Shown here piece by piece: positions 1-64,000 of a DNA stretch of 64,000 nt (position 1 is its first letter; the number at the start of each line of letters is the position of its first letter). The notes under the pieces were generated by a model that was not told where the DNA came from, ran no database searches, and worked only from the letters and a program-made list of their open reading frames with translations. A program made the position numbers and the translations under genes. Source of the stretch: Malacoraja senta (taxonomy: Eukaryota); the NCBI GenBank assembly GCA_038087875.1, contig CM075987.1, positions 23,624,001 through 23,688,000 on the forward strand, given 5' to 3'.

Positions 1-69
1 AAGACCTCATCTATGTCCCCAAACCTTTGCACAAATTGCCTGTTTTGTCCCCAATAGGACCTTCTTGTA

Positions 70-455
70 GAAAGAATGGAGCTTATAGAGACATAAAATT
101 CTTAAGGGACTGGACAGGCTAGATGCAGGAAAAATGTTCCCCACGTTGGGGGAGTTCAGAACCAGGGGTCACAGTTTAAGACCAAGGGGTTAGGCCAGTT
201 AGGACCGAGATAAGGAAAGACTTTTTCACCCAGAGAGTTGTGAATCTGTGGAATTCTCTGCCACAGAAGGCAGTGGAGGCCAATTCACTGGATGTTTTCA
301 AGAGAGAGTTAGATTTAGCTCTTAGGGCTAAAGGAATCAAGGGATATGGGGAAAAACAGGAACGGGGTACTGATTTTGGATGATCAGATATTGAATGGCA
401 GTGCTGGCTTGAAGGGCCGAATGGCCTACTCCTGCACCTATTTTCTATGTTTCTC
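70..455 (+). mobile_element. CR1/HER1-like LINE 3' end
   Basis: Same 3' consensus as 44380-44759. Confidence 0.85.
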
Positions 456-739
456 TTCCCCTGGTTACACTCTTGTGTTGAATTTACTTGTGAAAGGCAC
501 TCAGCTGGTCACAGCCCCCCAACTCAGAGATGACCCTTGGACCACTCCATTAACCACTCCTCCTCAATCTGTGCCAGTGCGTTGTATCAGTACATTAACG
601 TTAGCGTTACCCAAAGTGTATTTTGTATCAGTTTATAGCAGAGGAAACGGAGGAAATACAAAGATAGAAGAGAAACTAAAACTAAATAGGAGGAACTTAC
701 TGACTGCACATTTAGTTGTAGAGTGGAGATGAGGAAGAT

Positions 740-980
740 GGGGCTCACGGTGGAGTTACTGCCTTACAGCGCCAGAAACCCAGGCTCGATCCTGACTACG
801 GATGCTGTCTGTACGGAGTTTGTACATTCTCCCCGTGACCATCTGGGTTTCTCCGGATGCTCTGGTTTCCTCCCACACTCCAAAAACATACAGGTTTGTA
901 GGTTAATTGGCTTCGGTAAAATCGTCCCCAGTGTGTAGGATGGTGCTAGTGTACGGGGATCGCAGGTCGGCACGGACCCG
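740..980 (+). mobile_element. HE1-like tRNA-derived V-SINE
   Basis: tRNA-like A/B boxes followed by the V-domain-like TTTCCTCCCACACTCCAAA...GGTTAATTGG. Confidence 0.8.
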
Positions 981-1687
981 GAGAAGGGGAAAAATAGATC
1001 AGCTGTTTTCGAATGGCAGAGCAGACTCGATGGGCCGAATGGCCTAATTCTGCCCCGATGTCTTGTGGTCTTGTAACAAAAATCAAGAACATGACCTGGA
1101 GACACAAGGAACAGCAGATGCTGGAATCTTGCCTGGAGGACAAAGTGCTGGAGTAACTCAACAGGTCGGGCAGCATCTGTGGAGGGTCCTATCCATTCCC
1201 TCCACAGATGCTGCCTGAGCCGCTGAGTTACTTTGTGTTATCCACCCACTAGCGATTAGGCTCAGTGGTAGCAACCTCGCTTCAGTGTAAGGTGGCTGCA
1301 ATTTCAAACCCAAGTGAATGACTCAATCCAGAGAGGGTTGAGTGGGGCACTGCGCTTCCAACCCTTCTGACCAGTGGTTAGATCGAGACCTCTCACAAAG
1401 CCCAACATTGGACAGTGAAAGGGCATGTTCCGCTTGTTGCTCCAGCCAGTAGTTCCACCCCCCCCCACCCCACCCCTGCCCCCAATCATTCACCGCCGAG
1501 CTGTGCATTAAATCATTGGGACTGCTTGTACGTTTTGAAACGGTTTTTTTGCACAAAATTAGTTCTGGCAAAAGACCATCAATTGGAGAGTCGGTAGAGA
1601 AAAATGCTGGAGAAACTCAGCGGGTGAGGCAGCATCTATGGAGCGATAGAAATAGGCGACGTTTCAGGCCGAAACCCTTCTTCAGAC

Positions 1688-2074
1688 CAAAGATCCTATA
1701 GCGGATAGACCACTCCTTCTAAATGCAATGGGCTGACGTGTAGTACGCAACGGAGCGGAACGTGGGCCTTTTTTTCATCCATTTCAGTAACCCGACCCGA
1801 CCCGACCCGCAGTGTAATCAACGTTGCGGGGGAACAGTTTGTGTTAATAAATTATGATTCTGAAAATGAGAAGATTTTTTACCGAAGAACTTTAATTTTT
1901 ACGAGGATGTTTCCGTAACCGGCTTCCGTCTCCGCACTAGTATCTTTGCTAGTATCTATGGGATCTTTGGTGTGGAGACGGAAGCCGGTTACGGAAATGG
2001 ATGCATGAATCTGCCCGTGACCGTACTACGTATTTTTCGTCGAGTGATCTATCTTGCTCGCTATAGGATCTTTG
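1688..2074. mobile_element. Non-autonomous DNA transposon (P or hAT superfamily), 387 bp
   Basis: 16-bp perfect TIR CAAAGATCCTATAGCG. 8-bp TSD CTTCAGAC at 1680-1687 and 2075-2082. Internal inverted repeat ~1909-1997. Confidence 0.88.
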
Positions 2075-2570
2075 CTTCAGACTGATGTGAGGGTGGGGGG
2101 GGGGGGGGAGAACAAAGGAAGAGGTGGAGCCCGTGGGCTGAGGGAGAGCTGAGAAGGGGAGGAGAAAGTAAGGACTACCTGAAATTAGAGGTCAATGTTC
2201 ATACTGCTGTGTGATTTACATGAGCATAAGTCAAAGGAGCAGATTTAGGCCATTTGGACCATCGCGTCTGCCATTCCATCACAGCTGATCTGTTTTTCCT
2301 TCAACCCCATTCTCCTCCCCTTAACCTCTGACGCCTTTCTGCAGCATATTTCAGCATTTTCTGATCATATTTCTAAAATGACAAGTTATTTCTATCCCTC
2401 ACTGTCATTTCAATTTTCAAACGTTTCATCCACCACCACCTGCCATTTTCTCGACATGAAAAACCACAAGGGTACTTCCTAGTTCTATTTAGTTTCGTTG
2501 AAAATCCCCCCCGTGAAAATAATCTTCCTGTTTCCACAAACCTTGGCCTGGTTTAAAGTTGCTGCCCCAG

Positions 2571-3068
2571 TCAATAGACAATAGGTGCAGGAGTAGGCCA
2601 TTCGGCCCTTCGAGCCAGCACCGCCATTCATGTGATCATCCCCAATCACTACCCCGTTCCTGCCTTCTCCCCATATCCCCTGACTCCGCTATTTTTAAGA
2701 GCCCTATCTAGCTCTCTCTTGAAAGCATCCAGAGAACCTGCCTCCACCGTCCTCTGAGGCAGGGAATTCCACAGACTTACCACTCTCTGTGAGAAAAAGT
2801 GTTTCCTCGTCTCCGTTCTAAATGGCTTATTCCTTATTCTTAAACTGTGGCCCCTGGTTCTGGACTCCCCCAACATCGGGAACATGTTTCCTGCCTCTAG
2901 TGTGTCCAAGCCCTTAACAATCTTATATGTTTCAATGAGATACCCTCTCATCCTTCTAAACTCCAGAGTGTACAAGCCCAGCTGCTCCATTCTCTCAGCA
3001 TATGACAGTCCCGCCATCCCGGGAATTAACCTTGTAAACCTACGCTGCACTCCCTCAATAGCAAGAAT
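2571..3068 (-). mobile_element. CR1/HER1-like LINE 3' end
   Basis: IEGVQRRFTRLIPGM...LWNSLPQ; TATTGTC tail. Confidence 0.88.
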
Positions 3069-4078
3069 TGCTATTCTTGACAGTCCTCCTGCCCCTTGCC
3101 CCTTGCCCCTTGCCCAGCCCACCACAGAACCAGGCAATCGTGATCTGACCCCACTCCTGCGCAGACACCTCAGATAAAAGCTCCAGGCTTGACATTCATC
3201 CTCTCCGGCATCCAGAACTCCCCTTGTCGTGGAAACCATATTCTCTCATCTTGTTCTCTCGCCTCTGACACTGGGAGTTTTGGTTGGTTGTTGAAAGAAA
3301 CAGCGTGGAAAGATACAGGCCCTTCGGCCCACCATCGATCACCCATTCACGCTAGTTCTATGTTATTCCACTGACACATCCACTCTCTCCACACCCGGGG
3401 GCCAATTCACCGACAAACGATGTGTGGGGGGGGGGAGGGAGGAAATCCACGCAGTCACAGGGGGAGCGTGCAAACTCCACACATACAGACAGAACCAGAG
3501 GTCAGGATTGAACCTGGGCCTCTGGCGCTGAGAGGCAGCAAGCACTGTGTCGCCCAAGGTGGAATCGTCACTTGAGCCTCTCCAATAAAACCCAGTTTAT
3601 TCCCAATCTTATTCATGGTACAATGAATGTCAACCCAATCTCAATCTTGATCCAATACCCAACCACCGCTCCTCTGAGGCCATTCCTCGCCCCTCCCTCA
3701 TTTCCCTGTCATGGCAAATGTTGTTAATGTGCAGGAAGGAACTGCAGATGCAGGGTTAAACTGTAAATAGACAGAAAATGCTGGAGTAACACAGCGGGTC
3801 AGGCAGCATCTTGAGAAAGGGAATAGGTGATGTTTCGGGTTGAGACCCTTCTCCCCAACCCCAAGTCCTGCCCCCCCCCCCCACACACACACACACACAC
3901 ACATTCTCTCCCTGATCCAATTCTCCATCTCGCCCCCTCCCCTGGCTCAGGGAAGACAGGAACACTCAGCGGGTCGGGCAGCATCTCTGGAGAGGAGCAC
4001 CATGAAGGTTTCAGGTCGAACTCGTGTTGCCAGCTCTGGTAACCCCCCTCCCTCCCCCCCCCCCCCCCATCTTCTCAC

Positions 4079-4296
4079 CTCTCTTGGGAGCTGGCGTTAC
4101 GGCACTGCGCCTTGCTCCCCTCCGCACCCCCGGCCGAAAGACAACTTCTATCCCCAAACTCCAACTCCTGCGCCAGCGGTTGTATTACGATGGCCAGGAC
4201 ATAGCGATCAAGCTGGTTCAGCAGATAGGCGGCGAGGAGACAGCAGAGAACATACACAGGGTATGTGCCCGCTTGGCAGAAGCCCAGAGCTCCCAT
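4079..4296 (-). CDS. First coding exon of an MFS (spinster-like) transporter; remaining exons not found in the window
   Basis: ATG at 4296. Hydrophobic TM1 followed by LLNQLDRYVLAIV (MFS TM1 N-x-x-DR motif), then a Cys-containing loop with an NAS sequon. Donor AG|gtgaga at 4079/4078. CpG-rich surroundings at 4090-4520. Confidence 0.78.
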
Positions 4297-4535
4297 CGAC
4301 CGGAGCAGAGGCGCCCGAGCAGGTTCAACCGGAACGTCTCACTCTCTCAACCCCGGGACGGGAACAAAGCCCGCAGCTTTCTCGCGTTTGCAGAAACATC
4401 CACCCCCCCTCCCCAACCAACCACCGCGGAGGCAGACGTTCAAATCTCAGGTTAATTTCACTTCCCGAAACGCTGCAGAGACAAGTGTAGGAAAGTCCAA
4501 CAAAGTCGATGGCGGCCGAGGACAATGCTACTTAC

Positions 4536-4568
4536 CAAAGATCCCATAGCACCTCTATAGGATCTTTG
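4536..4568. mobile_element. 33-bp TIR-only remnant of the same family
   Basis: CAAAGATCCCATAG...CTATAGGATCTTTG with 8-bp TSD CTACTTAC at 4528-4535 and 4569-4576. Confidence 0.85.
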
Positions 4569-7394
4569 CTACTTACATCGACAAAACAAAATATTCCGCA
4601 TGGAGTCAGGTGGTGGTGGTGGGTGGGGGGATCCCGGGAGAGTCAGCTGAGATAGTGAAACTTTTAGTGCTTCAGCGAGGGGCAGCTGTGGAATGGAGAA
4701 CTCGGCAAAACACTCAGCTTGGAGGGAAATGTGGATAGAGTGGATGTGGGGAGGGATGTTTCCACTGGTGGGAGTCTAGGACCAGAGGCCAGAGCCTCAG
4801 AATAAAAAGGCATACCTTTAGAAAGGTGATGGAATTTATTTAGTCAGAGGGTGGTGGCTGTGTGGAATTCATTGCCAAGTCAATGGATAGTTTTAAGGCG
4901 GAAATTGACAAGATTCTTGATTCTTCTTCTTGCGTATGGCATACACAGCCTAAAGTTGTGGGACAACTTGTTCTATTTGATCTTATTGTTATTGTGCACA
5001 CCAGGTTGATTGCATTCGTCGAAACAGTGCGGACCACGTGAAGGTTGCAATCTCCCACCCCAAAGATTCTTGATTAGCGCGGGTGCTAGGGGCTGCAGGG
5101 CGAAGGCAGAATGGGGTTGAGAGGGAAAGAACGGTTGAGAGGGAAAGATCAGCCATGCTGGGAAGAAGGAAGGAAGAGGCGGAGACAGTATGCTGTGGGA
5201 GAGCTGGGAAGGAGGGAGAATGCAAGGACTACCTGAAATTGGAGGTCAATGTTCATACCGCTAGTCCTCCAATTTGCGGTGGGATTCACTCTGGCCATCT
5301 TAGTTTGGTTTATTGTCCTGTTGCGAGCTATCCAGTCATAACCCCAGGGAGGAGGAGCCAGCTGGGAGAGGTATCATCCGCTCTATGATCTTTGGGTACC
5401 ATGGCAGAATCCCTCAACTTGGACAGGAGGAAAGAGAACCTCACTCCTTCAACTCCCAGAAAAATCATCGGTGGAGATTTGCAGAACCGGGTGCTGTGCT
5501 ATTCTCAGCTGCTCTACAAAACTTGTACGAACTTTAGAAAAGTACATCACAGGAAAAGGCCCTTCGGCCCACTGCGTCTGTGCTGAACACAACTGAGTTT
5601 AGTTCATTGTCACGCGCAGCGAGGTACAGTGAAAAGCTTCCTGTTGGGTGATATCCAGTCAGCAGAAAGACTATACATGATTACAATCCAGCCGTCCACA
5701 CTGTACAGATATCGGATAAAGGGAATAGCATTTAATGCAAGATAAAGTCCAGTAAAGATGGTGAGGTCTCCAATGAGGTAGATATTAGCTCAGAACGTTG
5801 TCTAGTTGATCATCGCCCATCACTGAACTCAAATAATGTAGGCGTTGGAAACCAATTATATCAGCCCAAACTATTGTTCCCCAAAATATTGTACAAAGTT
5901 CGGCCTTCGTAAACTCTTGTCAAACTACTGAATATTAAATTATGTTCCAAATTCAGTTAGTCCAAGATATTATCTAGGACTGTGAAATTAATTTTTGTGT
6001 CCAATGCAGTAAAGGTATCACTATACACAAGTACGTAGATAATATTAGATAAGCATCTCAGATACAGTCCAACTGTGTATCAGTAGTGCACTGAATCAGT
6101 AGTCGCCAGTTTGGTGCCATTTTCAAGTCCCAGTTGTTGTAGATAGATGCAGGGATCTTGATCTGACCATGAAGGTCTGTTGTCCTGGTGGCGTTGCTGG
6201 GTCGGCCTGGCCAAGCGTAGCCGTTGGTGCCCTCCGCCACTGCTCCACTGCTGTAGACTATGTGTGGTCCACACGCTCGGCGCCCGGTCCAGCCGAGCCG
6301 CAGGGTCTCTAGCAGCCCACTCCACCATCGATACAGTGCACTGCCTCCCGCAGCCAGTCCTCCAACCGGCTCCTTCCACTCTGAGCCAGGTCTCCCGGTG
6401 TGTTCCCGGTCCGTGGCGCAGTGTCCTCGATCCTCCCGGGTGGGTCTTCCATCCACGGCAGTCGGGTCTCCGGGCGAGCTCCTAGTCCGCGGCGCAGGGT
6501 CCTTGATCCGCAGCGGGCGAGTTGGGCCTACCAGGTGGGCATGTCCCCGGTCTCCAGCGGACAGGTAGGGCCCCATCAGGTGGGACTTACCAGCACCATA
6601 CCACACCGGTAGCAACGTTACACCTCAATACTTTTCACCCATGCTACAGGGACAGCCCTGCACCTATTCAGATCCCCGGTGTAGAGGGACAGCAACACCC
6701 ACCAGTGAGGCCCTTGGAGAGTCAAGACCAACCCATTGAGCAGCGCCACAATGGGATTTGCATGCACCAGTATCGCACCGAGACAAAAAAAACTGTGCAG
6801 CCAAGGTGACCTTAGATAGTCATCTGAAGGACCCACTGGGATTAATGTGGCCATTATGCAAGGGTGGGTGAATTTTACACATAGAACACAGCTCATAATC
6901 AGATCCCAGTTGCTGTTTCACTGCTACCTGGTTAAAATAATACAAAAGCAAGTTTTATGTTCAAACCTCTTGTATTAACAGGAAATCAAGGGGAAATTAC
7001 ACCAACACCTCAGAGCTGGAAGGACTCAACCCCAGCATTCCAGGAGAGATCATCACTACTGCAACACTATTCACAGGTAATGGAAAGATTTCCACAGTGC
7101 CTACTTATTACTTGGTACTGTCGTCAATTCAAACTAAAATATTAAAAGATACTGGCTCCACAAAATCATGAGGCTCTGTACAAACCATGACCAGGAAAAT
7201 CTGTCGGCCGGTGGTCAGAGGAAAACCTAAGGGGAGGGGAGGAAGGGAGGGAGGGGGGAGAGAATTTCAGCTCCAATCTCCGTACAACTCTTCCATCTTC
7301 CACATCACTCCCGACATCACCTTGCTTGAAGCTCCCTCAGTTTCCAGCAGTTAGCAGGACCCTACAGCTATCAGCCATGGCCCTGCCATGTTGC

Positions 7395-7400
7395 TTTATT
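7395..7400 (-). promoter_or_regulatory. Candidate polyadenylation signal (AATAAA) for WDR5
   Basis: First canonical minus-strand AATAAA noticed downstream of the stop codon (~1.6 kb 3'UTR). Unverified. Confidence 0.25.
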
Positions 7401-8942
7401 CCGGGAGATCAGACAAGGAAGATCCAAGTCCAAAACCTGGTCTGTAGCTTCAGCTGATTCCCAATAGTGATATGCGTTGGCGAATGAAGGATCTGTTCAG
7501 GAACACGGACCCTGGCTGATTTTAACCCCCGCCCCCCTTGCCTTGCCAAGTGGCATTAAGACCACAGGTGAGCCTCACCTGCTATAAACCAGGGCAGGTG
7601 GGGTGAACCTGGTGCATGCTGTCTCATACAGCCGCACAATATGAGGCGCAATCACTCACACCACCCTCCGCAGACCTGCAATGCAAAACATCCGATGCCA
7701 GTGCGCCCCCTGTTCAAGTACACCTTCAGGAGTGCTCGCTTATAAGAATGCTTTCTCTCAATTTGGGTCTGTGCAATGGAGATAGAATCACTATTATCCC
7801 CCCATATTCCAGAAATGAAATGTAGAAGAGACCTATCAAATCCAATGCCTTCAATGTTCATTGCCCCAGGTAAAGCCTACTTCGACCTCATGGCACCTAG
7901 CATAAGGGAGGCAGGTGAGGGGAGAGAACGAAGAGTACGTCCAGTCACAAGGAACAATCACCTTCGACACTGCTTTGAAATTGTGATGCATTGGAAGTGT
8001 GAGGGACTTATAACTCTGCTCCTCCCAGCTAGCTGCAACACACAGCACTGCAGATGATCAATACTGTGTAAGGGGAGGGGGGGGGGGGAGGGGAATGATA
8101 CCAGCACGCAATCTCGCCAGAGCTGTTTCTCTCAAACCCCTCGGGCGAGGATAGTTAGGAATCCCAATGGAGACCATCATATAGCACCAGTCCTAAAATA
8201 GCTCCCCCACCGACCATGCCCAGTATAGCTGGCAGCACTGCCTATAATGCTATGTTGGCTAGAGAACCACTGGGAACATTCTGCTTGAAGGGAGCCGGAG
8301 GGGCACAATTGCCAACCTGAATCTCTCTGGATGGTAATACTATCTGATCCTGGGAGAAGGGATGGCCAATCCAGACTCCTGCAGCAGGACCTCCAAGGTC
8401 CCAAGGCCAGAGACAGTGAGTGCTCATTCTAAGTGGTATGTTAGTTCAGGGTCAAGGCCATAGCAGCACTTGAGGTAAAGGCAGGGAATTGAGGAGGGCA
8501 AGAGGAAAGGGCAATGGCAGACAATCGAATACCAAGAGATACACAAGAGGAGGAATTTTAAAGACAAATAAAAAGAGAGTTGACTGGCTAACTTTAAAAC
8601 ACAGCCAACCGTCAATAGCAAGTTTATATAAAAAAAAAACATTCCACTACCAACTAAACCCACTAATTAAAAGAGAATCTTCACAAGAATGGACAGGGGA
8701 TAAAGTCACAAGTGATTTGGTCACAAAAAAAAAACTTTAGACGGGGGAGTTTGTGAGAGTGCGTTTCTGCGCACACGTGGGCGTGTTTTAAGCATACAAT
8801 AACTCCCTAAGTGTTATGAGTCCGCAGTAAAAATGGGATTTGTTCCGACGCTGCCGCAGGGTCTGTAATGCTGCGTCACCAGTTTGAGCAGGGACTGCAC
8901 AGTCTCAGACGTCAGGACTACCAGGGGCCTGTCTCTGTGTCC

Positions 8943-8969
8943 AGGCAGGCAGGCAGGCAGGCAGGCAGG
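8943..8969. repeat. (GGCA)n microsatellite in the WDR5 3'UTR
   Basis: Directly visible ~40 nt downstream of the stop codon. Confidence 0.9.
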
Positions 8970-9009
8970 GACAGGGCACAGTTCTCTCGGTGGTAATGCT
9001 GCTTGCTCT

Positions 9010-9219
<210 letters not shown>

Positions 9220-9344
9220 TTAAAGAGACGTTCGTCAAAACAGAATGGACTTACAACTGAGGATCAAACAACAACTAGTGGAGAAATTCAGGAAGTCAGG
9301 TAAAGAGATGGCCGATGTTTCAGGTTGAGACATATATTGAGTTT

Positions 9345-9755
9345 TTTTCGGCACTGGGCCTTTACTCACTAGAGTTTAGAAGGATGAGGGGGAACATTGA
9401 AACTTACCAAATAGTGAAAGACCCAGATAGAGTGGATGTGAAGAGGATGTTTCCACTAGTGGGAGAGTCTAGGACCAGAGACCATAGCCTCAGGATAGGA
9501 CATACCTTTAGAAAGGAGATGAGGAGGAATTTATTTCGTCAGAGGGTGGTGAATCTGTGGAATTCATTGCCACAAAAGGCTGTGGAGGCTAAGTCAATGG
9601 ATATTTTTAACGTGGATATTGATAGGCCCATGATTATTTAAGGGTATCAAGAGTTATGGGGAATAGTGTTGAGGATGAGATAGATCAACCATGATTGAAT
9701 GGCAGAGTAGACTTGATGGGCCGAATGGACTAATTCGGCTCCTACAACTTATGAA
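9345..9755 (+). mobile_element. CR1/HER1-like LINE 3' end
   Basis: GLYSLEFRRMRG...LWNSLPQKAVEA. Confidence 0.82.
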
Positions 9756-10929
9756 TTGATGAGTCTACATCAGGTTTGAGAGTGTAAAGGAGAGATCGGC
9801 AGTATAAAGAGAGGAGGGGGACGATCGAGGCAGGAGCTGACAAATGATAGGTGGTTCCAGGAGAAGAAGGGTTGATGGGCAGATGCCAGAGTCAGGTGGG
9901 GGAAGCGACGGAGGCTGGCAGATAGTTAGGGGAGGCAACAAAGGGCTGCAGACTATGCACTCTGATATAAAAAGTGCTTTGTAGAACCAGATGAGCTATG
10001 GGATGCTGTGCAGATGGGAACAGAGGGGGTGGGGAAAAAGAGCAGGCATACAAACGCACACTCTTAGGAATGATCCTAATCTCAAGTCAGAGCTGTGTGT
10101 TTAGGGGCTTTGGGTTGAGGACATTATGTTCCAGAATGAAGGAGCTATCAATGTCCAGAACATGAGACAGAGCCCGAATTAGCACAAGGAAATTCAGGAA
10201 CTATGCCATGAAGCGCATCTCCACATGCATTGCATAATGGGTTTTGCCATTTATAAGCTCGGTGCTTCTGAGTAGACGGCACTGGGAATCAAGCAGGATG
10301 TTAATGGGATCTCATTAACCACAGTGACACAATGGGGCCGCTGCCTCAATGCCAAATAGTGGCTCGAGCCAAATCCTGACCTCCATTGCGATCTACAAAG
10401 TCTTAAGTATATGGAAGTGGTTGAATCTGGGGGAGTTGATGGAAACGTGGGAAGAATTAAATGGAATTAGTGCAAATAGGTGGTTGATGGCAAATGGCCA
10501 GTTTACGCGCTGTGGCTCCAAAATGACATACAGAATAACTGAAAGACTGGAGAATGCACCAATGATAGATATAATGTACACAAAACCCCCACAACACTTT
10601 GTGTAGCTCAAGGCTAAGTCTTCATTTAGGTCACTATTATAACATCACTGGGTGGTGCAAGAGCACTCCAGGTATAATGGAATTTTGTGGCAATTCTACA
10701 GCAAAGTCGGCCAGAAAAGCATGTTACAAAACACGTTTTAAAATTCCACATCAGTATTACGCTGGCCACAATTCCAGCACAAGATCCACTCTGACCCTGC
10801 CTGCTCCCTTCAGTGCGAGACCAGTTCCCTTTCCTACATCTAAGAATGCAACTAGCGATGCATCCTCAAATGTTAAATTCCAACTTCTCGTCTTTGTGCC
10901 ATATTTATTCCTTTAACCTACTGATTTCA

Positions 10930-11260
10930 TAAGTTCATAGGTAATATGAGCAGAATTAGGCCATTCGGCCCATCAAGTCTACTCCGTCATTCAATCAAGG
11001 CTGATCTATGTTCCCCTCTCAACCCCATTCTCCTACCTTCTCCCCATAACCTCGGACAACCACATTAATCAAGTATCTACCTCTGCCGTAAAAATATCCA
11101 TTGACTTGGCCTCCACAACCTTCTGTGGCAGTGAATCCCACAGATTTACCACCCTCTGACTAAACAAATTCCTCTTCATCTCCTTGAAACATCCTCTCCA
11201 CATCCACTCTTTCCAGGCCCATCACTAGTCTGTAAGTTTCAGCGAGGTCCCCGCTCATCC
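10930..11260 (-). mobile_element. CR1/HER1-like LINE 3' end, degenerate
   Basis: Reverse complement of the family 3' consensus. Confidence 0.72.
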
Positions 11261-12043
11261 AAAAGAGCCCAGGTGGCTTAAATTTACTCAGAACCACATA
11301 GGGCAGCAAATTGGGAGCATAAGGTTACAATGTGGTATCAACAGGTTAAAGCAGTGAGGGAAATATTAGCAGACAAAGCCCAATGTTTGTTTGGGTGGGG
11401 TGGAGTCTGGGAGCAAGACAGCATTCTCTTTAGGATTGCCTAAATAACACAGCCAGTGGGAAGACAATACACGTGGAACTAAGAACGAGGACTACATCAA
11501 TTTTTTAAGGGACAAAAGAGAGAGAGAGAGAGAGGAGTGAAGAGGGGGTGGAGAGGGAAAGAGAGAGAGAAAAAAATTTACTGTGACTTATAACATGTGA
11601 CAAAGCATTAATTTACAAGACCAAATGGAAAGTTATTTTTCATCTTAAGGGACTGGAATACAATGGGGGAAACCTGCAGTGCAGCCGCTACCCCTAGTTG
11701 GACCCCATAAAGAGCACTGTATTTAGTTATGGAGACCGAGATTCAGTGACAATGTGCAGAATTTAGAAGGACATGAGCAGTTGACTTAAATGAGTTGAGA
11801 TTAAGGTTACCTTTGAGAATGTGATTCATTGACTAGGCTTCTATTGTTTGGTACAAGTGACCTCTTTGGTATTGAAGTTGGAAGGATTTGATGTGGTGCA
11901 GAACAAGGAGGAATGGATTAAACAAATGTGCAAAGGTTGCCTCAAGAAGCATTTTATCTTATAAAAAGTAGTGCAAATCTGAAAATATCGCACACGCACT
12001 CCAACAGTAAATAAAGACCGAGGCTGCATATCTAACTGTTTCA

Positions 12044-12238
<195 letters not shown>

Positions 12239-12312
12239 TTACTCATCGAATAATAGGGAAAAAAATTACAGGCTGAGACGGCTTGGGAACAAACCATTCA
12301 CTTTTTTTTTTA

Positions 12313-12611
12313 AAGTTTAGAGATGCAGCTTGAAAACAGGCCCTTCGGCCCACCGAGTCGGCACCGACCAGCTATCCTGCACACTAAGACTATCCTACAC
12401 ACTCTGGGGACAATTTACATTTATACCAAGCCAGTGAACCTACAAACCTGTACGTCTTTGGAGTGTGGGAGGAAAACAAAGATCTCGGAGAAAACCCACG
12501 CGGGTCACGGGGAGAACGTACAAACTCTGTACAGACAGCACCTGTAATCAGGATTGAACCCGGGTCTCTGGCGCAGTAAGGCAGCAACTCTACCGCTGCG
12601 CCACCATGCCG
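12313..12611 (-). mobile_element. HE1-like V-SINE, full length
   Basis: Same consensus. Other minus-strand copies at ~3295-3556, 17400-17600, 19144-19435, 21925-22188, 28585-28860, 43123-43400, 44760-45040 and 50450-50732. Confidence 0.85.
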
Positions 12612-12923
12612 CAAACTCGTCTGTATGTGTTTACGTTCCACAAGAGCCATCTCCCATTTGATTTCATTTAATTCCTTGTCCCAAATCTTGTTTCCCCCTT
12701 AAATGCAATTGTTATTCATTGCAAACACTGTGAGCAGGAGGTTTGGCATCCTCACCACTTGCCCACTAAAGAATTCAGACTTCCTCCTTGATTCAAGTCA
12801 CAATTCCCCTTTTGTGAATAAGATTAAAACTAAAACTAAAGACCATGCATGACCTCTTGGAAAATCGTAAACTCAAACTGAGGGGAAGGCCCAGACCCAT
12901 TGCCAATCTGCACATTGTTATCC

Positions 12924-13905
12924 AGTTCAGTTTATTGTCACGTGCACCGAGGTACAGTGAAAAGCTTTTGTTGCGTGCTATCCAGTCAGCAGAAAGACAA
13001 CACATGATTACAATCGAGCCATTCACAGTGTACAGATACATGATAAGGGGATAACTTTTAGTGCAAGATAAAGGCAGTTAAGTCCGATCAACGATAGTCT
13101 GAGGGTCACCAATGAGGTAGATAGTGGTTCAGGATTGCTCTCTTGTTGTGGTAGGATGGTTCATTTGCCTGATAACAGCTGGAAAGAACTGCCCCTGAAT
13201 CTGGAAGTGTGTGTTTTCACACTTCTATACATTTTGCCCCAAAGGGAGAGGGGAGAAGAGGGAGTGGCCAGGGTGCATCTCTTCCTTGATTATGCTGCTG
13301 GCCTTGCCGAGGTAGCATGAAGTATAAAATGGAGTCAATGGAAGGGAGGTTGGTTTGTGTGATTTGCATCCACAATTTGCTGCAATTTCTTACGATCTTG
13401 GATGGAGCTGATCCCAAACCAAGTTGCAATGCATCCCGATAAAATGCTTTCTACGGCACATCTGTAGAAGTTGGTGAGAGTTGTCGGGGACATGCCAAAC
13501 TTCCTAAGCCTTCTAAGGAACTAGAGGCACTCAGTTCAGTTACAGTTTAGTTGATTGTCACGTGCACCAAGGTACAGTGAAAAACATTTGTTGCATACTA
13601 ATCATTCAGCAGAAAGACAATACATGATTACAATCGATCCATTTACAGTGTATAGATACATGATAAGGGAATAACGTTTAGTGCAAGGTAAAGTCAACAA
13701 AGTCCGATCAAGGATAGTCCAAGGGTCATCAAAGAGGTAGATAGTAGTTCAGCACTGCTCTCTGGTTGTGGTAGGATGGTTCAGTTGCCTGATAACAGCT
13801 GGGAAGAAACTGTCCCTGGATCTAGTGGTGTGTGTTTTCACACTTCTATACTTTTTGCCTGATGGGAGAGGGGAGAAGAGGGAGTGGCCAGGGTGTGACT
13901 TGTCG
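12924..13905 (-). mobile_element. Two tandem Rex1/Babar-like LINE 3' ends (12924-13530 and 13531-13905)
   Basis: RT C-terminal TLTNFYRCAVESILSGC-like sequence on the minus strand; duplicated 3'UTR ending in GTGACAATAAACT-like tails. Confidence 0.75.
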
Positions 13906-14222
13906 TTGCTTCAATAGGGTGGTCCAGGAGCAACAACCAAGGACAGTAAGTTAATCTACGACTGTTCACAAACCCCCCCTATGCTGCCATGTTATACAGT
14001 GAACGTCCAAACCCATTGACAGACTTATCCTTGTTCATAACTGATGGTGCCAGATCCAAGGGCATTGCCAGGCATGGCTCCTCAGTTCATCTGGAGCCTT
14101 TTAGAAATAACAACTCAGACTCCAGCAGACAGCCAAAGGTTTCAGGGGAGGAAGAGTAAAGAGGGAACTACAGCTCCACCACAAAGTCTCGCCAATGGCC
14201 CTGCATATATGTCAAAATAAAA

Positions 14223-14408
14223 CATGCAGGCAGAGGAACTGCAGATGCTGGTTTCAATTGTAGACACAAAAAGCTGGAGTAACTCAGCGGGACAGGCAGC
14301 ATCTCTGGAGGGAAGAAATGGGTGACGTTTCGGGCCAAGACTTGATCAGTCTGAAGAACGGTCTCCCATTCCTTCTCTCCAGAGATGCTGCATGTCCCGC
14401 TGAGTTAT
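14223..14408. mobile_element. Fold-back PLE-derived insertion
   Basis: Inverted arms; TSD TGTCAAAATAAAA. Similar elements at ~14925-15145, 22480-22630, 28990-29095, 30367-30560, 41961-42168 and 48715-48952. Confidence 0.75.
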
Positions 14409-14646
14409 TGTCAAAATAAAAACAACATGCTTGAAATAATCATGAAGTCAGGAATAGTCATTGGGCACAGAAACAGTTAACATGGGCTTGGTCGACAATT
14501 TATTACAATTACATAACGGCAGAATGAAAAGAATTCTTCAGCACTGTAACAAACGCTGGCTGAAGCTGACCCCACTGGGTCTTGCAATCACAATTAAATT
14601 ATAGGGAACTGTAGAATACTAGAGACCCGAAATAAAAGCTGTGCTA

Positions 14647-14826
<180 letters not shown>

Positions 14827-16198
14827 TCAGCTAGTATCAGCTAAAGGCAATGCACAATGGCTAATTAACAATCATTTTACTTATAAATATAAAGCAGATG
14901 TATGAAAAATGTTAAAATAACATATGCAGGAAGGAACTGCAGGTGCTGGTTTACACAGAAGTTAGACAAAAAAAGCTGGAGTAACGGAGCGGGTCAGGCA
15001 GCTTCCCTGGAGAAATGGAACAGGTGACGTTACTGGCCTCCCCTGACTCTCAGTCTGAAGGGTCTCGACCCAAAACACCCTGTTACTTTTCTCCAGAGAT
15101 GCTTCCCGAGCCGCTTAGTTACTCCAGCTTTTTGTGTCTGTCTTCATTGTCGAAATAACATGTATTTACGGAGACAGACACAGGCATTGGTGCTACAAAG
15201 GATCTTGCTATAAGGATACGGGATGCACCGCAGGGCACTCAGATGCCTTCTTGGTGCTGCCACATAAATCAAGGACCCAACTGCCCGAACCCTGAGGTAG
15301 GAACATGGTGGAGCAGGTCGCCATTTAGATACAATTAAAAAAAATGTAGGCAAGTGGCTCCACCTTGTGGTCTGAGTGATAAAATTATTTTTAAATTAAT
15401 AGTGTAAAAAGAGGCCTTCCCTTCTTGCATATGTTTTGTTAAAAAGCTGTTCTAATTGCTGCACTCCTCCTGCCTTTTCCTCATGAACCTACTTGAGTTC
15501 TTTCCTTATACATATTGAATTTCTCTTTTTAAAGTCACAACCAAATCTGGCACCTCTCCTTTCTGTTGTCAGAACACAAAAAAAACGTCATTAAAAAAGT
15601 CCCTGTCTTTGTTTTTAAAACTTTGTTTCTTAAATTCCAATCCAAAGTAGAGTTGTGAAGACCAGGCAAGGGTCAGGTTCCATCACCTAACAGTGGAGCA
15701 CGAAGCAGAAAAGGGAAAAGGTGGTGAAAACTACTCATAACATGTGATCTGTCCATTCCTGTCAGAAACCACAAGAAACCAAATAACAGACAGGATGTGC
15801 ACAGGGCATGTTCACCAATCTATGCTGACGTTCAGCACCCAGGGGTAACTTAACTGTGTGAGAAACCTGTACCCCAGTGAGGGTCAGTGAGTGTGTATGG
15901 GACCTGTACCCCAGTGAGGGTGTGTGTGTGTGTCCCGTACCCCAGTTGCAGTCATTGCCCTTGCAATTCATATTCTGGTCAAAATGCTCACGGAACCCAT
16001 GTGTCTCTACAATTCAGTGCCAAAAAGAACCAGTATTCTACATATTCATCTCCATGGGATCAGTATCCCTTCAATGTACCATTGCAGAGTCCATTAGTCA
16101 TGGGAGCTGCACTCCAGTACCACAAGATCATGCACACCACACAATGTGAAGAATAAAGTAAGAGAACTAGTCAGAAAATACAAAAGTGGAATATGTAC

Positions 16199-16232
16199 CT
16201 TTCCTTTACTGTAGTCCCAAAGTTTCAGAGTG
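16199..16232 (-). CDS. WDR5: WDR5 coding exon 10 (TLKLWDYSKGK)
   Basis: 34 nt, ttccag|...|gtacat. Confidence 0.96.
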
Positions 16233-16964
16233 CTGGAAAACATAGACATATATTTTAGAAATGAGTTGTCAATGAAACTGGTCTCACACCCCAATCCCTG
16301 GTCATTGTCATTGTTGCTGGAACATCAGCCTAGGTTACTAGATCACTGAGAATTGCTTGCCCACCACCACGTAAGTCATTAAGTTAAAGTCAAGCACATC
16401 CAGAATAGCCCCCTGCCCCCGGTACAGGCAGGCTTGCATAGTTTACTCTGCAATTCATTTACACAACCTCAAAAGGAGCCCCACTTCAAATAGGAGACCA
16501 CCCAGACACATACCCTTCCTCCCAGTCATTGTTACTGAGTCCACAAGGAAAGGGAGCCGGGCACAAGGCCAACCAATTCTAAGAGTCTACTTGGGTCAAT
16601 TGGGCCCCCTTTTACTGTGTCAAACTGCTTACTCGAGTAATCCCAGTTTGTGTTCCAGCTGGGTGTTATCTAGGTGGTAGGTCAGGAGATGGCATGAGAC
16701 TTTGGAGAGGATACATGCAGCTATTTTGATCCCTTCCTTACTGCATCAGATCTCCTCTCCTCAGAGTGCAGAGGTTAGAATGAGCTGGCACTCTCAGGAA
16801 CAGGATCATGGTGTAGCTCCCAACTAAAATGGGAAGGCTGCCAGTGTCATGGGACAATGCATGGGGAAGATGACTTTCGCTTGCTTTAGTAACGAGCAGA
16901 ACTTTTGGTCGCAATAAACGAGACCAGTGGCAGATTCTTTGCATGCTTGGTCAGAGCTTCCTTA

Positions 16965-17180
<216 letters not shown>

Positions 17181-17904
17181 CTAAGCTTCCATTAATGATG
17201 ACACTCTCTGGTGTGCATCAGAGCCCTGTAGAACAGAGAGGATTTCAGGCTCCTCTCCTTGGCCCAAACAGAGTTATTCAAAGATGTCAAGAGTAGACAT
17301 TGCAATGTAAGGAAGAGATGACGACTTTTGGGGGTAAGGACAGAATTGATTTGGTTGGATTTGAGGAACAAAAAGGGGACAAGCATATTACTGGTGATAT
17401 TTTAGTTTAGTGATACAGTGTGGAAACAGGCCCTTTGTCCCACCAAGTCCACACTGACCAGCAACCCCTCACCCCTTGCACAGTAGCACCATCCAACACG
17501 CTAGGGACAATTTACAATGTATACAGAAGCAAATTAACCTCCAAGCCTGCATGTCTTTGGAGTGTGGGAGGAAACCAGAGGACCCAGGGAAAACCCAAAT
17601 AGACGGAGAAAATCCAAAAACTTATAGGCCTCCAAATAAAACGAGTGAAAGAAAGAGCAAATCTATGGGGTAAACTGCTGTGACTGAAGAATGTTGGTTC
17701 ATGGGCTCTTCAGGTACCCAAGTATCAACAGGGAAAATATTGGAAGCACATGGAAAAGAGAGGGAGGAATTTGTTAGAAGCAATCAGGAGAGAATCATTA
17801 CTCAGTATCTTCTTGGTTGAACTAAGGAAAAGGCATTGCTGGATCCAGTGCTGGGAAAGACGAATAGCAAGTGGCCTCTTTGAAACGATCATTACTCTTT
17901 TGTC

Positions 17905-18406
17905 GGGGAACCTTTTTTTCCAATCTCTTATCTCGACAGAGATGCAGTTTTTTTCGGTATTGTATCGCTGTCCCCACTGCGGCCTAACATCGTGGAGTCG
18001 GCGGCCTTTCCTGGAGACTGACGGGCGCTCCAAGCCGCAGGAGTCTGCGGGACTTTAACATCGCGGAGCTTGCGATCCCTTTGCCGGGGATCAAAGCTCC
18101 AACCGCAGGGCCTGTGGACTTTAACATCATGAAGCCCGAAGTCTCTGGTAAGAGGCCGATTCGGGAAGTCCACGGAGCAGAGAGAGTTTCGATATCCCCC
18201 CGACGGGAGAACAAAGAGGAAGAAGATTGGACTTTATTGCCTTCCATCACAGTGAGGAATGTGGAATCCACTGTGATGGATGTTTATGTTAACTTTTATG
18301 TGGTTGTGTGGCTTGTTGCTTTTCACTTAGTCTGGCTGTATGGTAACTCAAGTTTCACTGTACCTTAACTGGTACATGTGACAATAAACTGACCTTAAAA
18401 CCTTGA
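17905..18406 (+). mobile_element. Non-autonomous CpG-rich retroelement; related partial copy at ~18676-19000
   Basis: Internal ACTTTAACATC repeats; shared GCCTTCCATCACAGTGAGG block and GTGACAATAA 3' tail. Confidence 0.62.
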
Positions 18407-19789
18407 ATTGGGATCAAGGTTTGAATATTTAATAATATTTTTTTCTTTTCACTTCCAACGTCTTGATCTTAGCCAGGTTCTCACTTGAAAAGTTCACTTA
18501 AGGTGTATATTATCTATATGTTTATTTGATTCATTATATTCTCCCTCCCGGTCAGAAGTGGTGAAAAGGCTGGGTACAGAGTAAAATTTGAAAATTGGCT
18601 GACAATCCCAAACTTGCAGGTGTGGTGAACAATACTAAATGACTGCAAGAGGACAGGTTAGTGGGATGGTTGGAATTTTTAACATCATGGAACTCGCGGT
18701 TATCGATTAGAGGCCGACTTCGGGAGCTCCAACCGCAGGAGCATCGATCGCCCCGTTGCGGGAGCCTCGATCGCCCCGACGGATGGTTTGACTGCCCCGA
18801 CCACGGGAGAATAAAGAGGGAAGAAGCGTAGACTTTGTTGCCTTCCATCACAGTGAGGGACATGGGGAATCCGCTGTGGTTGATGTGTATGTTAACTTTT
18901 ATGTAGTTGTGTGTCTTGTTGCTTTTTTTTTGTATGGCTGTACGGCAATATGAATATCACTGTACCTTAATTGGTACACGTGACAATAAGAACCCTTTGA
19001 ATTTAATGAACAAGTGTGAGATGATGGATTTTGAAAGGATAAATGGGCGGTGGCAGCATCGACTGACGAGGAATCTGGGGATAATGTACATAGATCATTG
19101 AAGGTGGCAGAACATATTGAGCATGGTTGTTGATGCACATGTCAGTTTAGTTTAGAGATGCAGCATAGAAACAGGCCATTCGGCCCACTGAGTCCGCACC
19201 GACTAGTGATCACCCATACACTAGTTCTAACTTACACACGAAGGACAATTTACAATTTTACCAAGCCAATTAACATACACATTTGTATGTCTTTGGAGTG
19301 TGGGAGGAAACCGTAACTCCCAGAGAAAACCCACGCAGGTCACGGTGAGAAGTATAAACTCCATATAGACAGCACCCGTAATCAGGATCAAATCCGGGTC
19401 TCTGGCGCTCTACCGCTGAGCCACCATGTCGCCCTTGAAGTCATAAAACCAATGACACTACTCCTCCTGACTGCCACTCAGTGACCCCATGGCAACTGAC
19501 AGAGTTGGAGAAAGGGTTTCTGCTTCCAAACTGCAGGAAGAAATGTGAATGTCAAAGTACAACTTAAGCTACAATGCCAGACCCAAAGGAACACCTTGCC
19601 AATGTTCACTATTTCAGCTCACCTATAACAATCAGCCAAGAAATCAGGGAGAGACGTTTGCTTGCCGAGTGCCACTGTGCAACTGGATCCCAATAAACTT
19701 GACCGTATCAACAAAGAGAGAGCAGGGTGGATTTGGACTGTTCTTTACCTACCTATCCCACTATCTCATTAGGCTTGACAATCACTTAC

Positions 19790-19836
19790 CAATCAGTGTT
19801 TTAAGGCATTGCCCTGATGCGGTGTCCCAAATTCGG
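19790..19836 (-). CDS. WDR5: WDR5 coding exon 8 (RIWDTASGQCLKTLI)
   Basis: 47 nt, ttgcag|...|gtaagt. Confidence 0.97.
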
Positions 19837-20190
19837 CTGCAAAAACAGAGACAGCCATTTAATGATAATCTTTAACATAAGTGTATCCTTTCCTTCAGGT
19901 GTTGACCAACATTTTCCTTTTGGCCAGTTAATAAGTCTCATGTAGGAATATGGATCTTCAGTGGTTCTTGTAAGAGAAACTACATGAGGCACATACTGGC
20001 TAATTAAGCGAAGAACCAAAAGGAAAGTTTTATATTAAACAAAATAATGACCTTTTGTGATGTGAAAGGGAGTTGGATGCAAATTCAAAAATGTTTGAAC
20101 TGGATAGACATTGATTTTGGGGGACGGGGCAGATGGAAACTTTGATGCTCTGGGGAAAGTGGAGGATGTTGAAGTAGTTAGATGACTATT

Positions 20191-21320
20191 TAAAAAAATA
20201 TACAAAAGATCATTATAATATCCCAGCAGATGTATTGGATGAAGCAATGCAGATAAAAGCTGAATCAGCAAACTTAATATCATATTTGTATAATATTATC
20301 TCAAATGTAGAAATACCATCTATGGAAGGTATTAGAAGAGACTGGGAACAAGAATTAGCTATTAAAATCTCAAAGGAAAGGTGGAATGAACATTTATTAA
20401 ACGTGCATAAATGTTCGATTAATGTAAGACACACTTTAATACAATTTAAAATTTTACATAGATTATATTATTCAAAAACTAAAATTAATAACAACTAAAT
20501 TTAATAAAAACTAAAATTAATAAAAACTAAACTAAATTTTCCCCAATGTATCATCCATTTGTGATAAATGTCAATCTCAAGAAGCTACTATAGCGCACTC
20601 ATTTGTTTTTTGTACAAAAATTCAAACATTTTGGATTGAAATTTTTGAAATCTGTACAAAATTATTTAAAATAAAACTGATACCAAAAGCAGAATGGATT
20701 ATCTTCGGAACAACGGAAGATAGTCCTGAACTAAATGTGTTTCAAAATAAATTAATAGATTACGGGTTAATAACTGGAAAAATGTTAATCCTAAAATTCT
20801 GGAAAAACGCTCCAATACCAACTATAAACATGTGGATTTCAAATATGTTTGAAACATTACACCTAGAAGAGATAAGACTTCTCCTGGCAGGTAAACCAGA
20901 TCACTTCCACCTGACGAGGTCTGCATTTATAGAATTATTACAAGTATAGGGTGCAAAAGTACTTAAAAAAAAACTGAGGTCAGGTAAAGGGGGATGAAAG
21001 CTGGAGAGTTGGTATATCCCATTTGCGTGATGCTTATAACAAAGTATTTGTTTTTCTCTTTTTCTTCTTCTTTAGGGTCTATCTCTTAATCCTTTTTTAA
21101 AATTTCTTTTCTACAGGGTCTCTGTTCTTTCTTGCTGTCACGTTTTTACACCTTCACTATTTTCCTTCACTTTCTCTTTTTTCTTAATCTCAACCTTTCC
21201 TTTTTATCAGTGTAAAAAATGTAATTGTAATAAGATATACGTGATGAGTACTAATGTAATTGGTTGTAATGTAATGTACTTCTAATAAATATATATTTTT
21301 TTAAATAAATAATTTTTAAA
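20191..21320 (+). mobile_element. 5'-truncated fish-type L1 LINE (ORF2 C-terminus, 3'UTR, A-rich tail)
   Basis: WEQEL...IQFKILHRLYYS and a CDKC...HSFVFC zinc-knuckle-like segment; T-rich 3'UTR; AATAAA at ~21284. Confidence 0.82.
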
Positions 21321-21466
21321 AAGATAACTCCATCAAAGAACATGACATACCAAGTGGGTTCTACCTGTGCTGAAACAAATTAAAGATTCTGTGAGACTTT
21401 GAGAAAATTATTTTGAACTAGTAAAAGTTTGAGAGAAAAAAACAGTAATCTTTTGTTTTGAAAAGG

Positions 21467-21874
21467 AGTTGGAGTTTAGAAGGATGAGAGGGCATCTCAT
21501 TGAAACATATCAGATTGTTAAGGGCTTGGACACGCTAGAGGCAGGAAACATGTTCCCGATGTTGGGGGAGTCCAGAACTAGGGGCCACAGTTTTAGAATA
21601 AGGAGTAAGCCATTTAGAACGGAGACGAGGAAACACTTTTTCTCACAGAGAGTGGTGAGTCTGTGGAATTCTCTGCCTCAGAGGGCGGTGGAGGCCGGTT
21701 CTCTGGATACTTTCAAGAGAGAGCTAGATAGGGCTCTTAAAAATAGCGGAGTCAGGGGATATGGGGAGAAGGCAGGAACGGAGCACTGATTGAGGATGAT
21801 TAGCCATGATCACATTGAATGGCGGTGCTGGCTCGAAGGGCCGAATGGCCTACTCCTGCACCTATTGTCTATTG
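21467..21874 (+). mobile_element. CR1/HER1-like LINE 3' end
   Basis: Near-identical to the reverse complement of 2571-2970. Confidence 0.88.
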
Positions 21875-22859
21875 ATGCAAATTCAAAAAAATGTTGAATG
21901 ATAAACACTGATTAGACTTTTTTTACTTTAGAGATACAGCGCAAACAGGCCCTTCGGCCCACTGGCGATCACCCTGTACACTAATGTTATCCTAAACACG
22001 GAGGCCAATTTTACCGAAACCAATTACCCTACAAACCTGAATGTCTTTGGAGTGCAGATGGAAACAAGAGCACCCAGAGAAAACTCACACGTTCACAGAG
22101 AGAACGTACAAATTCCATACAGACAGCACCCAGACTCAGGATGGAACCTGGGTCTCTGGCACTCTACCACTGCGCCACCGTGCTGCCCAGATATTAGGGG
22201 AACCGGGGCAGATGAAAAACTTTGAAGCTCTGGGGAAAGTGATGGTTGTGGAGTTAATTAGATAACTATCAAAGAGCCCAACATGCAAAGTGAGTTCCCC
22301 CTGTGTTGAAACATTTTAGAGATTATGTGAGACTCTGATAAATGATTTTAAATTAATTCTGCATTCAATTGGAAGCTTCAACTCTGAACAAGTTGCACAA
22401 CCCAAAACAGTCCAGGGCTCTGCATGCTTATCTTTGTGCTTCAGAATCAGGAAAAGACAGCTTCAAAAATACTGGTGCGTAGAAAGGAACTGCAGATGCT
22501 GGTTTACATTGAAGATAGACACAAAGTGCTGGAGTAACCCAGCGGGTCAGGTAGCATCTTTGGAGAATCCTTTTTCCTCCAGTGATGTTGCCTGACCCGC
22601 TGAGTTACTCCAGCACTTTGTGTCTATCTTTGCTGTAAATATCCCTTGGTGCTGCTTGAGAGGCAACTGTCCTCAGAGCTGGGGTATAAACTGTAACTAC
22701 ACTTTGCTAACTCTCCATTACCCATATAGGCGATGAGCTGTGGAAAATGGCTTGTAAATGCATGTTACTTCTTCACCCTTTTATGGTGACATCGACAGCA
22801 ATGTTTCTGATCAGTATGCAAAATGTTTTACCGGGCAAAATTCAGAAAGTAACACTTAC

Positions 22860-22915
22860 CACAGGCCATCGTAACTACTGGAGACAATGAGGGATCCATC
22901 TCTGTTAAAATGTAC
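22860..22915 (-). CDS. WDR5: WDR5 coding exon 7 (VHFNRDGSLIVSSSYDGLC)
   Basis: 56 nt, tcttag|...|gtaagt. Confidence 0.97.
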
Positions 22916-24984
22916 CTAAGAGGATGAATTCAACATACATCCAGTCATATAAACAGCTGAGAGAACATCACTATGCCACATGAATTCATACAAGGCGATT
23001 CCGCATCTACACACCTCTCCCCAACAATGTGCACTTTAAGAGAGAGTAAATCTGCGCGGTGGGATGGGGTGATGCCATAAATGTGAATTTTCCGCAACAG
23101 AATTTATAAACAAGAGAATTAAAACTACTGATGAAGTTATGACGTATTTATCCAACCACTGGTATCGTCAAAGCTAAAGCATGCAGTTCAGGTGGAAAAT
23201 GTGTTTTGTGGTCACAAATTATAGATTCAGAGCAATGTACCCGAGGATGTGGTATTGGAGTTAAGAACAGGGTCAGATGCTTATGTTTTTCATTTGGTGA
23301 AAAGATAATTTAACTTTAGCTTTTTGGATTAAGGAATGGACTGCGATGGGTTAAACTGGGAAAAAGAGAATAGTTATCTAGCTGGGGACCTGTTGATAAA
23401 GGGCCAAAATAAATTAAAGACATTGAGGTGGAGTATCTGGAGAAATCACTTTGCATTATGTTGCTGGACTGCAACCATTTGCCACAGGAAGGAGCAATCG
23501 AAACTTTCCATATAACCATGTATGTAAATATTCATTTGCCTTGCCCTAACTATAAAGATACACAGCTCCGGAACACAGGGGGGAAAAGGAGTGTGGAAAA
23601 CAGGAGGTGGGATTGGGAAGTTTGGGATGCTGCAAGCTGGAGATACAGAAGACTGAAGTTGCTGGAATCTGGAGCAAAAAGAAAACAATACGGTGGAGGA
23701 AGGAGCAGCAACTGTGGAGGGAAATGGGCAGACGATGATTTGGGTTGGGACCCGTCATCTGGACAATTGTTGAAAGGGATTGGTTTGAGGCGGATGTGGA
23801 CAATGCAAAGGGTTGCCGAATGAGATTGTTTTGGGCTAGATGCAGCAAACCTTCACCTATCCACCAACCAGGAATTCACAGATCCTGATGGGTTTGGTAT
23901 TGGACTCGATCCCAATGGCTTGGTATTTGGTGGTTTTCTCCCTCTGCTGAGATACACTGGAGCCCAGGTTCCATGCTCCCTTGACACTCTTTCAGTTTGT
24001 TGGAAGATGTATTACACCATGCAATGTCTAAAGCATAAACTAATTAGAAGTGGGTAGGGATATTGAAAAGATTAACATCAAATAATAGACAATAGACAAT
24101 AAGTGCAGGAGTAGGCCATTCGGCCCTTCGAGCCAGCACCGCCATTCAATGTGATCATGGCTGATCATCCCCAATCAGTACCCAGTTCCTGCCTTCTCCC
24201 CATATCTTGCCAGCCTGACATGACTGAGTTTCACTGAATCAGATTACTGGGTGAGAATGGGGCAGAGGAATTAATTGGTATTGACAGCACGGATGGGCAG
24301 TGGGATTCGATTAGGATCGACACAATACAGTGTAATAATAATAATAATAATACATTTTATTTATGGGCGCCTTATACCAAAGTCTCAAGGACACCTTACA
24401 GAGTTTAACAAGTAAGAAACAAATAATCGGAGTAAAATAAATTATAAAGACATCACCAATACACAAATTAAAGACAGAATTTGATCGAAAGACACAAAAA
24501 ATAAAAATCAGAAACACAATGTGAAGAGAGAGCAGCGGCAGCTAAACCGCGCCAGCGTCCACTCTCCCTTCCGACCGCCATCTTGGACACAGACTAAAAT
24601 AGACACTACATACAAAAATCATCCCCCCACAACGCGACACACGATTTAAAAAATTGCCGATCATATTTGTCAACAGAATGAACATGAGGCTGTTGCTCGT
24701 CTTCATGGAGAACACGAGGTGTTGGAATCAATATGGGATTGATACAGGGTTGCGGTGTATGAGTGCGTCCATATCAGGGTGTGGTGTTATGGGAATTATC
24801 TGGGATTATCAGAGCTATTAAATTGAGAATAAGATAAATCATGGGTTTCTCCTGCACTGTAAAATTCCCTCGATCAAAGCAATACTCGATTGCAAAGAAT
24901 TACTCAATGCAAAACATCAAATATTTTCAGTTTCTGGTTTAAATCTGCACCCTCTGTGAGTAGGTCTGAGGCATCAACACTTAC

Positions 24985-25068
24985 AGCAGATACAGGGTCA
25001 GAATGGGCTGGCAGGGTCTTCAGGCACTTCCCAGTCTTCACGTCCCAGATTCGTACACTCTCATCAAA
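24985..25068 (-). CDS. WDR5: WDR5 coding exon 6 ([28 protein letters not shown])
   Basis: 84 nt, ttgcaag|...|gtaagt. Confidence 0.97.
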
Positions 25069-25139
25069 CTTGCAAAACAAAAGTCAAATCAAAGATCAGC
25101 CAAGAAACCGCAAATTAAGCAGCCGATTAGTTATTTTAG

Positions 25140-26025
25140 ATTCATAGATTCCTCCAGCACAGAAACAGGCCCTTCATCCCATCTCATCCATGCCAACCAA
25201 AATGCCTCATCGTTGCCAGTATTTGCTCCGTATCCCTCTAAATCTTTCCTATCCATGTACTTGTTTTTTTAAATGCTGTTATTGTACCTGCCTCAACTAC
25301 ACCATCTGACAGCTCGTTCCACATACCCACCGCCCACTTTGCGAAAAATTGGTCACACGGGTTCATCTTTACTCTCTATTGGTTCATCTACCTCATTGGT
25401 GACCCTCAGACTATCCTTGATCGGACTTTGCTCGCTTAACCTCGCACTAAACTTTATTCCCATATACATCTATACATTGTAATGGCTCGATTGTAATCAT
25501 GTATTGTCTTTCTGCTGGCTGGATAACATGCAACAAAAGCTTTTCACTGTATCTCAGTACACGTGACAATTAACTAAACTGAACCTATGTCCTTTGGATT
25601 CCCTAACCCTGGGTAAAAGGCTCTGCGTTCATCCTATCTATTCCCCTCATTATTTTATACGCCCCTATGAGGTCACCGCTTCACCTCTTGCAGTTCAAGG
25701 AATAAAGGCCCTACCTGCCCAATCTCTCCCTGTAGCTCAGGCCCTCAAGTCCTGGCAGCATCCTCGTAAATCTTCTCTGTACTCTTTTCAGCTTAATAAC
25801 ATATTTTCTATGGCAGGGTGACCAAAACCGAACACAATAGTCCAAACGCAGCCTTATCAACGTCTTGTACAACTAACATTAAGTCCCAACTTCTATACAC
25901 AATGCCCTGACAGATGAAGACCATTGTACCAAAAGCCTTCTTCACCACTCTCAGGGAACTGTGTACCTGTACTCCTCGATTGTTCTGCTCTATAGCACTC
26001 CCCAGGGCCCTATCATCCACTGTGA
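25140..26025 (-). mobile_element. Degenerate CR1-like LINE with a nested Rex1-like 3' tail (~25385-25583, +)
   Basis: CR1 ORF2-like residues on the minus strand; nested tail ends GTGACAATTAACTAAACTGAAC. Confidence 0.68.
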
Positions 26026-26623
26026 AGACCCACCCTGCTAAGTTGTTTTGGTCCTACACCAGTCTCTTGCACTGAATCTGGACAATCAACTGGACTTCGT
26101 CATTAAGAATCAGTTTTGGTTAAGCTGGCAGCCCAGTATATAAATGTTTCCCATTAGATGGAAGTCCCCCAGCCATGGGGGGCTTCCTAGCACATGTACT
26201 GAGGGTGTGCTGTACTGTCAGAGGAAGATGGCTGAAACACTAATGTACTCTCAGAAGTGACAGCATTTGAAGGAAACAGTAAATGACTAAGAACTTTAAA
26301 GACCCCACAATATTTTTCCGTTTGAACAGCTGGGGAAAGTTTGAGATAATGGATGGTTAGACTTTGGACTTTAAATGAAGGAAGTGAAATTTAAAATCAA
26401 ATGGCTGCCAAATTAAGAGGCAAGTGTAAATGACATGAGTAATAATGGGTAAACAGGACCATTATATAATTCCTGAGAGCCCAGTAAGGGTCGATGCCGA
26501 GGAAACCCACGCCTCAGGGAGGGTCAGTAAAGTGGGACCCCGTGCCCAGCAAGGGTCAATGACCGATGGGCCCCATGCCCCAGTGAGGATCAGTGCCGAA
26601 GAAACTCACGCTGCAGTGAGGGC

Positions 26624-27465
26624 GCCGTCATGTATGGGTATGGCTGCCCAGCCTGCAGCTGTCCGTCTTTTCACCTCTTTTATTTTTTTATTTTTAGTGA
26701 GTTCAAGTGTTTGTTTTTCGGAGCTCTAGTCTTTTTTATGTGGGGGGTGGGGGAAGGGGGAAACTGCTTTTCAGGGTCCCTACCTGGTCGGAGAGGCGGC
26801 TTTTCTCCGGGCAGCACCTTCGACCCGTCCTCGCGGCCTACCAGTGGGCCTGGAGCGGCGTTTCCTGAGGGGACCGGCCAGAACCTCGGCTTCGGCGGCG
26901 GCACAGAGCTGGAGCGCTATCGCGGAGTGGGCGATGCCTTGCCTGGGTCGCCGCGCTGGAGCTCTGGTATGCTGGGACCGCCGATGAAACATCGCGGAGC
27001 TGCGGGTCTGTGGAACGGCCAGCCGCGGGCGGTGGCGCTGACTTTAACACCGGGAGCCTGGGATCTCTCGCCAAGATCGCCAGTGGTGGAGCTCCAACCA
27101 GCGCGACCTGTCGGCTTCGGAAGCCGCGGTCTCCGGTAAGGAAGCGGCCGTTCCAGGTTTCCCAAGCCGCTGTGAGGATTCTCCCGACGCCGGAGCACCA
27201 TCACCCGGCGAGAACGGTCTGGAACATTGGGCCTCCGTAAAGGCGACTGCGGAGGCCTAATAGGCCCGACTATGGGTGGACAAGGGGATGGGGACTGGAC
27301 TTTGTGCCTTCCCTCATAATGGGAACCATTGTGGGGAATGTTTTTTTATGTTTAAATTTCTATATTATTGTTATGTTGTATTATTTTTTTATGTGCTGCA
27401 ATGGCAATACGCATTTCACTACACCAATTGGTGTATGTGACTAATAAAGAACCTTTGGACCTTTG
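26624..27465 (+). mobile_element. Non-autonomous CpG-rich retroelement with LINE-like 3' tail
   Basis: Ends TTTCACTACACC...GTGACTAATAAAGAACCTTTGGACCTTTG; flanked by TGAGGG on both sides; no credible ORF. Confidence 0.6.
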
Positions 27466-27600
27466 AGGGTCAGTGCCTCCACCGGGCAACCTCGCCCCAG
27501 TGAGGGTCAGTGAAGTGGGCCGCCCGTGCTTTGACCGTCAGTGCCGAAGACCTTTCATGAGAAACAAGTGCCATACCACTCATACCCCCGGCACGGGTCA

Positions 27601-27813
<213 letters not shown>

Positions 27814-28182
27814 TCATAGTCAATTCAAACAGAAAATTCAGAATTATAAAGTGCACGTCATAAACCAAGTCCAAAACACTCCTCAGTCAAATAAAGTGTA
27901 TTTTCCCCACAAAGTCCATGCTTTTTTGCAGTGCCCTATTTGGACACATGTCACTGCTACAAACAGCAACGTGAAAACTGGCAGAATCTCCGATTCAATT
28001 ATTTTGGATGAGGAATGAACAATGGCTTGGAATTTTGGGAAACTTCCTCAGATTTAATACACGAGACTAAATTCATCCTGAAGGCAGTCTCCACAGCCGC
28101 TTGGTGCCCCGGCCTCCGACTGGCATGGTGCACCAGCGAGCCCCTCTTTACCGGTGGTTCACACAGCTGTCGTCGCGGATCA

Positions 28183-28431
<249 letters not shown>

Positions 28432-30252
28432 CTATTTTAAAGCAGAATAAGGGAGGATGAGCACTGAAAAAACAGTTTATATCTCCGAAGACAACAGAGC
28501 ACCACAATGACAAGAGTACATAAATATCTTTAAGCTCACTCCCCCACTGCGACATTCGTAATAGGTTCATCTGCCACTTTTTAGAATTTAGAGATACAGT
28601 GCGGAAACGGGCCCTTCAACCCACTGAGTCCACGTCGACCAGTGATCACATTGCACTGGGGACAATTTACAATTGTTACTGAAGCCAATTAACCTGCAAA
28701 CTTGTATGTCTATGGAGTGTGGGAGGAAACCAGAGCACCCGGTGAAAACCCACGCAGTCACAGGGAGAACGTACAAACTCCATGGACATCACCCATAGTC
28801 AGGATTGAACCTGGGTCTCTGACACTGTAAGGCAGCAACTCTGTGTCACTGTGCCATCCATGTTGCAGTCAAACTGCAGGTCATCCCATGGGATAGCCTA
28901 AACCAGTTTGGCAGGGTGCTGAAATGAAACGTATGACTGGCTTAGATGGGTTGAGTGCATGACCACAAATGCGTCTGGCATGGCATGCAAGGTAGACACA
29001 AAATGCTGGAGTAATTCAGCGGGTTTGACCCGCCGAGTTACTCCTGCATTTTGCGTCTACCTTCGATTTTACCAGCATCTGCAGTTCTTTCTTTCACATG
29101 GCAAGCAAGGTAGCAGGACAAGTGGAATCCTGCTAGTGGCAATATATCATAAATCAAACATATGGACAAACTAGAAATTAATATGCCTGGCATTCGGGAA
29201 ATATAGGGAAGAAATAAAAATCAGGACATCATTGAATTGATTCAAGTTAAATGTGAACTATGTGTACAATGCATAGCTGCATCAATGCTACTTATGCCAC
29301 CATTATAACGTAGCCTGTTTGTATCAGCTAGTCAGAGTAATACAGAAATTTGGTACCCAAAATTGTGCTGAGCCTCAAGCACCCAACGTTATATCAATGT
29401 TACAATAAACCCACTAATCTTGACATTCTTGTCAATGCCACACAGATTCTCTCACTCAGCGACACACACAGGGACCATTTACAGTGGACAATTAATTTAC
29501 CAAGTCACATGTCTTCAGCATGTGGGAGGAAGCTTACACGGTCACAGAGACAATGTTCAAACTCCAGCACCAGAGGTCAGGATTGAATGCAGATCGCTGG
29601 AACTGTGCGGCAACAGCTCTGCTAGCTGTACAGCTGTGGCTCTGCAGGGAGCATTATCCCAGCACCAACACCTCATTCTGATGTAGGGCCAGGAGAAGCA
29701 TTGGCCGAGTTAAACTGCTGGGCATTGAATGCAACACAATTCCTACATGTACAGTCAGAGACAGGTGCCAACTCTTGAGTCTATGCTATTCTAAGCCCTG
29801 CTATTTTATTCATGTCATCTATCCTTATCAATCACCAATACTTATCTCCCTAGTTTCTTGCCTGTCTTCTGTCAAGTTTTCTAACACACTGAGCTGGAAG
29901 GGTCAGAGAACATATTACAGTACAAGAACAAGCCCTTCGGCCCACAACGTCTGTGCCAAGACCATCACTCATCTTCCTGCACCTTACCCACATTCCTCCA
30001 TATTGTGCATATCCATATGCTTTCTAAAAGTCTCTTAAATGCCACTAATGTATCTTCTTTGACCACCCTTCTAGCAGCCTGTTCCAGACACTCACCATCC
30101 TCTGTGTGTGTGGGGGGGGGGGGGGGGGATAACTTTCCTCATACATCTTTAAACTTTGTCCCTCTCATCTTAAAGTTACGCTCTCTAGTGTTTGATTTTT
30201 CCATCCTAGGAAAAAATATTCTGACCCTTTACCCACACAAATGCCTCCTGTT

Positions 30253-30847
30253 AAGGCCTGTCCCACTTGGCCGTCATTTATGCGACAGGCCGGTAGTGAC
30301 TGACGCACGACGGTCGCACGCGTTATCATGCGCCCGCACAGCCGTTTGGAGCGCGTGACGTCATTTGTAGATAGACACAAAATGCAGGAGTAACTCAGCG
30401 GGACCGCAGCATCTCTGGAGAGAAGGGATGGATGATGTTTCGGGCTGAGACTCTTCTTCAGTCTGAAGAAGGGTCTAGTTCCGAAACGTCACCCATTGCT
30501 TCTCTCCAGAGATGCTGCCGGTCCTGCTGAGTTACTCCAGCATTTTGTGTCTATCTTCAATCGTCTTGGCCCCGCTCTGGGAGTAGGAGTGGGGGCGGAT
30601 CCAGATCCGCAACGGCCGTGAGCCCCAGGCCGAGCTCGGCGATCGTTTGCCTGCTTCTGCTGCTGTTGGAGGTGAGACGTTGCGCCGCGCCAGGGTCTTG
30701 GGCCTGTCCCACTTTGGCCGTCAGTTACGCGAAAGGCCGGTGGCGCGTGAAGATTTTGTGCAGGACGAAGTCCACACTCCTCCACGCGCCCGTCCTGCGC
30801 TACCCACACGCTAGCAGGTCGCGTAAATGGCGCGTGAATGACGGCCC
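30253..30847. mobile_element. Related MITE (GGCCTGTCCCACTT end), right end truncated, interrupted by a fold-back PLE piece at ~30367-30560
   Basis: TIR motif at ~30255 and again internally at ~30701; inverse subterminal sequence (GTCGCGTAAAT...TGACGGCC) at ~30818-30846. Confidence 0.62.
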
Positions 30848-31169
30848 TTTATTTTATATATTTCTATCAGGTCTTCCTGCAACCTCCAACATTTCAGAGA
30901 AGACAATCCAAGTCAGTCCAACCTCTCCGTGTTGCTAATACCATCTAATCCAGGCTATCTATCAGCCATGACCCTCCCCAACCACATTTCCATAACATCA
31001 CAGTCACAATCATCAATCCATGTATTAATCTGCTTTCTCCACAATACTCCTTGCATTGAAATAAACACGCCTCAGCCCATCAGCAACACCAAATTCCTTC
31101 ACCTTTCCATGCCTGTCTGTCCTTTGAGACTTACTGGTTCTAACTTCCACCTTCCACCATTCTTTCTAA

Positions 31170-31420
31170 TTTCTGACCGACTGCTCTGGTTCCCCACCCC
31201 ACCTCTCCAGATTAAACCCTCCTAAGTAGCACCAGCCAACCTCCCTGCAAGGGATACTGGTCCCCCTCCAGTTCAGATGCAACCCGTCCCTCTTGTACAG
31301 GTCACCTCTGCCCCAGTAGAGATCCCAATGGTCTAAAAATTGAATCCCACCTGCACCAATTCCTGAGGTAAACATCCATCCATCCTGCCTTCTTATTTCT
31401 ACCCTCACTAGCACGTAATC
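31170..31420 (-). mobile_element. CR1 ORF1 (SGNH esterase-like) fragment
   Basis: FLDHWDLYWGRGDLYKRDGLHLNWRGT matches the DGLHL motif of CR1 ORF1. Confidence 0.72.
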
Positions 31421-31572
31421 CAGAGATCATTGTTATTCATGACGTTATTGCCAGTCATGAGATTATTGTCAATTGAGATCGTCATTCATGACCAGAGCAC
31501 AGATGACCTGCAACACTCACTAACTGTACCTGACTTTAATAATGCCACTCACAAGTCATTATTTGCATGTCA

Positions 31573-31833
<261 letters not shown>

Positions 31834-32699
31834 TCACCATCGCTGGAAAACTTACACGAGTAAGATCCAGCCCATCTGCAATTTCTATTATGTCCTTGGA
31901 TTGAGGACAGGGGTGGTGGTGTAGTGGTTAAATTACTAGCTCAGCAGCCAGAGTTCTAGGTTGTTGGTAGGTTCAAATCCCACCCTGGCTCTGCAGGAAT
32001 TTGAATTCAAGTCATTGATTAAAGTGAGAATTGTCCGAGCATGACAATGACACAGCTAGTAGAGCCGCTGGATCACAGAGCCAGAGACCAGGGTTCAATC
32101 CAGACCTCGGGTCAGTCTGTGTGGAATGTGTGTGCTCATCCTGTGAAGGATTTCTTCCGACATCTCACAGATGTGCAAGTTGGTAGGTTAATTAGCCACT
32201 GGAGTAAATTGCTGCAGTGATGTGGTGAGTGGAAGAAACTGAGGGAACTAGGATAGAAAACTGGGATTAATGCTGGATTGTTGTAAATGGTGGCTGACGG
32301 TTGGTACAGACACGCTGGGCTGAAGGGCCTGTTTCTGTGCTGTATCGCTAACTCTATCTTGGTGTACATTGCCTCCAGAGGTGCAAGAAGAGCCCACCCA
32401 TCTTCTTCCCACTCATGTCTGCAGAGCTTATCCAGCAACACTAGATACTCCCTCCCTCCAGGATTAGCAGCCAAGGGCAGAAGTTGAGCATGGAGACCAG
32501 GAGGTCTGGTTTTGATTTGTGGTTACATTCAGCTTCTATTGGCCTCAATGTTATGGAGAGAGAGGAGCAGTGACAGTGCCTGCTTTAATCACATTCCAGA
32601 TACTATTAGGCAAAGTGAGGTGGTCAAAGTTGGGCAAACAAATACATGTGGCAGGGAAGATTAGGACTAATTCTTGAAAAAAAAACCACAGCCTATTCT

Positions 32700-33297
32700 G
32701 AAGCAGAGGCTGAATAAGGCACTGGTCAGGCCACTTTTGTACTATTGTGAGCGGTTTTGGGCCCCATATCTGGGGAAGCATGTGCTGGCATCAGAGAGGG
32801 TCCACAGGAGGTTTACAAGAATGATCCTGGGGATGATTGGGTTAACGTACGAGGAGCGTTTGATGGCTCAGGGCCTGTCCTTGCAGGAGTTTAGAAGAAT
32901 GAGGTGGGTGGGGAGGGGGGATCGCATTGAAATCAACCGAATAATGAAAGATCCAGATAAAGCGGACATGGAAAAGATGTTTCCAGTCAGAGAGTCCAGG
33001 ACCAGAGGGCAGAGCCTCAGAATAAAAGGACGTACCTTTGGAATGGAGCTGAAGGGGCATTTCTTTTGCCAGAGGGTGGTGAATCTGTGGAATTCAGTGC
33101 CACAGATGACTGTTGAGGTCAAGTCATTGGCTAAATTTACATAGCAAAGATTGATAGATTCTTGATTAGTAGGGGTGTTAAAGGTTATGGGGAGGAGGCA
33201 GGTGAATGGGGGTTGAGCAGGAAAAATAGATCAGCCATGATTGAATGATGGAGTAGACTCAATGAGCCAAATAGCCTCATTCCGCTCCTCTGTCTTA
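32700..33297 (+). mobile_element. CR1/HER1-like LINE 3' fragment
   Basis: KALVRPLLYYC...RRFTRMI...LWNSVPQ. Confidence 0.82.
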
Positions 33298-33310
33298 AGG
33301 AATGCTTTTA

Positions 33311-33499
<189 letters not shown>

Positions 33500-33882
33500 T
33501 TAATTTAAAGCAACTTGCATTTATCATTACCAGGTCAAACTGTAATTGCAGGTAGTGTTTAAGTACTACTCCAACAGATGCCCAACCTGCACTCACCCCC
33601 CCCCCCCCCCCCCAGCTCAACGATCTCACTGCTACCATAAGACAACAATTATAAACATGTCAGACTGCAAAACCCACCCCAACCTATAGTTCATTCTTCA
33701 TAGCTTATGTAAAAATCATGGTTGATTATCTTTGTTTGGCTTCTTTTACAGAACACCCCAGCTGCAGAATCACTTTAGATTAAAGGAGCTCACGTTGAAG
33801 GTACTAATCACCACCTACCTTGACCAACGGAGAGATAATTAATTCTATCCCACTGCTTCCTTGTGTGTAGCAAATGGATGAA

Positions 33883-34415
33883 ATAGACAATAGACAACAG
33901 GTGCAGGAGTAGGCCATTTGGCCCTTCGAGCCAGCACCGCCATTCAATGTGATCATGGCTGATCATCCACAATCAGTACCCCATTCCTGCCTTCTCCCCA
34001 TATCCCCTGACTCCGCTATTTTTAAGAGCCCTATCCAGCTCTCTCTTGAAAGCATCCAGAGAACCTGCCTCCACCACCCTCTGAGGCAAAGAATTCCACA
34101 CTCACCACTCTCTGTGAGAAAATGTGTTTCCTCGTCTCCGTTCTAAATGGCTTACCCCTTATTCATAAACTGTGGCCCCTGGTTCTGGACTCCCCCAACA
34201 TCGGGAACATGTTTCCTGCCTCTAGCATGTCCAAACCCTTAACAATCTTATATGTTTCAATAAGATCTCCTCTCATCCTTCTAAACTCCAGAGTGTACAA
34301 GCCCAGATGCTCTATTCTCTCAGCATATGACAGTCCCGCCAACCCGGGAATTAACCTTGTAAACCTACGCTGCACCACCTCAATAGCAAGAATGTCCTTC
34401 CTCAAATTAGGGGAC
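33883..34415 (-). mobile_element. CR1/HER1-like LINE 3' end
   Basis: SPNLRKDILAIEVVQRRFTRLIPG. Confidence 0.88.
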
Positions 34416-37034
34416 TTTAGGATGTCACCATTATACATCTTCCAAACAGCTTCCAGCATATTATTTTATCCAGTCTAGTTAAGATTCTGATCACCGGTGA
34501 CTACCGGGACTATGTCTGTGACAATGGCATTGGCTACCAGGAGTAGGTACTTAATAGTGTTCAGATCATTGCTGAGCAGAACATATTGTAAATATTGATA
34601 TGGGCCCCTGTTTGGTCCACCCTCCTTCAACACCTCGCTAATCCAATTTTTACATCTATTCCCTTAATTTTTAGCCTTTCTGCTCAGACCAGTAAACTCT
34701 TCCCTTTCACAGTCCAGTAGCTCATTATTGATTAAGTCTCTCTTCAGCCTTCTCTGGTCCGAAGAAAGCAGCATCCGCCAACTTAATCTTTCCTCGGAAC
34801 CAAACGTTGCCACCCTCGGCAACATCTCCTTAATCACCGAGAACGTCCTTATTGTAATGTTATTCGAACATATAATGTTATATCTGGAAATTTCGATGTG
34901 GTCTAACAAATTTTATTCCAGCACAATCTCCCTGATTTTATGTTTATGGTTTGATCAATGAGGTATTCCATATGCCTTCTTAACTATCGCTTACCTGCCC
35001 TGGCATTTTTGGGGAAATGTGAACTTTCCAAGAGCATTCCAAGATCGCTCTGCTTCTTTGCACCTATTTGACATTGGCTTACACTGTTTGCTTTCCCCGA
35101 AATAAATTACCTTGCCTTCAATTCCTTTTCCACTATAATGGCCAGATGATCAATCCATTATTATACTGGCAAAGATCAATAGATTTCTATTGTAAATACT
35201 GCAGACAATGTTTGTATCCTCTGAAAACATTGTAATTGTGTGATTATTAATATAATGCACATGCAGAAAACACACAGAGCATGGAACCCTGCCACAAACT
35301 ATCTTCCATTCACAAAAACATAATATTACATCCTGTCACGGAGCCAGTTTTGAATCTAACTTGCCACTTCACTTGGATCCCATGTGACTTTAATCTTCCG
35401 AGCAGTTTGCCAACTCGGATTTGGTGAATACCAAGTTAAAACCTATGCACATTACATCCAATACTTCCATTATCAGCACTGAAATTCCATGCAACTTGCT
35501 CAAAATTTCCAATTGTTAATCAGACACAACCTTAATTCATGAAGAAAGGTCTTGACCCAAAACGTCGCCCATTCCTTCTCTCCAGAAATGCTGCCAGTTA
35601 CTCCACAATTTTGTGTCTACCTTAATTCATGTCAACGGTTTCTGTTTCGTCTTTTTCCCTATCTCAATGATTTAAACTGTTTCTCCGAATATTGTCTAAT
35701 GACTTGCTTAGCACTGATTGCAGGCTGACTGCTCTGGAATTGTCAGGCATATCACTGGCTTCCCTTTTAAACATCAGTACTGCATCTTGCATCTTCCTGA
35801 TATCTGACACATGCAGCCTGAGGGGATTGCTGCTTTTAACAGTCTTGGACACAATTCATCTGTGTCTCGTGTGTCTATGTTTTATAATTATTACTTCACA
35901 CTCAATCCTTTTTAACATCTTCCACCGCTCATGGCATGATCTTCTTGCAAAAGCTCCTGTCAAATAAAGCATTTACTTCATTCCCCTACTTCTGTCCCAT
36001 GAATCTTTTCTAGCTTACATCCACCACTCCAAATGTTCCTTTCTATTCTAATGACTAGTTAAAACTGGAACTTACTTCCTAACAACAGAGGTATATGCTG
36101 CTCATTTTTCACAGTAAAATTAAGCAGCTTTACCATGAGTTAGAAGTAGGATCTCACCATTTTTGAGCGTGAGGGCATATCCTTACATCTGTGTAAAGGT
36201 GACTGTTCCCACAAGCAGCAGGAGTCTTGATTTACTGTTTATGTCCACTTGAGATGTTTATCAACCCTATTCCCTGACATTTCAAGTTCAAGTTCACATT
36301 TATCGCCACATGCACCAGTTAGGGTACAGTGGAATTTGACTTGCCATGCAGCCATACAATCAAAAAGAGCACAATACACAATAGAATACAACGTGAACAT
36401 CCACCACAGTGGAATCAACATTCTTCACTGTGGTGGAAGGCAATAACGTTCAGTCACTCCTCCTCCTCCTTTCAATGTGGATGCAACTTCTTAACGCAAA
36501 GTCTCTCAGCAAATGGATTCTCAAAGCCTCCATTTTAAAACTTCCACTCTTAGGCATAACTTCAATTCAAAGGAAGTAAAATCACGACAGGCAGCAATTG
36601 TCAAAGAGCTGTTGAAACATTCACTGCGTTTATTTTTAATTTAGTTTGGAAAAACTTGCTATTGTTAGGACAGTGACCACGGGTTTATATAATTTATGCC
36701 CGACAAATTAAAGAGTTCTTCCATTTGAGCAGAAAAGCCACTTAAACAATCCCTCAGTACTCTGGCAAAAGATGTGCATTTAAAACACTGTGATGAGAGT
36801 GACATTTCCCCTCTGATGTCTCATAAATCCAAGTCATCAGGGTTCAGAGACCACTTGGAGTTCCACCACAGGAGACAGAGTACATGCAAAATATGCAAGC
36901 AGCTTCACACACTTGCCGTGTAGTACAGATCAGGTTTGAGCCTAATCTGCAGAACTCCCTCAGAATTGCCACCTTCCCTCAGCACCAAGCGATCAGTGCT
37001 TTGTCTGCAAACTCAATCATTACGTCTAACTTGC

Positions 37035-37112
37035 CTTATTTTGATTGGAGGAAGAAGGCGCTGACTGTGTTTTCGTGCACTCGGTCTCACATTTCTTGTC
37101 TTCGGTCGCCAT
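37035..37112 (-). CDS. WDR5: WDR5 coding exon 1 (MATEDKKCETECTKTQSAPSSSNQNK); full exon including 5'UTR is 37035-37213
   Basis: ATG at 37112-37110. Resembles the human N-terminus MATEEKKPETE...QSK. Acceptor ttttttttgtag ends at 37214. Donor is AAG|GCAAGT (GC type). Confidence 0.93.
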
Positions 37113-37880
37113 CCTTGCTGTCTGTATCAACCCGGCAGAACTTGTGATGGAGCAGCAGGCCAAACCCTTCAGAATACAACCGCCTGGCCAGATACAGGCC
37201 GCGAGAGCAGTATCTACAAAAAAAATGGAGCTGTCAGAAGCATAGTATAAATCCACGCGGACATGACAATGAAGCAGCATAAAAACCATTGCAGAGCTAG
37301 AGGTTGTATGTTCACACAGTACATCTCTCGAGCAGTGATCTGGGAATAGATTCCAATTAATAACATTAAAAACACCATTAACATTTGATTCTGCAAAATG
37401 CTTATGGTAGAGAAAACAACTACTAACAAAAGGGACAAATACTTTTGCTCCCTACTGGGGAATAGTGATGAAGAGTCAGAGACATAACAATTCAGAACAC
37501 AGAGTGCTTGAAGAACTCAGGCAACAGCTCTGGAAGTTATGATAAGATCATAAGTGATAGGAGCAGAATCGGGCCATTCGGCCTATCTACTCCACCATTC
37601 AACCATGGCTGATCTATCTCTTCCTTCTAACCCCATTATCCTGCCTTTTCCCCCATAACCTCTGATACCTGGATAGGCAATGTTACGGGTTGGGATCCTT
37701 CTTCAGACTTCACATCTCTATGTATGTCCTCCAGAGACTTTGGAGTTACTCCAGCACTGTGTTCACACAAGATTCCAGCATCTGCAGTTCCTTGTGTCTG
37801 CAAGACAGTTCCCTAGGCTTGGGGTAGTGAAGCTAAGGAAGCACAAAACTGCCATCGGTCAGCGTGCACCACATTATCAC

Positions 37881-38023
37881 CTTCTTCAGTCTGAAGAAGG
37901 GTTTCGGCCCGAAACGTTGCCCATTTCCTTCGCTCCATAGATGCTGCTGCACCCGCTGAGTTTCTCCAGCACTTTTGTCTACCTTCGATTTTCCAGCATC
38001 TGCAGTTCCTTCTTAAACTCTTA
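37881..38023 (+). mobile_element. Short PLE-end insertion (143 bp)
   Basis: 13-bp TSD ACCACATTATCAC at 37868-37880 and 38024-38036; intact hammerhead-like core at 37891. Confidence 0.82.
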
Positions 38024-38044
38024 ACCACATTATCACTGATGGTT

Positions 38045-38830
38045 ACCAATGACACAAAAATAGGTAGGCGGATGTTGGTAGACTGCAGTTGATTAAAGAT
38101 AATTTGAGAGAATGGGCAAAAGCTTGGCAAATTTAATTTAATGTGGGAAATTGTGAGGTTATGCGCTTCGGTAAGAATCCAAAGACATAATTTAAATAGA
38201 CGAAGATTGCAGATGAGTGAGGTACAGATCTGTGTGTTCTTGGGCACAAATAGGCAAGTGCAGCAAATGGTTAGCAAGGCAAATGGCACATTGGTCTTTA
38301 TTGCAAGACAGTTGGAGTTTAGAAAGAGAGAAATATTGTCCAAGGGTACTGCCTAGGCTACTTGTGTGCAAGTTTAGTGCAATTTAAGAAAGGATATACT
38401 GGCATAATAGGCAGTCCAAAATAATTCACCAGACTAAAATGAAGAGTTGTTCTATCAAGAGCGGTTCAAGAAATTAGATCTATATTCTTTGAATTACAGC
38501 AGAGTAAGTAAGGGGTGATCTAATTGGAACATACAAGATCCATAGGGGACAGGGAGGGATGGGGGGAAAGGACATTGTAGATGTTGTTAAGTTCCCATTA
38601 GTGGTAGAATCTCAAATGAAGGGATACAGTTATAAGCTTAGGGGGCAGCCATTTAAAACTAAAGTGCACAGGACCTTTTCAGTGGGTAGTAAATCTAGAA
38701 TTCTCTAACCTGTTGGGTTGTGGAGACGAGCTCGCTGGAGGTATTTAAAGAAGTAAATACATTTGAGAAAGATCAAAGAATAGAGGGCCATGGAGGAGAG
38801 GAGGCCTGGGCCAGATCAGCCATGATCATA
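38045..38830 (+). mobile_element. Old degenerate CR1-like LINE
   Basis: Decayed DDTK / VQQMVSKANG motifs and the family 3' end. Confidence 0.65.
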
Positions 38831-41360
38831 CTGAAATGCTGCCTGACCTGCTGAGTTACTTCACCACTTTGTGTCCTTTTGTGTGTATTAACCAGCATCT
38901 GCACTTTTTTTGTTTCTACATATTGAAAGGCAGGACTGGTTTGAGGGGCCGAGTGGCCTGCTCCTATTTCCTGATGTTCTAATGCTGTTATTGAAGACAC
39001 TCCGTTGCAGGATGATGGTAGGAGGGAATCGTGGAGTGGGATTGAGCACCGGCTGTTTTAATATCACACCCAGGTGAAAGAAATGTGTTGGCATAATTCA
39101 CACGGCGATGTCTCTGCAATCAGCAAAGTGACAGCTTTTTATTGCAGATGAACTGGAGCGTATACATCGCAAAGTGCGCGGGCATTTTGCTTAGCTTTTA
39201 TGCCAATTACACCATAGGTCAATGGTGGTTTGTAACCTGTGCACGGGCAATCTCTGTTGGTCACCATTGTTCATAAATAATCGCCTCTCTGGGTTTCGGT
39301 TCACCTACCGCCAATATGATCCTTTCATTCAAGCATGGTTTCCCTCCCCTTTATGTACTGTCACTGTACTATAATGTGTCAGAGCTTGATCTATGACCAG
39401 TTGAGCAATCTGAGGAGGAAGCACAATGCAATGAGAGGGCATTCTTTGGTATCAGACCTGTGTATGAAGGACACAGAAATTGCTGGAGTAACTAAGCAGA
39501 TCAGTCAGCAGCCGTGGAAAACATAGTTAGGTTATGTTTTGGGTCGGTATCCTTGTTCAGGATGAAGCATGTCTATACAGTTAGAAAGGATAATCAAATT
39601 TACCTGAACCTAATAAAATGAATTGAAATTCAAAGTGAAAAAAATCATTCAACATTGTTGGCTATGGATGTTGTGACACCTCTATTCAAATAAAGAACAC
39701 CCGCTTCTCAATTTATCATTAGCAGGAAAGGTTCTAGTACCATTTCAGAAAAATACAAGGTCTTTCAGAAAATAACAGAGAGGCATAGATTCTCATAGTG
39801 TGGAAACAGGCTCTTCAGCCCAACTTGCCCACACCAACCAACAAGCCCCATCTACACTCGTCCCACCCACCTGAAATCCATATACATCTGGCCTCGTCAA
39901 CCTCTTCAAAAAACTCAACCAGATTCGTAAAACACTATCTCCGACATACAAAACCTTTAACTACCCAAAAGAAAGGTAGGTAAACTAACTACACTTAATC
40001 TGCTTGTCCATCTAAATGCATGCATATTTTATCCCTCAGAACATTCTTTTGTAACTTTCTGACCACAGAAGTTAGGCTCAACAGATCAGATTTATGAAGA
40101 AAATACGATTCTGTTTTTTCCAAGTGTTTTTAAGAATTTATAACTCAGATGGGATGATGGTAAAATAAAATGAGTGTGGGTAATAAACTGAAGAAATAAT
40201 TTATCTTTTTAAGCACAAAATGGAGCCGTCTTTAGGTCAACAGGCCAACCAGTGAAAGGCTTCTGAATAACATAATAGGGAAACTGGGTAGCCATGCAAA
40301 GAACTGCATGTAATTTTGAGGATGAAGCGGGGAAAAGGGGCATAAAATAACGAAATATCCTGCAGATGCTGAAGGCTTGCAATAAAAGAAAACAAAGTTC
40401 TAAAACAAACAAATTAGGAATATCTATGGACAAAGAAAATGGATGTTTGCACTTCAGATCTATGACTATCTAGTCAAGACTTTCAACTTTACTTCAGGAT
40501 GAGAAGTTGATAATTAAATATCCAATAAAGTTAATTAGGGAGTTGCAAGGTGACAGTTTGGAAGGATGAATGGGAGAGGAAGTGCACGCTGATAAAACTT
40601 CACCAGAAAGAGTTTAGGCAGAAGGGTTCATATGCACAACAATTTATTGGAAGACAGTAAATAAACCTATAAATAAATCACATGAAAGGTTTTATTAAAA
40701 GGCAGATGTTTTAACGGAGGAGTGTTAAACCTATGTACGTATGTAAATGTTTCTCTCCCGAGATAGGATCTGGTGTTTAGTTTTGGGCCGTCCATTAAAG
40801 GAGTAAACAATAAACAAAAAACAAAATCCGGAAAAAATCCACTCAGAATCCCAGAGGTAAGAAACTTTAACTTTATCAAAAATGGAAGTGATTAGAAGTT
40901 TGAAAATAAATCTCAGAGATATTTAATAATCTTATGCGTTTCACCTTGATAAAGAAAAACTATGATCAGTGTTCACCGAGTCAATCAACAATCAAATTCC
41001 GCTTCATCACAAAAACAATGGCAAGTTTATAAAATATTTGACTTTATACACATTCTCTTTTGGACAGAATATCTGACCAGAAAGTGGAAGCAGTCACAAT
41101 AAACACTTAAATTACGGAATACTTTGAAGAGATATGCTTAACCAGGTTGGGATAAAGGGAAGAGCTAACATTGAACAGAATGGCCTCCCTTCCACACTGC
41201 ACAAATTCTACCTTTACAGCAATATAACTAACTGAAGCCAGGACAGGTAACGACGCCCCACTGTGTCGCTTTATCATTTCATAAGATCACACCAATTCTA
41301 TACATCATACACTTATCTACCCAAACCCCATGCTTCTCAATCTTTCTTTGTCAGTCTCAG

Positions 41361-41855
41361 CACCTGCATCTCCTCCAACCTCATCTATTGCATCCGCTGC
41401 TCTAGATGTCAGCTGATCTATATCGTTTCGCCGAACACCTCCGCTCGGTCCGCAATAACCAACCTGACCTCCCAGTGGCTCAGCACTTCAACTCCCCCTC
41501 CCATTCCGTATCCGGCCTCTCTGTCCTGGGTCTCCTCCATGGCCAGAGCGAGCAACACCGGAAATTGGAGGAACAGCACCTCATATTCCGCTTTGGGGAG
41601 TCTGCATCCTGGGGCATGAACATTGAATTCTCCCAATTTTGCTAGCCCTAGCTGTCTCCTCCCCTTCCTCAGCCCTCGGGCTTCTCCTCCGCCTTTTTCC
41701 TTTCTTCTCCCCACCCCCCATCAGTCTGAAGAACGGTTTCGGCCCGAAACGGTGCCTAGTTCCTTCGCTCCATAGACGCTGCTGCACCCGCTGAGTTTCT
41801 CCAGCATTTTTGTGTACCTTCGATTTTCCAGCATTTGCAGTTCCTTCTTAAACAC
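41361..41855 (+). mobile_element. Penelope-like element 3' fragment (GIY-YIG C-terminus plus 3' region)
   Basis: Near-identical to 57051-57570 with an internal deletion. Confidence 0.85.
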
Positions 41856-43705
41856 AGTAAATTATATTTAATTACTTCGTATCCTCAGCCCCTTGGTTTG
41901 TAAACTTGCAATGAAAAAATTCTCATCTCATGAGCCAACACGTTATCCTCAGACAATGCTGCACGTGGAACCGCAGATGCTGGTTTACACCGAAGATAGA
42001 CACAAAATGCTGGAGTAGCTCAGTGAGACAGGCAGCATCTCTGGAGAGAAGGAATGGGTGACATTTCGGGTTTAGTCTGAAGAAGGGTGTCAACCCAAAA
42101 CATCACTCACTCCTTCTCTCCAGAGATGCTGCCTGTCCTGCTGAGTTACACCAGCATTTTGTGTCTGTCCTTAGACAATGCTCCCCGATTCCAAACTCCA
42201 CAGCCTGATGAAACGGCCTCTCTGCATCAACCTTGTCACACCTCACTTAGAACCTTGTAACCTTGTGGGATTTGCTCTCATTTTCAGGTGGGTAAGGATT
42301 AATTTTACTCAGTTTCTCCTCAAGGAATAAACTGTCCATCCCAGCAATCAATCTAAATTGGACAATCTCCTCGTCCTCCTTCATGGATGGAGACTACAAT
42401 GGAAAAACAGCAGTGCGGTGTTGCAGTCTCAGCAGGATCCTGCATAGCTGCAGCAAGTAGTTCTTATTCATTCACTCCATCATGCACGCCCGTTCCATTG
42501 CTCATGTACAATTCCGCAGTTCACAACCAATCCCATTTGTTTACTACTTTCTCACCATTTTAAACATGTTCTCTTTCTCTTTTTGTCACCAAGGTATATA
42601 CCTTTGCATGCTCCACATTATACTTGATCCGCCATCTTGTTGCACTTTCACTTAAATCTCCATCCCTTCAGATTCACTGCAGCTCACTTAGCTGTTAATG
42701 CAAACCAATGTCTCTCTCAAAAATAGATTACAAATAGCTGAGTGCCAACTACTCATGCCTGTGATAACCTACCAATTGTAGCCCGCCAACATAAAAATGG
42801 TCCTTTATTCTAATGGCTTCTATCCTTTATCCAAGATTCTTTTCAATATATTGCCCAAATCCAATGATCCTTTATTTTATGTTACAACCTTTGAATTTCA
42901 TATGTAATAAAGTGCTTACAAGTTGTACTGGTGATGAAAACGGCAATGAGCGAAGTAGTGGAAATTGTTGTGGAATAAAATGGGGAGATTAAAGAAGCAA
43001 AAAAAACCTCTATCATTCCATCAAACAAATGGGGGATGATTCTTGCAAAGTTCAGGTCATGGTACTGCTGCTCTGAAACAAATAACAGATTTGTGGTGAC
43101 TTTTCAGTGGCAACACTGCCACCCCTTCGGCCCATCGACTCCGCACCGACCAGTGATCTCTGCACACTAACACCATCCTACACACACTAGGGACAATTTA
43201 TAATTATCTCACGCCAATTCACCTACACACCTATATGTCTTTGGAGCGTGGGAGGAAACGGGAGATCCCGGAGAAAACTCGCGCAGGTCATGGGGAGAAC
43301 GTACAATCTCCGTACAGACAGGTACCCGTAGTCAGGATCAAACCCGGGGGTCTGGTGCTGTAAGGCAGCAACTCTACTGTTGCGTCACCGTGCCACCCAA
43401 TTGGTATTTCTGCTGCCTCTCACTTTGTGATAATATTTCCAAAATATCATATTACACCCTACTTTCACCCATCTGGGACAGTGACTGACACCTGGCTACA
43501 ATTCCACAGGCCTTCTACTGCCTCAGCATTCGTTGTGTGAAAGTAGCTGAGCTCTAGTGGGATGCTGTGGTACAGTCTGACACTATCTCTGCAAAACAAA
43601 GGGTCACTAGGCAGTTATTGTGAACCTTGACATGCTCTTTCTAACATTCCACTCCTATTTGTAAATCCAAGGGCTAATTTAATTTAGTTTAGAGATACAA
43701 CGTGG

Positions 43706-44759
43706 AACTGTCCTTTTCAGAATGGCAGGCAGTGGCGAGTGGCGTGCCGCAAGGCTCGGTGTTGGGGCCGCAACTGTTTACCATATATATTAATGATTTG
43801 GAAGAGGGAATTAGGAGCAACACTAGCAAGTTTGCAGATGACACAAAGCTGGGTGGCAGTGTGAACTGTGAAGAGGATGTTAGGAGGTTGCAGGGTGACC
43901 TGGACAGGTTGAGTGTGTGGGCAGATGCGTGGCAGATGCAGTATAATATAGATAAATGTGAGGTTATCCACTTTGGTGGCAAAAACAAGTGGGCAGATTA
44001 TTATCTCAATGGGATTAGGTTAGGTAAGGGGGAGGTACAGCAAGACCTGGGTGTCCTTGTGCACCAGTCACTGAAAGTTGGCGTGCAGGTACAGCAGGCA
44101 GTGAAGAAAGCTAATGGAATGCTGGCCTTCATAACAAGAGGATTTCAGTATAGGAGTAGAGAGGTTCTTCTGCAGTTGTATAGGGCTCTGGTAAGACCAC
44201 ATCTGGAGTATTGTGTACAGTTTTGGTCTCCTAATTTGAGGAAAGACATCCTTGTGATTGAGGCAGTGCAGCGTAGGTTCACGAGATTGATCCCTGGGAT
44301 GGTGGGACTGTCATATGAGGAAAGATTGAAAAGACTAGGCTTGTATTCACTGGAGTTTAGAAGGATGAGGGGGATCTTATAGAAACATATAAAATTATAA
44401 AAGGACTGGACAAGCAAGATGCAGGAAAAAAGTTCCCAATGTTGGGCGAGTCAAGAACCAGGGGCCACAGTCTTAAAATAAAGGGGAGGCCATTTAAGAC
44501 TGAGGTGAGAAAAAACGTTTTCACCCAGAGAGTTGTGAATTTGTGGAATTCCCTGCCACAGAGGGCAGTGGTGGCCAAATCACTGGATGGATTGAAGAGA
44601 GTTAGATAGAGCTCTAGGGGCTGGTGGAATCAAGGGATATGGGGAGAAGGCAGGCACGGGTTATTGATTGGGGATGATCAGCCATGATCGCAATGAATGG
44701 CGGTGCTGGTTTGAAGGACCGAATGGTCTCCTCCTGCACCTATTTTCTATGTTTCTATG
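43706..44759 (+). mobile_element. CR1/HER1-like LINE 3' fragment with RT domain
   Basis: GVPQGSVLGP and KFADDTKL RT motifs; frameshift near 44375; 3' tail TTTCTATGTTTCTATG. Confidence 0.92.
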
Positions 44760-45539
44760 AGACAGGACTTTCAGCCCAACCATTGATCAATCACCTGTTC
44801 ACAATAAGTCTATGTTACCCACTTTCTCATCCACTCCCCACACGAGGGTCAATTTACAGCAGCCAATTAATCTACAAACCCTCATCTCTCTGAGATTTGG
44901 AAGGAAATCAAAGCACTTGGAGGAAACCCACGCAGTTACATGGAGAATGTGCAAATTCCACATAGACAGCTTCCGAGGGTGGGATCAGACCCGGGACTGT
45001 GCAATGTGAGGCAGTGGCTCTACCACCTGCATTACTGCCTCCAGATCAGATATGGAATTCAGATCCACAAACTACTTAGTGACCCCAAATGTAGACCAAC
45101 GACCGTGAGAAAAATGAGTCTCGACGAAATGGAAAGCTGTTGGAAATTGCAGGAAAACAAAAAGGGATGAAGAAAGGGATTCGGGGGTATGGTGGGGGAG
45201 GGAGAATAATGGAGATGAGACTCATTAGGAGGGTTATCAATCATTGCAACTGAAGATATGGAGGAGACATGGATAATGTGGAATTTGGGGATGGAGAAAT
45301 AGGGGAGCTGCCTGGGGAATGGGGTGGGATTACAGAGAATGTGGTTTGGGGAAATAGAGGGCTCCCTGGGGAGGAGGCGGTGGGATTACAAAGAGGGTGG
45401 AGGCAGGATTGTGAGGAAGGTGGGGGAATAGTGGGGGCTTCCTAGAGTGGCGGGTGGAATTAAGGTGGTGGGGTGGGATTATAAGGGATGTGGATGAAAT
45501 TATAAAGGTGGGGTAATAGATTAAATATAGGGTGGTGTA

Positions 45540-46290
45540 GGATTATGAAGACGGTGGGTGGGATGATAAAGGGGTGGGATGATAAAGGGGTGGGATGATG
45601 AAGGGGGTGAGGTGTGATGATGAAGACGGTGGGGGGGGATGATGAAGGGGGTGGGTGGGGTGGGATGATGAAGGGGGTGGGTGGGGTGGGATGATGAAGA
45701 CGGTGGGTGGGATTATGTAGGGGGTGGGGTGGGATTATGTAGGGGGTGGGGTGGGAATTTGAAGGGGGTGAGATTATGAAGGGGGTGTGGTGGGATTGTA
45801 AAGGCGGTGGGGTGAGATTATGAAGACGGTGGGTGGGATTATGAAGACGGTGGGGTGGGATTATGAAGACGGTGGGGTGGGATTATGAAGGGGGTGGGGT
45901 GGGAATTTGAAGGGGGTGAGATTATGAAGGGGGTGTGGTGGGATTGTAAAGGCGGTGGGATTATGAAGACGGTGGGGTGCGATTATGAAGACGGTGGGGT
46001 GGGATTATGAAGACGGTGGGGTGGGATTATGAAGGGGGTGGGGTGGGAATTTGAAGGGGGTGAGATTATGAAAGGGGTGTGGTGGGATTGTAAAGGCGGT
46101 GGGGTGAGATTATGAAGACGGTGGGTGGGATTATGAAGACGGTGGGGTGCGATTATGAAGACGGTGGGGTGGGATTATGAAGGGGGTGGGGTGGGAATTT
46201 GAAGGGGGTGAGATTATGAAGGGGGTGTGGTGGGATTGTAAAGGCGGTGGGGTGAGATTATGAAGACGGTGGGGTGGTATTATGGGGGAG
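45540..46290. repeat. G-rich minisatellite, ~22-bp unit GGTGGGGTGGGATTATGAAGAC, with a ~148-bp higher-order repeat
   Basis: Marker variant GAATTTGAAG recurs at 45755, 45903, 46047 and 46195. Confidence 0.92.
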
Positions 46291-46647
46291 GTGAGTAGGA
46301 TTATAGATAGAATATTAGGTGGGGGGGGGGGCATTCCTGGTGGAGGAATTATAAAGAGAGCTGGTGGGGGGTGGGGGGTAACAAGGGGTCTCCAGGGAAG
46401 GTGGGGTGAGATTGTAGCGAGGATAGTTTGTTGGGGGAGGTGGGAGGTGGGAGGAGGAGGGAGGTGGGAGGTGGGAGGAGGAGGGAGGGGGGAGTTGGAA
46501 TCCACGACCCAGTCACTTGTGATGTCTAGAGAAGCGAATGCTCTGGATTAGCCCCTCTCTCGGGGTCGGGGTCGGGGTCGGGGTGGTAGTGGTGCCTGAG
46601 CCCCCTGAGCCCCCGGGCCCACGCTCCGTCCGTCCGTCCACTCCTAC

Positions 46648-46870
46648 CTGGCGCTGCTGCTGCTGCTGTTGCTGTTGCTGCTACCGGCGCCTCTCGCTGG
46701 AGCTGGGGGTTGAGGGAAGGAGGGATGATGGAGGAGGAGGAGGGGGTGGGCTGGCTAGTGTTGCTGCTGTCGCCGCCGCTCCTGGTGCAGCCCGGGCCCG
46801 GAGCTCCAGCCGCCGCCGACGCCGCTCCTGCGACTCGAGGTGGCGGGAGGCCCGAGTGCGCATGCGCCGC
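46648..46870 (-). promoter_or_regulatory. WDR5: WDR5 CpG-island promoter and probable non-coding exon 1
   Basis: CpG-dense block ~46540-46980. Minus-strand donor CAG|gtagga at 46648/46647. NRF1-type motif TGCGCATGCGC at 46857-46867. Interrupted CAG/CAA tract at 46653-46683. TSS position is inferred. Confidence 0.72.
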
Positions 46871-47063
46871 GCCAACCCCCCGCTCCCGGGCCCCGGCCAA
46901 CGAGCTGCCGCCGCACAAGAGTAGACCCCGAGTCTTGGTCCTCCCGCGCCAGCCGCCCCCTGCCGCCGGAGGACCGCAAGCTCATTCAGTTGAGTTGAAT
47001 TGAATTGAATAAGTCAAGTCTGTATACATACAAGGAATTTGCCTTGTTTAAGAAGTTAACTGC

Positions 47064-47413
47064 TGGGAGGTAAAATAAAAACAGACTTGGTTGGTAGTTC
47101 CTTCTCTATGAAGTATGGTATAAGAATTATAATAGAGCGATTGTTCCTTCTTTCCTTCTCTTTTTTTTTCTAGGGTCTATTTTCTAACTTTACTTCCTTC
47201 TCTAACTTCTTTTCTAAGGGGCTTTCTTTTCCCAACACTCTTTTGCACTTCACAACCTTTGTGCACTTTCTTCACTTTTCTTACTTCTTTCTTTTTCTTT
47301 CTTAAAGTTTAAAAAAGTGAAGCGGTACAAAAAATGTATTAATATATACGTGTTGTACATTACTGTAATCTACCGTACTTCTAAAAAATAAAAAAATAAA
47401 AAAAAAAAAAAAA
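47064..47413 (+). mobile_element. L1 3'UTR fragment with poly(A) tail
   Basis: Similar to 20975-21290; 14-bp TSD AAGAAGTTAACTGC at 47050-47063 and 47414-47427. Confidence 0.8.
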
Positions 47414-50400
47414 AAGAAGTTAACTGCAGATGCTGGAAAATCGAAGGTAGACAAAAATGGAGCATCTATGGAGCGAAGGAAATAGGCAACATTTAAGTAA
47501 GTAAGTTTATTGGCCAAGTATTCACATACAAGGAATTTGCCTTGGTGCTTCACCCACAAGTAACAAGTATTTCAGGTCGAGACTGAAGAAGGGTGCTGAA
47601 GCAAAGCAAGAATTTCATTGTCCTATCTGGGACACATGACAATAAACTCTCTTGACTTGACTTGACCCGAAACGTCGCCTATTTCCTTCGCTCCATAGAT
47701 GCTGCCTCACCCGCTGAGTTTCTCCAGCATTTTTGTCTACCAAGGAATTTGCCTTGGTGCTTTGCTCGCAAGTAACAACACGATATACAATAGATCAATT
47801 AAGAATAAAACATTATAATTTAAACATGTGAAAAGTGAAATAAATTTCAAAAGGAGGCTGCAGACTTTTGGTTGTTGAGTAGAGCTACTACTCATGGAAA
47901 AAAGCTGTTTCAAGGCCAGATAGTGGGTCCAATGGTACTTACTTAATGAGAGACACTATCAATAACTTTACTGGTACTTTATTGATAGGCCTGAAGAAGG
48001 GTCTCGACCCGAAACGTCACCCGTTCCTTCTCTCCAGAGATGCTGCCTGTCCCGCTGAGTGACTCTGCATCTGCAGTTCCTTCCTGGACATTTGATTCTT
48101 TATTGATGCTTTTTTTATATGGTACAAATAATACTTTTTTGCATATCTTTCATTCATTGTTCTATATCTCTCCACATCATTGTCTATATCTCTCGTTTTC
48201 CATTCCTGTGACTTTCGGTCTGAAGAAGGGTCTCGACCTGAAACGTCACCCATTCCTTCTCTCCAGAGATGTTGCCTGTCTCGCTGAGTTACTCCAGCTT
48301 TTTGTGTCTATCTTTGTAATTTATTGATACTTTACCGAAGATAGACACAAAATACTGGTCTGCTACCAGTCAAAAACTGAACTGCAGATCCTGGTTTATA
48401 CCGGAGATAGGTAGCACAGTGGCACAGCATTAGAGTTGCTGCTTTACAACACAAGAGACCTGGGTTTGTTCCTGACTATGGGTGCTTGTCACCACAAAGT
48501 TTGTACGTTCTCCCCGTGACCAGTGTGAGTTTTCTCCGGGTGCTCCGGTTTTCTCCCACACTCCAAAGATGTACAGGTTTGTAGGTGAATTGACTTCCGT
48601 AAAATTGTAAATTGTCCCTAGTGTCTGTAGGATAGTGTTAGTGTGTGGGGATCACTGGTTGGCGTGGACTCGGTGGGCCAAAGGGCCTGTTTCCAGGCTG
48701 TAACTCTACAAAATAGACAGTGCTGGAGTAACTCAGCGGGTCAGGCGGCATCTCTGGAGAAAACAATGGGTGATGTTTTGGGTTGGAATCCTTCTTCAGA
48801 CAGAATTACAATTTGGAGATTTGATCCGTTAATCCAGACAGCACAATTATGAGCGTAGGGTTCTGAAGAACGTTCCGACCAAAAATGTCACTCATCAGTT
48901 TTCTCCAGAGATGCTGCCTGGCCCGAGGAGTTACTCCAGCATTTAGTGTCTACAGTAAAAATCTGTTTTGTATACAATGCAGTAAAATGTTAAGCATATC
49001 ATACTAATTACAATAATGCAAAATTTGGAAAGGAGATGAGGAATTTCTTTAGTCAGAGGGTGATGAACACATAGAATTTATTGCCACAGATGGCTGTGGA
49101 GTCCAAGTCATTGGGTACTTTTAAGGTGGAGATTGACAGATTCTTGATTAGTCCGTGCGTCAATGGTTATGTGGAGAAGGCAGAAGAATGGCGTTGAGAG
49201 GGAAAGATAGATCAGCCATGATTGAATGGTTGAGCAGACTCGAGGGGACGAACAGCCTCATTCTGCTCCTCTGACTTATGAAGTGTAAGAATAGTACATG
49301 CAACAAATTGTACAGTGTAATGAATGTAGTGTAAGAATAGTAACATGACGGCTCTGTTTGTACTGAGGCAGTAGGCAAAGAGTCGCCATGTTCTGGTGCC
49401 ATCTTGTGCCCTTTGCTTGAAGGTTTTTAAAAATGTAGTATCTTATCTTGGCCTTGAGGCCCGTTGTCCTGGTGAATATACTGAGACGGTGTTGCAGTGG
49501 TCAGCCCGGCAATGCTGTCAATGTTCTCTACTGCTGCTGTGCCATGGTGAGAGAAGATTAAAGAAAGATCTTGAAAAAAGATTAGACAGCATATAAAATA
49601 TAAGGGGATAAAATAAGCCCTTGGAAAGGAAACATTTACAGGTCTGTGTTGCATGCACAGGACACAATGCACATATCCAATAAAGAGCAATACAAAAATG
49701 AATGGACCGGATGGATTTTTTTCATGCTCAGTCTGCCCAGTTCATTGTTTTATCATTAATGTTTTATGTGTCATTCCTAACTGTCACTGTATGTCATTGT
49801 CACTTGCGGGCAGAGCACCAAGGCAAATTCCTTGTATGTGAATACTTGGCCAATAAACATATTCATTCATTTATTCATTGGCCTGTTTCTCATATTTACA
49901 AATGATGATCCACCTGCAACAGCACAATGGGGGGTACTGCAGAGGTCTCTGTAGATTTGTTGTGGTCCAAATACACAGCCAAGATGTGGAGATGAAGGCA
50001 GGAAAATGGGGTTAGGAGGGAGAGATAGATCAGCCTTGATTGAATGGCGGAGTAGATTTGATGGGCCGAGTGGCCTAATTCTGCTCCTATTACTTACGAA
50101 GATATAACCGTAAGAGGCAAAAGAAGGGGAAAAAAGTTAGCCCTGAACAATGGGAAAGGAGGATGTAAAATAACAGGTATTACATCTCCTGCAGTCTCAC
50201 AGGAAGTTGAGGTGGAAAGGGTAGCTAGTGTTACTTGTATTGAATGAGTAAATCAAAACATTCCAGAGGGGACAGTCTCACATCAGAAGGATATGTCATG
50301 ATGGTTACATTTAACATAATGCTGCTAGAGCTTCCCTTGTACCAGACTATCTGAAATGCTAGGCTTTCTAGGCATTCCTTACTATTTCCGAATACAACTA

Positions 50401-52074
50401 AAGGGCTGTGATGTGTATTTCAAAGTTCCAGCAGTTTTCTGTTTACTTTACTTTAGAGATACAGCGTGGAAAATGGCCCTTCGACTCACCGGGTCCGCGC
50501 TGACCAACGATCACCCACACACTAACACTATCCTACACACTGGGGACAATTTACAGGAGCCAATTAACCTACTAACCTGCACTTCATTGGAATGTGGGAG
50601 AAAACCGGAGCACTCGGAGAAAACCCACGCGGTCACAGGGAGAACGTACAAACTCCGTACAGACAGCCTTTGAGGTCAGGATCAAACCCAGGTCTCTGGC
50701 GTTGTAAGGCAGCAACTCTACTGCTGCGCCGTCCTGTTCTGTACTCCCTTTATTTAAACCCCCTTTAGACATAAAAACCAATAGTTGCAAGCTCAGTTAA
50801 TATATTTAATACAGCATCATAGAAAGATACAAAGTGCTGGAGTCTGCATTTTTTTTTTACCAGCATCTGCAGTTCCTTGTTTCTACATACAGTCATAGGC
50901 ACATGTAGAATAGATTAAGATGTTAGTCAGCCAAGATCTTATTGAATGTCCAAACAGGTTTGACAGACCGAATCATTTACCCGGGTTCTCATGTTGCTTA
51001 GCTATATATTTTGTTCAAGTTTTCTGCTTTGTTACATTAAGTTTATAGAAAACCATTGGGGATGCGGAGAGGTTGCTTTCCTGTCAGGGATCAAGTTCCA
51101 GAAAGAAATTCCACTGTTAAACTAAAAAAATTATTGTTGCTCTGAAATACCCCTCGCATCCTCTTGCGACTCCCACTGTTTGGGAGAAAACTGGGCTGAA
51201 GCTCACAGATGTGTAGGGTGGAACTGCAGATGCTGGTTTACACCGAAGATAGACACAAAATGCTGGAGTAACTCAGTGGAACAGGCAGCATCTCTGGAGA
51301 GAAGGAATGGGTGACGTTTCGGGTCGAGACCCTTCTTCAGACTGACTGCCATATGCTGATGGATGCTTTCGAGGGGCAAGGAAACAGAATGCTCATTGTA
51401 CAGTAAGAGTCCGATAGCTGATTGTATAACACCAATAGTGATTGTGTTTACAGTCCTTATTGCTGCTGCATGTAAGAATTTAATTGTTCTGTCATTGGTA
51501 CACGTAACAATTAAACACTCTTGACTCACGGCAAGAGGTCGAAAGATTGATAAAGTGCCCCACTAAGTCTTCAACTGCATTTTGTTGTTTTTCTGATTTT
51601 TTTTATTTTTATTGTTTTTTTCCCCCCCTTTTTCCTTCCGCCCACAATATTTAATATGTAAAAGAATATGTGATTCTATTCTTCCATTCTGTTTGTAGTT
51701 TGTTTGTTTGTTTTTTTTGCACACAGTCCGCGAGCATTGGCACTTTTCATTTCACTGCACATCTCGTATGTGTATGTGATGAATAAACTTGACTTGACTC
51801 GATTGGTTAAACAAACTTTAAAGTATTATTTGCATCCAGATCAATAAAGTGACATTAGCTTAGAAATTAGAACCATTCACACCAAGTTTAAGGAAATGTT
51901 AAAACGTCTTGGCTTAAATTTAAAACTACAAAAGTGAGACTGACATATGTGTTGTGTAGCAGTATTTAGGATTACAGAACAAAGGTGGATAAATGGAGTA
52001 CAGATACACCTATAGCCCATTTGAATGGTTTGAGAATAGAACAAGCTCCTCAATTAACTATTTTAGTCCAACTG

Positions 52075-52835
52075 CTTATTGTCTTGGTATTGGTATTGTA
52101 CAAGTCATACTCTACATGTAGACTCTCAAGCCATACACAAGTACAACAGATATTGCAGAGAAAAATATCAGAGTGCAGAATATATTATTACAGCAATATA
52201 GCTATAAAGTGCAAATAAAAAAATGCTTTCAAGCTTTTGAACTGTCTGCCTGATGGGAGAGGGGAGAAGAGAGAATGGCCGGGGTGGAAGGTGAGGGGAT
52301 GGTTCTTTATATTGTTGGTTGCTTTCAAGGCAGTGTAAGGTGTAGACAACGTCCATGGTAGGAGGCTGGTTTGTACGATGGAATGGACAACATCCACAAC
52401 TCTCTGCAGATCCTTACAGTCTTGGGCAGAGCTGTTGCCAAACCAAGTTGTGATGATTTCTATGCTGCATCTGCAGAAGTTGGTGAGAGTGGTTGGGCAC
52501 ATGCTGAACGTCCTTGGTTTTCTGAGGAAGTAGAGGTGTTGGTGTGCATTATTTGCCATGGGTTCAATGTGGGTGGTCCAGGACAGATCGTTGGTGATAT
52601 TTATACTTATAAGCTTCAATCTCTTTATCATTTCCACTTTGGCACCTCCTTTCCCGAGGTCAATAACTAGGTCCTATCTCTTGCTGCTACTGTGGGGAAG
52701 GTTGTTGCCTTGACACCATGCTACAAAGCTCTATCTCCTTCCTATATTCTCTCATCAATGTTTGAGATCCGGCCACTACGGGTATAATTTGCAAACCTGT
52801 AAATGGAGTTAGAGTAGACTTTGGCTGCACACCCG
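52075..52835 (-). mobile_element. Rex1/Babar-like LINE fragment
   Basis: NITNDLSWTTH...AHQHLYFLRK...TLTNFCRCSIE; (CAATAC)n tail. Confidence 0.75.
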
Positions 52836-53000
52836 TGAATGTACAAGGTTGTTATTTAATTGATGTCTCTCCTTGTGTAGTGATCCCGTAAAACAAATAC
52901 AGCATAAGTAGACTCTTTCAGATTGATATTTAACAAGACATGTAACGAGGACTGAACTAGCCAACAAACATATTTTATTGAAGACAGTCAACAGTACCAG

Positions 53001-53605
53001 TACCTCCTGTATATCGGCGAGACAAAGCGCAGGCTTGGCGATCGTGCCGCTGAACACCTCCGCTCAGGCCTTAACCTACCTGATCTCCCGGTTGCTCAGT
53101 ACTTCCCCTCCCATTCCCAATCTGACCTTTCTGTCCTGGGCCTCCCCCATTGTCAGAGTGAGTTCCAGCGCAAATTGGAGGAGCAGCACCTCATATTTCG
53201 CCTGGGTAGCTTACACCCCGGCAGTATAAACATTGGCTTCTCAAATTTCAAATAGCCTTTGCTTTCCCTCTCTCTCCATCCCCTCCCCCTTCCCAGTTCT
53301 CTCACGTCTTACTGTCTCCGACTATGTTCTATCTTCAGTCTGAAGAAGGGTTTCGGCCCGAAACGTTACCTATTTCCTTCGCTCCATAGATGCTGCTGCA
53401 CCCGCTGAGTTTCTCCAGCATTTTTGTGTACCTTTTATGTTCTATCTCTGTCCCGCCCACACCGCTGACATCAGTCTGAAGAAGGGTCTCGTCCCGAAAC
53501 GTCACCCATTCCTTCTCTCCAGAAATGCTGCCTGTCCCGCTAAGTTACTCCAGCATTTATTGTCTACCTTCGATTTAAACCAGCATCTGCAGTTCTTTCC
53601 GAAAC
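53001..53605 (+). mobile_element. Degenerate Penelope-like 3' fragment with a nested ~101-bp PLE-end insertion (53335-53435)
   Basis: LYIGETKRRLGDR-like sequence. The nested piece is flanked by a 12-bp TSD TATGTTCTATCT. Confidence 0.8.
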
Positions 53606-54122
53606 AGTACTGGTTGGTACAATAGGGTATGAAAAGTCTCACCATAAGGTATAATTCTTAAATATGCATGAATACTCAGGTTACACTACATCAAACTACC
53701 TATTTGTCCTGTAATAGGATTACAAGTATAAACTATCTTATTCGTTAGTATAGATAAACATGTTAGTTAAGTGTTTGAGTAACTGGACAATATTGTGCCA
53801 GTCGAAATTCTACACCTGAAGCAACGTGTTGTATTGTCAAAGGTTTAGATTTCAATGGGATAAATACTGCCCCAGTGCCGTCACAACTGAGTTCCAGAAG
53901 GTATAAGACATACCCAAATGGGCGGCACGGTGGCGCAGCGGTAGAGCTTGCAGCGCCGGAGACCCGGGTTCAATCCTGAATGCGGGTGCTGTCTGTACGG
54001 AGTTTATTCATTCTCCCCGTGACCTGTGTGGATTTTCTCCGAGATCTTCGGTTTTCTCCCGCACTCCAAAACAACGTACAGGTTTGTAGGTTAATTGGCT
54101 TGCGACAAATGTAAATTGTCCC

Positions 54123-54332
54123 AAAGGTAGACAAAAATGCTGGAGAAACTCAGCAGGTGAGGCAGCATCTATGAAGCGAAGGAATAGGTGACGTTTCGGG
54201 TCGAGACCCTTCTTCAGACCCTTCGTCACCTATTCCTTCCCTCCATAGATGCTGCCTCACCCGCTGAGTTTCTCCAGCATTTTTGTCTACCTTCAATTTT
54301 TCCAGCATCTGCAGTTCTTTCTTAAACACAAA
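54123..54332. mobile_element. Fold-back PLE-derived insertion inside a SINE
   Basis: Inverted arms; 11-bp TSD TAAATTGTCCC at 54112-54122 and 54333-54343. Confidence 0.82.
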
Positions 54333-55317
54333 TAAATTGTCCCTAATGTGTGTAAGATAGGGTTAGTGTGCAGGGATCGCTGGTCGGCGTGGACTCGGTG
54401 GGCCAAAGAGATGTTTCCGCGCTGTTTCTCTAAAACTAAAACAAAGGCTGCTGTAAGGGATTTATTGAGGTGGCTGGAGAAGAATTTAGGAGGTAAAATG
54501 AATGAATTATTACCCCAAAACCCATTCAAGCTAGAATAGAGACACCACACTTATCAAGAGCAGGACTGCTGGAATATTGCATAATTTCATTGAACCTCCA
54601 TCCCCAACTTTACTAACTGCTGGGAAGGGAGGGGGGGTGGGGTGGGCGGAAGATTCCACAGTGGCACTACTTGTTTAAAAAAACGTTTTAAGATTTGTCT
54701 TGGACTCTCTAACAAGATGACATTGTTTCTCTCTAGTTCACCCCCAAGTCATCTTCAAAACTTTTTTTTTTAAATCGCCCTTGAAACGTTTGTGAACTGT
54801 TTGTGCATTGACATAAATTTTCACTGTTGCCAACTCAGTTTCCCACTCAATCAAAACCTCCCCCACCCACCCCTAGTTATCTTCACTGCTTTTTCATTCA
54901 CTCTGGAGATTTTTTTTTTTTTTATAAGTACCTCGCCCACATCAACTGTGTCCTGCCCTTTTTCCATATTCTATGATTTTTGTCTCCAGTGCACTCTGTT
55001 CTCTGTTCACCAATTCATCAACCTATCAACCAATTCATTGTCTCTCTCCTTGAACCAAATAAACCTGCAGACTCGCATTGAAAAGCATTTCTGAATACTT
55101 ACATTGGACGGAGTTTCTAACTACTCTCAGATTTTACAATTTGTTAATTACTTCACCCTGGAAAGGTTTGGAAAAGGCACTTAACTGTAGAGAGATTGAT
55201 AGAATTAGATCATGTCCAAACATTTGAGAGCTTCTTAGATACAATCTTATGTCCTATGGTGGACAAAAATGCTGGAGAAACTCAGCAGGTGAGGCAGCAT
55301 CTATGGAGCGAAGGAAT

Positions 55318-55736
55318 AGGGCCTGTCCCACTTTCACGACTGAATTCAAAACCTCTGCCGAGTTTAAAGGACAAAAAAAAAATCAAGATCGTGGTAATCT
55401 ACGAACTCCTACGACCTTCCACAACTATATTTACAAACTCCTACTAGTATGTCTACGAATTCCCACGACTATTTCGATGCCCTCCTTACGTAAAAAGGTT
55501 GCAATTTCTTTCATCCCAACCATTTTTTTGCTCGTGGACATTATTTATCAGGCTGGAAAAAACGTCCCGACTTACCTGATGCCACGAGCACCTACGGCTG
55601 GCATAACGGGCCGCTACGATATATCTACGAACTACTACGACCTCCTACGGACTCGTTACGAACATTCTGCGAGTTTGAATCAAGGGGAAAACTCGGGAGA
55701 ATTCGTGAATTACCTCTTGAAAGTGGGACAGGCTTT
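55318..55736. mobile_element. MITE, probably PIF/Harbinger-like
   Basis: TIRs AGGGCCTGTCCCACTTT and AAAGTGGGACAGGCTTT; many internal CTACGA motifs; CpG-rich. Confidence 0.72.
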
Positions 55737-56621
55737 AAACATAAGACTTTAAACATCTTGTCCTATGAGCACACCAAGAGACAAAAAGTATTACAACAGG
55801 CATCCTGGGCACTTAAGAGAATAAAAGAGTCCTATTTATACTTGAACTGAAAGGGAGAGGGTCCTAAGCCTAAGAACAGAAAATGTTGCAAACATTCAAT
55901 AGATCAGGTGGCATCTGTGAAAAGAGACACTGTTAATGTTTTAGGTCCGGGAGTTTCATCAGTACTGTACTAGGAAAGAGAGAAAAACAAGTCGGGGGAT
56001 GGGATGCGTAGAACAAAGGTATCTCTGATAGGGTGTGCATCTATCCCCACTTTATCCCTTTTATTTCAATGATTAACCATGCATTCTTTTGAGTCCGACA
56101 AGATTGCTCATCCAAATCAATTTCCTCACACTTTTCTCAAGCCAGCGATCAAACTGGAGAACTTTTGCTGTATTATCTCAAAACTGAGTAAGTACTTCCA
56201 AACATGCAAAGATGGAAACTGATTACGATACCAAGTCCTGCAATACATTCTTATTTTTGTACTGCAATTGCAACAAGGTTCAACAAACTGAAACAGCTGC
56301 TGTATCTTCATGTTAATTTTGTATTTCATGTACAAGATCAGACAAATTCCACTGAACACCAAAGTTGAAGATTTTCACCATTTAAAAATATGCTCTTTTG
56401 CTTTTCTTCCTTTTCTCCTGAAAATCTGTTGTTAGTGAATCATTAACGTTCATAATTAGTGTTTGAACATCTTGAAAAATTATACCTAATTGGGAGATTG
56501 AATAGATATCTAAAGGGTCGATTATGCCTTTATTTTTTAAGAGAAATATCTAACTGGACATTTATGAATTTTCAGATGGAAATTTTGTCATAATATACAG
56601 CTGACTACAATTAAATCTGAA

Positions 56622-57570
56622 ATGTCCTCATTCTTCAGGGAACGGGGGTTCCCCTCCTCCACCATAGATGAGGCTCGCACCAGGGTCTCTGCCATACCCC
56701 GCAACACTGCTCTCTCTCCCCATCCCCCCACTCACAACAAAGGCAGAGTCCCCCTAGTCCTCACCTTTCACCCCACCAGCCGTCACATACAACAAGTGAT
56801 CCTCCGTCAGTTTCGCCACCTCCAACGTGACCCCACCACTCGCCACATCTTCCCATCTCCCCCTATGTCTGCCTTCCGCAAAGACCGCTCCCTCCGTAAC
56901 TCCCTTGTCAATTCTTCCCTTCCCTCCCATACCACCCCCTCCCCTGGTACTTTCCCTTGCAACCGCAAGAGATGCAACACTTGTCCCTTCACTTCCCCCC
57001 TCCACTCCATTCCAGGACCCAAGCAGTCGTTCCAGGTGCGACAGAGGTTCACCTGCATCTCCTCCAACCTCATCTATTGCATTCGCTGCTCTAGATGCCA
57101 GCTGATCTACATCGGTGAGACCAAGCGGAGGCTTGGCGATCGTTTCGCCGAACACCTCCGGTCGGTCCGCAATAACCAACCTGAACTCCCGGTGGCTCAG
57201 CACTTCAACTCCCCCTCCCATTCCGTATCTGACCTCTCTGTCCTGGGTCTCCTCCATGGCCACAGCGAGCAACACCGTAAATTGGAGGAAATGCACCTCA
57301 TATTCCGCTTGGGCAGTCTACACCCTGGTGGCCTGAACGTTGAATTCTCCCAATTCTGCTAGCCCTGGCTGTCCCCTCCCCTTCATCAGCCATCTGGTTG
57401 TCTCCTCCCCTCCCCCAACCCTCGGGCTCCTCCTCCTCCTTTTCCTTTTTTCCTTTCTTCTCCCCACCCCCTATCAGTCTGAAGAAGGGTTTCGGCCCGA
57501 AACGTTACCTATTTCCTTCGCTCCATAGATGCTGCTGCACCCGCTGAGTTTCTCCAGCATTTTTGTGTAC
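56622..57570 (+). mobile_element. 5'-truncated Penelope-like retroelement with GIY-YIG endonuclease ORF (56622-57362) and a hammerhead-like core at 57479
   Basis: NLIYCIRC...YIGETKRRLGDRFAEH...PVAQHF is a PLE GIY-YIG domain. 17-bp flanking direct repeat CTACAATTAAATCTGAA at 56605-56621 and 57571-57587. Confidence 0.9.
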
Positions 57571-58777
57571 CTACAATTAAATCTGAAGTTGGAGTGAAAG
57601 TGTTGACCTGAAATTGGATGAGTGACAGAATATAAAGAGCAATAGTGAAAAATAGTTATTCTGATGGCCTGTGATACCCACACCATAGATGCTGCCTCCC
57701 CTGCTGAGTTTCTCCAGCATTTTTATCTATCCACAAAGATCAATATCAGGTTACAACGATTCATCCTATTTAAAAATTAATTAAGTTATTGTCAAAAAAT
57801 GCCAAGTTACATGTCCCAGAGGTAAATGACACAAATATAGGTGGACCTGCACGCAGTGTGGATGGAAGCACAAATCATAAAAGGATATTAAGCAAATAAG
57901 TAAAATCATGATTAATTGATTTAAATAATAGGTTTATTATATTGTTTACAGTGTACGATGTTTACATATTCTGTTGTGCGGCTGCAAGTGAGAATTTCAT
58001 TGTTCTATCTGGGACATATGACAATAAAACACTCCTGACTTAAATCCAAAGGCAAGATCTAATTTGGACGTAAAAGAAAGATAGATCAAAGTTATTTCTA
58101 AAGAGTGAAAGTCAATGAGTACTGAATAACATTATTCCCTTATCATGCATCAATACATTGTAATCATGTATTGTCTTTCTGCTGACTGGTTAGCATGCAA
58201 CAAAAGTTTTTCACTTTTCCTCAGTACTCGTGACAATAAACTAAACTGATTGAGATCAGAAACGGAGGGTAAATTAACATGCCATAAGAGGACATTGAAA
58301 ATAAGCAAAAAGGATAGAATGCTGTCTAACCGTCCAGTGGACTTGGAGATCATCAAACCCACAGGGCAACGAGTCGCGTGCAGTATCATTCGGACATTTG
58401 AGACCCACTTTGCATGCAAAATTATTCTCTTTTTTGTGTGCTGATATTTCAATACGTGACATTTATAGAAAAATGTCACAAGACATTTGCTACATTATGT
58501 TAATCACTACAAGATGTTGAACCTTGAGGGTCTCCAGTCTGGTCATACTTCTTTGGAAATCTGGTTGGTGTTTTGGCAAAAGCAGTGTGTAGAAGCTTGG
58601 TCAGATGTTGTTTTTTATGAATGCAATGAATCTGAGCAATATACTGTGCCAAAAGTTGAAATATTGATCTTGATTACCGATTGTTCCTGATATTTCATTC
58701 CATAATTTGATTGTTGACTCTTTATTCATTATCTTTTGGTTTTTCCAATAACTTTAAAAAAATGATTCCAATAAAAG

Positions 58778-59066
58778 GAGGTACAGTGGCGCAGCGGTAG
58801 AGTTGCTTGCCAAAGACACAGGTTCAATCCTCACTACGCATGTTGTCTGTAAGGAGTTTGTATGTTCTCGCCATGACCTGTTTTCTCCGAGATCTTCGGT
58901 TTCCTCCCACACTCCAAAGACGTACAGGTTTGTAGGTTAATTGTCTTGGTGTAAATGTAAATTGTCCCAAGTGTGCGTAGAATGGTGCTAATGTGCGGGG
59001 AATGCTGGTCGGTGCGGACTCAGTGGGCCGAAGGGCCTGTTTCTGTGCTGTATCTCTGAACTAAAC
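58778..59066 (+). mobile_element. HE1-like V-SINE, full length
   Basis: Same consensus. Other plus-strand copies at ~32050-32350, 48410-48710 and 53920-54440 (interrupted). Confidence 0.85.
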
Positions 59067-60199
59067 GCCAACTCTACAGTTGCAGTAACCATGATTTGAG
59101 AAATTGCACAGGTTTTGTTGATCACAACTGTCCAGAGGTTTATCTGTTGCATTTAACGAGTCTCCAAAGCTGCAGCAAGAAATTCATTGTCTGAATAGTG
59201 AATATGACAATTAAACGCTCTTGATATGGGATGTGAATTATTTACACAGCCTCTCAAAATAAACTTCCAAACAACATGTAATGATAAAATTCTGGCTCAT
59301 TCTTGGTTGTTTCACATGTTTGTAATGTTCAAGCTTCCAAATCATCAGAACAATTTAACCCCAAATTCAGTTTAAGATTTAGTTTAGTTTATTATTGTCA
59401 CATGTACCGAGGTACAATGAAAACCTTGTTTGCATGCTATCCAATCAAAGAGTATACATAAATGTAAACAATGAACAGATTTGTTTTGACGGTTATGGTA
59501 ATAAATGCATTTTTTGGAGAATTATAAAATAAAATTGGAAAGGATATTTAAAATGTTGATCTTAATACCTAGTGCATGTTGGTGCAGTGGTGTCTCGGCA
59601 TTCCTAGGCTTCTATTTTCTACTCAAAATCTACAAGCGAAAAATAAAAAAAAACACATTATATAGCTCCTTTGACATAAAGTGCTGCAAGGCGTATGAAA
59701 CTAAGAACAAAGCAATAATGACAACATAATCTGGATTTAGTGATGGGGAATAAATGTTGATTGATACACCAGGGAGTAGTTTCCAGATCTACTTCTAATC
59801 ACAGTGGGGTATTTTCCATCGTTTAAAGGGACACCTGCGTCCAGCTTTGAAGGGTCTCGTCCCAAAACGTTACCCATTCCTTCTCTCCAGAGATGCTGCC
59901 TGTCTCGCTGAGTTACTCCAGCATTTTGTGTCTATCTCAAGCTTTGAACATCGCATTCAAAGAACTCAATTTCCAATAGTATAGCGGTACAAAGATTATA
60001 GGTTAAAGTCTATTTTGGGGTGGAGGGGCTCAAATTTACAACCGTCTCGATCGGGCTCAAGGCTTGCACAATTAAATCATTTTGGTGGGATGTTATTGGT
60101 TCCATATGTCTGGAAATGCTAATACAGCAAGAGTTCCACCTGAAAGAACAAGTTAACAAGAATGAAAGGAAGCAGTGATTAAATTTAACTTGTTTCAAA

Positions 60200-61269
60200 G
60201 CAAAAGAGGCAGGCGATCGGCCTCTCCGTGCTGCAAGCCAGTAGCTTTTTTTTGCCTTTGCCCGATGTAAGGGAGAGGTGCAAAAGCGCCATTATGTAAT
60301 GGAGCCGCGACTTGGCGCCTAGAAACAGCTCACTGACAGTGCAGCTCACTCTCCCGCCCACAGAGGCGAACAACTCCCCTCTGTCGAGGTAAGACAGAAG
60401 AGAGGGGGGGGGGGGGGGGGTCTCCAAAAATCCCCAGCCAGAGTCCTCCACTCCGGGATCATTAAAAAACAAACTAACCCAACTGGGATCGATTTTCCTG
60501 CCGCTACTTAGTTTCGCTTAAAAAAAAAAAAATACACACACCTCAAACAGCGGGGAGGGAGGGAGAGAGAGGGGGAGAGAGAGGGGGGGGAGAGAGAGAG
60601 AGGGGGGGGGGGAGGTGGTGGTTTGCCTGTTGCATGCTGGGAGTTGTAGTCCTCTCACGCTGAACCCCAGGCGCATCCGGACGGGCGGGCGCTGGCTAAT
60701 GGGACCACAACTCCCGTCGGGCCCTGCGCGCCCGGCGCAGGCGCAGTGTCTCGGCGGGCTCCTGTCTGTGGCCGCGGAGGATGCACGGAGATTAGACGCG
60801 GGCGAAGCAAGCGGCCGCTGCCTACGGCGCTGCGGAGCCGCGGGGGCCAGGTACACACTCTCCCGTTTCTCTTGTGTCCGTCGGGATGAGGTCGCCCAAG
60901 GCTGGGGGGGGGGGGGGGATGAGCGAGCGAGAGAGGGAGGGGGAGAGAGAGAGAGAGGGAGGGAGAGAGGGAGAGAGGGAGAGGTGTGGAGTTGGAGCAC
61001 AAGGAATAGTGGGGGCCAAGTCCCGGTCGATACATTGTATCCAAGGGGCCGCCGTGTAACAAAGCGATTGCTACATTGTTTCGGCTCCACTCAGATCGCC
61101 AGTAACAGGGCGAATGTATCATTCTCCGCCCTGTTACAGTGTCTCCGGCTCCCGTGTATCGAGCTCGGGCAACCCTCCCGAGCGCTAGCCAGTCTCAGCG
61201 ACTAACCCGCGGGAGGTGGCCGTCCAGCCCGCCATCTTTTGTGGCCGCTCGGGAAAAGTGGGGAGGGGG

Positions 61270-61304
<35 letters not shown>

Positions 61305-61500
61305 GGTGGTGGCGGCGGTGTTGGGAAGAAGGGAACAGGACACAGACGCAACTCGCGTCCCGTCCTCGCTGCCGAGGAAGGAGGTAGGGAGGGAGGGAGG
61401 GAGGGAGCGGGTTTCCATACCACCGCCTGCTTCCTGGAGAATTGTAATCCGACTGGCCGTGGCGAGCGGGAAGTGGGTGGTCGTGCAATAAATAAATGAA
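60200..61500 (+). promoter_or_regulatory. CpG-island promoter of a plus-strand gene divergent from WDR5 (possibly BRD3 by synteny), with candidate non-coding first exons
   Basis: High CpG density. ZNF143/THAP11-type motif TGCATGCTGGGAGTTGTAGT at 60631-60650. NRF1-like GCGCAGGCGCA at ~60735. YY1 motif CCGCCATCTT at 61229-61238. Plus-strand donors after 60388 (GAG|gtaaga), 60850 (CAG|gtacac) and 61383 (GAG|gtaggg). No coding sequence seen. Confidence 0.7.
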
Positions 61501-61897
61501 TGATGGATACGGCTTGTTTGTCTCCGGGATTGGTTGCAAACAAACACACCTCGGTGTTTTGGGAGGAGCAGAGGCTGCTTTCGGCTCACGGCGAGCCCCC
61601 AGTGTTAAAAAACGGCGTGAAACAAGTATTTCCCTTGTTCCGATTGTTGTGGTTCCAGACCGACCGGATTGGTGAAGAAGGCTAACGGAAGTTCCAGCGA
61701 TTTTAAATGTTAGTAGCCTTTTAAAGAACAACATACCAGTGATCAATCCCTTTCCGTTTGTTGGGGGCGGGGCACCTGCTCGCTTACGAAATAGTCCAAA
61801 GATAGACACTAAAAGCTGGAGTAACTCAGCGAGACAGACAGCATCTCTGGAGAAATAGTCCACAAGTGTGAATCGTGAAACCCATCGGAGTCTTTAG

Positions 61898-61917
61898 CAA
61901 AGATCCTAGGATCTTTG
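61898..61917. mobile_element. 20-bp TIR-only remnant of the same family
   Basis: Perfect palindrome CAAAGATCCTAGGATCTTTG with 8-bp TSD GTCTTTAG at 61890-61897 and 61918-61925. Confidence 0.85.
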
Positions 61918-63419
61918 GTCTTTAGTCTTGGTCCGGATCAATACCAATAGCAAAGTGAATTTGAAGCAGGAACTTCTCATTGCCACGCTAAAAGCGAGGA
62001 TTCTAAAACTCATCTGGGCAGAAACAGACTGGTTTCAATCTGCAACTCGTTTACGCTCTTATTGGTAAATATATCATCGTGTATCATTTATTTTAAAAAA
62101 AAGAAGCTATGTTCACTCTGCTCACCGCTCTCAAAATTGACGCCCTCTCTTAACTGCTTGATTAATCTGGCACAACTCCACGATGTTTATCTAAAAAGTT
62201 CAAGAAACGAGCTTAGTTTTTTTAAATCACGAAGACAGATTGTAAGAACAGGTCCTTCAATCGCTCTACAGTTTGTATGCATCTTTCTTGTCAAAGTAGT
62301 AAAGCAGCACATATTTATTTCAAGCCTTTTTAGAGTTGGTTGGTTGCTTGAGCAGATTCACGTTAACTTTGCAACTTGCTTGTCTGTGTGATCATTGAAT
62401 ACAAGTAGAGATTGCAGTCACTGTGGAGAGGGTGGTTCCTGGTTTCCAATAATTTATCTATGGCAACACCTTTAATTCACATCGGATGCAGTCCTGATGC
62501 TGTGTCTAATCGGAAAAACTCAATATACAAACAAACTGTTGTCAACTCAAGCGGGAGATGCAAACTATATTCATTACACAGGTCTGTTTTATGCCTCCCC
62601 TAACCCCAGACCTAAAAAGGGATCATAAAACAGTAGAGGCCCTTATGCCTACAATGCCTGGGCCAAACATAATGTCAAGAACTCTCAACCTGCGCTTGAT
62701 CCATATCGCTCCATTCCCTGCATATCCATGTGCCCATCCAAAAGCCTTTAAATATCACTATCCTATTTTACTCCACAACTATCCCTGACAGAACATTCCA
62801 GGCACCCATCACTCTACAATAAAAAACGTTTGCCTTGCGCATCTCCTTTAAACGTCGCCCCTTTTTATTACTTCAGAACTGGATAAGCCATTGATCCTTT
62901 GATGCGGGTATCAGGTTATTATGGGGAGAAGGCAGGAAAATGGGGTTAGGAGGGAGATAGATCAACCATGATTGAATGGCGGCGTAGACTTGATGGGCCG
63001 AATGGCCTAATTCTACTACTATCACTTATGACCTTATGATCCTGTTCTCCCAGTTAACCTTGGTTCACCTGTCGCACAATCTATGCTCCCCCCCCCCCCC
63101 CCCCCCCCGATCATTTTCATTGATATCCAAAAAATGTCCATTCGGCTCAATGTTGAAATATTCAACAATTTATTTTGGAAAAGGTGAAAAATGTTGCACT
63201 TTTCCACTCTTATCTGTTGAAAAAAATGCTCCCTGATACCAGCTCAAAATAGCATGCTATAATCATAAATAGGAGTTATTAGAAAACTCTGAGGCAGGCA
63301 GCATCTGCGACAGGGAGAAACAGAAATAATATTTCAGGTTAAAGACCCTCTTCAGCAGCGAGTTGTAATTATAAGATTGTGTGTCCACCAGATAGTTTTC
63401 TCCCTCTATCATTGAGATT

Positions 63420-63814
63420 GAGGGGGGATTCTTATAGAAACTTACAAGATTCTTAAGGGGTTGGACAGGCTAGATGCAGGAAGATTGTTCCCGATGTTGG
63501 GGAAGTCCAGAACAAAGGGGTTCACAGTTTAAGGATAAGGGGGAAGTCTTTTAGGACCGAGATGAGAAAATCATTTTTCACACAGAGAATGGTGAATCTG
63601 TGGAATTCTCTGCCACAGAAGGTAGTTGAGGCCAGTTCATTGGCTATATTTAAGAGGGAGTTAGATGTGGCCCTTGTGGCTAAAGGGATCAGGGGGTATG
63701 GAGAGAAGGCAGGTACAGGATACTGAGTTGGATGATCAGCCATGATCATATTGAATGGCGGTGCAAGCTCGAAGGGCCGAATGGCCTACTCCTGCACCTA
63801 TTTTCTATGTTTCT
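63420..63814 (+). mobile_element. CR1/HER1-like LINE 3' end
   Basis: Family 3' consensus ending TTTTCTATGTTTC. Confidence 0.86.
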
Positions 63815-64000
63815 CTCATCAGCACTTTAAAAAATAGTTATGTTGTTTTGTAAAAAAATTTTTGAAACATTGTTTAAGTCAAAAAAGCTTGAGCAGTATA
63901 TTTTAACTACCTACATCTAATCATTTAGTTAATGAGCAGAAGATGTGTTGTTCTGTTCTGCTTTATGGAGCAAAGCAGAAACAGGGAGCTGTGGGGACTT

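What the first reader, a model, noticed from the sequence alone, without database searches (positions are those of the whole stretch)
4528..4576. 33-bp TIR-only remnant between perfect 8-bp TSDs, the size of a P-element excision footprint, just upstream of the MFS gene
Seen: CTACTTAC + CAAAGATCCCATAGCAC + CTCTATAGGATCTTTG + CTACTTAC, i.e. about 17+16 nt of the two ends. Known: P transposase makes staggered cuts that leave 17-nt 3' overhangs of TIR sequence at the donor site, and end-joining leaves up to ~17 bp of each end between the TSDs. hAT excision hairpins the flanks and normally leaves no TIR. Inference: this is a germline excision scar showing P-type cut-and-paste activity. It sits ~240 bp upstream of the MFS ATG, which echoes the known promoter preference of Drosophila P.
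Basis: partly seen in the sequence, partly recalled or inferred. Interest (0 to 1): 0.75.

Follow-up and report, generated by a model that had tools for sequence, protein, structure and literature searches.

The report
P-transposon excision scar upstream of gene
The 33-bp inverted-repeat stub between two identical 8-bp repeats is the scar left when a P-type "cut-and-paste" transposon jumped out, one of well over a thousand such scars in this fish genome that together record where the transposase cuts.

Summary
Window 4528-4576 reads CTACTTAC, then a 33-bp inverted-repeat stub, then CTACTTAC.

The stub carries the terminal inverted repeat (TIR) of a MITE family. An intact 387-bp copy lies at window 1688-2074, and the genome holds 1354 exact TIR ends.

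The TIR lineage belongs to the P superfamily. [quoted passage not shown]

TIR-only remnants are common, and their lengths stop abruptly:
- 18-28 bp: 1506 sites
- 29-38 bp: 238 sites
- 39-48 bp: 24 sites
- 49-78 bp: 17 sites

Of 95 sampled remnants, 47 have perfect TSDs and 76 have at most one mismatch. None of 95 control 8-mer pairs is perfect.

Remnants are two TIR stubs joined at palindromic microhomology (TA, TATA, GC), as in published Drosophila P repair junctions. The longest stub ends at ...AGC, which is 18, 19 or 20 nt in three TIR variants. This scar is 15+20 nt overlapping by GC.

The P-type excision-footprint reading is supported. It is a new member of a known kind. The promoter-preference idea was not tested.

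The parts
4528..4535 (.). Left copy of the 8-bp target-site duplication, CTACTTAC
   Evidence: It is identical to 4569-4576 and is the only other occurrence in the window. It fits the family target pattern (G/C)TNNNNA(C/G).
4536..4568 (.). 33-bp TIR-only remnant (excision footprint): two TIR stubs facing each other
   Evidence: It is decomposed against the family TIR (row L001: 15 + 20 - 2).
4536..4550 (+). Stub 1: the first 15 nt of the TIR (CAAAGATCCCATAGC), with 1 difference from the consensus (C at position 10, a variant also seen in other copies)
   Evidence: The C10 variant also occurs at window 1956-1969 and in L008, L016 and L119.
4549..4568 (-). Stub 2: the first 20 nt of the TIR read on the minus strand (CAAAGATCCTATAGAGGTGC), with 2 differences from the GG-type TIR. 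It shares GC (4549-4550) with stub 1.
   Evidence: It ends at the same ...GC position as the longest stubs genome-wide.
4569..4576 (.). Right copy of the 8-bp target-site duplication, CTACTTAC
1688..2074 (.). Intact 387-bp MITE of the same family, the kind of element whose excision leaves such a scar. It is flanked by the TSD CTTCAGAC at 1680-1687 and 2075-2082.
   Evidence: It is 82-88% identical to other copies, and its positions 17-70 are 88.9% identical to the right end of the autonomous P element (E=1.3e-14).
4138..4296 (-). Context only: putative first coding exon of the neighbouring gene (ATG at 4296). It weakly resembles the first helix of a spinster-like MFS transporter.
   Evidence: translation. 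(6e8j, E=0.015). (no Pfam hit).

Best explanation
A non-autonomous P-superfamily transposon inserted here in the germline and duplicated the 8-bp target CTACTTAC. It was a MITE of about 390 bp with roughly 33-bp TIRs beginning CAAAGATCC. A P/THAP9-type transposase later excised it.

As with the Drosophila P element, that enzyme cuts the transferred strand at the transposon tip and the other strand well inside the TIR. Each donor flank therefore kept its TSD copy plus a single-stranded 3' tail of TIR sequence. The two tails have the same sequence, so they can pair only at self-complementary motifs. Here the terminal GC of one tail (about 20 nt) paired with the internal GC (positions 14-15) of the other. 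The flap was trimmed, the gaps filled and the ends ligated, giving 15+20-2 = 33 bp between intact TSDs.

Shown:
- the structure of the site;
- the family and its P-type autonomous relatives;
- the genome-wide population of TSD-flanked TIR-only remnants, its sharp length ceiling and its microhomology joints;
- that the flanks here are single-copy and the scar is present in two samples.

Inferred:
- that an element once sat at this exact site;
- the cleavage position;
- the end-joining pathway.
For: 1) Family. An intact MITE with a TSD lies in the window. The genome holds 1354 exact 26-27-nt TIR ends (715+639, control 0).

2) Superfamily.
- PF12017 gives 124 matches among 150 scored candidates.
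- Four full elements of 7.6-8.6 kb have termini CAAAGATACTAGAGGAACAAGAT... and perfect TSDs CTTAGCAC, CTCCAGAC, CTATTCAG and CCCTCTTC.
- A 769-aa open frame carries Tnp_P_element HTH, TNP-like RNaseH_N (4e-40), the GTP-binding insertion domain (4e-16) and RNaseH_C. A THAP domain (1.4e-10) lies in an upstream frame.
- MITE positions 17-70 are 88.9% identical to the element's right end.

3) Length ceiling for CAAAGATCC...GGATCTTTG (reversed-pattern control 0 in every search).
- 18-48 bp: 1768 sites
- 29-48 bp: 262 sites
- 39-48 bp: 24 sites
- 49-78 bp: 17 sites
- 79-108 bp: 13 sites, mostly two neighbouring scars

4) Replicate in the sister TIR, CAAAGATAC...GTATCTTTG. There are 841 sites of 18-48 bp (control 29). 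Of the first 50, 49 are 34 bp or shorter, one is 36 bp and none is 37-48 bp.

5) TSDs. Of 95 sampled remnants, 47 have a perfect TSD and 76 have at most 1 mismatch. For the next 8-mers outward, 0 of 95 are perfect. At least 39 flank contexts are unrelated.

6) Joints. Among 56 distinct remnants the longest stub peaks at 19 nt (13) and 20 nt (16), both ending ...AGC. One reaches 21 nt and none is longer under the matching rule. The length classes 28, 33 and 36-38 equal 15+15-2, 15+20-2 and 19/20+19/20-2. The 22-bp class equals 13+13-4 (TATA).

7) Published junctions have the same anatomy. In Drosophila P{wa}, repair junctions are TSD plus up to 17 nt of each TIR, joined at AT or TA. One junction recurred in 14 isolates, and some carry templated insertions (PMC2895639, Table 1 passages). 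The 17-nt staggered cleavage, 31-bp TIRs and 8-bp TSDs are stated in PMC7776569 (passages).

8) This locus. The flanks are single-copy in read contigs. One contig of run X5 covers 4300-4775 with no difference, and run X6 contigs cover 4300-4686 with none listed at the scar. One contig of a second organism bridges 4302-4616 with no 41-letter skip.
Against: No filled allele was seen at this locus, so the excision here is inferred by analogy with the family.

The longest stubs are 18-20 nt (17-19 if joints are read as blunt) rather than the 17 nt measured for Drosophila P. The overhang model therefore needs a somewhat different cut position.

A few remnants break the ceiling. L104 is 9+38 nt. There are 17 sites of 49-78 bp, and several of the 24 sites of 39-48 bp carry filler. 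Another process, such as abortive gap repair, must therefore also operate.

The 33-mer of the common class is identical at 4 unrelated flank contexts (5 sites). On its own this could suggest a mobile unit.

Site counts are inflated by later amplification of host repeats that carry scars. The length histogram is therefore one of sites, not of independent events.

No autonomous element with exactly the CAAAGATCC tip was found. Four long TIR pairs that I checked carry no transposase.

No control family from another superfamily was scanned.
Confidence: 0.8

Rival explanations
1. Internal deletion unrelated to a staggered cut. A MITE at this site lost nearly all of its interior, by replication slippage or by abortive gap repair after excision followed by joining at microhomology. 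The TIR-only state is then simply the extreme of a deletion series.
For: Deletion derivatives longer than the ceiling exist. There are 17 sites of 49-78 bp, several keeping 25-40 nt of one or both ends. L104 is 9+38 nt. True 93-98-bp elements are present. Palindromic motifs in a TIR also form direct repeats between the two ends, so microhomology joints by themselves do not separate this process from overhang annealing.
Against: The density of sites falls about tenfold between 29-38 bp (238 sites) and 39-48 bp (24 sites), and again to 17 sites across 49-78 bp. Random breakpoints predict a continuum. The longest stub stops at the same motif in three TIR variants. Usable palindromic dinucleotides (AT, TA) lie only 4-6 nt further in and are almost never used.
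Confidence: 0.1
2. Mini-MITE. The unit of about 33 bp is itself mobilised by the transposase and inserted here as such, making its own TSD.
For: The sequence CAAAGATCCTATAGCTCCGCTATAGGATCTTTG is identical at L002, L003, L004/L005 and L007, each with a different 8-bp TSD. Identical 36-bp and 37-bp remnants also occur at unrelated loci (L098 and L126; L118 and L124).
Against: Only 8 sites in 1.94 Gb lie within 3 mismatches of this 33-mer, so it is not an amplified family. Remnants come in at least 14 lengths with many different joints, which would need many separate mini-families. Identical junctions recur in independent Drosophila excisions (14 isolates of one junction; PMC2895639), so identity does not require mobility. 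Drosophila P needs at least 138 bp and 216 bp of its two ends, and Anopheles P-MITEs keep somewhat under 100 bp per end (PMC1562414 passage). The large copy numbers of the 22-, 27- and 28-bp classes are explained by shared flanks, that is, passenger amplification.
Confidence: 0.06
3. A hAT-family remnant or a chance palindrome. The 8-bp TSD and the nTnnnnAn-like target pattern are also typical of hAT elements.
For: The TSD length and the target pattern (T at position 2 and A at position 7 in 83% of cases) match hobo (GTNCGNAC / NTNNNNAN) as well as P (GTCCGGAC), according to Table 4 of PMC3276498.
Against: The termini are shared with elements that encode a P-type, not hAT-type, transposase. 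Reversed-pattern controls gave 0 matches. No shuffle reached the observed number of TIR matches in the window.
Confidence: 0.02

Closest known systems
Drosophila melanogaster P-element excision footprints (end-joining repair of the 17-nt 3' tails left at the donor site)
   Same: The layout is TSD, TIR stub, short palindromic microhomology or filler, TIR stub, TSD. Both TSD copies are retained, the same junction recurs in independent events, and templated insertions occur occasionally. The source is PMC2895639 Table 1 passages, and PMC7776569 passages give the 17-nt staggered cleavage.
   Different: Here the scars are natural, fixed and counted genome-wide in a cartilaginous fish, not recovered from a laboratory excision assay. 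The longest stubs are 18-20 nt (17-19 if blunt) rather than 17, and they end at one motif in three TIR variants. The TIR sequence is unrelated to that of the fly element.
Zebrafish Pdre2 / THAP9 P-like transposons
   Same: They are vertebrate P-superfamily elements with 8-bp TSDs, many internally deleted copies and an active THAP9-type transposase (PMC10983969 and PMC7776569 passages).
   Different: Pdre2 has 13-bp TIRs (CATACCTGTCAAC) plus distant 12-bp subterminal repeats. The family here has TIRs of about 33 bp beginning CAAAGAT. In the passages I read, excision by zfTHAP9 gave larger flanking deletions, and no natural TIR-stub scars were described.
P-derived MITEs (Anopheles gambiae P-MITEs; BuT5 of the Drosophila repleta group)
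   Same: They are short non-coding elements that share termini with an autonomous P element and are flanked by TSDs. This matches the 387-bp MITE at window 1688-2074 and its 7.9-kb relative. I read PMC1562414 passages and saw only the abstract listing for PMC3698922.
   Different: Those papers describe the mobile MITEs. The word 'footprint' occurs 0 times in PMC1562414. The object here is what is left after such an element leaves.
hAT excision footprints (Ac/Ds, hobo, Tol2)
   Same: They have 8-bp TSDs and a similar GT....AC target pattern (PMC3276498 Table 4).
   Different: hAT excision hairpins the flanks, and its footprints are altered TSD bases without TIR sequence. For this I saw only an abstract listing for PMC2921059; the rest is recalled. 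Here up to 20 nt of each TIR remain, and the transposase is P-type.

Membership tests
P superfamily DNA transposons (P element / THAP9-like) | Transposase with an RNase H-like catalytic domain split by a GTP-binding insertion domain | tested here: met
   L079:4602-6911 (769-aa open frame) carries TNP-like_RNaseH_N (4.1e-40), TNP-like_GBD (3.8e-16), TNP-like_RNaseH_C (8.6e-09) and Tnp_P_element HTH (7.5e-07), all above the curated cut-offs. This holds for the autonomous relative. The parent of this scar is gone.
P superfamily DNA transposons (P element / THAP9-like) | N-terminal THAP DNA-binding domain | tested here: met
   The frame L079:3882-4190 matches THAP (PF05485) at E=1.4e-10, 42.3 bits against a cut-off of 23.9, over profile positions 29-87 of 87. 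It lies upstream of the catalytic frame inside the element. Splicing between the two frames is inferred.
P superfamily DNA transposons (P element / THAP9-like) | 8-bp target-site duplication | tested here: met
   This site has a perfect 8/8 TSD. All 4 autonomous copies have perfect TSDs, and so does the window MITE. Of 95 remnants, 47 are perfect and 76 have at most 1 mismatch, against 0 of 95 perfect in the control.
P superfamily DNA transposons (P element / THAP9-like) | The remnant's TIR belongs to the same lineage as the termini of a P-transposase-encoding element | tested here: met
   The termini align over about 50 nt: CAAAGATACTAGAGGAACAAGATGCGCCACTCAGCGAAAAA... against CAAAGATCCTATAGCGAGCAAGATAGTCCACTCGACGAAAAA.... 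MITE positions 17-70 are 88.9% identical to the element's right end, E=1.3e-14. No autonomous copy with the exact CAAAGATCC tip was found.
P superfamily DNA transposons (P element / THAP9-like) | Long staggered donor cleavage (17 nt in Drosophila P) that leaves TIR sequence on the flanks | tested here: inconclusive
   The indirect evidence agrees in kind. TIR stubs stay between the TSDs, and the longest stub is 18 nt in the sister TIR and 19 or 20 nt in the G and GG TIR types if joined at GC. Read as blunt joints, these become 17, 18 and 19 nt. The cleavage itself was not measured.
P superfamily DNA transposons (P element / THAP9-like) | Palindromic GT....AC-type target motif (GTCCGGAC in Drosophila P) | tested here: inconclusive
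   Across 29 distinct perfect TSDs, symmetrised, T is at position 2 and A at position 7 in 83%, and G or C at positions 1 and 8 in 81%. This is compatible with P but equally with hobo (PMC3276498 Table 4), so it does not discriminate.
hAT superfamily | hAT transposase associated with these termini, and footprints without TIR sequence | tested here: not met
   The elements bounded by this TIR lineage encode a P-type transposase. The remnants retain up to 20 nt of each TIR. The genome has many hAT dimerisation-domain hits, but none was linked to these termini.
Independently mobile mini-MITE | Many near-identical copies of the unit at unrelated sites | tested here: not met
   Only 8 sites in 1.94 Gb lie within 3 mismatches of the 33-mer. 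The high-copy length classes share their flanks, so they are passengers in other repeats.

The most novel reading that the evidence does not exclude
The scars act as a natural, genome-wide footprinting experiment on a vertebrate P transposase. On this reading, second-strand cleavage is not measured as a fixed 17 nt from the transposon tip. It is set by the inner TIR motif and falls at ...AGC|AAGATAG. This gives 18-, 19- and 20-nt tails in three TIR variants that differ by 1-2-nt indels between the tip and that motif. The long staggered cut, so far measured only for the Drosophila enzyme, would then be an ancestral property of the P superfamily, positioned by sequence recognition. The 98-99% identical, TSD-flanked autonomous copies with open frames suggest the enzyme could be tested directly.
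Probability: 0.35. Interest if true: 0.6.

Novelty: new member of a known kind. Interest (0 to 1): 0.45.

Why it matters
The unusually long staggered cut of P transposase has been measured only for the Drosophila enzyme, as stated in the passages read. In this genome, hundreds of independent natural scars, in two sister TIR families, show the same signature. This extends the mechanism to a vertebrate P family by sequence evidence alone, and it gives a precise, testable prediction of the cut position.

There are three practical consequences.
- The scars mark sites where a transposon once sat. Repeat annotation misses them, so cut-and-paste activity is undercounted.
- Scars carried inside other repeats give a relative timing of repeat amplifications.
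- The apparently intact autonomous copies are candidates for a new vertebrate transposon tool.

For the gene next door, the scar is a small fixed indel (33 bp plus the 8-bp duplication) about 230 bp upstream of the start codon. There is no evidence of any effect.

Tried and rejected
- Exact-tip autonomous element. I looked for an autonomous element with the exact CAAAGATCC tip among TIR pairs 1.5-3.7 kb apart (L128-L131). A tblastn with the P transposase found nothing. These loci are MITEs with inserts or neighbouring MITEs.
- First P-transposase loci. The loci fetched with 1.5-kb flanks held no CAAAGATCC motif. The termini appeared only after fetching 10-20 kb, and they start CAAAGATAC.
- hAT control family. 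I tried to delimit a hAT family as a control by running PF05699 on the genome and fetching four loci. Those copies are 99.6-99.9% identical over the whole 8 kb, with no boundary and no TIR found. No other-superfamily control was therefore run.
- Gene identity. Pfam on the putative first exon and on a 196-aa frame gave nothing. Only a weak PDB sequence match remains.
- Earlier notes of this scan. None exist for this genome.
- Read contigs in the scar's own bins. These bins are swamped by other copies (depth 1,200-12,000 against 25-47). I could not read whether the second organism has the identical scar. The tables also do not place the 13 missing letters of its bridging contig.
- Chance palindrome. 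Rejected on the shuffles and reversed-pattern controls.
- Literature. Four searches for natural P-type scars or P elements in cartilaginous fishes found no such report. This library lacks most subscription journals. I opened no supplementary files.
Full report
**1. The observation**

One search shows CTACTTAC at 4528-4535, the 33-bp string CAAAGATCCCATAGCACCTCTATAGGATCTTTG at 4536-4568, and CTACTTAC at 4569-4576. The outer 14 nt of the 33-mer form an inverted repeat with one mismatch.

The tool reports the direct repeat as 10 nt (TGCTACTTAC). The TIR ends in TG and the left flank happens to end in TG. The 8-nt register is the one that holds throughout the family.

The 14-mer with up to 2 mismatches occurs 5 times in the window against 0.72 expected, and 0 of 100 shuffles reach 5. 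The 8-mer occurs only at these two places in the window.

**2. The family**

The other three TIR matches in the window belong to an intact 387-bp MITE at 1688-2074. Its ends are CAAAGATCCTATAGCGG... and ...CGCTATAGGATCTTTG, and it is flanked on both sides by CTTCAGAC.

Longer remnants and intact ends give the full TIR. It is about 33 nt and comes in two versions that differ by one base:
- CAAAGATCCTATAGCGGAGCAAGATAG... (GG type)
- CAAAGATCCTATAGCGAGCAAGATAG... (G type)

A typical element has one end of each type, 365-400 bp apart. The genome (1.94 Gb, 6182 contigs) holds 715+639 = 1354 exact 26-27-nt ends, with a reversed-pattern control of 0.

**3. The superfamily**

A scan of the genome with Pfam PF12017 gave 124 matches among 150 scored candidates, some in open frames of up to 790 aa. 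No TIR motif lay within 1.5 kb of 30 of these hits.

Comparing 20-kb stretches around four copies, which are 97.7-98.9% identical, delimited elements of 7,597-8,555 bp. Their termini are CAAAGATACTAGAGGAACAAGATGCGCCACTCAGCGAAAAA... and ...CCTCTAGTATCTTTG. Their perfect 8-bp TSDs are CTTAGCAC, CTCCAGAC, CTATTCAG and CCCTCTTC.

Inside lies a 769-aa open frame with Tnp_P_element HTH, TNP-like RNaseH_N (4e-40), the GTP-binding insertion domain (4e-16) and RNaseH_C. An upstream frame carries a THAP domain (1.4e-10).

The termini are plainly the same lineage as the MITE's. The two align over about 50 nt, and MITE positions 17-70 are 88.9% identical to the element's right end at E=1.3e-14. I did not find an autonomous copy with the exact CAAAGATCC tip. 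The link to the P superfamily is therefore through a sister family.

**4.

The table gives genome-wide counts for CAAAGATCC-N-GGATCTTTG. The reversed-pattern control was 0 in each search.

| Length class | Sites | Sites per length | Source |
|---|---|---|---|
| 18-48 bp (all) | 1768 | - | |
| 18-28 bp | 1506 | about 137 | |
| 29-38 bp | 238 | 24 | |
| 39-48 bp | 24 | 2.4 | |
| 49-78 bp | 17 | 0.6 | |
| 79-108 bp | 13 | 0.4 | |

Most of the 79-108-bp sites merely span two neighbouring short remnants.

In the first 50 sites of the 29-48-bp search, the lengths were 29:1, 30:1, 31:6, 32:6, 33:10, 34:1, 36:4, 37:8, 38:9, 40:1, 46:1 and 47:2. In the first 50 of the 18-48-bp search they were 20:2, 22:27, 26:2, 27:9, 28:4, 31:1, 32:2, 33:2 and 38:1. 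The ceiling is sharp and lies at 38 bp.

The sister TIR gives an independent replicate. CAAAGATAC-N-GTATCTTTG has 841 sites of 18-48 bp (control 29). The first 50 lengths are 20:1, 22:1, 25:1, 26:1, 27:1, 29:4, 30:1, 31:3, 32:22, 33:4, 34:10 and 36:1, so nothing falls at 37-48 bp. The 49-78-bp class has 100 sites against a control of 66, and it is dominated by one amplified 77-bp unit and one 51-bp composite unit.

**5. Are these insertion sites, and how many events?**

I fetched flanks for 95 remnant sites:
- the 8 sites;
- 49 of the first 50 sites;
- 46 of the first 50 sites, where 4 were not fetched.

The TSD is perfect at 47 sites and has at most 1 mismatch at 76. The next 8-mers outward are never identical, and only 1 of 95 pairs has 2 or fewer mismatches.

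Many sites share their flanks:
- Nearly all 22-bp remnants are two scars (TSDs GTTTTCAG and GTCGGTAG) inside one repeat family that later amplified.
- The 27-bp and 28-bp classes are likewise one scar each.
- Most 38-bp and some 37-bp sites sit 22 bp apart in another repeat.

These patterns are seen. A loose flank clustering leaves at least 39 unrelated contexts among the 95 sites. Site counts therefore overstate events several-fold, and I estimate hundreds of independent scars, not thousands.

Even so, perfect-TSD singletons occur at 20, 26, 31, 32, 33, 36, 37, 38, 40 and 46 bp. A 36-bp scar with the TSD GTCGGAAT even sits inside the autonomous P element.

**6. The joints**

I decomposed 56 distinct remnants against the two TIR versions, allowing up to 2 mismatches. 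The longest stub peaks at 19 nt (13 remnants) and 20 nt (16 remnants), which are the positions where the G and GG versions read ...AGC. One remnant reaches 21 nt and none is longer by this rule. L104, which is really 9+38 nt, escapes the rule.

The length classes follow from pairing of self-complementary motifs shared by two identical tails:
- GC at positions 14-15 and 19-20 gives 15+15-2 = 28, 15+20-2 = 33, and 19/20+19/20-2 = 36, 37 or 38.
- TATA gives 13+13-4 = 22.
- TA gives 20.

The 39-48-bp remnants are mostly two stubs of 20 nt or fewer plus filler, and the filler often repeats nearby TIR sequence.

In the sister family the maximal class is the 34-bp palindrome, 18+18-2, or 17+17 if read as blunt. 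The overhang is therefore bounded between 17 nt and the next unused palindromic dinucleotide, which lies about 4-6 nt beyond AGC. Its end tracks the motif AGC|AAGATAG across three TIR variants, at 18, 19 and 20 nt. The bound and the tracking are inferences from the joints.

**7. This scar**

By the same rule it is 15 nt (4536-4550, with the C10 variant seen in other copies) plus 20 nt (4549-4568 on the minus strand, 2 differences) sharing GC. This is the commonest architecture of the 33-bp class.

Its flanks are single-copy in read contigs, where the depth equals one contig outside the scar. One contig of run X5 covers 4300-4775 with no difference, and two contigs of run X6 cover 4300-4686 with none listed at the scar. 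X5 may be the sample the assembly was made from.

A 629-letter contig from a differently labelled organism (run X1) bridges 4302-4616, with 226 letters to the left of the scar and 40 to the right. It has 25 substitutions, about 8%, and 23 gap letters. Ten of those are an insertion behind 4412, and the tables do not place the other 13. No joint was reported, and a 41-letter skip for an empty site cannot fit in 13 letters.

The scar, or part of it, therefore probably predates the split of the two organisms. This fits a germline, fixed event. The tables do not show whether the other organism's copy is identical.

**8. Comparison with what is known**

In Table 1 of PMC2895639 (passages), the sequenced repair junctions after P{wa} excision have exactly the anatomy seen here. 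They are TSD plus up to 17 nt of each TIR, joined at AT or TA. One junction was recovered in 14 isolates, and some carry templated insertions. Identity of scars at independent loci is therefore expected and is not evidence of mobility.

P-like elements in vertebrates are known from zebrafish (Pdre2/THAP9: 13-bp TIRs and 8-bp TSDs). P-derived MITEs are known from Anopheles.

Four searches of the paper library returned no report of natural genome-wide P-type scars, nor of P elements in cartilaginous fishes. The library omits most subscription journals, so this is weak evidence of novelty.

The target pattern (G/C)TNNNNA(C/G) matches both P (GTCCGGAC) and hobo (GTNCGNAC), according to Table 4 of PMC3276498. 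It does not discriminate between them.

**9. Rivals**

- Internal deletion unrelated to the cut explains the rare long remnants but not the tenfold step or the common stub end.
- A mobile mini-MITE is contradicted by the low copy number (8 sites), by the many joint types and by passenger amplification.
- hAT origin is contradicted by the transposase.
- Chance is contradicted by the controls.

**10. What remains open**

- No filled allele was seen at this locus.
- The exact cut position was not measured.
- The census is by site in coarse bins plus two 50-site samples from contig C1.
- No other-superfamily control was run. My attempt to delimit a hAT family failed.
- The promoter-preference idea was not tested. 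It rests on one weakly supported gene start, an ATG at 4296 whose product matches an MFS first helix at E=0.015.

**Verdict**

The numbers need adjusting: 15+20 nt here, and ceilings of 34 bp in the sister family and 36-38 bp in this one. It is a new member of a known kind. Its added value is that the genome-wide scars predict the cleavage position of a vertebrate P transposase.

Noticed in passing
L079+L084 (G000:C1:237356300-237376299), element at 2387-10280; also L083+L085, L082+L086, L081+L087: There are four copies of an autonomous P-superfamily element, 7.6-8.6 kb long and 97.7-98.9% identical, with perfect TSDs. They carry an open 769-aa catalytic frame and a THAP frame, and the genome has at least 124 PF12017 hits. 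The family looks young and possibly still active.
   Followed up: partly
L029-L047 (for example G000:C1:6901348-6902562): One repeat family carries two 22-bp scars (TSDs GTTTTCAG and GTCGGTAG), 230-1100 bp apart beside a (TG)n tract, and it has been amplified many times. The scars predate that amplification, so they give a relative timing. The host repeat was not identified.
   Followed up: partly
L079 3053-3088: A 36-bp TIR-only scar (CAAAGATACTAGAGGAGC...TATAATCTTTG) with the TSD GTCGGAAT sits inside the autonomous P element and is shared by all four copies. A family member therefore once inserted into its relative and left again.
   Followed up: no
window 1909-1990: Inside the 387-bp MITE, a 28-nt inverted repeat (TTTCCGTAACCGGCTTCCGTCTCCGCAC and its complement) brackets a short block containing CTAGTATC twice and a partial TIR end (...TATGGGATCTTTG at 1956-1969). 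It may be an older nested scar or a rearrangement.
   Followed up: no
window 4725-4800: Summed contig depth jumps from about 47 to between 30,000 and 790,000 in all four runs. This marks the edge of a very high-copy repeat, also present in the second organism.
   Followed up: no
G000:C14:3841965-3842040: A 76-bp remnant has two normal TIR stubs enclosing about 44 nt of TTAGGG-like telomeric repeats. This may be captured filler at an excision break.
   Followed up: no
L093, L096, L101 (G000:C1:89160766, 94006111, 145619129): The same host-repeat site (TSD CTCTCTAC) carries remnants of 29, 30 and 34 bp in different copies. Either small indels arose after amplification or independent events hit the same target.
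   Followed up: no
L079 213-2309: A 698-aa ORF with a reverse-transcriptase domain (RVT_1, 8.7e-40) lies just outside the left end of the P element. It is an unrelated neighbouring retroelement.
   Followed up: no
L132, L133, L135 (unplaced contigs C1895, C3844, C1872): Stretches of 8 kb around a hAT dimerisation-domain hit are 99.6-99.9% identical across different unplaced contigs, with no boundary in reach. They are large recent duplications or assembly redundancy.
   Followed up: no
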